A DNA stretch of 64,000 nucleotides from Squalus acanthias. Its lineage: Eukaryota. Each line of letters begins with the position of its first letter. Position 1 is the first letter of the stretch. Location of the stretch: contig CM059435.1 of NCBI GenBank assembly GCA_030390025.1, forward strand, positions 49,600,001 to 49,664,000. The letters run 5' to 3'. Below, in pieces: positions 1 through 64,000 of the stretch. The position numbers and the translations under genes were made by a program. The notes below the pieces were generated by a model, which worked only from the letters and a program-made list of their open reading frames with translations, ran no database searches and had not been told where the DNA came from.

Positions 1-1571
1 GAATTGGATCTACTGCTTGGTATATTATTAGTTATCTTTTTTTACTAGACTTTTTTATATGGTTAGGTGATCACTATGGTCAATTTCACAAAACCAATAA
101 TGATTACAGTGCAATGAAATAAGCTAAATTTACACTCTAGAATGTTATTAGAATTCTTTTTAATAGAATGTTTCAAGACCCTGCCTATTATGACATTCAT
201 AGAATATTAGTTGATTGTTTCCATGAAAACATCTTCCCATTTTGTGTGTCTCAGTCAGTTACAAACCTGATGACTGAATGCTATGTTTGTAAAGTGACTT
301 AGAAAATCTTTTTGGGACATGCATAGACTTCTACAAAGGTAAAGCATGTATACTATTCACATAAACTGTGCAGTTTAAAAAATAATGTAAATATTGCACT
401 TATACTGGCCAGTATATATGCTTAATAGAATCATAATTATTAATTTGAAGAAAACATTAATATTTAATATTTTGTTTGCATTTGTATTAAAATACACTAA
501 ATGAAAATGGTGCTTATTATAAATAATGGGGGTAGACAATGGAATAATCTGAAAGCACACTAAGATACTTTTTACTTTAAGTTCTATCTATGATTGACTT
601 AGGTTTGACGTAGCTCTGACTGCTTTAGAAAGCAACATCCTTTTTTTTAAAGGCAACCCTCTCAAAATTAGGGCTTAATTGCCATTGACAACCTTTATTT
701 ATAAGTGCTCTTTTGTTCACATATATATTAGTAATTTATTTTAATTATTAGATGATAGTGGTTTTGTTTTAGTGAATTAAATATGTTCTTTCATCAATAT
801 TTGACAAAAAGGAGGGTATTCCAGGAATTACAGTTTTAAAATTATACAACCCTCTAAATTTTCTTGGCTAAGATGCTCTTAAGCATTCAGAGAAAATGTT
901 TATGGTGAACTTTAGTTTCGAGTTAATTATTAGGAACTCTCGGGCATAAAAATAAGGCTTTTCCCAACTATTATTGTCTTCAACAACCGGATCAATGAAT
1001 TCACCTGCTGGACAGCACTCACCCTGGAGTAAAGAGCTGGCACCAACTCAAACCACTGATGCAGGGTTAATATTGCTGCGACAGAATCTCTCTGTGTTAC
1101 TCCCAAGCATCTAAAATAGATCCGTGTAGGACTCCACGTGGAACTACTGCCATTCAGAAATCCAACAGCTCAAATTGAGAAGTGATTGTCTTGGATTTAT
1201 CTCGGGATAAAGATTTCAATCAGTCCTAATACTTACCAAGGGTTGGGCAGTGGGGAAGAGATATCCTAGAATTTACCCCGACACAAAAGGCTCCCTTTTA
1301 ACTAAGAAACAACATTGAACCAACACACACACACATATTCTTTCTGATAGAACTTCGTTTAATTTTTGAAGACACCAAACCCAGGTCACAAACGAGACTG
1401 ACTGACAATGGGTAGCTTACACTGTTTAGATCTCTGTGTGGAATGGCATCAAAAATGATAGGTTGGAGGGTGTGCAGTACAGTGCAGTACAGAAATAAAA
1501 AGTGAAGGCTTAATTTCAGTTCAGAAATTTGCAGCTCCAAAACCAAACAGAGTTGAAAATGGATTTCATAC

Positions 1572-1885
1572 AATCATAGAATGATATAGCACAGAAGGAG
1601 GCCATTTGGCCCATCGTGCCTGTGTCTGCTCTTTGAAAGAGCTGTCCAATTAGTCCCACTCCTCTACTCTTTCCCGTAGCCCTGCAAATTATTACCCTTC
1701 AAGTATTCATCTAATTCCATTTTGAAAGTTACGATAAAATCTGCTCCACCTCCCTTTCAGGCAGTGCATTCCAGATTATAACAACTTACTGCGTAAATTA
1801 TTTTTTCAAGTCGTCTCTGGTTCTTTTGCCAATTACCTTAAATCTGTGTCCTCTGGTTACCGACCCTTCTGCCACTGGAAACAAT
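1572..1885 (-). mobile_element. CR1 LINE 3' end (segment 1 of a CR1 split by two later insertions)
   Basis: Reverse complement of a typical CR1 tail (TCATAGAAT..., GGAGGCCATTTGGCCCATCG hairpin). The sequence resumes in register at 2730. Confidence 0.85.
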
Positions 1886-2729
1886 AGGCTCGATTTTCAC
1901 CGGCCCGTGGAGGCGGGTTTGGAGGCAGGAGTGGTGTCAAAATAGCAGATTCGGGGGTCCCGAACCCATCCCGCCCCCAACCCGCCTCCATGCCAGTTTC
2001 ACAGGAAGCGGGTACCCGACCTGTGCAGGGACCCGCCTCCCCGAGGCGGGAAGGGGATTAGTGCCAATAAACTGCCTGTTAACAGGTAGTTAACAGGCAG
2101 TTTTTTGCCTAATCCCTATTTTTAGCCCTGAAGTGTGGGCTTCCCGACAGGTCCGAACCACGCCGATTTAGCGAGGCGGACCGTCGGTCTGGAGGGCTTG
2201 GAGGGTTCGAGATGTCCGGTGTGCAGGTGAGTGATGGGTGCATGAGTGCAGAGGTAAGTGTGTTTGGTGTGTGTAAAGTGTTCTAAGAACTTTTACTTAC
2301 CTTAACTTTGTCCTGCAGGCTAGCTTCCTTAAGGTGTCGGGAGTCCCTCACGTCCACGACACAGAAAGCAGAATGGCCGCGGAGCTGTCAAAAGCTGGAG
2401 TCTCTGCTTTCTGTGCTGGATTGATTTCTAACTGAGTCTAAGTACAGGGACTCAAGTTAGAAATCATATTGTCAGTGTTTGACAGCTTCACAGAGCTGTC
2501 AAATGCTGAAATTTCATCAGTCAAAAGCTCTTGACAGATGAAATTTCAATGGCTGACGTCACCTGTATCCAAGGGACCCTTGATTGGCCTGCTAAGCCCG
2601 CTGGGCGGGCTTAACAAGGTCAATCAAGGGAAAATACAGTGGGTTGGCCACAAGTCGATGGAGGCGGGACTACAACCCAAAAAGTGGGAGTCCCGTCTCC
2701 ATCACGTCCCCATTGACAAAATCCAGCCC
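1886..2729. mobile_element. Non-autonomous Harbinger-type element (MITE) inserted in CR1
   Basis: Imperfect TIRs AGGCTCGATTTT / AAAATCCAGCCC. AAT is duplicated at 1883-1885 and 2730-2732, and the CR1 sequence is continuous across the insertion. Confidence 0.8.
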
Positions 2730-3432
2730 AATTTATTTTTATTTACCCTATCAAAACCCTTCATGATTTTGAAAACCTCTATCAAATCTCCCCTTAATCT
2801 TCTCTGCTCTAAGGAGAACAACCCCAGCTTCTCTAGTTTCCCCACATAACTGAAGTCCCGCATCCCTGGTACCATCTAGTAAATCTCCTCTGCATCTTCT
2901 CCAAGGCCTTGATATCATTCCTAAAGTGTGGTGCCCAGAATTGGCCACAATACTCCAGCTGGGGGCTAACCAGTGTTTTATAAAGGTTTAGCATAACATC
3001 CTTGTTTAAACCTCTATTTATAAATCCAAGGATCCCGTATGCCTTTTTAACAGCCTTCTCAACTTGTCCTGTGACCTTCAAAGACTTCTGTACATACATC
3101 CCCAGGTCTCTCTGCATCTCCTTTAAAATTGTACCATTTAGTTTATATTGCCTCTCCTCATTCTTCCTACCAAAATGACTCACTTCACACTTCTCTGCGT
3201 TAAATTTCACCTGCCATGTGTCTATGTCCTTCTGAAGTCTGTTACTATCCTCCTCACTGTTTACTACATTTCTGAATTATCTTTCATCTGCAAACTTTGA
3301 AATTATGCCCTGCATACCCATGTCCAGGTCATTAATATATATCACGAAGAGTAGTGGTCCGAATACTGCCCCCGGGAACACAACTGCGCATTTCCCTCAA
3401 GTCTGAAAAAACACCATTCACGACTACTCTCT
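2730..3432 (-). mobile_element. CR1 LINE ORF2 RT C-terminal region (segment 2), degraded
   Basis: ORF 2833-3210 (MKFNAEKCEV..QLEYCGQFWAPH) is typical CR1 ORF2. Confidence 0.9.
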
Positions 3433-3939
3433 GGGGGAAAAATTCGGTACCTTAGCGCCTCCCGTTAGCGGCAGCAGATGGCACTAACGGGACACTAGAG
3501 CATTATTGCCGGGGCGAGACAAATCCAACGCCACACAGCAAATCCCGCCCCTCCCCCTGCAGTGCCACTACTAACAGTTATCGCCGGGAGCCTCAATGCC
3601 AGGTGGATTGTGACGTCAGTGAGTGTGCAACACTCACTGGCTGCCCGATCTGCAAAATTGATTGCCGCCACCTACCTTAGCACCTGGAGGGAACAGTGAC
3701 AGGGAGAGCTGACGTGAAGCAATGGGAAGCCGGCTCCAGGGACGTTATTTAAAGGAATCATCAGTAATGAGTCACAGCTTTAGGTTAGTGGAGTTTCAGT
3801 GCTTTCTTGTCAGTTTCACATAGTGCAACAGTCTCATTCCATAATTTCAAGATTATTTAGTATCAGGAGTATTGTGGCAACTAAAAAGTAGCTAAATTTA
3901 TTCTTAAAAAAATTCAAACTGCTACACTTGGTTACATTA

Positions 3940-5052
3940 ATGGGGCTGCACTGGCAGTCGACCTCACCCTCCAAGATCTACGGTGGAGGGTGTGAAGGCA
4001 GCGAGAAAGACTGGAACATGTAGCCAGAGGGTGAATGAAGACAATCAGGGCTCTCAACAGGAGAACTCCGAGGGTATTCCGAGAGCACTTCTCTTACCTT
4101 CAATTAAGCGAGGAGCAGTGTATTAGAAGGCTCTGCTTCACCAAGGAGATGGTCACGGAACTCTGCCACCTCCTGCAACCAGACCTCCAGCTTCAGATCA
4201 GGGTGACCACGGCTCCCTCAGTGGCAGTCAAGGTCACCATCGCCCTCAATTTCTTTGCCAGGGGATCCTTCCAGTCTGTAACAGGAGACATAGCTAACAT
4301 CTCAGCAGTTCGCTGTCCATCGCTGCATCTGGGAGGTCACAGAGGCTCTCTACAGTAAGAGATGTGATAACATTTCCTTCCCCATCACCAGAGAGTAGCA
4401 GGACAAGCATGCATGTGGCTTTGCCAGGTTAGCGGGATTCCCCATGGTGCAGGGTGCCATTGCCTGCATCCACGTTGCTTTGCGGGCACCACATAATAAT
4501 CCTGAGATCTTCCATAACTACAAAGGCTACCACTCACTTAATGTGCAGTCGGTGTGTGACCACAGACAGCGAATCCTCAATGTCAATGCCCGTATCCTGA
4601 CAGCAACCATGATACCTTCATCCTGTGCCAGACAAGGGCTATCCACTCTCCACCTGGCTCATGACTCCCTCCACAACCCCAACACTCCTGCCCAGCACTC
4701 ATATAATGAGAGCCATACTGCCACCAGGAACATCATTTAGCAGACCATCGGGGTGTTCAAGCAATGGTTCCGTTGTCTTGACTGCTCGGGAGGAGTCCTC
4801 CAGAACTCAGCTGAGCAGGTGTCCCATTACATTGTGGTCTGCTGCATGCTCCACAACTTGGTCATCATGAGGACCCAGCCCTTGCCATAAGGGATTGTGG
4901 GACCACCTCAAGAGGAGGAAGAGGGAGAGGGAGAGGAGGATAAGGAGGAAGAGGAAGACGAGGAGGACGAGGATGAAGAGGAACTGGACAGCCACTCAAT
5001 CGGCCTTCCGGAAAGGCGGTCCTTGATCGCCTCATCAGACTGCGGTTTGAAT
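3940..5052 (+). pseudogene. Harbinger DDE transposase pseudogene
   Basis: Fragments LSEEQCIRRLCF, VAVKVTIALNFFARGSFQ, VQGAIACIHVAL, KGYHSLNVQ, DKGYPLSTWLMTP and a poly-Glu tail. Has stops, frameshifts and a deletion relative to 21130-22290. Confidence 0.9.
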
Positions 5053-5269
5053 GAATTAAACCCAAGATCCCTGTTGCTCACCACATCCCCATCATTCCAT
5101 CCCTGTCGCAGGCCATATCACAGCACAAAGCTGAAATGAGACACACCACAAAAGAATCCAAACTAGATTAATAAATTTATCACAAATCAGTGAACACATA
5201 TTTTCAACAAAAATATTAACTATTCACACTTGTGCAATCCCTTAGTGCCTCTTGTTACAGTGCCTTTGC

Positions 5270-7092
5270 CTACTCTAGTGCTCTATGAAGTGTTGGCCTA
5301 GTGGCTGCAGCAGGGCTAGTGGAAGGCTGCTGAGTGTCTGTGCGGGAGACTTCAGGTGGCCTTGCAGGACGCCCTCGAACAGCTCTGGGCCTGGAAAGCC
5401 CGGCTGTAAACAGCACTACCTCAGCATGGGCGGCAGCAGTCTGGGCTGGCTGGATGACAGGCAGCGACAAGGGCAATGGCGGAGTGGCAGTGGTGGGAGC
5501 AGGAATGCTGTCATCCTGAGAGAGGACAGCGGGTTCCTGCTCCAGTGACCCACTGCCACTCCCCCGGGGCAGCACCTCAGCATCCCTAGCAATCTGCTGG
5601 AGCACAGATTGCTGGCCTGCTGCGACACTGTGAAAGCCCCAGTTGACGGCAGGAGACCCAGCCATGATGGCAGCAGTCAGAGCTTGCGTGGCATCAAGCT
5701 GAGACTGCATGAGAGCAGTCTGAGATTGGATGCCACTAAGCATAGACTGCATTACAGCACTAAGATGTCGTGTGGCTTCCGCCTGTGCTTCAGTGGAAGC
5801 TGACAGATCGCCCATCACACATGGCATCAGGTCTGGTTCGCCACGGTCTCTCTGGGAGTCTACCATCCTATGCAGACTGGAAATGATGGGCTCCATGGTG
5901 TGCGCAGAGCTTTGTGCAATGTGGGAGGTGGACTCCTCCACGCTCCTTATCATTGCCGAGAGGCTCTCGGGCACCCTTGCCATTGCATCTATCATCTTCG
6001 TGTGCATGCCCATCACACTTCTTCTAAATGCCTCCCCATCAAGTTCCTCATCTGAGTCCTATTAGGCAGAACTCGCGCGCGAACTCGCCCTCCAGGGAGC
6101 TGACACCCGAGCTACCCTTTCTCCCTGGCCTTGCTGCAGCCCACTCGTCACTGGTGCCTCACCCTGGACAGATCCCGCTACTATACTAGCCTCTAATGAA
6201 CGCGTAGTGCCAGTATCTGAGCTGGTGCCTGCGGATGAGAGATGCATGATGCAGTGTGTTCTTCCTCCTCCTCTTCTCCACCTCGCTCTCTACCATGCCC
6301 TCAGGGACAGGCTGCTCAGATGCTTGCTCATTATCTGAAAGCATAAAGACACAAGAGTCGGTGAGGGGATGGGGGCAGGAAGGGAGAAATGCATGCATAC
6401 AGCATGATTAGCTGGAAAGTGCAAAACGCTTGTGAGATGAGGGTGAAGTGGAATGTGAAAAGAAGGAGTAGGGATGAACATACCGCATCACCGGTGGCCA
6501 TGGCACCCACCACCTGGTGCCCAATAATCTGCAGCACTCTTATTTTCCAACACAGACAGTAGTTGGGTGTCGGCTTGTCCCCCGCCTGTGCGCTCCTGCT
6601 CCCTCCTGTTGTGAGCCACCTTGGCCTGCAAGAGAAAGGAAAGTGTGAGTGAGTGTGGAGCAATGTGTTTCGGTGATGTGCCTGTCATAGTTGAATAGCT
6701 GTCATTGTGTGCAAGGTGTGAGATGTGGGTGTAATTGTTGGTTGGTAGAGATTGTTGGTGGGTGAGTGCTGGGGGTGTGGTGCTTTGGGCAGTGTGTGCA
6801 GACTGAGGTGCAGATAGTGGTATGTAGCATTTGTTGAAGCATTCACTCACCATGATTAGCTGAGTGAGGTCTTAAATTTCTTCCTGCACTATGTGTGGGC
6901 CCTGGGGAGCACAGTGCTGCCCGACAAGTGCTGCACTACCTCCCTCCACATGGTGCGGAAGACTTGCGGTGATGGCCTCCTGCCACTTGCCGGGTAGAGC
7001 ACCGCCCTCCGTCTCTCCACAGCGAACACCAATGCCTCCAATGCTTGATCGCTGAATCTGTGGGCTCTCTCCCTGGGGCGTGGATCTGCCAT
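5270..7092 (-). pseudogene. Harbinger Myb/SANT-like DNA-binding gene pseudogene (3 exons)
   Basis: Exon 1 MADPRPRERAHRFSDQALEALV..WREVV (stop before CRKKF). Exon 2 AKVAHNRREQERTGGG follows a TTGCAG acceptor. Exon 3 includes ORF 5270-6016. Colinear with 18996-20817. Confidence 0.85.
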
Positions 7093-7240
7093 GGGTACAG
7101 CTGCTTCAGTCCTCCGGCTCCTTCTCCTTGGCCTGCTGCTGCTTGCTGAAGCAGCTGCACAGCCAGAAATGCTGAGAATGAGGTTCGGCAGCATCAATGA
7201 ACCTCCCCTTTAAGTACTGGGAAAAACCTGTGGCAATCAT

Positions 7241-7923
7241 GGGCCAGATATTCCGATCGCAGGCCTCCCGCGGGCGGAGGGCTGCAATCTGAAAAAATCT
7301 GCGCCCTTACCTGAGGGCTCCCGGGAGGCGCACAGTTCCGATGCTGGGCCTCTCCAAACTGCCGGTGCGCAGGGCCCACGTATCCCAGAGGTGCAGGTAG
7401 TTTGTAGTGTCCCTAGGATCACGTGGGCCATGGGGAGCCAATCAGTGAAGGGAATCTCCATTCATACATTTGACAGGAAGACCTGTCAATTATATGAGTG
7501 GAAATCACCCCCAAAACATCGTAAAACTTCAAATAAATTAAAAAAAAAATCATATTTTTAAAATGACTTGAAATTACATAAATTAACTATTTTAAACAAC
7601 ATTTTAAATGTTTGAAAAAAATAATTAAAGCTTTTAACGGGGCTAAAAATAAACTTACCTTTCTTTAAAGTGTTTTTAAATGATAAATCAGTGGAATTTT
7701 TTTTTTACCAGACGCAAGAATTGTAAGTGTTTTCTGCGGGCGGAGGGTCTCCAAAAAGCGGAACTCTCCGCCCACAGAGGTCCTTCTCCCGAGCTTTCTT
7801 GACAGATCGGAAATGCCTGTTTCCAGCGCATGCGCAGTGCATGCCTGAAACCAGCATTTCCAATGTCCCTACGGGTGGGTACACAGCACGTACCCACCCG
7901 TAGGGATCGGAATATCCAGGCCC
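7241..7923. mobile_element. Harbinger-type MITE nested in Harbinger copy A
   Basis: TIRs GGGCCAGATATTCCGATC / GATCGGAATATCCAGGCCC; CAT TSD (7238-7240, 7924-7926); AT-rich core. Same family as 41257-41961. Confidence 0.9.
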
Positions 7924-7973
7924 CATGACTTGCGATTAGACTGCACCTGATATTGGTCCACCCTTTCAGTGTA

Positions 7974-8755
7974 GCTCTTTTAGTGGAAGCAATAACCAAA
8001 CAAGCTAACTTAACAGAAACATTAAATGAAACTTAACAACTTAAATTGAAACATTTTTGTCGGAGGTGATGATGCACTCCAGTCCCTGCGGTACCCACCG
8101 GTCGCGGAAGGCCTCGAGCGTGCCGGCGGACACCGCCTGCTCCATCTCCAGGGCCACCCGGGCGCGAACGTGGCCGCGGAAGAGAGGCAGGCAGTCGGGC
8201 CGAACGACCCCCTCGACCGCCCGCTGCCTGGACCAGTTGATGGCCTTTTTGGCCAGGCCCAGGAGCAGTCCTACGAGGAGGTCCTCCGATCTGTCCCCTC
8301 CCCTCCGCACCGGGTGACCAAAGATCAGGAGCGTGGGACTGAAGTGCAGCCAAAAATCGAGGAGCAGCCCCTTCAAATAATGGAAGAGGGGCTGCAACCT
8401 CTTATATTCTATATTTAAATGAAAAACAGACTCCTCCAGGCCGCAAAAATGGCAAGCAGCCTGGGAGTAGTGAACCTATTTAAAACCCTATTGCACGGGA
8501 CTGCTCCGTGCAACACCCTCCAGGCCAAGTCCCCAATAGATAAAGGGAGGACTCCCGCATAGAGAGCCCTCCATTGGGGACCTCCGCCTCCGCCGGACAG
8601 CAAGATGGTACGCCAAGGCGTGTCCGGACGGCAGACAAAGATGGCAAAGTGGAGAGTGTGCAGGAGCGGCCCATATAGGAAGCCCCTCCGCGCTGAATGA
8701 AAAGGCATAGAGGGCATTTCCCCGAGACAGCTCAAGTTGTGAGGCGCCGGCTCCC
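7974..8755 (-). mobile_element. Tx1-clade LINE, 5'-truncated ORF2 C-terminus (copy 1)
   Basis: DLAWRVLHGAVPCN..(CxxC)..LQPLFHYLKGLLL..LLLGLAKKAINWSRQ is the zinc-knuckle C-terminus of Tx1/L1-group ORF2. Confidence 0.8.
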
Positions 8756-8768
8756 CCCTTTGAGTGTA

Positions 8769-9552
8769 CTCTTTTTTTTATATGGGTACCAAATCAAAAA
8801 CTGGAAATCAATAAAACTTTAAATAAAACTTAACAACTCAAATTAACATTGTGTTGGCCGGGGTGACGATGCACTCCAGTCCCCGCGGTGCCCACCGGTC
8901 GCGGAAAAACTCAAGCGTGCCGGCGGACACCGCGTGCTCCATCTCCAGGGCCACCCGGGTGCGAACATGGCCACGGAAGAGAGGCAGGCAATCGGGCCGA
9001 ATGACCCCCTCGACCGCCCGCTGCCTGGACCAATTAATGGCTTTTTTAGCCAGGCCCAGGAGCAGTCCTACGAGGAGGTCCTCCGACCTGCCCGCTCCCC
9101 TCCGCACCGGGTGACCGTAGATCAGGAGCGTGGGGCTGAAGTGCAACCAAAAATTGAGGAGCAGCCCCTTCAAATAATGAAAGAGGGGCTGCAACCTCTC
9201 ACATTCCACATAAATGTGAAACACGGACTCCTCCAGGCCGCAAAAATGGCAAGCAGCCTGGGAGTAGTGAACCTATTTAAAACCCTATTGCACGGGACTG
9301 CTCCGTGCAACACCCTCCAGGCCAAGTCCCCAATAGATAAAGGGAGGACTCCCGCATAGAGAGCCCTCCATTGGGGACCTCCGCCTCCGCCAGACAGCAA
9401 GCTGGTACGCCAAGGCGTGTCCGGACGGCAGACGAAGATGGCAAAGTGGAGAGTGTGCAGGAGCGGCCCATATAGGAAGCCCCTCTGCGCAGAATGAAAA
9501 GGCATGGAGGGCATTTCCCCGAGACAGCTCAAGTTGTGAGGCGCTGGCTCCC
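8769..9552 (-). mobile_element. Tx1-clade LINE, 5'-truncated ORF2 C-terminus (copy 2)
   Basis: ORFs 8838-9224 and 9170-9532 (ACHFCGLEESVFHIYVEC across a frameshift). T-tract at 8772-8779 is the poly(A) on the minus strand. Confidence 0.8.
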
Positions 9553-9729
9553 CCCTTTGAGTGTAATGCCAATGAGCTTGGGCTTAAAGATTTGAATTAG
9601 CGCTCCAATCATTTCTTTGAGCAGTGAGCATGAATTTTGCATGCAGTCTAAAGCATTAGCACCTGGCGCTAATTCTCCAACTTTTCCAATGATACCGCCC
9701 ATTCCTGGGCTATAATGAATTTCTAGCCC

Positions 9730-10228
9730 TCTGCTTCTTGTCCCTTAGCCAATTTTGTATCCACACAGCCACTGTCCCTTCAATTTTACTAACAAGTTTA
9801 TTATGTGGTACTTTAGCAAATGCCTTTTGAAAGTCTATATACACAACATCAACTATACCACCCTCATCAACCCTTTTCGTTTTTTCATCAAAGAACTCAG
9901 TCAAGTTAGTCAAACACGATATGCCTTTAGCAAATCCGCACTGGCTTTCATTTATTAACCCACATTTTTCCAAGTAACAATTAATTTTTGTCCTGGATTA
10001 TTATCTCTAAACGTTTCCCCATCACTGATGAAAGACTGACTGGCCTGTAGTTGCCGGATTTATCCCTCTCCCATTTTTTAAACAGGGCTGTAACATTTGC
10101 AATCTTCCAGTCCCCTGGCACCACTCCCATATCTAAGCAAGATTGGAAGATTGTGGCCAGATCCTCCACAATTTCCCTCCTTAGTTCCCCTTAGCAACCT
10201 AGGATTCATCCCATCCGGATGGGGTGAA
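9730..10228 (-). mobile_element. CR1 LINE RT region (segment 3)
   Basis: ORFs 9710-9973 (DVVYIDFQKAFAKVPH) and 9981-10169 (NYRPVSLSSV). Confidence 0.9.
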
Positions 10229-10251
10229 TGCTGCCAACCTTTTACGTACAA

Positions 10252-12420
10252 GGGGGGAGAAATCGGGTATCGCCCCGTTTGGGGCTCTAATATTTGAAAT
10301 TTTGAAAATTTAGTGCGAGGTGCTAAGGATTCTGAACTTCTACTAAATTGGGTGTTAACGCCCCAGGAGGGAAGTGGGGCACTAAATCAAGCGCTAATGA
10401 CCTCAGTGGGGCACTACAGGGACGCTATCAGCAGAACGCTAATGAATTTTAGGTGCAATGCATTCAGCAATGATCCTTCACACTGGTTCCTTCCAGCTCT
10501 TAAAGGGGAGGTTGCATCATTGTGTAGATGCTCATTTTCAGCATTGCTGGCTTTGAGGCGACCTACGAGCAACTGAATCCCCTGATGGCTATGGCTGTTC
10601 CCACTCCCAGGAAAAGAGCTCATCGGTTCACAGACGTGGCATTGGAAGCATTGGTGGCTGGAGTGGAGCGAAGGAGGACAATGCTATTCCCGGCCACTGT
10701 AAGAAGGCCATCGCCCCAGGTGTTCAGGACAATGTGGAGGGAAGCGGCCCAGGAGGCCTCGCCCAGTAGTGTGGTGGAACGCAGCCTGACAGTGCCGCAA
10801 GAAATTCAACGACCTCACTCAGGAGGAGCGAGTGCTGCGACTCATTGGGCAGCAGGTGGTGGGCGCTGTGGCCGTCGGCAATGTCAACCCTGTTGGGGGC
10901 AAAAACAGTATCTTCAGCCCCTCTCCTTCTCTCATCCCACTTACCCCTCACACCACAAACCTTTCTCACTTTCCACCTCCTGAGAATGTCTGCATTCCTT
11001 GCTCCATTCCTGCCCCACTGTCCTCACCTTAACACGAATCTTGTGCCTTTATGCTTTCAGAGAATCAGCAACCAGATGACTAGCCTGTCCCTGAGCCTCC
11101 CACTGAGAGTGAGGAAGAAGAGGCGGAGGAGCAAAGCACCGCGTCACTGCATCTCTCACCCGCAGGCACCACCTCAGATACTGGCACTACACGATCTTTA
11201 GAGGCAGGTTTAGTAGAGGGGTCTGCACTAGGTGATGCACTGGGGTCGAGCGGGCTGCAGCAAGACCAGGGGGAAAGGATAGCTCAGGAGCCAGAGGGCG
11301 AGTTCGTGTGCGAGTTCTGCTGCACAGGACACAGATGAGGACCTCGATGAGGAGGCATTTACAAGAAGGGTGATGGGCATGCACACCGAGATGATAGGTA
11401 CAATGGCAAGGGTGCCCAAGAGCCCCTCGGCAATGGTAAGGAGTGTGGAGAGTCTACCTCCAACATTGCATAGAGCTCTGCGCACACCATGGAGCCCATC
11501 TTTTGCAGTCTGCAAAGGATGGTGCACTCCCAGCGAGACCGTGGCGACTTAGACCTCATGCTGCGTGTGATGGGCAATGTCTCAGTTTTCATTGCGGAAG
11601 CCACGCAATGTCTTAGTGCTGTAATGCAGTCTATGGTTGATGCCATCGATTCTCAGACTGCTCTCATGCAGTCTCAGCTTGATGCCACGCAAGCTCTGAC
11701 TGCTGCCAACGTCGCTGGCGTCCACCACAGTCCACTGGAGATCTCACAGTGTTGCAGCAGGCCAGCAATCTGTGCTCCAGCAGATTGGTAGGGATGCTGA
11801 GGTGCTGCCCCAGGGGAGTGGGAGTGGGTCAGTGGAGCAGGAACCTGCTGTCCTCTCTCAGGATGACAGCATTCCTGATCCCACCACTGTCACTCCACCA
11901 TTGTACTTGTCGCTGCCTGTCATCCAGCCAGCCCAGACTGCGGCCGCCCAGCCTGAGGTGGTGCAGTGTACAGCCGGGCCTTCCAGGCCCAGAGCTGGAC
12001 GAGGGCATCCTGCAAAGCCATCTGTAGTCTCTGGCACCGACACTCAGCAGCCTTCCACAAGCCTTGTTGCAGCCACTGGGGAGACACTATGTAGGAGCAC
12101 TAGATTAGGAAAGGGGACTGTAAAGAGGGGAGGCAAGGGTTTGCACAAGGATGATAAGTCAATATTGTTGTATATATATGGTTAATGGTTTTTAATAAAT
12201 TTATTACTGGAATGTTGCAGATTGGGTGCTGTGTCTGATTTCAGTTCTGGGGTGTGGTATGGAATCACAAAGTGAATGATGGCAACGTGTTCAGCAACTG
12301 GAACGAGGACTTGAACTCACTGGAAACGAAGTCTGATGAGGCGGTCACGGACTGACCTTGCAGAACGCCGATTGAGTAGCTGCCTCCTCCGTCACTGCTG
12401 TTCCTGATACACTTCCTGCA
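10252..12420 (-). mobile_element. Truncated Harbinger (copy B): one end, Myb/SANT pseudogene on + strand, trace of transposase 3' end
   Basis: Starts GGGGGGAGAAATCGGGTATCGCCCCGTTTGGGG, like 18639. ORF 10528-10983 contains RAHRFTDVALEALV..WREAA. 11060-12150 is homologous to 5270-6340. Confidence 0.8.
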
Positions 12421-13357
12421 GTTACTTTGTCACAGAGAAAAATCTAACCCTTAGAATCTAAGCAACAAAACCATAATTTAGGATCTGCTCCATAAGTAGG
12501 AGATATTTGTCATATTTCACTGCTAGCCATGACATTGTTTATTTATTACACTTTTTTATGTTATCAGCCAAAAAAAGTGACAGGAAACTACCTGGTGATG
12601 TCACTTTGCACTGTGATGTCACACCAGTGGAGATATGATTTACATTTCCTCTGATATCTCCACACAAATGTGGAGTTAGAGCAGAGGGCATAATGTTGGC
12701 AAACCCATTATAAAACTCTGTTGCACGGTATTTCTCTCAATCTTAGGATAACACACAATGGACGATTGGAGGTGAGTAACAAGCCTATCAATTAATTGGT
12801 GCTCAAGTGATTAATTCATAATTAATATGAGGCATTTCTTACAGTTATGGACAGGCTACATAAGATGTACCAAAATCACATTGAAGAATTGACAGACTAT
12901 TGTCATGTCATCAGTATGACTGCTATTGATTCACAAAGGTGTAATAAAGGGAATCATTTTGCAGTTGAGAAGTAAAGTTGAAGAGCTATTGCATGGTATA
13001 TACTTTAATATGATGAGCCCATTGAGTACAGGATAATCATTTCATCTTTCAGGTTATACCTACAGCTCTCCTTTGATAGAATGCTACTCCTGAAAGTATT
13101 ATATCAATGGAAGCATTGTATTTGAAGCCGCTTTAAAAGACCAGTGACTATTGACAATGCAGCCATCCCTGATTTAAGGTTAGTGGTAAGGGTTAGGGGC
13201 TACTCGGATTTAGGGTTAGAAACTGCCATTGACAATGCGTTGCCAATAGCAGAAACCATTATTGACAACGGAGTTGTTACTAGATGCGTCCTTAAAAAAA
13301 GTACTGTTGGGACACCTGTCCCAATACTTCTACGAAACATCATAATCATCTGAAACT

Positions 13358-14040
13358 AAAACAGCAAATGCTGAAATAATAGGTCAGTCAGCATCTGTAA
13401 AGATGGTCACAGTTTTGAGTGTATACCCTTTGCCCGAACTGATAGATAAGCCAGCATTTGTGTTCTGAAAAAGGGTTTACACCCGAAATGTCAACCTGTA
13501 TCCCCTCTTCCTGGATGCTGACAGACCCATTCACGTCATCACCAACACCCCCTGCTGTAGATAAAAATGAGAGTTACAGCTAAAGTCTGAAATTATTAAT
13601 GTCAATATTCAGACCAGAGGACTGTAGAGTGCCTAGATGAATGATGAGATACTCTTGGTGAAATATGCACTGAACCTGGTGAGAGCAGTGTAGGAGGTCA
13701 AAGATGGAGAATTCAGAGTGGGTATGTGAGGGGGGAGTTATAGTGGCAAGGCACAGGGAAGTCAGGAGGATATTTGTATACAGAATGGAGGTGTTCAGAA
13801 AAGTGGTCACCTAATGTGCGCTTGGAGACCAAACCAAAAACAGCAAATACAGTTTAGTAGATTGGAGGAAGTGTACGTAAATGGCTGTATCGTTTGGAAG
13901 AAGTGTTTGGGGCCCTGGACAATGTTGTGGGAGGAGGTAAATGAAGCAGTGCTCCATCTACTATGGTTGCACAGGAAGGCGCTAGTAAAAGGCAAGCTGG
14001 AAATTGTTTCAGATTTCCAACATTTGCATTTGTTTCTTAA
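13358..14040 (-). mobile_element. Decayed Penelope-like element (GIY-YIG remnant plus inverted terminal segments)
   Basis: ORF 13807-13995 IVQGPKHFFQ..FTYTSSNLLNCICC resembles the Penelope GIY-YIG region. Hammerhead-like motif at 13462-13495. Confidence 0.6.
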
Positions 14041-14374
14041 CCAAAATCAACTGTGTTGTTTTGAGGTAGTCAGAGACTCTGATTAACCTAACATGGCCAA
14101 TTTGTAACATTAGCTGCTGCACTTATTTATTCTTTGCAGTTGACCAACAGCAGACACCCCACAGAACAGCAGACTTAACAAAGTCAGAAATCTCCTGTTC
14201 AATCCCCCTTAACTGTTCAACTGCAAAATAAAACTTTTGATGATCATTTCGAACTTAAAAGGTAGTAAAAGTTTGAGGTACACTCTAATTTTGGGACCAT
14301 CTGAAAGCAGAACAAACAGTGGAAAGTACCCTATCAATTTGGAAGCAGAGTAAAAATAGTGCGCCGAACATACA

Positions 14375-14930
14375 AAAAGAATGAACTGGAAAAGACCATC
14401 TAGCCTGCCCCATACAGTCATGTTGCAACTGAGCATCATGATCCTCAACGCTACCTACCCACCAGTAGCCATTTAATCTCCTTCCAAAGACATAAACCCA
14501 GATTTAAAAAAAACACGGTCATTTCAGGGGGAAAGAATTTCTGGGAAATTTCTCTCCCGACCCCAAAGGCAATCACGAGTTCCAGGAGAATACAGTGATC
14601 ATGATGCACATCATCACACATCCCATCTACCTTTTGTACACAATGGTGTCAGCCACAGCAGGGAACTTATCTAGCTCCCTTCTGAATGCATGTAACAAAT
14701 CCACACTCACTGTACGACCCGGCAACTTTTTCCAAAGGTTAAAAAGCTCGTCCCTGGTTCTCCCTGATCTATCTAATTCAAACAGCCGAGCCACATGGAC
14801 ACAATCTAGTTCCTTCGTTAATCAAATCTCCTCAAAGCCTGCGCTTTTCCATGGTAAAAATACCAAGCTCTATAAGCCTATCGTGGTAACTAAGCTAAGT
14901 GTCAAACTTGTGGCCCTTCTTTGAAACCTT
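14375..14930 (-). mobile_element. Old CR1/L3-type LINE 3' end
   Basis: AAAGACCATCTAGCCTGCCC tail and ATCTAGCTCCCTTCTGAATGC. A related tail lies at 60217-60480. Confidence 0.5.
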
Positions 14931-15562
14931 TTCGCTAAGGCATACACATCAAATAACATTTAAAAAACATTCTCAAAGCCCATATCACCTTGAAAGTTGC
15001 TTATATATAGTCTTATGTTCTTGTGGGGAAGGTAAAGGCCCCAATTCAATCTCAGTAGTTTTATAGCTGACATCACATTAGAGAAAGTTGGAATGTTGGT
15101 CTTACCTTGTTATGTAGATATGGTCACATTCATTTATGTTTAAAAGTTAAAATTCAAATGTAACATAGCACACCAAGAATATAGCAGTCAACCTCACGCA
15201 TTAATATAATGCTGAAAAGTCAACAAAACTCAAGTAAAAATGCAAAATATTACATGGAACAATTGTACTCAGCAGTGACTAATTATTTAACTTTAATTTT
15301 TTAAACTATAGTAATTTTCAAATGCTTTCATTTTTTTTGTAAAATTGTATTTCCATATAGGTGATCATTGGAATTAAAGTTCATGCAGAACAAGCTCTGG
15401 TCTTTAAAGACCCCAAGTCATAATTTGTGTTGCTATCTCGATGCACTGGTTTGCAGGAAACAACCACGAAAGCAAACTCCAGGATCTGTGGAGATAGAAT
15501 ACGATAGTATTTCATCTACCGATGCACCCTTTATACACCTACACTGACACTCTCAATATCTG

Positions 15563-16312
15563 ATGAATCACTTTCCTCTACAAGGCAGTATGGAATATCC
15601 AGGACAACAGTGGAAGCAGTGGGGAGAGTATTATCCGGAGATTTACTCCCAAGGCTTTTATGAAGGGTATTCGTTAAACACAGTTCTCGGTAATCATGCA
15701 GATTATTTTCACCATCAGAATTATTTCAACCACCCTACAATGTCATTGAGCAGGAGGTCACAGAATGTTATCCTAAGCCATGAAGGATCTTCATCTCACA
15801 TCATTCAACATCAACAGCTTGAACATTATCAGCAAACCACCCAATTACAAAGAACAGGATTTCCCGATGGAAATTTCTCATCGTCTGTCCCTCGAATGAT
15901 TGTCACATCTCGGCCTGGCCTGACTGCTTATGGAGCTACAGCAGAAGCAGTAAAGCAAAATGAAACACCCAAAATGTGCATCCTCGCTCTTGCCATGATG
16001 ATAGCTGGCATCCCCACAGTCCCTGTACCCAGAGTGAAAGCAGAGGACATGATGTTGGCAGCGCAAAGATTCAGAGCCGACAACCCAAACCTCAGTGGAG
16101 ATATAGATGAAATGTTGAAGGATAAGAGAGATAGAAAAGGGACCTTTACCAAGGATCAAGTTTTCCCCATTAACAGTGCAGATGAAAGGATCAACTGGAA
16201 GAGAACGAGAGACAGTACCATTCGCTATCCTCAAATCAATGTCTTGGTATTAGAGAGTGATGATCGGGCAGATGCAAAGAAACTTAAATCAAATGACTTG
16301 ATGCTCATATGA
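15563..16312 (+). CDS. SPATA25: SPATA25-like (spermatogenesis-associated protein 25) single coding exon, 249 aa
   Basis: Uninterrupted non-repeat ORF. Motif [33 protein letters not shown] closely matches the recalled mammalian SPATA25 core [33 protein letters not shown]. Polypyrimidine/TAG acceptor ends at 15360, an in-frame stop lies upstream (15545-15547), and ATTAAA occurs at about 16585. Confidence 0.8.
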   Translation: [249 protein letters not shown]

Positions 16313-17274
16313 ACATTGAAACTTTTAGAATAAGTTGCCATTAGGGAAATGGAAATTACAATTGTTGCAAAGGATACTGTTTATAAATATGCTGCTGTTA
16401 GTTCTTGTACATTTGCAAAGAACTTTTGAAAGTAAATTTGTATATGATTGACTATTGTAAGTTGTGCTTACAGTTCAGTTATTCTAAATTATGCTTTTTA
16501 GTTAGTATTACTGTTCAGTAATACAAAAGAAATGTGTTGGGTGTCATTTCTCACTGGTAACTAGTAATCTGTAAGATTTTGATTATTAAAGCGAATACAA
16601 ACTTTCAATTCAAAAGGAGAAAGTAGTCTCTAGTTGTAAGTCTCTAGTTTTAAGTCAAAGATAAAAATGAGCATGTGCATTCTTCAAGGTAAATGATAAG
16701 CATCGCTGGGGAATGGAGCATTATTCCACTGTGCACCTGTAATGTGATGACCTTCTATATATCTTGCAGGGTAGGGCTTTGGTAAATTTGAGTTTAAGTA
16801 AAGGATGTAGTCAGAATTAAACAGAAACAAACACTGTAGTCTATTCATCACATATACTATTCATTTCCTCTCCGACTTTTAGGATGATAGCGCTTGCCAG
16901 GTGCCTGGCCTTCGCTCTCAGACCATCGCTTCAGCATGGCAGGCAAGGCCAGGTTGCTTCGGAGTTACCTCCAGAGACACAGCCAGCCAGCAGCAGCTTC
17001 ATACCAAGAGAAGTTGCTGTAAGTAGAGAGCCATCTCAGCCCCAAGACCCTGAAGTCCAGCGGCAGGGGCCTCTCATTTCCTATCTTCCTGGTCCTGAGG
17101 ATACAGTTAGATGCAGTAGGAGAGAACTTGGCTGAAAGACTCACCTAAGTACCGGGGAAGTGAGGTGTCTCAGAAGGGAGTCCAGTTGCTGAGTCCACTT
17201 CCTTTTGCTCCTGGGGGCTGCTTTGTAACTGCATGACTGTTTACTTTGTCTGCTGTAAGTTAATTACGTTGGCC

Positions 17275-18638
17275 TGTTTGAAACAATAATCAAGGAAAAA
17301 ATTAATGGACACTTGGAGAGGTTTAAGCTAATTAAGGAGAGCCAACACGGACTTGTAAAAGGCAGATCGTGTTTGACTAATCTAATTGAATTTTTTGATG
17401 AAATAACAGGGAGGATTGATGAAGGGAATGCAGTGGATGTTGTCTACATGGATTTTAGGAAGGCATTTGACAAAGTACCACATAGAAGGCTGGTTAACAA
17501 AATTGAGGCTCATGGAATAGGTGGGTCAGTGGCAGCTTGGATAAGGAATTGGCTTAAGGACAGAAAACAGCGAGTTGTGGTAAATGGCTGTTTTTCAGAC
17601 TGGAGGATGGTAGACAGTGGTGTTCCCTAAGGGTCAGTGCTGGGGCCACTGGTTTTTTTGATATATATAAATGACCTGGATTTTGGAATAAAGAGTAGAA
17701 TTTCTAAATTTGCCGATGACACCAAACTTGGGGGTGTGGCAAACAGTGAGGATGATACCAATCGACTGTAACAGGACATTGAAAGGCTAGCAGAATGGGC
17801 AGACAAGTGGCAGATGGAACTGAATACAGAGAAGTGTGAGGTGATGCATTTTGGCAGAAGGAACAGGGAGAGGCAATATACACTTAGTGGCACAGTTTTA
17901 AAGAGTCTGCAGGGACAGAGGGACTTGGGAGTTAATGTGCATAGGTCCCTGAAGGTGGCGGGACATATTGAGAGAGTGGATAGCAAAGCATATGGGATCT
18001 TGGGCTTCATAAATAGAGTTATTTAGTACAAAAGTAGAGAAGTTATGCTGAACCTTTATAACTCGCTGGTTAGGCCACAACTGGAGTATTGCGTCCAGTT
18101 CTGGTCACCACACCATTGGAAGAATGTGAAGGCACTTGAGAGGGTGCAAAGGAGATTTACCAGAATGGTTCCGGGGATGGGGAAATCTTAGCTACAAGGA
18201 CAGGTTGGAGAAGTTGGATTTGTTTTCATTAGAGCAAAGGAAGTTGAAGGGTGATTTGACAGAGGTGTACAAGATTATGACGGGTTTGGACAGGCTAGAC
18301 GGGGAAAGGCTGTTCCCACTAGTTGATGGTACAAGGACTAGGGGACAAAGATTTAAGGTTTTGGGCAAGAGATACAGGAGGGACGTGAGGAAAAACTTTT
18401 TTACGCAGCGAGTGGTGAGGACCTGGAACTCGCTGCCAACGGAAGTGGTGGAAGCGGAGACACTCAATGTTTCAAGGGGAGACTGCATAGGCACTTGAGG
18501 GAAATAAACTTGCAGGGCTATGGGGATAGAGCAGGGGAATAGGACTGACTGGATTGCTCTACAGAGAGCCGGCACGGACTCAATGGGCCGAATGGCCTCC
18601 TTCTGTGCCGCTATGACTCTGTGACTCTATGACTCTAT
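17275..18638 (+). mobile_element. 5'-truncated CR1 LINE
   Basis: RT ORFs 17313-17630, 17814-18026 and 18136-18498; 3' hairpin and (GACTCTAT)n tail. Confidence 0.92.
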
Positions 18639-18995
18639 GGGGGAAAAATTAGGTCGCACCCCGTTTGGGGCGCAAATATCGTCTGGACGCAAAAATTAGC
18701 GCCTGGCGCTAATTATCACCACTGACTGGAAACTTCACTTTTACCGCCCCGGGAGGTGAGTGGAGCGCTAAATCAGGCGCTGCACACCTGTCTTAAGGCG
18801 CAAAGGCCGAGCAGTGAGGCGCTAACTCAGCGCGCGAGCGCAGCGCAGGGGCTGCCAGTTAGCGAGGGAACACAGTCACACTGGCACCGGCCAGTTCTTA
18901 AAGGGGGGGGCCAACTTGCTCCCCAGCCACACCCTGCTCATTGCAGCCTTGAATCTCGGCCTGGAGAGACCTGTGAATCCATTTTGCTGCCAAGG

Positions 18996-20817
18996 ATGGA
19001 GAGGGTGAGAGAACGAGCTCAGCGCTTCACCGAGCGGGCCTTCGATGCTCTGGTTGGTGCGGTGGAGCGCAGAAGATCTATACTCTTCCCTGAGAGTGGC
19101 AGGAGGCCTTTGCCGCGCGAGTACAGAAGAGTGTGGAGGGAGGTGGCTCAGAGCGTCTCCTCCAGGAGCATGGTGCCCAGGACCCATGTTCAATGCCGCA
19201 AAAAGTTCAACGACCTCACTCGGGTCGTCAGGGTGAGTGGCTTTTTCTCAATACCTCTCCATCCCTCCATCTCAACCTCACTCTATGGCCAGAGGATCTT
19301 AAAACCCCAATGCACAACACTCATCCAACACCTATGGCCCTTTCATGAAACACACACACACATTCCACACTTTGCATACAGTAAGGGCTATTCACCTATG
19401 GGAGGCACATCAGGCAAGACCATGGCTGCATTCAGTAAGGGCTATTCACCTATGGGAGGCACATCAGGCAAGACCATGGCTGTATATTTACTCAGATGCT
19501 GTCCATTTTCTTGCAGGCCAAGCTGGCGCATAATAGGAGACAGCAGCAACGGACAGGTGGAGGGCGGCCTCAGCTGCAACCCCTCAGCGATCTTGAGGAG
19601 CGCGTCCACAGGATTGTGGCAAGCCGGGTGATCGGTCCCGTCGCCACTGGAGACGCCGACCCCGTTCTGGACAGCAATGGTAAGGTCATCACCTTTTTGT
19701 CCTCTGTCCTTCCACTTGTCCCTCACAACACCAGCCTTTGACACTTTCAATCCAACTTGCTAACTCGCTGCACTTATTCCTCCCTTACTGCCACCCTGTC
19801 CTCACGCGAAAGCCACTCTTGTACCTCCCTGCTTTCAGATGGTGATTCACCAGCTGAGGAGACGGGCCCTGAAGCTGCCAGTGGGAGTGAAGCTGCAGCC
19901 GAGGAGGAAGAGGAAGCCGGAGCATCAGTGCCACCCTCTCCCGAGGAAGCCCATGCCCACACTGGGAACACGCCTTCCCTGGAGGGGAGCAGGGGGGAAG
20001 GGTCTGATGAGGGTGAAGCTCCAGGACCCAGCGGGCTGCAGCAACGCCATGGGGGTAGGGAAGAACGGGGGGCCTTCTCCCCAGAGGGAGAGTATGCCAG
20101 CGACTCCTACTGCAATGGACGCAGAGGAGGAGCGGCTGATCGCAGAAATGAACACCCAGGCGGTGGGCATGCACACTGAGCTCATGGGTGCAGTGGGAAG
20201 GGTGCCCGAATGCATTGAGTCACTGGCAAGGAGTGTGGAGCACTTCGCTGTAGCACAGGCGGATGCCACACTAAAGCTTAGTGCTGCAATTCAGTCACTG
20301 ACTGCCGTGATCCCATCTCTGACTGCTCTCATGCAGACTCAGATTGAGGCCACGCGAGCACTGACTGCTGCCAACCTCGATGGTTCGTTCACATGTCCCC
20401 GGGGCTCTCACCGCGCCGCAGCAGGCCAGCAATCTGTGCTCCAGCAGATTGCTCCGGATGCTGAAGTGCTGCCCCGTGGGAGTGCCAGTGTGTCGGGCGA
20501 GCAGGGAGTTGCTGTCCTCTCTCACGATGACAGCATTCCTGCTGCCAACACTGTCACTTCTCCACTGCACTTGCCACCAGCCTGTAGGACAGACTGCTGC
20601 CGCCCATGCAGAGTTGGTGCAGTCTGCAGCCGGGCCCTCCAGGCCCAGAACTGGTCGAGGCCGTCCTTCAGGGGCATCTGCAGTGTCAGGGTCTGACAAT
20701 CAGCAGCCTTCCACCAGCCTTGCTGCAGCCACTGAGGTCCCATTACGGAGGAGCAGTAGGGTTAGAAGGGGGGAAGTGCGCAAGGGAAGGAGATCACCCT
20801 CGAAGGGCAAAAAGTAG
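18996..20817 (+). pseudogene. Harbinger Myb/SANT-like protein gene; exons 18996-19232, 19517-19679, 19839-20817; two frameshifts in exon 3
   Basis: MERVRERAQRFTERAFDALV..WREVAQ..QCRKKFNDL (Myb/SANT domain). GT-AG introns have consistent phases (0, 1). Exon 3 needs frame changes near 20070 and 20575. Confidence 0.85.
19379..19482 (+). repeat. Tandem duplication (about 54-bp unit x2) in Myb/SANT intron 1
   Basis: CAGTAAGGGCTATTCACCTATGGGAGGCACATCAGGCAAGACCATGGCTG occurs twice. Confidence 0.9.
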
Positions 20818-21129
20818 GAGGTGTGACAAAATGCTGGTCATTTTTTTATTAAAGGCCGAGGTTCGTGGTCCAACTTTTGTCTAGTGTTTTGGACATTATC
20901 TCCAGGTTTTGAGAACCAGTTATGTTAATGACTGTTTTTTTGTGTTTATTTCTATGAGTTTGTCATGAGGAAATGACACACACAGAGTTTGTAAAATAAA
21001 TAAGTTTTTGTATTCAAAATATACATGTTTGGTGTTTGGAATCATTGGTGCCTTGGCCGGCTTAGGGGTTGCGTGCTGGGTTCATTGATGTTGTTAGCAA
21101 TGGCAGAAGCCATTTCCACAGCAGGGGCC

Positions 21130-22290
21130 CTAGAAGCGGCTTGCTATCAGCCGTTGACGGACGGCCCTTGCAGTTTCACCATTGTGGGCCGCCCTCCCGC
21201 CTTGGTGCTGCTGATGATCATCCTCCTCGTCCTCTTCCTCCTCTTCCTCCTCCTCCTCTGGTGGTGCTCCAAGGCCTGGTGGCATTGGCTGGGTCCTGAC
21301 GATTGCCATGTTATGCAACATGCAGCACACAACTACGAAGTTGGATACTCGCTCAGGCGAGTACTGCAGGGCTCCTCCAGAATGGTCGAGACAGCGGAAC
21401 CGTTGCTTCAGCACGCCGATTGTGCACTCAATGATGTTCCTGGTAGCTTGATGGCTCTCGTTGTACCGCAGCTCAGCAGGGGTGTTGGGCGTACGGAGCG
21501 GTGTCATCAGCCAGGTGCTCAATGGATACCCCTTGTCCCCGAGAAGCCAACCAACTGGCTGATGCGGTGCCTCGAAAAGTTCTGCCACAGTAGTCTGGCG
21601 CAGGATGAAAGCATCGTGGCAGCTGCCAGGATAGTGGGCATTAACAGCGAGTATCAGCTGTCTGTGGTCACAGACCAACTGAACATTCAAGGAATGGAAC
21701 CCCTTTCTGTTCCGGAATTCCTCGGCATTCTCATGTGGAGTACGCAAAGCCACATGCGTGCAGTCAATGGCGCCCTGCACCATGGGGAAGCCCGCTATCC
21801 TCGCAAAGCCCAGAGCGCGGTCACGCTGCTTGTCTGGGGTCATGGGGAAAGAGATGAACTCTCGTCTCCTTTTAAAGAGGGCATTTGTGACCTGCCGGAT
21901 GCAGCAATGCACCACGAACTGGGAGATATTGGCGAGGTCCCCAGCAGCAGCTTGAAATGAGCCAGTAGCATAGAAGTTGAGAGCCACTGTGACCTTCACT
22001 GCCACCGACGGAGACGTCCTGGACCTCAGTTGAGGCTGCAGATCTGGCTGCAGCAGGTGGCAGAGCTCAGTGACCACCTCCTTGCTGAATCGCAGCCTTC
22101 GCAAACACAGCTCCTCAGACATATGAATGTAGGAGAGCTGTTCACGATATACCCTGGGAGGGTAAGCTCTCCTGTACATACGCCTGTTGGCCCTCCTCCG
22201 TCTGGCCATCATTGCCACTCTCTCTCTGCGTCTCTGTGTCCTCCGATTCAGCTGGAGCAGGACGACGCCCCCATTCAGTGCAGCCCCCAT
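21130..22290 (-). CDS. Intact Harbinger (HARBI1-family) DDE transposase, 386 aa from MGAAL
   Basis: Open ORF with GAIDCTHV, RKGFHSLNVQ, GSCHDAFIL, LLGDKGYP, RNIIECTIGVLKQRFRCL and CCMLHN. The start is homologous to the ATG at 3940. Confidence 0.93.
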   Translation of the reverse strand: MGAALNGGVVLLQLNRRTQRRRERVAMMARRRRANRRMYRRAYPPRVYREQLSYIHMSEELCLRRLRFSKEVVTELCHLLQPDLQPQLRSRTSPSVAVKVTVALNFYATGSFQAAAGDLANISQFVVHCCIRQVTNALFKRRREFISFPMTPDKQRDRALGFARIAGFPMVQGAIDCTHVALRTPHENAEEFRNRKGFHSLNVQLVCDHRQLILAVNAHYPGSCHDAFILRQTTVAELFEAPHQPVGWLLGDKGYPLSTWLMTPLRTPNTPAELRYNESHQATRNIIECTIGVLKQRFRCLDHSGGALQYSPERVSNFVVVCCMLHNMAIVRTQPMPPGLGAPPEEEEEEEEEDEEDDHQQHQGGRAAHNGETARAVRQRLIASRF

Positions 22291-23994
22291 AGTCTCTTTG
22301 CAAGCAAAGTTATGAAGGACAGCAACCAAAGTACCAGCGAAGTTAGGATCAGTAGGCAAAACTACCTCACAAAGCGTTGACTCAATGCAGAAGTCTCTCT
22401 TTCTCTCTCTCCGAATCTCTCTCTCTCTCTCTCAGAACGAGTGGTGCAAAAATGTCAACCACAGAAAAAGACAGGAAGAGGCCCCCTTTAAATAGCGACC
22501 CCCCAGCCCCACAGCGATTGATAGCGTTCCAGTCTTCCGGTCGTTGGATGCGCCAGGCGGTTAGGCAGGGGGCGCCACTCAATTTCCGCTCCGGGGCGCC
22601 ACAAGGGCGTTGCACCATGGAATGACGTCACAATCTGCGCGCGCAGGTGGTCGCGGCGGTAAAGTTTAGCGCCGCCGCACAATGTCTAGTTAAGTTCCCG
22701 AGCGGCGCAAACATCGCTGCGCCCGGGCGCTAGCGGCTTTGCGCCCCATTAGCGCCCTCTTAAGGCGCTAACGGGAGGCGCAACCAACTGAATTTTCCCC
22801 CCTATATTTCCACAGAGAATGCTTTATTCCTTGCAATTACTATACAGTTTGATACAGTACTTATTTAGATTTGAGTCATTATTGCAGGCCTGTTTGTCTT
22901 TGAGCATTTCTTTATTAAGGTCCAATGTATGTTAATAGAGTTCAACTATGAATGTTTTTAATCCAAGGAAATTTGTAAACAGTTTGATACTTCACTTTTT
23001 CTTTTCTGTGTCATTGATGCAGGCCTGCGTGTCCTTGGCTGTCTCTTTATTAAGGTTCAAAGTGCACTAATTGAGTTCTACGTAGAATGAACCATATCTT
23101 ACAAAGTATGGATGCAGTTTATTCTGTTATTGGCCGATAAGTCCGTTTTTTGGAGAAGGGTCTGGATCTCGTTATTTATGTATCCTGCTTGAAAGCTTTC
23201 TTTTTGTGCCTCGTTGTTCATTGAAGCCAGTTTGTGCTCTGTTATTTGTTGTATTAAATTCAGGATTGTCACTTTAATTCCCTGGTCTGTTACTCTATGA
23301 GATCACAGCCTGGTCTGTTCAGCTGGTTCAGACTTATTCTCTCAGCCACTGAAAGTTGACATAGCCTTTTGCGGGGGGTGGGTGGGTGGGGGGGCTGATG
23401 TATTGCGCTGTGCTTGGGTGGACATTGCCTTTCGACAATCTTCAGACTGTCTGCGAGCAAGGGAGAAGGTGGCAAGCTGTGTACTGATGATGGAGGCAAT
23501 CAGTGGCTGAACACCTCTGCTAAGTGCTGCAGCTCAAATCGATGACTCTTCTGAATGGGAATCACCCCTTAGCTCCAGGGCCCTGCAGCTCAGGATCTTC
23601 TGGTTCCATGGGCTCCTCGGCAGGAACATCCAGGCTGATCCCTTCCCATAACGCAAAATTGTGCAGAATGCAGCAGGCCACAGTTATCTTTGCCACCTTT
23701 TCTGCAAGACACCTCTGGCCTGTTCAGGCACCTGAACCGGCCTCTCGAAGGTCTTCTCAACCACCTGCCTGGTTGCCACACACGCGCGATTGTAATGCTC
23801 CTCTGCTGCATCATGCGTCACTTGGTACAACGTCAGTAGCCATGGAATTGGGGGTTAGTCCTTGTCCCCCAGTACCCAACCGTCAATTTACCTACCCTCA
23901 ATGAGTAACTGTGCAATGAACAGCGGAGGATAAAGGCCTGTTGCGTGTCGACTTGCAGTATGCGTTGCTGGGCATCACACGTAAGGGAGTAGAA

Positions 23995-24523
23995 GCCTTC
24001 CCTATCTCTGTAACCTCGTCCAGCCCTACAACCCTCTGAGATCTCTGCGCTCCTCCAATTCTGGCCTCTTGCGTATCCCCGATTTTAATCGCTCCACCAT
24101 TGGTGGTCGTGCCTTCAGCTGCCTAGGCCCTAAGCTCTGGAATTCCCTCCTTAAACCTCTCCGCCTCTCTACCACTCTCTCCTCCTTTAAGACGCTCTTT
24201 AAAACCTACCTCTTTGACCAAGCTTTTGGTCACCCATCCTAATATTTCCTTATGTGGCTCGGTGCCAATTTTTGTTTGATAATCGCACCTGTGAAACAAC
24301 TTGGGACCTATGTTCCCTGTAATATTTTTTTGGCCTTGTGTGGCCCCTTTAAGGGGCTCGGGCTATTCAAAATACCGCGCATGCGCGGTTTTTACATTGA
24401 AATGCTGGTAAGCCGGCTGCGTTGGGTTCCCTGGAGCAGTGCGTGGCCAGGCACTTTATAGGAAACACTGCTTGGGGTGTTTTACTACGTTAAAGGTGTG
24501 ATACAAATGTAAGTTGTTGTTGT
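23995..24523 (+). mobile_element. L2 LINE 3' end
   Basis: CTCTGGAATTCCCTCC..AAAACCTACCTCTTTGACCAAGC..AAGTTGTTGTTG tail, shared with 59140-59690 and 61110-61430. Confidence 0.8.
24308..24470. mobile_element. hAT-type MITE (163 bp) within the L2 tail
   Basis: TIRs CTATGTTCCCTGTAA / TTATAGGAAACACTG; imperfect 8-bp TSD CTTGGGAC / CTTGGGGT. Confidence 0.7.
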
Positions 24524-26452
24524 ATGTCACATGGGCCCAACTTGGTGCATTCAGCATCACGTGGGTCCCATCGATTGTGCCCTGCACCCTGGGGAGGGGA
24601 TGAATTCTGGTGCCCTGCGGCAAAGGGCATCTGTCACCTACCAAATTCAGGCCCTTGCTACTCCCTGCTGATGTTGCGTAGAACCCCCTGTGACTGACTG
24701 GAAGGATCCGGAGCTGTGAAATGTTCAGGGCCTTGGTGACCTTCACCTTGACAGATAACGTCTTGCAGGAAGTAGAATGCATCTTGAGGTCATTTCGGTG
24801 AATTTCACATAGATAGCCGATGGCTTCCATTGTGAAGCACAGTCTCTGGATGCACAGCTCCTTCAATAGGTCCTGATATGACATGTGCCGCCTGTATACT
24901 TGCTGGGGTAAAGGGTTATAGCGAGTGGGATACTGTCACCTGGCATTGTGACTCACTCTCAGGGCTTCCTGCCTCTGCTCCTCCTCTTCCATGATGATGC
25001 TGAACAGGGTTATGCCTATTGGGAAGGCCATTGCAGCTGCTTGATCCTTCCGGAAAACATGCGGAGGGGGGGGGCCAGTGGTCCTAAAAATCTCTCATTC
25101 AGAGACTGACAGCACTTTGATCATGTTTAGTGCAAGTCTCTACTGCTGGTCTCTGTGACAAAAACAAAAAATTGCTGTAAATCTTCAGACATGAAGCTGC
25201 AAAGTTTGAGGCTTCTTCCAAGACTGAGACTGTTCAATTACACCAATATCAGGTGACTCAGGTCCTGAAGGCTGCGCCTAAATTTGGGGTGTAAAGCTAC
25301 ACCAGCGCATTATTAGCGTAAATGTAAGAAACCTGGGTGAGCTGGTCTTTTGCATGGGGCGTGCGGAGGTATATCGTGAGGGTTTTGCTGAACATATCAC
25401 AGGAGCAATGCAAACAATCCAGGAAATTTACATGTAGCAATGTTTCAGCGTCGCACCAGTTTAAATCCGGTATGCACAAATTTCCTCAGAAAAATAAACA
25501 GTGCAATGCCACTCTTACACCATAGTTACGACAAAACTTTCCAGGAAATTCCAGGCCCAGGTATTGCAGTTCTACCTATTCAGGTGTTGCAGTGACAACA
25601 ACTCCAAGCATTCTCATTCTAATGAAGTGTAATGCAATACTAACCTATCTAAAGTTATGCAGGTCTAACTAAGGGTAATACAACTCTAACCACTCCAGGT
25701 ATTGCAGTTCCATTCACTCCAGGTTATGTGTTCTTACTACTGGCAATGCAGTTCTTACTGTACCAAATATTGCACTTCCAGTTGCAGTGTTGGGGAGCAA
25801 GAGGCCGCTGAAGGAAGTGTCAGGGGTATAGAAATGTACACGACTGCAAGTCAGATATTCTGGCGCATCTGGCAGCTCCCAGTGTGTCGGAGGTTTCATA
25901 GCCCACCACACCTCCAAAATCCATCCTTCACATTTCTCTGCAGGCACTTACCCACCAAACCCACCAATGTACAAAGCTGGAAAAAGCTGAATAACAGCTT
26001 CAAAAAACAGTTGGTAACTCAAAGGACAAGGTGAATAACAGCTCTGAATACAGGCCCATGACTAAGGCCACTGCTTCAATGCAAGCGGCAAAGTTACCTT
26101 TCTTTTTAGCGCATTGGATTTCAGGATTTCTATTTATGTTTTGCGACCGCATCTGCAATTCAATTTGTTGACCAGCCTCTAGTTCCCTGGGTTATCGCGT
26201 TGCCCGTTTTTATAGTCATACTCCTTTCTATCTAATCGGCAGCCACAGCTCCAGGCTTCCCTAAAAATGCCCAAGCCAGTGCATTATGTCAAGCTGTCGA
26301 AGAGAGGGGCTCTGAACTGTTTGCCCCCATTGTATTGAAACCTTTGAACATGGAGGTTGAGCTCTATTCAAAAGAATGAGGAAAATCACACCTCTGTATT
26401 CTTAGCCCCACCAAGACTCGGCCTTACTTCCTTGTGCAGTTTAGAAATTACT

Positions 26453-26565
26453 GGGGTGAAATTGGTCAACATCATTTTACACCGCCCCAACTTTCTTTTC
26501 CATTGAAATCATTAATGATTCACCATCAGCCTGAATTGCGCTACTCACGTTGACCAATTTTACCC
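26453..26565. mobile_element. Short Harbinger-type MITE
   Basis: TIRs GGGTGAAATTGGTCAAC / GTTGACCAATTTTACCC; TSD not clear. Confidence 0.65.
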
Positions 26566-28279
26566 TTACCATGTTCAGTGTAACTTATAATAATCTTTGT
26601 TCAACCATCTCTGTATTGGGATTTTGGCATTTTCCCAGTATTGTGTGTGTGTGGAGGGGGGAGCCCTCCTTTGCTTGGGTGGAATGGAAAGCCCTTCCGC
26701 CAATTGTACTGGGGAGATACTGTATCAAGGGCTGGAGTAGAAGCCTGTACTGTAATGGAGAAAGTGGCTGAAAGCTCTCCCTGTATTCAGCGGGTACTGT
26801 ATTGAGGGAGAGGGCGGAGCAGTGACAGCCAATTTTCCTGTAATTGTAAGTGGTGGAGGGGTGTACAAGGATGGCAGCACTCCCTATATTAAGAGGAGGT
26901 GACTAGTAGAATCCCTCCCTGTGGAGGCTGGGTGCAGGGGTGGCAGCTCTCCCCACATTGGGGCAGAGGGATACCAGCCATACCTCAGCTTACCACAGGT
27001 GTTGATTTAGGCCCTCATACTGCTGTCAGGCTGAAGAGTCAGTGAAAGCAAAGCACTTCATATTGATAGTGACATTTTCAAGGAAAGATACACGATAGAC
27101 AGAGGAATAGGAAAGATTAATCCTGAGCTAAAGATACAATACAGCTCAAGGACACTGGCTATGAACTGGGGCAAAGGGAGGTTGAAACTAATAAATAGAT
27201 TAGCATAGTTTTCAGGAAGCATGTTATACCAAAGAATGATCAACACCTGGGATGGTCTTTTGGGTGGGGTCATAGAATCAGGCAGTTAGACCACATGATG
27301 GGGGCTTTTTGCTGGTTTCTTTCAAAGAAAGGAAGATGTGTCACTTTGACTCCCTGATCTGTATTTATTTTAAGTAGACCTGCTTCATTAATAACTCATT
27401 CAAACTGACTTCATACCAATTCGAATTTAGATTACCAACCATTTCATGCAACCGAACTTATCAACAAAGGGTGACCAAATTCATCAGCCCATTGGTATCA
27501 GCTGCTGTGGTCACAGCTGCCCTCATGTGGCCAAGCAATGTGTAGCAGTTTGATGTGCATAAATCTCAGTTCTACTTGTGATACTAGAAATTAATACTTT
27601 TTTCATGCAAGCTATTATCATTCAAGGTCCTAACCAAATTCCTTGGGGAATCTAAGGCCACAACACAAATGACCTGGTTACAACATTAATTGGGCACTTC
27701 AGCGGTGAGTGGCGTGGAGCATTGAAGAGTCACACACAGGCATTTTCCAAGTTGCTAATCTGAATTTAGGGTTAAGACACATTATGGAAAACCCATGTTA
27801 GGGGGCCTCAAACTCCATCTGCTCCATCCTCTCCCTACCCTCAAGCTGGTAGGTACCATATCACTGCAAAGACACAAGTACCATTAATCAGCGTATCTTT
27901 CACTTTGAAAATATGAGAGCAAACCTAAAATTAATAAAGGCCTCCCTCCAACAGCCAGTCCGTGACAGAATGTAGCCATCATTTTTGAAGCCACATACAG
28001 GGAGGTGTTGTTTCCTAGATGTCAAAGAAAATCACACATTGATTTGCAAGTATAATGTCAATATGCTGCTGCATTGAATTACAAGGAAAGGATTAATTTG
28101 CATTCAAATTGTGTTCTTTATGTGGAAACTCAGCATTGGCAGCTGAGGCCAGGGATAAAATTGATGATAGATCAAAGCTTCATTGTAACTTCCACTCTCG
28201 TCCCTCCCTATCCCCAACAACTGCTTCTGCTGAAGGCACCGACTCTTACAGTTATGGTCAATCTATGCAATTCCTATAC

Positions 28280-28410
28280 ATGAGGGAGAAAGGAATAGAA
28301 GGATATGCTGATAGGGTGTGAAGAGGCTCGTATGGAGCATAAACACTGGCATAGACCAGTTGGGCCGAATGGCCTGTTCCTGTGCTGTAAATTCGATGTA
28401 ATTCTGTGTA
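28280..28410 (+). mobile_element. CR1-type 3' tail fragment
   Basis: GGGCCGAATGGCCTGTTCCTGTGCTGTAAATTC tail. Confidence 0.7.
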
Positions 28411-28472
28411 ATCACTGGTACCAGCAGCCCTTCTGTATCGCAAATCTCCTTTCATCGCAGGTGAGCAACAAT

Positions 28473-29233
28473 GGCCCATAATTTGCAGTCAGCGGCGAAG
28501 TAAAGGCGTTCGCCGCGGGCCCCGAAGTAAGCATCCCACAAAGATCTGGCGATCTCTGTGCCGAGAAGTTCGGCTTTTCCGACGTTCAGTTGAGATCAGT
28601 GTAAGTTAATGGGGAATCCCTAACGCGAGCTGCTGTGATGTCAACAAGTTGTCTAAGCAGCCAATCACAATGCAGAATTCTCACAGACCGGGAACCAGAA
28701 AGTGAATAAGCTCTTTTTATTCTAAATGTTTAAAAATGTTATAGAGAGCAAAACAAAGATTGGGGCTCTCACATGGGGATAAGGTAAACCTGAAATAAAG
28801 ATGAACAAACGTTTAAAAAAAAATTAAAAAGAACAATTTCTTATAAATTGTAATTTTTATTAAAATGGATAAATTTGACACTCCCCAAAATTAAAATTAG
28901 TTTTTCAGGGCCATAATATTTGTTTAGCAGTCAATACACTGTTAAAATTCCAGTTACACCTAATCCAACAAGGTCTAACTTTTAATGGGGTATTTAAAAG
29001 CCGAAGTTTTCATCAGTTTCACTGATTTCCCTGATTACTCTGATTGCCGGCTATTGGGGGGGCGGAGGGGCACAGCGCAGCCAGTGTCGGAGCATTGAAT
29101 GACTGACCGCAACTTCAGGATTTCTGCGATAAGATGCGCATGCGCTAAATCTTGAAGTTGCGGTCAGTTTCGAAGAGGTAATAACAATGAACGCTGTTTG
29201 TTCGCTGTTATTTCCCACCGCAAATTCCGGGCC
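28473..29233. mobile_element. Harbinger-type MITE
   Basis: TIRs GGCCCATAATTTGC / GCAAATTCCGGGCC; AAT TSD; AT-rich core. Confidence 0.85.
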
Positions 29234-29725
29234 AATGTTTTTCCAAGCTATTATCCTAAACACAGGTTAACAGATGTCACCAGAAAGCAATCAGAGCTGG
29301 AGCCCTACCTGATCCCTCCCCTCTTCACTTCCCTAACCCTGGCGTGCTGAAGCGACATCAAACACCCCAGCTCCCAGAGGAGTGTTCAGCTCTGAGATCA
29401 GACTCAAGACCTTCTTAGTGTACGTGGCACAATGCCACACTAGGTGATGCTATCAGGGCAGCAGTGCTGCCACAGTTCTCCTTCCCACACCAATCACGAT
29501 GTTGTTGTGAAAAAGGGCCTACAATGCCCAGAAGGACTGGGTCAAGCCTAGCCCAAACTTATCCTTTGTAGGACTTTTTAAAAGCAAGACAGTACAGACA
29601 TTGATCAGAAAGCAAAATGCTGTTGTAATTCTGAAAGCAAGTTATTGCATTATCTGCTATGATTATGTGGACAATCACATTGTCTTTGCCTGCAAAGAAG
29701 TAGCAAAATAAATGACCAAATTGTG

Positions 29726-30980
29726 TCTGATTCAGAGAGAGCCAACCTGGATTTGTAAAGGGTAGGTCATGTCTAAACTATTGAATTTTTGAGGAAGTAA
29801 CTAAAGTAGTGGACAGGGGAATGTCTATGGATGTAGTTTATATGGACTTCCAGAAGGCATTCGATAAGGTTCCGCATAAGAGACTGTTAGCTAAATTTAA
29901 AGCTCATGGAATTGAAGGCAAATTATTGACCTGGTCGGGAGATTGGTTAGGCGGTAGAAGGCAGAGAAGTAGGGATAATGGGCATGTACTCAAATTGGAA
30001 GGAAGTGACTAGTGGTGTCCCACAAGGATCTGTGCTGGGGCCTCAACTATTCACTATATTTATTAATGACTTAGATAACACAATAGAGAGCCACATATCC
30101 AAGTTTGCCAATGACACAAAGATTGGTGCGATAGCAAGTAGTGTAGACGGAAGCATAAAATTACAAAGAGACATTGATAGATTAAGTGAGTGGGCAAAAC
30201 TGTGGCAGATGGATTTCAATGCAGGTAAGTGCGAGGCCATCCATTTTGGACCAAAAAAAGGATAGAGTATTTTTTAAATGGTGAAAAGCTAGGAACAGTG
30301 GCAGTTTGAAGAGCTTTAGGGGTCCATGTACACAGATCCCTAAAATGTAGTGATCAGATATAAAAAATAATCAAACAGGCTAATGAAGTGTTAACCTTTA
30401 TATCTAGAGGGCTAGAATATAAATGGGAGGAAGTTTTGCTACAGCTATACAAAGCCCTGGTTAGACCACATCTGGAGCACTGTGTACAGTTCTGGGCACC
30501 GCATCATGGAAAGGAGATATTGGCCTTGGAAGGAGTGTAGCGCAGATTCACCAGATGTTACCGGGGCTCCAAGGGTTAAATTATGAAGAGAGATTACATA
30601 AACTAGGCTTGTATTCCCTAGAATCTAGGCATTTGATTGAGGTTTTCAGGATTTTGAAAGGAATTGATAGGGTAGGTAGAGAGAAACTTTTTCCGCTGGT
30701 GGAAGTGTCTAGGACAAGGGGATATAACCGTAAAATCAGAGCCTGGCCATTCAGGACAGAAGTTATGAAACACTTCATAACACTTCTTCATGCAAAGGGT
30801 AGTAGAAGTGTTGAACTCTCTCCCACACTAAGCTGTAGATGCTAGCTCAATTCATAATTTTAAATCTGAGATTGATAGATTTTTGCTAACCAAGGTTATT
30901 AAGCGATTATGGAGCCAAGGTGGGTGGATGGAGTTAGGATACAGATCAGCCGTGATCTCACTGAATGGCGGAACAGCTTG
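29726..30980 (+). mobile_element. 5'-truncated CR1 LINE
   Basis: DVVYMDFQKAFDKVPH, SGVPQGSVLGP, KFANDTK and a 3' tail. Confidence 0.92.
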
Positions 30981-31849
30981 TGTCCGATTCAGTCCTTCAT
31001 ATCCTTGAGTTGAGCTGAGATAAATGGTACTTCATTCAATGGATAGCTATAGCCAAATTGGGTACCAAAATAAAACCCTCAATACAAATGTAAATCCTGA
31101 TTAATTTCTCTAACATAAACACACATGGTCCAAAAAAATCAATAATGAAATCCTACAATAATATGGCATGGTAAATGCAGGAGCAGCAGGATAGTCAGTA
31201 CCAGTACACTGTCAGTTACACTCAGTGAATAAACTAGAATACTGGTAGTGGCGAATCTGCAGAAAAAGTTTTTTTCCTCATCCACTCTGTCTGTCTCTCT
31301 CCTCCCCCACTACTGTTTTGCTCTTGCTCTCCTCTTTCACACTGTCTAAGTCACTTTCATCTCTCTCTTCTCTGCTTTTGTTTCTCACCTCTGTCAATTT
31401 CACTTATCTCTCCTCCATCGCTTTTGTCTTTCTCCTTCACTTGCTGTTCTCTCTCCTCTCCTTTCTTGTCCCTTTCTCCTTTTTGACCCTGCAACAGTTT
31501 TCTTTCTCCTCTGCTTCCAGGAACGCTGAGGTATTCGTGTGGGGAATCTGTGAGGGTAGGTGAGCCAGACAGAGTCCTTCAATCAGCCAGGTAGCAGAGA
31601 ATGAGTCAAGGAGTGGGATAATGAAATACGAATTGACAAATCGGCTTCTGTTAGATATTGGGCACACGTGAGGTGGGTGCGAGGAATGATTTCGTGGCCT
31701 GGCACACTAGGGCATTCTCTCCAGAGGGCAGCAGTGCACCATGACTGGCAGGAGGTGGTGGTAAGCCTCAGTGCTGTATAGACTGGCCCACAAGTTGCGT
31801 TAGATGGCATAGCTACGGAGTACGCCACCGACCTAGGAAAAGAATATGA

Positions 31850-32005
31850 ACTTACCTTGTGCGAGGCCCACAACAGAGACTTGCTCTTCTGCGCTGCGGA
31901 GTTGTGCGCAGCGTATCACATCACGTAGGCCAGGAGTGCAGCGTACAGCCTTTGCGTAAGGGAAGGCACGCCCACAAAAGCTGTCCAAACTAAGCCACAC
32001 CCACA
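31850..32005 (-). promoter_or_regulatory. Candidate promoter and first exon of a leftward transcript
   Basis: Non-repeat, CpG-enriched stretch with GGGCGTG and GGGTGTGG boxes upstream of a consensus AAG|GTAAGT donor (31850-31858, minus strand). Confidence 0.3.
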
Positions 32006-32220
32006 AAAACTTCTTTCAGTCTCTTCCACTGAAATTACATTTTAAAAACTTTTTAAAAATTTCAAAAACATTTAAAAACATGTATTTCATTATGAAGTGA
32101 TACCAGAATGGTTAACAATCCTTTCAGATGCACTCAAATGGGTTCCAATGTTTTCCTGCAAGGGCAACTAACACATTCGACCATTTAATAAGTAGGTTTT
32201 AAGAGGACACTGAATGATCT

Positions 32221-35200
32221 TAGAAACATAGAAAAATAGGAGCAGGAGTAGGCCATTCGGCCCTTCGAGCCTGCTCCGCCATTCAATATGATCATGGCTG
32301 ATCCTCTATCTCAATACCATATTCCCGCTCTCTCCCCATACCCCTTGATACCTTTTGTGTCTAGAAATCTATCTAACTCCTTCTTAAATATATTCATTGA
32401 CTTGGCCTCCACAGCCTTCTGTGGTAGAGAATTCCACAGGTTCGCCACCCTCTGAGAGAAGAAATTTCACCTCATCTCAGTCCTAAATGTCCTACCCCAT
32501 ATCCTGAGGCTGTGACCCCTCGTTCTAGACCTCCCAGCAAGGGGAAACATCCTCCCTGCATCCAGTCTGTTTAGCCCTGTCAGAATTTTAAACGTTTCAA
32601 TGAGATCCCCTCTCATTCTTCTAAACTCTAGTGAATACAAGGCCTAGTCGACCCAATCTCTCCTCATACGACAGTCCTGCCATCCCAGGAATCAGTCTGG
32701 TGAACCTTCGCTGCACTCCCTCTATGGCAAGTATATCCTTTCTTAGGGAAGGAGACCAAAACTTGCACACAGTACTCCAGGTGTGGTCTCACCAAGGCCC
32801 TGTACAACTGTAGTAAGACATCCTTGCTCCTGTACTCAAATCCTCTTGCAATGAAGGCCAACATACCATTTGCCTTCCTAACTGCATGTTTGCTTTCAGT
32901 GACTGGTGTACAAGGACACCCAGGTCCCTTTGTACATCAGCATTTCCCAATCTAGCACCATTTAAATAATGCTCTGCCTTTCTGTTTTTCCTACCGAAGT
33001 GGATAACTTCACATTTACCCATGTTATACTGCATCTGCCACGTATTTGCCCACTCACTCAACTTGTCTAAATCGCCTTGAAGCCTCTTTGCATCCTCCTC
33101 ACAACTCACAATCCCACCTAGTTTCGTGTCGTCAGCAAACTTGGAAATATTACATTTGGTTTCCTCCTCCAAATCATTGATATATATTGTGAATAGCTGG
33201 GGCCCAAGCACTGATCCCTGCGGTACCCCACTAGTCACCGCAAGCCACCCCAAAAAAGATCCATTTATTCCTACTATCTGTTTCCTGTCTGTTAACCAAT
33301 TTTCAATCCATGCCAGTATATCACCCCCAATCCCTTGTGCTTTAATTTTGCACACTAACCTCTTAAGTGGGACTTTATCAAAGGCCTTCTAAAAATCCAA
33401 ATATATCACATCCTCTGGTTCTCCCTGATCTATTCTATCAGTTACATCCTCAAAAAACTCCAGTAGGTTTGTCAAACACAATTTCCCTTTCATAAATCCA
33501 TGTTCACTTTGTCCAATCCCGTTGATATTTTCTAAGTGTCCTGTTATCACATCCTTTATTATAGACTCTAGCATTTTCCGGTCTGTAGTTACCTGTTTTC
33601 TCACTCCCTCCTTTTTAAATAGTGGGGTTACATTTGCCACCCTCCAATCTGTAGGAACTGTTCCATAATCTATAGAATTTTGGAAGATAACAACCAATGC
33701 ATCCACTATTTCCATGGCTACCTCTTTTAGTACTCTGGGATGCAGATTATCAGGCCCTGAGGATTTATCAGCTTTCAGTCCGATTAATTGCTCCAGCACT
33801 ATTTTTTTACTAATACTAATTTCCTTTAACTCCTCCTTCTCACTAGACCCTTGGTTCCCTAGCATTTCTGGGAAGTTATTTGTGTCCTCTTCCGTGAAGA
33901 CAGAACCAAAGTATTTGTTTAATTGCTCAGCCATTTCCTTGTTCCCCATTATAAATTCTCCCATTTCTGACTGTAAGGGACCTACATTTGTCTTCACTAA
34001 TCTTTTTCTTTTTACGTACTTGTAGAAGCTTTTACAATCCGCTTTTATGTTCCTTGCAAGTTTACTCTCATACTCTATTTTTCCCCTCTTAATCAATCTC
34101 TTGGTCCTTTTTTGCTGAACTCTATACTGCTCCCAATCCTCAGGCTTGCTACTTTTTCTGGCAACTTTATATGACTCCTCTTTGGATCTAATACTATCTT
34201 TAATTTCTTTTGTTAGCCATGGTTGGGCTGCTTTTCCTTTTGTGTTTTTGCACCAGAAAGAAATGTATAACTGTTGCAATTCATGCATTTGTTCCTTAAA
34301 TGTTAGCCATTGCCTATCCACCATCATGCCTTTTAATGAAGCTCCCCAATCTATCATAGCCAACTCACTCCTCATACCTTCGTAGTTTCCTTTGTTTAGA
34401 TTTAGGACCCTAGTTTCGGATTGGACATCATCACTTTCCATTTTGATGAAGAATTCTATCATGTTATGGTCACTCTTCCCTAAAGGACCCTGCACAACAA
34501 GATTATTAATTAACCCCTTCTCATTGCACAATACCCAATCTAGGATAGCCTGTTCCCTAGTTGGCTCCTCAATGCACTGGTCTAAAAAACCATCTCGTAC
34601 ACACTCCAGGAATTCATCCTCCACAGTATTATTGCTAATTTGGTTTGGCCAGTCTAAATATAGATTAAAGTCACCCATGATTACTGTAGTACCCTTGTTA
34701 CATGCATCTCTAATTTCCTGTTTGATGCCATTCCCTACATTACCACTACTGTTTGGAGGCCTATAGCCAACTCACACCAATGTTTTCTGCCCCTTGGTGC
34801 TTCTTAGCTCCACCCAGACTGATTCTACATCTTGATTTTCTGAGCCAATATCCTTTCTCACTATTGCTCTGATTTCATCCTTTACTAACAAGGCCACCCC
34901 ACCTCCTTTTGCTTTTCGCCTGTCCTTCCTAAATATCGAATATCCTTGGATATTCAGCTCCCATCCTTGGTCACCCTGCAGCCATGTCTCCGTAATCGCA
35001 ATTATATTGTATCCATTTACATCTATTTGTGCTGTTATATCGTCTACCTTATTACGAATGCTTCGTGCATTCAGATACCGATGCCTTTAGATTTGTCTTT
35101 TTATCATTTTTAGAGATCTTAACATTTTTTGTATTATGGCCCTATTTGTCTTATTACCATTTTTTCTTACCCAGACCCTATTTGTTCGTGCACTCCTTTG

Positions 35201-35510
35201 TTTGTACGCTCTGTCCCTTCCTGACACAATCTAGTTATCCTTACCCCAATCACTTTCCTGCACTGCTTCCTTGTCTTTTCTCTTTAGCATTCTAGATTTC
35301 TCTCCACCAGGATCCTCCCCCTCCCCCTTATTTAGTTTAAAGCCCTATCTACCTCCCTAGTTATTCGATTCACTAGAACTCTGGTCCCAGCATGGTTCAG
35401 GTGTAGTCCGTCCCAATGGAACTGCTTTCTCTTTCCCCAGTACTGGTGCCAGTGCCCCACGAATTGAAACCCACTTCTCCCACACCAACCTTTGAGCCAT
35501 GCATTCATCT
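32221..35510 (-). mobile_element. Long CR1 LINE (end of ORF1, endonuclease and RT)
   Basis: ORFs 33389-34678 (MGDFN..SDHNMI) and 32789-33355 (GVPQGSVLGP, KFADDTK); TTTCTATGTTTCT tail. Confidence 0.93.
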
Positions 35511-35639
35511 TCTGATGAAGTAATAATCAGTCAAACACACTATAAGAAATAAATTCCTAAAGGCCCATTTTATACAAGCAAGCAGGGCAAAAGGAATGAT
35601 TCGGTAAAAAAATCACTAACTTCATCATAGGACCAATTT

Positions 35640-38600
35640 GTATGGAATCAATTTGGGACCTCAACTGAAGTTAACAGAAGCTGCCTGCCTGTGGTAGTTA
35701 ACTGTCAGTCAGCTGTAAGTGTTTGTCTTGAATAGGTGCTAATCAGCAGGAGCAAAGGAGCTGAGTTAACACTTGTAAATTGGGTGGGGCTCCTAGAGTA
35801 TAAGAGTAAACAGGTCTGCAATACACAGAGTTGGATTAAAATGGTGTGTACTTAAACATAGTGTTTTATTTGGGAATTTGGAAAGAGTGGGAATTCAGAG
35901 AAGAGGGGGAAGGAGTTGTTGCGTTTTGCCTACACTACTTGTAGTGCTTTCTGTTACTGGTAGATATTTAATTTCAGTACCCATAACTTAATCTAGATCA
36001 AGTAAGTAGTCAAGAAGCTACACTGTAAACTAAGTTCCCTAATTATAAATTTAATTTAATAAAACAAGGTCATATAGGGATGGCAGTGCAGATGGTGTGC
36101 CGCAACTACAGCATGTGGGAGCTTGTGGAGAGCATTGTGATCCCAGACAACCACGTTTGCATCTTGAGAAACTTCAGCACAGAGTTTTTGAGCTGGAGTC
36201 TGAGGTGCAGACATTGCAGGGCATATGGGATGGGGAGAGGTACCTGGACACTTTGATCTAGGAGGCAGTCACATCCCATAGGTTAGGTAGTGGTACAGGT
36301 CTGGTTAGTGGTCAGGGACAGGAGGGTGTGACTGCAACTCAGGCAGGTAAGGGGACCCCAGGTGCAGTGCTGGAGGAGCCTCAGCCTTTGCCCTTGTCCA
36401 ACAGGTATGAGGTTCTTGCTGCCTGTGTGGATGAGGGAAAAGCCTGCAGGATGAATGCGCAAGCTGACCATGGCACCATGGTGCAGGAGGCCATTCAAGT
36501 GGGGGGAGTGAAAGGGAATGTAGTTGTGGTAGGGGACGGTATAGTCAGGGGGATAGATACTGTTCTCTGCAGCCACGACCGAGAGTTCCAAAGGTTGCGG
36601 TGCCACGGTTAAAGACATCTCTTCATGGCTGGAGGAGAACTTGGAGTGGGAGGGGGAGGATCCAGTTGTCATGGTCGATGTAGAAACCAATGACATAGGT
36701 AGAACTAGGAATGAGGTTCTGCTGAGGGAGTTTGAGGAGCTAGGATCCAAATTAAAAAGCAGATCTAGTATTGTGCAACGAGAAAGGGATAATTAATAAC
36801 CTGTAGTAAAGGGGCCTTCAGGGAAGAGTGTGAGCATAATATGATAGAATTTTATATTCAGTTTGAAAGTGACTTAGTTAAATCTGAAACTAGGGTCTTA
36901 AATTTAAACAAAGCAAACTACAAACGTATGAGGGGTGAGTTGGTTAAGGTAGATTGGGAAACTGCATTAAAAGGTATGATGATAGACAAGCAATGGCTAG
37001 CATTTAAAGAATTAATACATAATTTACAACAAATATACATTCCTTTAAGGCACAAAAAACCCCACAGGAAAAGTGGTCCAACCGTGGCTAACAAGAGAAG
37101 TTAAAGATAGTATTAGATCAAAGGAAGAGGCTTATAGTGTTGCCAAAAAGAATAGTATGCCTAAGGATTGGGAGGATTTTAGAATTCAGAAAAGGAGGAC
37201 CAAGAAATTGATAAAGAAAGGGAAAATAGAATATGAGAGTAAACTAGCGAGAGACATAAAAACAGACTGTAAAAGCTTCCATAGGTATGTAACAAGGAAA
37301 AGATTAACGAAAGTAAATGTGGGTCCCTTACAGGCTGAGACAGGAGAAATTATAATTGGGAATAAGGAAATGGCAGAGAAATTAAACAAATACTGTGTGT
37401 ATGTCTTCATGGAAGAAGACGCAAAACACTTCCTGGAAATATTGGAGCTGAAAGAAATTAGTATTAGTAAAAAAAATAGTACTGGAGAAATTAATGGGAC
37501 TGAAAGCCAATAAATCCCTTGAACCTGATGGTTTTGAAAGAGGTGGCTATAGAGTTAGTGGATGCAATGGTATTAATTTTCCAAAATTCCATAGATTCTA
37601 GAACTGTTCCCATGGATTGGAAGGTAGCAAATGTAACCCCAATATTTAAGAAAGGAGGGAGAGAGAAAACAGGGAACTACAGACCAGTTAGCCTGACATC
37701 AGTAGTATGGAAAATGCTAGAATCTATTATTAAGGACGAGGTAACAGGGCACTTAGAAAATAATAATAGGATTGGGCAGAGTCAACACGATTTATGAAAG
37801 GGAAGTCATGTTTGACAAATCTGTTAGAATTTTTTGAGGTTGTAACTAACAGAATAGATAAGGAGGAACCAGTGGATGTGGTGTATTTGGATTTTCAGAA
37901 GGCATTCGATAAGGTGCCACACAAGAGGTTATTAAACAAAATTAGGGCTCATGGGATTGGGGGTAATATACTAGCATGGATTGAGGATTAGTTAACGGAC
38001 ATAAAACAGAGAGTAGGAATAAACGGGTCATTTTGGGTTGGCAGGCTATAACTAGTGGGGTACTGCAAGGCTCAGTGCTTGGGCCTCAGCTATTCACAAT
38101 CTATATCATCGATTTGGATGAGGGGACCAAATGTAATATATCCAAGTTTGCTGATGATACAAAGCTGGGTGGGAATGTAAGTTGTGAGGAGGATGCAAAG
38201 AGGCTTCAAGGGGATATAGACAAGCTAAGTGAATGGGCAAAAACATGGCAAATGGAATATAATGGGGAGAAATGGGAAGTTGTCCACTTTGGTAGGAAAA
38301 ATAGAAAAGCAGAGTATTTTTTAAATAATGAGAGATTGGGGAATGTTGGTGTTCAGAGGGACCTGGGTGTCCTTGTACACAAATCACTGAAAGTTAACAT
38401 GCAGGTACAGCAAGCAATTAGGAAAGTAAATGGTATGTTGGCCTTTATTACAAGAGGATTTGAGTACAAGAGTAAAGACGTCTTACTGCAATTATATTGG
38501 GCCCTGGTGAGACCACAGCTGGAGTATTGTGTACAGTTTTGGTCTCCTTACCTAAGGAAGGATAAACTTACGATAGAAGGAGTGCAACAAAGGTTCACCA

Positions 38601-39075
38601 GACTGATTCCTGGGATGGGGGGTTTGTCCTACTAGGAGAGATTGAGTAGACTCGGCCTATATTCTCTCGAGTTTAGAAGAATGAGAGGTGATCTCATTGA
38701 AACATACAAAATTCTTACAGGGTTTGACAGGGTAGATGCAGGGAGGATGTTTCCCCTGGCTGGGGAGTCTGGAACCAAGGGTCAGTCTCAGAATAAGTAG
38801 TCGGCCAATTAAGGCTGAGATGAGGAGAAATTTCTTCATTCAGAGGGTGGTGAATCTTTGGAACTCTCAAACCCAGAGGGCTGTGTAGGCTCAGTCGTTG
38901 AGTATATTCAAGACAGAGATTGATAGATTTTTGGATATTAAGGGAATCAAGGGATATGGGGATAGTGCAGGAAAGTGGAGTTGAGGTAGAAGATCAGCCA
39001 TGATCTCATTAAATGGCGGAGCAGGCTCGAGGGGCCAAATGGCCTACTCCAGCTCCTATTTCTTATGTTCTTATG
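35640..39075 (+). mobile_element. Near-full-length CR1 LINE with ORF1 (esterase-like) and an internal deletion at about 36765
   Basis: ORF1 remnants (PLPLSNRYEVL, VVVGDGIVRGID); ORF2 RT ORFs 37073-38635; TTCTTATG tail. 5' boundary approximate. Confidence 0.88.
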
Positions 39076-39180
39076 GTTCAAGAAGGCGGCTCACCACCAC
39101 CTTCTCAAGGGCAACTAGGGATGGGCAATAAATGCTGGCCTTGCCAGTGACACCTGTATCCTGAGAATGAATTTAAAAAA
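39076..39180 (+). mobile_element. 3' tail fragment shared with the SINE at 40140-41106
   Basis: TTCAAGAAGGCGGCTCACCACCACCTTCTC..GGGATGGGCAATAAATGCTGG followed by an A tail. A minus-strand copy lies at about 49210-49280. Confidence 0.7.
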
Positions 39181-40139
39181 CCTCTCAGAAATCTAACAAT
39201 TTAAACTTAAAATGGTGGAAACGGGTTCATTTTCAGCTACGTTAAGAGAAAAGTATTTTTAATGCCGAACCTTACTAAATATGTAAATTACGTTGTTTGT
39301 ACTGGCCAGTGCCTGCTATCCATGTGTCCATTACTTGTGATTTGTGTGTGCCTCTTGACTCATGAAAACCGTCAGCAATTTTCATGAGCAAAACAACCAA
39401 GAAACAGCTGCCATTTATAGATGTGTCCAAAAGTCCAATATCCATTGCGTCTTTGATTGGCACCCACAAAACACATACAGTGTTTGGCATTATAGGTTTG
39501 CAAATTGGCGTTGAAAGTTACCAAACAAGCCAGCAGTGCACAAAAGGACTGTAACTGCTGGTGGACCTCCATTGCAGACATTGCTGCAAGTGCGTTTAAT
39601 GCAGAAAACAAGCAGTAGAAAATTTCAATCAGAAACCACAAAATGATCAAACGGCCAGTTTGCTGTGAATAAGCTGGTTTCACACAGTCTGCAAAGGACT
39701 CTTCACAATACTGAGGTGTTTTCTTGCATTGTCAAAAATTTCAATGACCTAAATTTACTGCCAATTTTGATATTTGTTTTTAATTTGCCACACCTGAATG
39801 GAAAAAGCAACACAGAGTAGCAGCACATTGCGTACTGCGCTGTGCTGTAATGTACTGTGACTAATTACTGTGGTCAAAGCTTTCTACACTCTTAATGTTT
39901 GGAAACATATCCTTCCTATCTCAGATTGCAGATGCCGGTTATCACCTCACAGATGCAGAGATACTGACAGAAATCGAACCCCGCACAGCAGCATAGCACA
40001 GTGCTGAAACTGAGACCAGTGCCCAAGTTCAGAAGGAGGCATTTTTAAGGAGGAAAATTGTAAAAGGTTTCAAACATCAGCCAGCAACAGACAATAGCCT
40101 TGAAAACAGGCCCGATGCTCAGTGCACTTTAACCTCTGT

Positions 40140-41106
40140 GGAGAACGGTAGCATATTGGACTAGTAATCCGGAGTCCTGGACTAATTGATCCGGAGACGT
40201 GAGTTCAAATCCCACCACAGCAGCGGGGGGAATTTAAATTCAGTTAATTAAATAAATCTGGGATAAAAAGCTAGTATCAGCAATGGTGAACATGAAACTA
40301 CCGGATTGTTGTAAAACCATCCAGTTCACCGGAAAGCTGCCATCCTTATCTGAGGAAGGAGGTTCTCCTTATCTGAGGAAGGATGTTCTTGCCATGGAAG
40401 GAGTTCAGCGAAGATTCACCAGGCTGATACCTGGGATGGCAGGAATGACGTATGAGGAGAGATTGGGTCGATTGGGCTTATACTCGCTGGAGTTTAGAAG
40501 AATGAGAGGGGATCTCATTGAAACTTATAAAATTCTGAAAGGACTGGACAGACTAGATGCAGGAAGGATGTTCCCGATGGTCGGGGAGTCCAGAACCAGG
40601 GGTCACAGTCTAAAGATAAGGGGTAAGCCATTTAGGACAGAAATGAGGAGGAATTTCTTCACCCAGAGAGTGGTGAACCTGTGGAATTCTCTACCACAGA
40701 AGGCAGTAGAGGCCAATTCATTAAATAGATTCAAGAAGGAGTTGGATATATTTCTTAAGGCTAAAGGGATCAAGGGATATGGGGAGAAAGCAGGGACAGG
40801 GTTCTGAATTTGGATGATCAGCCATGATCTCATTGAATGGCGGAGCAGGCTAGAGGGGCCGAATGGCCTACTCCTGCTCCTATCTTCTATGTTTCTATGT
40901 TTACCCAGTCTAGCCTTTAAGTGACTTCAGACCCACAGCAATGTGGCTGACTCTTAACTTCCCTCTGAAATGGCCGAGCAAGCCACTCAGTTGTATTCAA
41001 GAAGGCGGCTCACCACCACCTTCTCGAGGGCAATTAGGGATGGGCAATAAATGCTGGCCTTCCAAAGTTGCAGGCAATGTCCACATCCCGTGAATAAAAA
41101 AAAAAG
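40140..41106 (+). mobile_element. tRNA-derived SINE interrupted by a CR1 3' fragment
   Basis: Head with GAGTTCAAATCCC B-box. Body resumes at about 40903 and ends in AATAAAAAAAAAA. Confidence 0.75.
40345..40902 (+). mobile_element. Young CR1 3' fragment
   Basis: Open ORF2 C-terminus (SPYLRKDVLAMEGVQRRFTR..) and CTATGTTTCTATGTT tail. Confidence 0.9.
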
Positions 41107-41256
41107 GTCCCCATCAAGCCAGGGCTCCCCACAACCACAGGATCCACAGATGCTTTATGTTGGCTCTAAAAACTGTTCTCTGTCACAACCAAAGTAGGGA
41201 CCGTATTTTGAGCAATAAGAAAAATGGTTTGCTAATTAGTGGCTTCAACAAACCTG

Positions 41257-41961
41257 GGCCCGGATATTCCGATCCCTATGGGTGTGTACGTGCTGTGTAC
41301 CCACCCGTAGGGACATCGGAAATGCCGGTTTCAGGCATGCACAGCGCATGTGCTGAAAACTGGTATTTCTGATCTGTCCGGGCTTTCTGGAGCCCCTCCG
41401 CCTGCACAACACCTGAAGAATTCTTACGCCTGGTAAAAGCAGGTGTAAGGCTTGCTTTTACCAGGATAAGAGTTGAAAAAAGTAAAAAAAAATTCCAGTC
41501 ATTTTCCAGTCATTTATCATTTAAAAATACTTTAAAAAAGGTAAGTTTATTTTTAGCCCCTGTAAAAAACTTTAATTATTTTTTTCAAAAAATTAATTTT
41601 TGTTTAATATATTTAATTTATTGTAATTTCAACTAATTTAAAAATGTGATGTATTTTTAAAATGTATTTAATGTTTTAAAGTGTTTTTGGAGTGATCTCC
41701 ATTCATATATTTGACAGGTCTATCTGTCAAGTGTATGAAGGGAGATTCCCTTCTTTGATTGGCTCCCCATGGCCCACGTGATCACAGGGATGCTGTGAAC
41801 TGCCTGTGTCTCTGAGATACGTGGGCCCTGCGCACTTGGAGTTTGGAGAGGCCCAGGATCGGAACTATATGCACCTCGGGAGCCCTCAGGTAAGTGCGCA
41901 GATTTTTTTCCAGATCGGAGGCCTCCGTACGCGGGAAGCCTCCGATCGGAAAATACGGCCC
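41257..41961. mobile_element. Harbinger-type MITE (same family as 7241-7923, opposite orientation)
   Basis: TIRs GGCCCGGATATTCCGATC / GATCGGAAAATACGGCCC; probable CTG TSD (boundary uncertain by 1 bp). Confidence 0.88.
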
Positions 41962-42954
41962 CTGGTGTTTACAATGATAATGAACTGTGCGTAAAAGCAG
42001 CTTCTGGTCAGCACAGTATGTCTAATCTCATCACTGTTTGCAGCAATAACCCAGAGCTTTCTGCTTTGAGTTGTAAATGCTTTCTTGTAACAAATCAGTG
42101 CAGGTAAAAAAGAAAAAGTCTGCAAATATTGGAAGACAGATAATGCTGGAAATACACGGCATTGCCCATCATTCTCACGGGCCATTCTCTGCCCATGACC
42201 GTTGAAAACTCCAGGGCCAAATATTTCTGGCCCCCTGAGCAAAGGGAGGCAATCTACAAAAATTCTTTAAATAAAATCTTTCTGAGTACCCACGGGTGTC
42301 CCAACACCTCTCTTGCCTGGACCCCACTGGTGCAGTAACTACTTAAGAATAGGATAGGTAGGTGGAAAGGGGAATAAAAGGGATATGGACCAGGACGGGC
42401 AAATGGGATTAGGACTACTTGCTTGTGTGGAGGATAAACACCAACACTGTCTACTTGGGTTGAATGGCCTGTTTCCACGTTGTAAATTCTATGTAATTCA
42501 ATGAGTGGGAGCCACACAAGCTGTGGCCATTCTGAAGGTGTGGAGTGACTGAAAAGGTGACCATTGAAGGTGAGCCCTCAACAGGAAGAAAGTGAGCAGA
42601 CCGTGCCCACAAAGGCCAGCAAACGGGCTTAGAAGAGAAGCTGGCCCGGAACTGTGGAGCAGCGGGTTTGCTGGTCGGAGGGAGAGAGACAGTCCTCGGG
42701 TGTGGGAGCAGTGGAACTCAAGGCCGTCAGAGCATGTGGAGAGTAGAGGCCCACCCTGGGCCAATACTGGAAAGAACACTGGAAGAAACGTTTAAAACCT
42801 AAAGGGAATAAAATGTAAAATTAAAAGCAGGAAATATGTCTGAATTCACCTCAGACAACATTTCACTGGAGCTTTGACGCAACATTCAGTAAGTTGCTAA
42901 ACAGTGTCACCTGGTGGGCAGAGCCTGAAACTGCACGTTGGACATGTTTTATTT

Positions 42955-43078
42955 TAGGGGATGAAACGTTGACTCTGTTTCTCTCTCCACGGATGCTGCC
43001 TGTCCTGCTGAGTGTTTCCAGCATTTTCTGTTGTTATTTCAGATTTCCAGCATCCACAGTATTTTGCTTTTGTGTTTA
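42955..43078 (+). mobile_element. Penelope-derived terminal fragment
   Basis: GAAACGTTGACTCTGTTTCTCTCTCCACGGATGCTGCC..GATTTCCAGCATC; related to 62485-62580 (-) and 13460-13530. Confidence 0.55.
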
Positions 43079-43802
43079 TTTTCGGGGAATTGCACCACAG
43101 GCAGAACGTGATGGATGTGCACGAATCGAGGAAAGCCCTATTACAGCATCACCTGTGGGCAATTATAAACATAACATTTAACAGGCAAAAGTCAATAGCA
43201 AGCTTTTACAGGTGACAGAACATGCTGATTTTAGTAATATAAAAGACATAGATGAATATTTATTTTGATGTTTTCCCCTCATAACAGAAACAATATGGGA
43301 GCCACATCCAGCAAAGCAAGAGCAACTGATTATAAAAAAGGCTCAATTGTGGGGAGATGGGAGGAGAGCAGAATACCTCAGAGTCCGCTGCTTAGCAAAT
43401 ACCGGAGACACGTACTGGGCAGAAAATGTGGACAGTGAGGACAATGGAGAATGCAATGGTGGGCATCATAGTTTGGGGGGGGGGGAATTGATGTAGGGGG
43501 ATGGGATGTTGTGAGGATGACCCTGTTTTAGGGATGTGTGTGTGTGTGGATTGTATTGAGTCTGTTTGTGAAGCCTGTTTGTTGTCACTGTGTTATTGTG
43601 TGCAGAGCCACAGAAGAATGGTGAATGTATCAAAGTGCACTTGCACGTTTTTGTAAATTGTCGAGTGCTTTTGGTGTAAAATACTCCAGCTGAGTAAATA
43701 TTAAAGCTAACATCACTTACCTTAGAGGGGAATTAGAAGTGTAATGCACTGTTAACAATACGAAACTTGGGGCCACATCAACTTCATCGCACATCATTTA
43801 TC

Positions 43803-44205
43803 AACAACAGCAACTTGCATTTATATAGCACCTGGGAGTTTTAACTGTTCATACAATTGGCTAGCTCCTTTCACAACCTCAGGACATCCCAAAGCGCTTT
43901 ACAGCCAATGAAATACTTTTTGAAGTGTACTGTTGTAATGTCGGAAACGCAACAGCCAATTTGCACACAGCGAGTCCCACAAATAGCAATGTGAAAATGA
44001 CCAGATCATCTGCTTTTAGGTGTTGGTTGAGGGATATTAATTGGCCAGGACAGCGGGGAGAACTCCCCTGCTCTTCTTTGAATATGATGCCATGGGATCT
44101 TTAACGTCCACCTGAGAGGGCAGACAGGGCCTCGGTTTAACATTTCATCAAAATGATGGCATCTTTGACAATGCAGCACTCCCTCAGTACTGCACCAGGC
44201 TGTCA
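43803..44205 (-). mobile_element. Deu-domain SINE (SacSINE1/AmnSINE-like) with L2-like tail
   Basis: Reverse complement of GTGCAGTACTGAGGGAGTGCTGCA.., homologous to 49660-49845 and 56467-56870. Confidence 0.7.
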
Positions 44206-44414
44206 TTAATAAACAATTAACTTTTTCTCTCCTTTAAAAGTACCCCGGTTGTTGACAGCAGCCTTTGCTTTAACCCAAGGTATTCAGTGTTTAAAACATT
44301 TACATTAAACAGCGGAACGTAACCAAGGGCTACATATCATTGTTTCAAAACTGTCAACAAGAACAATTTCATTGTATTGCATCATGAGGCACTTTCATTA
44401 TCCAGGGTATTTCC

Positions 44415-47400
44415 AGACCCCTCATGATTTTGAACACCTCTATCAAATCTCCTCTCTATCTTCTCTGCTCCAAGGAGAACAACCACAGCTTCTCCAGTCT
44501 ATCCATTTAACTGAAGTCCCTCATCCCTGGAATCATTCTCGTAAATCTTTTCTGCACCCTCTCTAAGGCCTTCACATCCTTCCTAAAGTGCGGTGCCCAG
44601 AATTGGACACAATACTCCAGTTGAGACCGAACCACTGTTTTATACAGGTTCATCATAATTTCCATGCTTTTGTACTCTATACCTCTATTCGTGAAGCCCA
44701 GGATCCTGTAAGCTTTTTTAACTGCTTTCTCAACCTGCCCTGCCACCTTCAACGATTTGTGCACATATATCCCTAGGTCTCTCTGTTCATGCACCCCCTT
44801 TAGGATTGTACCCTTTAGTTTATATTTCCTCTCTTCATTCTTTCTACCAAAATGTATCACTTCACACTTTTCTGCGTTAAATTTCATCTGCCACATGTCC
44901 GCCCATTTCACCAGCCTGTCTATGTCTTCCTGAAGTCTATCACTCTCCTCCTCACTGTTCACGATACTTTCAAGTTTTGTGTAATCTGCAAATTTTGAAA
45001 TTGTGCCCTGTACTCCCACATCCAAGTCATTAATATATATCAAGAAAAGCAGTGGTCCTAGAACCGACCCCTGGGGAACACCACTGTATACCTTCCTCCA
45101 GTCCGAAAAACAACCGCTCACCACCACTCTGGTTCCTGTCACTTAGCTAATTTCGTATCCATGCTGCCACCGTCCCTTTTATTCCATGGGCTTCAACTTT
45201 GTGGCACTTTGTCAAATGCCTTTTGGAAATCCATGTACATCACGTCAACCACATTGCCCTCATCAACCCTCTCTGTTACCTCATCAAAAACTCGATCAAG
45301 TTGGTTAAACACGATTTGCCTTTAACAAATCTGTGCTGGCTTTCCTTAATTAATCCACACTTGTCCAAGTGACTGTTAATTTTGTCCCTGATTATTGTTT
45401 CTAAAAGCTTCCCACTACCGAAGTTAAACTGACTGGCCTGTAGTTGCTGGGTTTATCTTTACACCTTTTTTTGAACAAGGGTGTAACATTTGCAATTCTC
45501 CAGTCCTCTGGCACCACCCCCGTTTCTAAGGAGGATTGGAAGATTATGGCCAGTACCTCTGCAATTTCTTCCTTCACTTCCCTCAGCATCCCAGAATGCA
45601 TCCCATCTGGTCCTGGTGACTTATTTACTTTAAGTACAGCCAGCCTTTCTAGTACCTCCTCTTTATCAATTTTAATCTCATCCAATATCTCCTCTACCTC
45701 CACCTTCACTAGGTCTATGGCAGCATCTTCTTTTAGCAACTCAGCCATGCCCTCTGCCTCCATGCGTAGATCTCCTTTTTGGTCCCTAATTGGCCCCACC
45801 CCTCCTCTTACTGCCGTTTACTATTTATATGCCTATGGAAGACTTTTGGATTACCTTTTATGTTAGCTGCCATTCTATTCTCATACCCTCTCTTTGCCCC
45901 CCTTATTTTCTTTTTCACTTGTCCTCTGACCTTTCTATATATGGCGTGATTCTCAGATGTATTCTCAACCTGACATCTGTCATATGCGTTCTTTTTCTGC
46001 TTCATCTTACTCTCTATCTCTTCCATCATCCAGGGAGCTCTGACTTTAGTTGCCCTACCTTTCCCCCTCGTGGGAATGTACCTTGACTGTACCTAAACTA
46101 TTTCCTCTTTAAAGGCAGCCCATTGTTCCATTACAGTTTTGCCTGCCAATCTTTGATTCCAATTTACCCTGGGCCAGATCTGTTCTCATCCCACAGAAAT
46201 TGGCCTTCTTTCAATCAAGTATTTTTACTCTAGATTGCTCACTGTCCTTTTCCATAGCTAATCTAAACCTTATGATATTATGATCACTGTTCCCTAAATG
46301 TTCACCTACTGACACTTGCTCCACTTGACCTACCTCATTCCCCAGAACCAGATCCAGCAATGCCTCCTTCCTCCTCGGGCCGGAAACATACTGATCAAGG
46401 AAGTTCTCCTGAACACACTTCAGAAATTCTTCCCCCTCTCTGCCCTTTGCACTATTATTATCCCAGTCTATATTACGATAGTTGAAGTCCCCCATTATCA
46501 CTACTCTATAGTTCTTGCACCTCTCTGTAATTTCTCTGCAAATTTGCTCTGCCATATTTTTCCCACTAGTTGGTGGCCTATAGAATACACCTAGTAGTGT
46601 AATGGCACCTCTATTATTTCTTAACTCTAGCCATATAGATTATGTCCTTGACCCCTCCAGGACATCCTCTCTCTCCAGCACTGTAACATTCTCCTTAACC
46701 AATACTGCCACACCACCTCCTATCTTTCCTGAACTCCTTATATCTAGGAATATTTAATACCCAATCCTGCCCTTTTTTGAGCCAGGTCTCCATTATTGCT
46801 GTGACGTCATATTCCCATGTGGTTTTTGCATCTGCAACTCACCAACCTTGTTTACTATGCTTTGTGCGTTCACATACATACACTGTAAACCTATCTTAGA
46901 CTGTTGGTGAAAAATTAATTCACTCGAGTCTGTCTTAAAGCAAAAGATCACAGTTTATTATTCAGAGCGCTCTGGGAGAAGGATCATAGCCTGCGGTCTC
47001 ATGACCAGCTTCTCAATTTAATAATGGCAGCCACGCTTCTTTATACACCTCAAGAAGCCAGAAAATACAAACATCAGCACAGTTATTACATCATAAGCGA
47101 CCCTTATGGTCTCTAAAAACAACTTGATCAGAATCTTATACTGTTAGCGAAACTTATCCTTTACTTCTACTTTTTGTCAACCATCTGCACTGCGAGGTTT
47201 CATTCTTAGTCTTTTCAAGGCTAGTTTATTATAAAAAAACAATAATTCACATTTTTGTTCTGCAGTGTCTGCATTAGCTATACTGCAGCCTAAGTAAGTT
47301 GGTCTTTTATCTAATTATACCCTGTCTCCATGCCTAAGGGAGATACTTTGACCTTTACTACAGTCCTTTAAGCAGTTCAACTAATCTTAAACATTACAAC

Positions 47401-48370
47401 TGATTTGCCCTTACATTATTACAATTAATTTTTTTACTCTTACAAGACCACCCTGTGTTCTCTCTTAGTCTGACCCCACCTAATACCTTACTATTTCTTA
47501 CTTTAGTGCAATCCGTCTCTCCCAATGCTTTATGCCCTTTGTTTCTCCTTTCTAGTGCTACATCCTGGTGCCCATCCCCCTGCCAAATTAGTTTAAACCC
47601 TCCCCAATAGCACTAGCAGACCTCCCCGCGAGGATATTGGTACCGGCTCTGTTGAGGTGCAACCCGTCCGGCCTGTACAGGTCCCACCTCCCCCAGAACC
47701 GGTCCCAATGCCCCAGGAATCTGAAGCCCTCCCTCCTGCACCATCTTTCCTGCCACGCATTCATCTGCTCTATCCTCCTATTTCTATACTCACTAGCACG
47801 TGGCACCGGGAGATATCCAGAGATTACTACCTTTGAGGTCCTGCTTTTTAACCTCTTATTCCTAGCTCCCTGAAATCTGCCTGCAGGACCTCATCCCTCT
47901 TTCTACCTATGTCCTTGTACCGATATGGACCACGACCTCTGGCTGCTCACCCTCCCCCCTCGGAATGTTCTACAGCCGCTTGGTGACATCCTTGACCCTG
48001 ACACCAGGGAGACAACATACCATCCTGGAGTCTCGTCTGCGGCCGCAGAAACGCCTGTCTGCTCCCCTAACTATCGAATTCCCTACCACTATTGCTTTCC
48101 CTATCTTCTTCCTCCCCCCCATGCAGCTGAGCCATCCGTGGTGCCATGGACTTGGCTCTGGCTGTACTCCCCAGAGGAACCATCGCCCTCACCAGTACTC
48201 AGAACCGAATACTGGTTGGAGAGCGAGATGCACTCAGGGGACTCCTGCATTACCTGCCTGGTCCTCTTCTTCTGTCTGGTGGTCACCCATTCCCTCTCTG
48301 CCCGCACACTCCTTAGCTGCAGGGTGACCACCTCTTGAAACGTGCTATCCACGTAGCTCTCAGCCTCACT
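44415..48370 (-). mobile_element. Long CR1 LINE (ORF1 esterase plus ORF2), interrupted by a solo LTR
   Basis: ORF1 DLYRPDGLHLNRAG (47588-47806); endonuclease VIMGDFN..SDHNII; RT ORF 44507-45142. Confidence 0.92.
46902..47444 (-). mobile_element. Solo LTR (543 bp), ERV- or Gypsy-type
   Basis: TG..CA ends with a perfect 4-bp TSD AGAC (46898-46901, 47445-47448). The minus strand has TATAAA (about 47040) followed by AATAAA (about 46955). Confidence 0.85.
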
Positions 48371-48699
48371 CAGTGGGAATAACTTTTTAGCAGAAGAAGT
48401 TAAAGATGTTCTGACTCCTGCAGGAAGTGTTTTGCTCTTCTGGCTGGGTATCCAGCAGTATCTATGCTCACAGTCTGCTAGAGTATAATTCCATTTTTGC
48501 TGCAAGTATTAAAGTACAAAATCATCCAATGTTCTGACATTTGGCTGGGGAGGGATACCCGTTTATGTTTCAATTGCAATAAATGGCCCTTGTGTTTAAC
48601 TGTGCAGAATACAAAGGACTGGTGATTGGATGCGGGTCGCAAGCATGGAAAACATTTTTTTTTAAATCAGTATATTTTTAACATGCACGTTTGACCAGA

Positions 48700-49190
48700 C
48701 ATGTTGGTAGTAAAAGTAGGAGGTGCATTTACTCTGTGGGTGGGACAGTACTTTCCAAGGAGAAAGTTGAAAGGGATCTTGGTTAGTTGATGTTGCTCAC
48801 ACCATGTCCACACAGTGTGAGGTGGCAATAAACAAGGCAAGCAGGATGCTGGATTATATTGCCAAATCAGTTGAATTAAAAAGTCATGACAAAGCTATAG
48901 ATTATTCTAATCAGAGTGTATCTGGAGAATTGCACACAGCTCTGGGTGCCATGACACAAGGTTAATTTTCAGGCAGTAAAGGAGAGGAACATGACCAATC
49001 CCCAGTGTCAGAGGGATCAGACATGAGCACTAACTAGATAAACTAAGGCTTTGCAGCTGAGAAAAAATACATCTTATATGATATCTAAGATTCTTAAGGG
49101 ATAGAGAAAGTAAACCGAGAGCAATGCTTTCCGATACAACAAGGAAACAGAACAACAGGACAAAGTTTCAGGGATTGTTTAGGCAACCTT
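48700..49190 (+). mobile_element. Old degraded CR1 ORF2 3' fragment
   Basis: GAAAGGGATCTTGG, AAGGCAAGCAGGATGCTGG and CTGGAGAATTGCACACAGCTCTGG correspond to the ERDLG / KA-RML / LEYC-Q-W motifs. Confidence 0.6.
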
Positions 49191-49659
49191 TATGGTAGAG
49201 AAAGTATATATTTTTTATTCATTGGCAAGGCCAATGTTTATTGCCCATGCCACATTGTCCTTGAGAAGGAGGTGGTGAACGGTCTCGCAGGGGGGTGGGG
49301 GGCAGTGTGGGGGAGTGTGCACAGAGTAGAGGGCAGATGCATCCCGATGAGAAGAGAAGGAAAATTGGATGGGGAGTCATTCCAGGATGCACTTGCACAT
49401 CTTGCAACAGCTGGTCATTGAGCAGTTACTAGCAGGGGCCTGAGAGCCGGTTGCCTATTGACTCAGTCTGCCAGCGACTTGGTGTGGTTTGGGGTTGCTC
49501 CAACTAAAATTGTTTAATACCATGATTCATTAGCCTAGTTTCAATGCTATTGTATTGAAGAGAAGCATTTTTTTGCTTCCTATAATTACATTCGGTGAGT
49601 GTCCAACATCCTCAGTCTCTTTTGAATTGGTAAGTTGATTTCAGTGCCATAGGGTATCC

Positions 49660-49845
49660 TGTCAGCTGTGGCTCAGTCGTAGCACCCTCACCTCTGAGTC
49701 AGAAGGTTGTGGGGTCAAGTTCCAACTCTAGAGACTTGAGCACAAAATCTAGGCTGACTCTTCAGTGCAGTACTGAGGGAGCGCTGCACTGTCAGAGGTA
49801 TCAGCTTTCAGAGGAGATGTCAAACCGAGGCCCTGTCTGCCCTCA
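49660..49845 (+). mobile_element. Deu-domain SINE 5' part
   Basis: tRNA-like head GTGGCTCAGT..GAGTCAGAAGGTTGTGGG followed by CAGTGCAGTACTGAGGGAG. Confidence 0.7.
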
Positions 49846-49900
49846 TTCATCTTGGAAGAGCAACTATCAAGCATGCAAAATAGAAGTAATATGACACAGT

Positions 49901-50622
49901 GGGCCTGAATTTGCGATCGGAGGCTTCCCGTGGGCGGATGCCTCCGATCATCAAAAAATCTATGCATTTACCTAGTGGTCGCGATCCTGGGCCTCTCCTG
50001 ATAGAAATGCGTAGAGGCCCACATATCCCAGGGGCGCATGTGATTCGCAAGCGCCCCTGGATCACGTGGGTCAGCCCAACCAATAAAAGAAGAGAATCCC
50101 CATTCGTACTTATGGGAGTTCTGTACGTATGGAACTGTCATAAGTATGAATGGGGATGACTTAAAAAATACACGAATACATGAAATAATTTTTTTTTAAT
50201 TATGTATGTAAAATGAATTAAAATGGCATTTAATTAAATATTTTAAACAAAAATTTAATTTTTTGAAAAAGAAATTTATGGCTAAATATAAACTTATTGA
50301 ACAGGGTTTTTAATGTATAAGTGAGTGATAAAATATTATTTTTCTATTTTTAAAAACTCTTATGCTGGTAAAAGCAGGCCTTATACCAGACGTAAGAATT
50401 CCTTGGCCTTTCAGCAGGCGGAACTTGTGCAAATAGCGCAACTCTCCACCCGCGGAGACCCATCTCCCGGGCACGCGGATGATGCATCAAGAGAATTCTT
50501 GACAGATCGCAAGTGCCGGGTTTCAGCGCATGCACTTCACATGCCTAAACCCAGAACTTGCGCGGCTCCTACGGGCGCGTGCGCACCTCGTACACACCCG
50601 TGGGGGTCGCAAAGTACGGCCC
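49901..50622. mobile_element. Harbinger-type MITE related to the 7241/41257 family
   Basis: TIRs GGGCCTGAATTTGCGATC / GTCGCAAAGTACGGCCC; flanks AGT / AAT; shared internal blocks. Confidence 0.8.
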
Positions 50623-51530
50623 AATGTTCTTTTCCCTCCATCCGGATCTTGACAATTAATAGTTGGTGAGGCAAAGAGTTTGCCTGTCTGAAATAAGAAC
50701 CCCTGCGCCTGGAATGAATGCAGACCTAAAACATCATGGGCAATTCTGCCACTCACATTTGGTTCACGTTAAAGAGTAAAAAAAAAAACTCCGAATTTTT
50801 GGTCTGCTACTGAACCTCCAAAACCATGACATGTTTCTCCAAATCTACTGAGCTGCACATGCACAATGTGAACTTTGATTATACGAATCACGATACTGAC
50901 AGGCGTATGTTACGGCTCCACTTTAGAAAAGGAGTTGTTGCATCAACACATCGGCACTTGTGTTATCTTTATTTGGATGGTTCCTGTAAAAAGAGTTTAA
51001 CATTGTTAGACCGTAGTAATATTCAAATGACTTTTTAATAACATGTCTGCCCTTGGTATCACCTCCAAAACCACCTGGTGATATTGTTTGAATGAGTGAA
51101 ATGGATGTGTAAGAACATACTAATAGGGCTGAGGAACAATCATTTAATTCTGGAAGGATTGTTCAATATAAAACCTACTGATTAAGCTAATTGATCCGTC
51201 TAAGAAAGCAGAGTCTTTGAGCTAACCAGCTACTTCTGCTCAGAGTCACATGGCTGATATATCTGCACATAATAAGCCTCGTGTCACTGAATACTGAGAA
51301 GAATCTGAAGTTAGTCTCCCTGTGGACTTTTAGCTGGATCAAACAACCTGGGCCCATCAAAGTTCATCCACTGAGTACATTAACTCTCCCATTGAGGTAT
51401 TAATTGTCATTTGAATAACTCCAATTTGAAACACTTGTCACTCTTTGAGTCATAGGTTTTCTGTTATAAATTTACCTTTTATTAATTCCCTTAATTAAAT
51501 ATCCATTGGGAGTCAGTAGGACGAGAGGAA

Positions 51531-52109
51531 GACTGGAGAATGGGATTGGAGGGGGAGACTGGAGAATGGGATTGGAGGGGGAGACTGGAGAATGGGATTG
51601 GAGGTGGAGACTGGAGAATGGGATTGGAGGAGGAGGCTGGAGAATGGGATTGGAGGTGGAGACTGGAGAATGGGATTGGAGGGGGAGACTGGAGAATGGG
51701 ATTGGAGGGGGAGACTGGTAAATGGGATTGGAGGGGGAGACTGGAGAATGGGATTGGAGGTGGAGACTGGAGAATGGGATTGGAGGAGGAGGCTGGAGAA
51801 TGGGATTGGAGGTGGAGACTGGAGAATGGGATTGGAGGGGGAGACTGGAGAATGGGATTGGAGGGGGAGACTGGTAAATGGGATTGGAGGGGGAGACTGG
51901 AGAATGGGATTGGAGGTGGAGACTGGAGAATGGGATTGGAGGGGGAGACTGGAGAATGGGATTGGAGGGGGAGACTGGTAAATGGGATTGGAGGGGGAGA
52001 CTGGAGAATGGGATTGGAGGTGGAGACTGGAGAATGGGATTGGAGGGGGAGACTGGAGAATGGGATTGGAGGGGGGGACTGGAGAATGGGATTGGAGGGG
52101 GGGGCTGGA
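51531..52109 (+). repeat. 26-bp G-rich minisatellite, about 22 copies
   Basis: Unit GACTGGAGAATGGGATTGGAGGGGGA with recurring variants. Confidence 0.97.
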
Positions 52110-52299
52110 GGCTCAGAGGAAGAGAGGGGCAATGGGGTTGGTTGGATGGGAAATGGGGGTCAAAGAAAGAGGGAAAGTAGGGGTCAGGAAGAGGGCAATG
52201 GCATCAGAGAGAGGGAGAATGGGATCAGGAGGAGGGAAATAGGGTCAAGTCAGGGGAATTGGGGTCAGGAAGAAGGGAATGGGGTTTGGAGAGGGGGGA

Positions 52300-52495
52300 G
52301 CCCCAGAGGGTTGTGGATGCTCAGTCGATGAGTATATTCAAGACTGAGATATGCGCACTAAGGGAATCAAGGGATATGGGGATAAGGCGGGAAAGTGGAG
52401 TTGATGTTGAAGTTCAGCCATGATCTTATTGAACGGCGGAGCAGGCTCAAGGGGTTGTATGGCCAACTCCTGCTCCTAATTCTTATGTTATTATC
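52300..52495 (+). mobile_element. CR1 3' tail
   Basis: GCTCAGTCGATGAGTATATTCAAGACTGAG..CTCCTGCTCCTAATTCTTATG. Confidence 0.8.
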
Positions 52496-52565
52496 TTTCA
52501 TCACGTAACCTGGCTATACTATTTCATACTTTGAATACTTCAACAAGATTCCATCCTTTGTACAC

Positions 52566-52886
52566 TCACAGAATCACAGAATCCCCACAATGCAGATAGA
52601 GGCCATTTCGGCCCATCGAGCCTGCACCGACACATATCCCACCCTATCCCCGTAACCCCACGTATTTAATCCCCCCTAACACTAAGGGTCAATTTATCAT
52701 AGCCAAATCAACCTAACCCGCACATCTTTGGACTGTGGGAGGAAACCAGAGCACCCGGAGGAAACCCACGCAGACACGGGGAGAATGTGCAAACTCCACA
52801 CAGACAGTCACCCAAGGCTGGATTCGAACCCGGGTCCCTGGCGCTGTGAGGCAACAGTGCTAACCACTATGCCACCGTGTTGCCCA
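52566..52886 (-). mobile_element. HE1-type V-SINE
   Basis: Minus strand: tRNA head (GGTGGCATAGTGG, GGTTCGAATCC), V-domain GGGTTTCCTCCGGGTGCTCTGGTTTCCTCCCACAGTCCAAAGA and CR1-like tail. Confidence 0.85.
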
Positions 52887-53574
52887 CTGTGAAGGTTAAG
52901 TTTCTCTAACGTATCCTCATGACTTATCCCTTTTACACTCGGGATCATTCTTCTTCTTGCCTACCTCTGTATCCTTTCTAATGCAAATGTATCCTTCTTG
53001 TGGCATGTTGACTGAAACTGAATGTAGTACAGTAGTGACTATCCTGTTGCAATCTTGCAATTTGTGTGAGCTTGTGCATTAAATACAAAATGCAAATATA
53101 TGACTTTAAAACCTATCATTCGCAGCCCGTTTCCAGAGTTTGAAAATGGTAGAAGTCTCCAGCGCTAAACTTCTGGTTCAGTGCAGAAATTTTGAAGGGC
53201 AATTTGAGTCTGCTCTGCCACTGCTCACTCACCCCCTCCCCAGGCTCTGTTCTGCTGCTCCCTCCTTCCCTCCCTCTCCTTCCTGGCCCCATTCTTTAGA
53301 AATCATTCTCTGTTACAGGCAGCTTTTGCTCCTGTTATTTTCTCTAGGCTGCTTGTCCCCAGGTTCCCATCCATCCTCAGCTCTCTCTAAGTCCCAGCTC
53401 TTCCGTTCTTTTACACACTCTACAATGATCAATAAAAGATTTGCTTCGGGATAATGCATACAGTTCTAATTCAAGAAACTCAAGTAAAATAAATTAACCG
53501 TCATCAAATTGGATTGTACTTAAAAGGGAGGAGAATTGTCAGGTAAGATAACATTACTGCTTGCGTCCCAATAT

Positions 53575-54302
53575 GGGCCCAAAATTGCTAATAGCACTCG
53601 CCCTTATTTATGTGCAAATGCCACAGCAGCTTCAGTGAGGGCAGATGCGCAATTAAACATGGAAATCGTAAAGTTGCAGTCACAGATGCCGCCGTTAGCT
53701 TTGTGAAAATGGCATCTCACTGTCTGACATCCATTCAGATACATTGAGTGGCGCGAAGTTGCTGTATTTGCATGGTAGATATGTAATAAACTCGATACCG
53801 AAAGATAAGTCAAGTCATTTCAAATCTAAGTACTCTTTTAATGATGTGATAAATGTTAATTACTGCCAGTCAACCTCTCTGTCATTGAAAATAAACTATT
53901 CGAAGTGCGGAGTCTCATTCCTGCAAGTTTTAATTATTGTTTGAGATTTGTTTTTAAATTTACAATTAATTTTTTTTCCACTATTTACGGCACTGTTAGA
54001 CCAATCCCATTAATACAACACTGTTAGACCAATCCCATTAATACAACACTGTTAGACCAATCCCATTAATACAACACTGTTAGACCAATCCCATTAATAC
54101 AACACTGTTAGACCAATCCCATTAATACAACACTGTTAGACCAATCCCGTTAACACAGCACTGTTAGACCAATTAGCGAGGCCCTGCTTTTAACTGCAAA
54201 GTTTTCGGCGAGTGCATTTTGGTATCAGTCCAAAGAAGGAGCTCGGGGTATTTTAATTGTGCTGGCTGACTTCCCACCTGTCGTCGGCAGGAAATTCAGG
54301 CA
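53575..54302. mobile_element. Probable decayed Harbinger-type MITE
   Basis: Starts GGGCCCAAAATTGC and ends near GGAAATTCAGGC. Internal blocks resemble 28473-29233 in reverse. Confidence 0.5.
53991..54173 (+). repeat. 28-bp tandem repeat, about 6.5 copies
   Basis: CACTGTTAGACCAATCCCATTAATACAA x5 perfect, plus one variant and one partial copy. Confidence 0.97.
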
Positions 54303-55139
54303 GCTGGAGACCACTGCCGAGACCAAGTAAGAGGCGGAGTCACTATGTTCAAAAATGACAAACATCTTAAAGAGACAGGAGGTGGGTTAAAGTAATCACA
54401 AAAACTATGATAGTTAAGGGAGGGCACATCTAATTTTGTAGCTGCAGCCAGCCAGTTAGTGAATTAGTTTTGGTCACAGTTATTGTTGAAGATGATATAT
54501 CACAGGAGCGAACAAAGGGAGGCTCAAAAAATGTAATTTTGCTCCAAAGTCTCAGGAGTTTGCTCCAGCATAATTGGGGTACTGAATGTACCCTGAGGAG
54601 TCAATAATGCATCCTGCGTGCCTGACACGCCATTAGCACTCGCTCTGTACAGGCGTAATGTGCACTATTGGCTGACCATTTTCCTAATTTACTGATGCTT
54701 CAGGGGCATCTCTCAATACTGCAGGAGCACCCGGGCTTCTATCAGCTAGTCGTTGGCTTGCTCTTGGGATGTGCATTTTCCTGGCGTGGTGGGGGGACAC
54801 AGAGCAGGGCTGCCTGAAATTTTTGAAAAGAATAGAATGACGGCTTCCTCTTCAATGCCTGGTCCCTTTAAAAGAGAACTCAAGAGTCTAATGAGCCTAG
54901 TGTAAAATTTGTGCTCGCCACTCACATTGGGGTATGTTGGGTGCCTCGTACACATTGCTGGCCTGGGGACTGAGCACTTGATGCTTGTCAGCTCATGGGG
55001 CATTCGCCTTATCAGGGCATCCAACCTGCTCATTGTATGTCCTTAGTATAAATTCAATAGGTGAAATTTCTGTCATTCTGACCAACCACTCTATTTCCTT
55101 GTTTTAATTGCTTCATCACATTGTCTGGTTAAAAATAAC

Positions 55140-56376
55140 ATGATGCGGAGATGCCGGTGTTGGACTGGGGTGGACAAAATTGAGAGGTCGCACAACACCA
55201 GGTTATAGTCCAACAGTTTTATTTTAAATCACAAGCTTTCGGAGTTAAAACTCCTTCGTCGGGTGAAGTGAGGAGATACAGAATCGTCAAAGCATATATA
55301 GATAGAGAACAAAGCATGTGTAACTTACAATTGCAGACAACTGAATTCAATCATCCTGACTGTTTATCTGCCGAGGTGTGATAAAGTTAATTAGGTCAGC
55401 CAGGAAGGTACCACATCAAAGACATAGCAAGATACAACTGAGACAATGAGGTGGAATCGCATGGGGTCGAACGTGTCAAAAGCTGCCGTCTGTATGTAAA
55501 ACGATTAACTTTAAAATTTTTACTTTTTTACTGGGAATCACATCTGTGAACAAGCCAACGACGACTCGAGTCCGGATCACGTCATGTATCGTGACATAAA
55601 CCCAAGATCCCGATTGAGACCATCTTCATGAGTGCAGAACTTGGCTATCAGTTTCTGCTCGATGATTTTGCGTTGTCGTGTTTTCCTAAGGTCGCCTTGG
55701 AGAACGCTTACCCGCAGATCCGAGGCTGCATGTCCTTGACTGCTGAAGTGTTCCCCGACTGGGAGGTAACAATCCTGCCTGGCGATTGTTGCGCGGTGCT
55801 CGTTCATACGTTGTCTCAGTGTCTGCATGGTCTCGCCGATGTACCATGCCGCGGTGCATTCTTTCCTGCAACGTATGAGGTAGACAACGTTGGCCGAGTC
55901 ACATGAGTATGTACCATGTACCTGGTGGGTAGTGTCCTCACGTGTGATGATGGTATCTGTGTTGATGATCTGGCATGTCTTGCAGAGTTTGCCATGGCAG
56001 GGTTGTGTGGTGTCGTGGTCGCTGTTATCCTGAAAGCTGGGTAATTTGCTGCGAACGATGGTACTTCTGAGGTTAGGCGGCTGTTTGAAGGCAAGTAGTG
56101 GAGGCGTGGGGATGGCCTTAGCGAGGTGTTTGTCGTCATCGATGACATGTTGAAGGCTGCGAAGAACATGGCGTAGTTTCTCCGCTCCGGGGAAGTACTG
56201 GACGACGTAGGGTACCCTATTGGTTGTGTCCCGTGTTTGCCTTCTGAGGAGGTCTATGCGATTTTTCGCTGTGGCCCGTCGGAACTGTCGATCGATGAGT
56301 CGAGCGTCATATCCCGTTCTTACGAGGGCGTTTTTCAGCGTCCGTAGGTGTCCATCGCGTTCCTCCTCGTCTGAGC
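55140..56376 (-). mobile_element. 5'-truncated Penelope-like retroelement with open GIY-YIG endonuclease region
   Basis: ORF 55577-56455 contains PCHGKLCKTC, CDSANVVYLIRC, WYIGET, LRQRMNEHR and GLNRDLG. The 3' terminal region carries a hammerhead motif. The first ~26 aa of the ORF are flank read-through. Confidence 0.9.
55230..55265 (-). ncRNA. Minimal type I hammerhead ribozyme-like motif (one core substitution)
   Basis: CAC-CCGACGA-A-GGAG-TTTTAA-CTCC-GAAA-GCTT-GTG: helix I CAC/GTG, helix II GGAG/CTCC, core CCGACGA versus CUGANGA. Confidence 0.6.
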
Positions 56377-56466
56377 AAAATAACATGCCCACTATTACTC
56401 CCAGATTCCTTTCTAAGTCTCGCTGTGCTAATTGAATTCCATTCATTGTATGCATTGTATATAAGG

Positions 56467-56870
56467 TGTCAGCCTTGGCTCAGTGGTAGCATTCTCACCT
56501 CTGAGTCACGAAGGTCATGGGTTCAAACCCCACTCCAAGAGACTTGAGCACATGTTCAAACCTGAAACTCCAGTGCAGTACTAAAGGAATGCTGCACTGT
56601 CACAGGTGCCATCTTTTGGATGAGACAATAAACCAAGAGCCCCTGGCACTATTTCAAAGAAGATCAGGGGAGTTCTCCTCAGTGTCCTGGCCAATAGTTA
56701 TCGCTCAACCAACACCTAAAACAAATTATCTGGGCATTATCTCACTGCTGTTTGTGGGATATTGTGCTATGTGCAAATTGCTGCCTCTTTTCCTACATTA
56801 CATCAGCAACTACACTCCAAGTACTTAATTGGCCGTAAAGCACTTTGAGAAGTCCTGAGGATGTGAAGGG
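56467..56870 (+). mobile_element. Deu-domain SINE
   Basis: TGGCTCAGTGG A-box, GGTTCAAACCC B-box and Deu-like body. Confidence 0.75.
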
Positions 56871-59139
56871 TCTTGCTTTCTTATGCCTATAATGCATATG
56901 TTTTTGGCACATACAATACTTTACATTTATCAGTGTTAAATTTAATTTGTTATACATCTGGCCTATTGGATAAATGACCTAAATCCTTTTGGAAATCTTC
57001 TATTGCATCCACTGTGTCTATTACTCCCTCTATGTTTGTGTTGTCATTAAAGATGAGCAATTTACAGTTGGTTCGGTACCAGTCCCTTATCCAGTCCCAT
57101 GTTTTACTTCTCTTGAAAATACTGCACACTCATGAAATATTGGTACACTGTCCAGGCTACTGGACAAAATATAAAAATGCAAAGCCTGGGCTAATCATTC
57201 TTCATGGGAATACCCATCAAAAGACACTTGGGTATTAAATGTATAGGCAGTGAGATATCTACTCACTTGGTGCAATGATTTAAAAACTGTTAGTGTGGTG
57301 TAGACTTGGGGCAGTAAATTTAATCTTGACTGATACTAGAATGAAATTCTGAACCAAAAATGATTTTTATGGGTGATTCAATCTTACAGAATTAATGTTA
57401 TGAAATATAAATTGTACTAACTCAGTTTTTACCCTTGAATGATTTAGAATATGTAAGTTTCGCCAACTTTGATTAATAATTATTGCCTACTGGCCATATT
57501 TAACTGTTATCTATTGCAACATTGTAACATGATGTTCATTCACCAGATAAAAAAAAGCTCATGCCTGTGAGTTGTGTTGTTGGGTTGTTAGGAGAAGTGA
57601 TCAAGGTACAGCTATCCAAACATCAGGGGTGAGGAAATCATCGCCCCAAAAATCCATCTCACTCTCACCCTCCCACCTTGCCTCTCGCCCTCTCTCCCCC
57701 CACTTGCCGTCTCTCTTTCCTGGTCTCCCTCTCTTCCACTCCACCGCTCCCACCCTCCCCCTCTTATTTAATAAAATTAATTATGTAATAGTGAAATTAA
57801 CTTTGAGACTGGAGAAATCCTGCTGTGCTTGACAAAGACTCTGGGTGGAAAGCTATTTTGACGGTGTGCAATGATTGTAGCACTAATGTTACTCAGCGGT
57901 GTTTAACCCTTGTCAGGAGCAGCACATTAATTCCATGCTATACTGTTGGCGAAGGTGGCACTCAACATGGTGCCTCACATGGCACCGACTGAGGAGAATT
58001 TTATTTTGGCTGTTGCACTGCCCTCTGACCCCTGCTATAAGCCGGTGCAGTAAAGCCGAGTTATTGCCGTATGTTTACAACAACAACAACTCGCTCTTAT
58101 ATAGTACCTTTGATGTAGAAAAACTTCGCAGGGTGAGAGGCATTATCAGAAGGTCTGGGTGAGCAGAGAAGCAGCTGTTACATCTGCTGCGAGGATACCC
58201 TGCTGCTACCATGCAGCGTAGGACTGGCGCATGCAGTGTTGCCTGAAGCTTGGCTCCACCTCTTTGCAGGCTTGCTGCCCTAGGAGGCTGGTGCTAGGGA
58301 GACGCCAGGGCATTTGCTGCTGGGCTGCTCTGACACTTGGCTACAAACTCAAGCCTGCACTTTGGGATTCCTTTCCTTTCAGTTTTACCTGTCTGTTAGT
58401 ACTCTGCCACTTCAGCTTTTCCAAAGATGTGCTAATGAGTTAAGATATCTGTTCGAGCTCTCCAAGAGCCTTCAGAATTTTTGTCACCCTATTATGACAC
58501 TCCTCTTTAATTGTCCCCTTCCCTTTAAATTTCACTCATGTGCAATTTTCCACTGCTAACGCTACACCCTCCTCAACCTGTACTTGAAGTAATGTTAATA
58601 AGTTGACCACAGAAATGTGGGTGGAAAGAGCACGTGAGTCTGTCTAAACTACCAATAGCCTTTCATCAGGTGCAAAAAAATGTGAGCTCATGTCTGCTTT
58701 TGTTGGTGGCAGATTGCCGTACATTACCTGTTATAATCAAGTCCTAGGGTTTGGCTTATCCAATATGTTGTGTTGAAAGCTGAATTGAAGCCAATCCCAA
58801 ATAAAACTGAGTTCTGACTCCCTGCGGTGATTAACTTCAACTTATTGACCACAAAGGAAATCTTTCAGTCTCCACTCTGTACTGAGCCAGCAGATCTCAG
58901 CCAAGGCAACAGTTTAGGTGCTTTAATTGGATTCAGAACCACTGGATGAGGGAACGATTAACATCAGCTGGGGTTCCTGCTGCTGATCACTGCCCTGCTG
59001 AAAAGTGCATGTGTGCGAACACCAAATGTGATGCCTTCTCTGATTAAAATCTGCCACATATGAAAAATGGCCATTTATATGTCCAAGGTCACATAGGACT
59101 GCCCATGGAACCATAACCTATGGCCTGCTGCTGAATCCT

Positions 59140-59690
59140 TTGTTACCTCTAGATCTGACTATTCCAACACACTGGCCTCCCACGTTCTACCCTCAGTAAA
59201 CTTAAAGTGTGTCCTAACTAGCGCCAAGTCCTGTTCACCCACCACCCCTGTGCTTGCTGAACTACATTGGCTCCCAGTTAAGCGCGTCTCAATTATAAAA
59301 TTCACATCCTTGTTTTCAAACCTCTCCATGGCCTTACCCCCTCCCTATGTTTGTAATGTCTTCCAGCCCTACAACCCTCTGAGATATCTGCCTTCCTCCG
59401 ATTCTGGCCTCTTGAGCATCCCCGATTTTAATTGCTCCACCATTGGCGGCCGTGCCTACAGCTGCCCAGGCCCTATGCTCTGGAATTCCCTCCCGAAACC
59501 TCTTTGACTCTCTTTCCTCCTTTAAGACCCTCCTTAAAATACACCTCTTTGACCAAGCTTTTGGAAATCTGCCTTAATATCGTCTTATGTAGCTCGGTCC
59601 CAAATTTTGTTTGATAACGCTCCTGTGAAGCGCCTTGGGACATTTTCCTATGTTAAAGGTGCTATATAAATACAAGTTATTGTTGTTTTT
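59140..59690 (+). mobile_element. L2 LINE 3' end
   Basis: ORF LAELHWLPV..IGGRAYS..LWNSLP and TTGTTG tail. Confidence 0.85.
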
Positions 59691-60216
59691 GTTGATTCAG
59701 TACCTTCAGGAGAGAAGGGGAGAGAAAGGGAATTATCAGCCCAAAAAAATGGAATCCTTAATGAGAATCAATAGACCCGACTCTAGCAGATCTGCCATTT
59801 TAAACAGTCCTAATACCAATTTGTGTAATTATGAACAACTGAAAGAGGGAATCAGGCAACCAATGTAGGTCATGGAAAGCTTCACTCCCCAACAATTGTA
59901 GGTAAGATTTGCTGAATAGGAAGCTGCATGCTGTAGTTCAGCAGTCTGGCACTAGATGACGCTACAATACAAGTAATTGTACTGGTGTTTCTCTCAGCTA
60001 CTGAGGAAGACTAAACCTGAGCAGTGGGTGGCAGCACAGATCACTATGACCCCGAGCTCCTCTTCTCAGGAAAACTGCCCAAGAACAACGATCAAAGTAG
60101 AAAATTAGTGTCAATGATTCAGGTGGAACGCCTGCTGGACATTCCTAAAGATTTCAATTCCCAATATTCCCACCCACTGTCACCTGCTCTAACTCATACA
60201 AATGTACGAAAATGAT

Positions 60217-60480
60217 GGTCAGGAAAAGACGGTCCATCAAACCTGCCCCTCACGCATAATAGCTGGAGAATCATGACTAGACACTTCCGACCCCCACTCT
60301 TTCCAACCTACACCCCCCACCAGCCCTTCCCCACTCCCCGCCCCTGCGTGCAGCCATGCAATCTCCTGGGCAAAGCACAAAAACAGAGAAAAACCCAGGG
60401 CCAACAAGGGAAAAAATACACAGGAGAATTCCTCTGCGACCCCCTCAGGCAATCGATACCAGTCCAGAAAATCATGAGGA
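60217..60480 (-). mobile_element. Old CR1-type tail
   Basis: AAAAGACGGTCCATCAAACCTGCCC..GGAGAATTCCTCTGCGACCCCC, related to 14375-14600. Confidence 0.45.
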
Positions 60481-61109
60481 CCTTAAGACTGCGAAATTCC
60501 TCACTTCCCTCAGTTTACCCTTTCCATTACAAACTACAGGCTTTTGAAATCCGAGCCTCACCTCACCTCATTACTATTTCTTCGTGGACACTCTCTTTTC
60601 TGCTACTGTTTAAATTATGGTGATGTCCTACACTGTGGGTTTGGCACTTCACCCAATTTAAAGAGTAAATTGTAAAGGCAATGACAGGACTCCTGAAGGA
60701 AGGAAACTGTTTCTATTGTAAAATTACATTTGCATTATATTGCGCTACAATAAGATCACCTATTGCCAGTCTGACTGGGGAAAGGTGTGGGAAGAAATGA
60801 ATAGCAAGATACAAAAGAAAGCAACTGTTAAATACATTGACAACCACTGAAAGCTCCTTTTGCAAAGCCAGGATTTGAATCTCTCCCTCGGTGTTACTTT
60901 AGAAGTGGCACCTTGACAATATTCTGTTTTTGATCTTGATCTTGGCACAGGATTGCAAATATTGCTCTAGAACTATTTACATATTTAAAATGAAAACATT
61001 ATTTTAGAACATAAACAGAGGACTCTGATACTTAAATGTTTCTCCAACTGATTGGGAGGGAAAGTAAATCACTCAGAAATAGTTTAGTTGCCAGTGAGTT
61101 GTGCCGTCA

Positions 61110-61430
61110 GACTTGCAATCCTCTAGGAACTCTGCGTTCCTCCAACTCGGGCCTCTTGTGCAGCCTCCACTTCCTTCTCTCCACCGTTGGCGCCGTGCCT
61201 ACAGCCGTCTAGGCCTTAAGCTCTGGGATTCCCGCTTTAAACCTCTCTGCCTCTCTCTCCTCCTTTAAGCTGCTTAAAACCTACCTCTTTGACCAAGCTT
61301 TTGGTCACCTGTCTTAATAACTCCTTCTTTGGCTCAGTGTCAATTTTTGTTTGATGACACTCCTGTGAAGCACCTTGGGACATTTTACTATGTTAAAGGT
61401 GCTATATAAACGCAAATTGTTCTTGTTGCA
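61110..61430 (+). mobile_element. L2 LINE 3' end
   Basis: Same tail as 59350-59690. Confidence 0.8.
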
Positions 61431-61949
61431 TGTGAGATGAATTCCATATTCAACATCTCCAGAGCTGTGTACCGCAGTTATGGACCTTTTTTCAACAGAA
61501 GTTCAGGAGGTGCAGTGGGAACAATCACTGTCACTTTACTCCAGAACCGACGTTCGAATCAAACCTTTCGAGCATTATATCTCTGTTGGTTGTCGGGCTC
61601 CTAAATTAAATGAATTTGGGCATCTCAATCCATCTTGCAGTGGGAATGGGTCCACAGTGCAAAGTTGCTCATAATATGAGGGCTGATGCTGCAATCCGGT
61701 GCACTCGGTGAGTTGCGGTACTTGCAGGAAGTGCAGCTTGTACTTGTTGGGCTCACTAACCCATTATTTTCCAGCCATTCATTTAAATGGATGGAAAAAC
61801 CACGGATCGGGGGCAAACCATTTCCTGACAGTTGCTCCCCATGGGCATTGCCCCTCACCAGAATCAACTGATCATGGAATAAATTGGTACTTTCCGAAAG
61901 GATAAGGGAATGGGGACATTCTAATCGGTGCAGTATGCGGGTTCTTCAG

Positions 61950-62457
61950 GGATTGCACTAGAGAGGGTACAGAGGAGATTTACAAGGATGTTGCCAGGAC
62001 TGGAGAATTTTAGCTATGAGGATAGATTGGATAGGCTGGGGTTGTTTTCTTTGGAACAGAGGAGGCTGAGGGGTGACTTGATTGAGGTGTATAGAATTAT
62101 GAGGGGCCTAGATAGAGTGGGTAGGAAGCCCCTATTTCCCCTACCAGAGAGCTCAATAACCAGAGAGCACAGATTTAAAGCAATTGGTAGAAGGATTAGA
62201 GGGGAGTTGAGGAGAACTTTTTTCACCCAGGGGGTGGTGAGGGTCTGGAACTCACTGCCTGAAAGGGTGGTAGAGGCAGAAATGCTCATCACATTTTAAA
62301 AGTACTCGGATATGCACTTGAAGTGCCGTAACCTACAAGGCTATGGACCAAGAGCTGGAAAGTGAGATTAGGCTGGATAGCTCTTTTTCGACTGGTGTAG
62401 TCATGATGGGCTGAATGGCCTCCTTCTGTGCTGTAAATTTCAATGATTCTATGATTG
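61950..62457 (+). mobile_element. CR1 3' fragment
   Basis: ORF IALERVQRRFTRMLPG..VWNSLP and GATTCTAT tail. Confidence 0.9.
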
Positions 62458-62484
62458 CAGTTCAAGGCACCTGTTGATGAAACA

Positions 62485-62580
62485 GAAGTAGAAACTGCTG
62501 GAAACACTCAGCAGGTAAGCCAGCCTCTGTGGAGGGAACAGGTAAGTTAACGTTTGGGATGTAGACCCTTCGTCAGGGTA
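62485..62580 (-). mobile_element. Penelope-derived terminal fragment with decayed hammerhead
   Basis: Minus strand CTGACGA-AGGGTCTACATCC-CAAACGTTAAC. Confidence 0.55.
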
Positions 62581-62937
62581 GAGAGCACTTCACTCAACAT
62601 CTGGCCTTGCTATATCTTACCTAGAAATGATTGATATCGATACTGGCTACAAAAAGATATTCAATTCACTGGTAAAGTTTGGTGTTGCTCCTACACTACT
62701 TCCTGATTTACCTCATCTTCTTTCTTGTGGCTGTTAAATTAGATACGACTAGTCTAAACTAAACTCCTGTGAGTATAAATGTTCTATTGAAATCATTACT
62801 GACTCTTGCAGGTAGAGTTACTGATTTGATTACTGGACTTCAGTTACTTTTTTACAATGAACAACATTGATAAACTTCACATGAATGAATAGTGATGTTA
62901 TACATAAGACATATTACGTTGTTGTCTGCTATTCTTT

Positions 62938-63477
62938 GGGGTAGAAATTGGTCCCCAGTGCGCCCGTTTACCGGGCAGAAAATTGGGGCAAAAATGACCA
63001 TTTATGCAGGGCTTTGCCCTGTACCCCAAGGATGGCCATGTTAGCATCAGATGATTTGCAGGCATCATGGGCTGCTGCCATAAACAGGCGTTTGGCCCTT
63101 TGAATATGTGAATGAGGGGCCGAGTGCCTGTTTAAAGCTCTTTAGGTGGTATGGAGGGGAGCAGGCATGAGGCCGGCTCCTCTCAACTTTTTGGTTCAAC
63201 AAGGTAAGTAAACTTTTATTTGTGTTCCTCCCAGCTCTACTGCACTCCTGAAGATTGCTGCCGGCCCACAATCACACCCCCCCCCCATTCTCCTGTCCTC
63301 TCCTGGGACCTACCTGATGCCCAACTTTGTCCTCATGGAACCGCCGAGCCGCCTAGGGACGCCCAATTGGCATCCGCAGCTTGCCAGCGAAATGCTAATA
63401 AGGCCCGATGTCCAATTTCAGGTAAGTCTAGGGCCTCTAAGTCCTGGTGCGAGCTCCCAGCCAAAAATTTTCACCCC
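62938..63477. mobile_element. Harbinger-type MITE
   Basis: TIRs GGGGTAGAAATT / AATTTTCACCCC; TTT TSD. Confidence 0.75.
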
Positions 63478-63481
63478 TTTT

Positions 63482-64000
63482 AGAACATAAGAACATAAGA
63501 AATAGGAGCAGGAGCAGGAGTAGGCCATTTGGCACCTTGAGCCTGCTCCGCCATTCAATAAGATCATGGCTGATCTTCTAACACAACTCCACTTTCCTAC
63601 ACTATACCACAGAAGGCAGTTGAGGCCAATTCATTAAATATATTCAAGAAGGAGTTAGATATATTTCTTAAGGCTAAAGGGATCAAGGGATATGGGGAGA
63701 AAGCAGGGACAGGGTACTGAATTTGGATGATCTATGTTTCTATGTTACTATCCACATTTCCCTTGATTCTCTTAATATCCAAAAATCTATCGATCTCTGT
63801 CTTGAATATACTCAACGACTGAGCCTCCACAGCCCTCTGGGGTAGAGAATTCCAAAGATTCACCACTCTCTGAATGAAGAAATTTCTCCTCATCTCAGTC
63901 CTAAATGGTCTACCTCTTATTCTGAGACTGTCACCCCTGCTTCTAGATTCCCCAGCCAGGGGAAACATCCTCCCTGCATCTACCCTGTCAAGCCCTGTAA
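63482..64000 (-). mobile_element. CR1 3' end (runs off the window) containing an opposite-strand CR1 tail at about 63603-63747
   Basis: AGAACATA repeats and ORF 63732-63968. The insert closely matches 40692-40820, with ACTAT on both sides. Confidence 0.85.

Follow-up and report, generated by a model that had tools for sequence, protein, structure and literature searches.

The closest described counterpart of the elements considered here is Tx1-9_AMi of crocodilians, a Tx1-clade LINE that inserts about 300 bp from the ends of Harbinger transposons (accessible sections of PMC4494074). The same sections describe tandem copies of SINEU-3/Tx1-Mar in Mariner-N4_AMi, which sandwich the target-site duplication (TSD) through sequential insertion, and a transposon-derived 5′ extension of SINEU-2B, for which transcription from the flank was proposed. 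Tx1L of Xenopus laevis, found in Tx1D, likewise inserts in a DNA transposon and is described as stringent for one site in a piggyBac-type element (PMC1950540 and PMC4494074). In the tandem R1 arrays of Drosophila, a new copy goes into the TSD that flanks the resident on its 5′ side, and at R1 and R2 5′ junctions target sequence carried in the RNA anneals and makes precise junctions (PMC2718515, accessible text). R9 of rotifers has a 126-bp TSD attributed to a distant staggered cut (PMC6895275), and the abstract of the same paper treats the joining of the LINE 5′ end and the start of second-strand synthesis as poorly understood.

Here we analyze a 64,000-nucleotide stretch of the Squalus acanthias genome (the window), in which two Tx1 fragments stand one behind the other inside a Harbinger. 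As with Tx1-9_AMi, a Tx1-clade LINE prefers a position near one end of several related Harbinger families, but at 164 bp from that end rather than about 300 bp; the accessible account of Tx1-9_AMi, compared by description alone, mentions no long duplication, shared truncation or Harbinger-derived head (PMC4494074). The ORF2 of the dogfish family is 50% identical to that of Tx1L over 99% of its length, but where Tx1L is stringent, the dogfish family follows a loose 5-6-bp motif with a hot spot that takes about 15% of its ends. Tandem copies sandwiching a TSD are common to this locus and to SINEU-3/Tx1-Mar, for which hitch-hiking was also tested and rejected (PMC4494074, available text). In the same text the SINEU-2B extension runs up to the insertion point, whereas the source of the head found here lies 100-150 bp downstream of the nick, and the promoter-like region therefore has to be duplicated. 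The likeness to R1 and R2 lies in entry at the upstream TSD and annealing at the 5′ junction; the difference is that annealing there is to upstream rDNA, with few bases deleted or kept (PMC2718515, accessible text), and here would involve downstream homology. Distinct truncations have been cited as the sign of double insertion of transposable elements (PMC5932611, available portion), whereas most stacked copies here share one. Finally, R9 is also a non-LTR element with a target duplication above 100 bp, but by a staggered cut (PMC6895275, accessible portion), whereas truncated copies of one and the same APE element leave about 12-15 bp here and full-length copies with homology to the target 140-165 bp. 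The initial annotation of the window had proposed a candidate for an undescribed system; Tx1 targeting of Harbingers and TSD-centered tandem copies are already in the available text of PMC4494074. For a Tx1 that duplicates a downstream promoter, or for stacks with a shared truncation, no report turned up in the literature searched, which lies outside most subscription papers and Repbase.

The host Harbinger and its promoter-like region

The host is a decayed element at 3433..9729, with terminal inverted repeats at both ends and a TCT duplication on both sides, lying inside a LINE fragment that we take to be of CR1 type. TWA is the typical form of the 3-bp PIF/Harbinger TSD, and the TCT of the host departs from that. 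The right end is the same in most of 29 other copies, a few having altered termini. A broken transposase in interrupted plus-strand frames (4035..4870) matches DDE_Tnp_4 (E=5.8e-7 on 4399-4737), and this match, together with the inverted repeats and the 3-bp TSD, upholds the earlier statement that the stack lies inside a Harbinger. The second gene, of Myb/SANT type, occupies 5270..7092 on the minus strand (ATG at 7092-7090); its Myb_DNA-bind_5 match is weak (E=0.052, below the cut-off and confined to exon 1).

In front of the Myb gene, on the minus strand, lie a TATA-like motif (7214-7208) and an initiator-like motif (7182-7175), which together span 7175..7214 and, read as motifs, may constitute the Myb promoter. 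The Harbinger sequence just downstream of the Tx1 site (7927..7960, minus strand) carries a CCAAT motif at 7956-7952. Counted from the insertion site, the order is CCAAT (+18), TATA-like (+75), initiator-like (+106) and Myb ATG (+196), names that we assume to apply from the usual consensus, and the segment is a putative promoter on that reading. In the window it is split by a nested MITE of about 685 bp (7241..7923), which has inverted repeats and a CAT duplication, ends 34 bp from the Tx1 stack and is absent at the same place in empty Harbinger copies; two diverged relatives of the MITE occur in the window at 41256-41961 and 49901-50612 (77% and 62%). The window also holds two more Harbinger-type elements, at 10253-12382 and 18639-22627, neither of which carries the 13-mer described below and the second of which has an open 433-aa DDE_Tnp_4 frame, and an exon of a host gene matching SPATA25 at 15548-16312 on the plus strand (E=2e-16).

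The Tx1 stack

The stack stands 164 bp inside the Myb-side end of the host. The initial annotation had noted three copies of a 13-mer bracketing two Tx1 fragments in the same orientation, and the coordinates are confirmed, with both fragments on the minus strand. The upstream 13-mer (9553..9565), the middle one (8756..8768) and the downstream one (7961..7973, the C variant, one base away from the empty-site form) are the only matches in the window at up to one mismatch; 0.42 would be expected, and three were reached in 2 of 100 shuffles. Beyond the upstream copy, the terminal 164 bp of the Harbinger (9566..9729, minus strand) run to the inverted repeat at the outer end, as delimited by comparison with other Harbinger copies. 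Copy A (7974..8755) is a 5′-truncated fragment of 782 nt from an older lineage whose closest relatives are 87-90% identical to it; copy B fills 8769..9552. The two begin at the identical nucleotide, that is, at the same truncation point, and are 96.5% identical over the first 340 nt, 90.3% over the next 360 and 61% in the 3′ UTR, so the annotated difference between their 3′ UTRs stands. Both were said to end in an A-tract and GAG, which is correct for B; in A one extra C follows.

These 13-mers are real target-site duplications, because empty Harbinger copies carry the sequence once: a single uninterrupted 13-mer is present in 25 of the 29 best other copies of this Harbinger end, as the check proposed at the outset had anticipated, and in 4 of the 29 a Tx1 sits at exactly that point, with differing truncations. 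Exact-pattern counts over the genome gave 666 empty and 57 filled junctions, with controls at 0. The 13-mer is Harbinger sequence; an origin in Tx1 was ruled out, as only TACAC recurs, and that is genomic at 5′ junctions.

The frame of copy B matches the C-terminal part of Tx1L ORF2 from Xenopus with 50% identity across 135 aa, and full-length relatives of about 7.2 kb carry ORF1 and ORF2 with Exo_endo_phos, RVT_1 and zf-RVT domains. The open 1306-aa ORF2 of one such relative matches YTX2 (Tx1L) with 1391 bits at 50% identity and 99% coverage, against 284 bits for human L1 ORF2p, its most identical protein matches (69-75%) being in a ray and a shark; the APE and RT domains were found in another copy than this one. 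The family shows 5′ truncation, a defined 3′ end and short TSDs, of about 12-15 bp and detected at 88 of 152 3′ ends. Judged by these likenesses, it is a member of the Tx1 clade (L1 group) of non-LTR retrotransposons.

A chimeric copy, and stacked pairs elsewhere

Within copy B two histories are apparent. The 3′ part (8769..9225) belongs to a young lineage and is 96.3% identical to 25 B-like copies; the 5′ part (9226..9552) is 89.6% identical to the same young peers, which are 95.3% identical to each other there. Conversely, over the first 340 nt, where A and B are 96.5% identical, the 36 other copies reach at most 91.5%, and six variants are private to A and B. Trees built from 25 of 38 rows, near-identical array copies having been left out, make the 5′ parts of A and B sisters (100/100) within an older A-like group (100/99) and place the 3′ part of B in the young group (99/95). 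The switch falls between 9266 and 9225. Copy B is a chimera, with about 300 nt likely copied from its older neighbor A and a young 3′ part, and since its front is A-like and its 3′ part young, A probably came first, with B entering at the upstream 13-mer and taking its front from A. The same order is weakly consistent with the 13-mers, of which the two upstream ones match each other and the downstream one carries a change. The initial annotation was right to suggest re-insertion at the regenerated TSD; a plain tandem duplication is ruled out by the unlike tails and the chimeric B.

Common truncation is not peculiar to the window. Of 32 adjacent Tx1 pairs in the loci examined, 24 share their truncation within 2 nt, against 268 of 21,461 pairs (1.2%) by chance across loci (binomial p=2e-39); starts differ in 8 pairs, one of which, L037, is not a true TSD stack. 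The first 50 nt of stacked pairs are 96.6% alike against a background of 90.3% (p=3e-5), and the shared part is nearer to the downstream unit's relatives in 16 pairs and to those of the upstream unit in 5. The notion that stacking is specific to Harbingers has to be given up, as 14 of the 24 same-start pairs lie elsewhere.

Target preference

Terminal junctions were sampled with a tail-plus-TACAC pattern, which gave 1008 genome matches against 70 for a control, and 99 of the first 100 listed were examined; this sample, like the 5′ UTR sample below, was chosen by exact pattern and chromosome order. Twelve of the 99 have no Tx1 body by BLAST, 9 abut another Tx1, 12 are at the Harbinger site and 66 are elsewhere. 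The proposed tabulation of flanks thus does show enrichment at the Harbinger site, which holds 15% of terminal junctions (12 of 78), but the other 66 are not there, and the 15% is below the 20% in one repeat that the available text of PMC4494074 sets for a target-specific family. None of the 29 closest relatives of copy A is at the Harbinger site and 5 of 29 are for copy B, and the insertions at the site are spread over three or more Harbinger subfamilies. At sites outside Harbingers the family targets (T)TACAC(C/T), and 77 such sites show little signal beyond it; in a subset not picked by that pattern, TACAC starts the target in 19 of 33 sites. In the 3.7-Gb genome there are 474,687 RTTACACT sites, and candidates for this Harbinger end number 3,709 or more, from which we estimate an enrichment of about 7-20-fold over the 8-mer expectation if 10,000 to 3,700 sites are assumed, the 10,000 being an assumed ceiling. 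The Harbinger position is a hot spot, a preference rather than a strict target: of the targeting originally claimed, repeated independent insertion holds, and strictness does not.

Truncated Tx1 is joined to the Harbinger end at 37 loci, with differing truncations or tails. Twenty pairs of near-equal truncation, from 13 of these loci, were compared and are 76-92% alike with differing tails, and therefore represent independent insertions; nowhere among the 37 was the same Tx1 insertion found in Harbinger copies at different loci. The Tx1-Harbinger junction of the window has 2 genome matches, both inside the window itself, which also rules out a non-autonomous element of fixed length starting where the window copies do. 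The suggestion that Tx1 hitch-hikes on the Harbinger consequently finds no support, no moved Harbinger-plus-Tx1 composite, of the Tx1c-like kind that travels as a unit, having been seen. When the junction was looked for in other organisms, both elements and the empty site proved to be present in contigs of four sequencing runs, and none of the contigs listed bridges the Tx1-Harbinger junction. Two further observations concern the position of insertion. At L210, in a Harbinger variant with a TACAC on the opposite strand, the Tx1 is inserted the other way round, some 30 bp off the usual position. Six independent insertions (L110, L369, L067, L094, L207 and L096) are truncated within 5 nt of one another, at a microhomology hot spot where a G-run in Tx1 resembles how the 13-mer ends.

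Full-length copies, heads and the long duplication

A pattern combining a Harbinger-like head with the Tx1 5′ UTR gave 17 matches in 10 loci, 9 of which lie at the Harbinger site and are preceded by the Harbinger end; as the pattern selects for the head, this is not a share of all full-length copies. At loci legible at both ends, the Harbinger end and a 13-mer are followed by about 140-165 bp of downstream Harbinger and the Tx1, after which come a second 13-mer, that downstream Harbinger stretch once more, and Myb. Full-length copies at the Harbinger site are thus flanked by a duplication of about 140-165 bp instead of about 13 bp, and it spans the promoter-like region of the Myb gene. The long duplicate is local in origin: it is 98.4% identical to the downstream copy of its own locus and 84.7% to other loci (7 loci, an eighth being left out for want of an anchor match), and private deletions and subfamily variants occur on both sides of the Tx1. 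At one Harbinger site (L268-L274, G000:C19:33.34-33.39 Mb) seven Tx1 units form an array with the same local promoter-like duplicate before each unit, and the last unit ends in a deletion into Myb. In the L097 stack, the junction of a truncated Tx1 lies about 130-140 bp further down the Harbinger, at a short match, which gives a long duplication without full-length RNA.

The 5′ UTR pattern alone gave 394 matches, of which 70 were read and 64 retained after removal of 6 known inner array units. Among the 64 5′-complete loci, a second abundant repeat accounts for 55 and the Harbinger site, with its long duplication, for 5, while 4 lie elsewhere, one of them without a Tx1 body; the Harbinger is therefore not the main home of intact elements. 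L344, where no Tx1 body follows, was dropped as a full-length copy. The second repeat, presumably Penelope-like, is occupied by a sister Tx1 lineage (L171-L199, L291-L360), often in 7.2-kb arrays, with duplications of 15 bp or 45-54 bp and, in some cases, a remnant of the Harbinger head; Rfam gave no match in four loci of this repeat. At L365, about 125 nt of a third repeat, which also has a TACAC site, stand between full-length Tx1 units.

Full-length heads begin within the stretch corresponding to 7175..7214 (+101 to +111 from the site in empty copies). Clean heads outside Harbingers, three in number, start at Harbinger +101 (with a 12-bp TSD at both ends), +104 and +111, the 3′ end of one not being reached, and full-length copies elsewhere have short TSDs where both ends are seen. 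Ten copies at the second repeat start at Harbinger +136. Judging by these starts in genomic copies, Tx1 RNA likely begins in the Myb leader. L281 has a head at +101 but its 3′ end in a Harbinger; with no matching TSD downstream, it was rejected as a clean non-Harbinger insertion and left ambiguous. A stack at a foreign site, L138, carries the Harbinger 13-mer inside, as would be expected of a read-through source at the Harbinger site. A TACAC-plus-head pattern had 6 matches, comprising 2 Tx1 of full-length type, 2 Harbingers with a deletion or insertion and 2 short derivatives. Short Tx1 derivatives with a leader common to four loci (L377/L382, L132, L227, L375) consist of a Harbinger-like head, a piece of 5′ UTR and then the tail, about 320 nt at L377, and possibly form a non-autonomous family. 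Two full-length copies outside Harbingers, L361 and L363, have one extra G between TSD and head. Such a G is what a copied cap would leave, as in L1.

Discussion

What is established comprises the structures of the loci, the fact that the long duplicate arose locally, the chimeric copy B and the genome counts. In our judgment there is about a 0.7 probability that the stack arose by two successive insertions at a hot spot, the second completing its 5′ end by copying the first, and that this LINE makes a homology-dependent 5′ join and leaves a duplicated Harbinger promoter-like region. The bottom strand would be nicked and priming would occur at TACAC, a motif that may be set either by the endonuclease or by base pairing of read-through RNA; the new cDNA would then pair with homologous top-strand DNA downstream of the nick, and the interval from nick to pairing point would be duplicated from the chromosome. 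With an older Tx1 downstream, the product would be a stack with a common truncation point and new tails, as in the window. The first 40-60 nt of full-length RNA would be the Harbinger Myb leader; for such an RNA at an empty Harbinger site, the same pairing step would yield the local duplication of 140-165 bp, placing a copy of the Myb promoter-like region before the new Tx1 and leaving the original before Myb, and Tx1 may then be transcribed from the duplicated promoter.

A more far-reaching version, which we hold tentatively and at slightly less than even odds, is that a LINE with no working promoter of its own takes one by duplication, a supply that would renew itself at each Harbinger insertion, the same pairing building the stacks with shared fronts and sister lineages appearing to use other repeats. 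The LINE would insert 100 bp upstream of the start site of the transposon gene, its RNA would open with the leader of that gene, and its cDNA would anneal downstream and bring a copy of the local promoter before the new element, with the host gene keeping its own.

The strongest competitor takes the Harbinger site as nothing more than an accessible, well-matched TACAC and the head as an old capture, Tx1 having its own internal promoter; the long duplication would be a by-product and Tx1 independent of the Harbinger promoter. The preponderance of terminal junctions elsewhere, the full-length copies outside Harbingers and a sister lineage that thrives at another repeat with a mere remnant of the head are all congenial to it. 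An old capture does not readily explain, however, why the heads outside Harbingers vary and, by eye, echo different Harbinger variants, or why they begin 26-36 nt past the TATA-like motif, which none of them contains. Moreover, of the 5′-complete copies off the second repeat, 5 of 8 are at the Harbinger site; for all ends the figure is 12 of 78 (p=0.007, a post hoc comparison with small numbers). We regard independence from the Harbinger promoter as doubtful.

Unequal exchange between 13-mers could also have duplicated A in tandem, with the 3′ half of the upstream unit overwritten later by young cDNA or gene conversion. The same chimera and the same common start would result, and the age polarity that successive insertion might be thought to leave is not significant over all stacks (in 15 pairs the upstream unit is the younger, in 9 the older; p=0.34), with low power and a short shared front in most stacks. 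This account needs two events per unit, however, and predicts unconverted identical pairs, when identical tails were found in 0 of 24 same-start pairs; nor does it explain the long local duplications around single full-length copies. It seems to us quite improbable. A strictly Harbinger-specific Tx1 spreading by hitch-hiking on the transposon can be set aside as highly improbable, for although enrichment at one position in three or more Harbinger subfamilies is strong, most ends lie elsewhere, the window junction is unique to the window and the Harbinger-site loci compared are independent insertions.

Taken by themselves, a stacked pair and a Tx1 preference for a Harbinger are ordinary. What successive insertion with a homology-dependent 5′ join would add to them is that join, with its two products, and likely promoter capture. 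In one element, homology downstream of the nick would leave two readable products, chimeric stacks with a shared start and duplications of 140-165 bp beside short ones, and with many natural replicates of both in this genome, the 5′-joining step therefore becomes testable. If the promoter reading is true, it would explain why this LINE favors the subterminal region of a transposon, the site supplying transcription and not transport, and the same step, if sister lineages use it on other repeats, would be a general route by which Tx1 elements could change target and promoter together.
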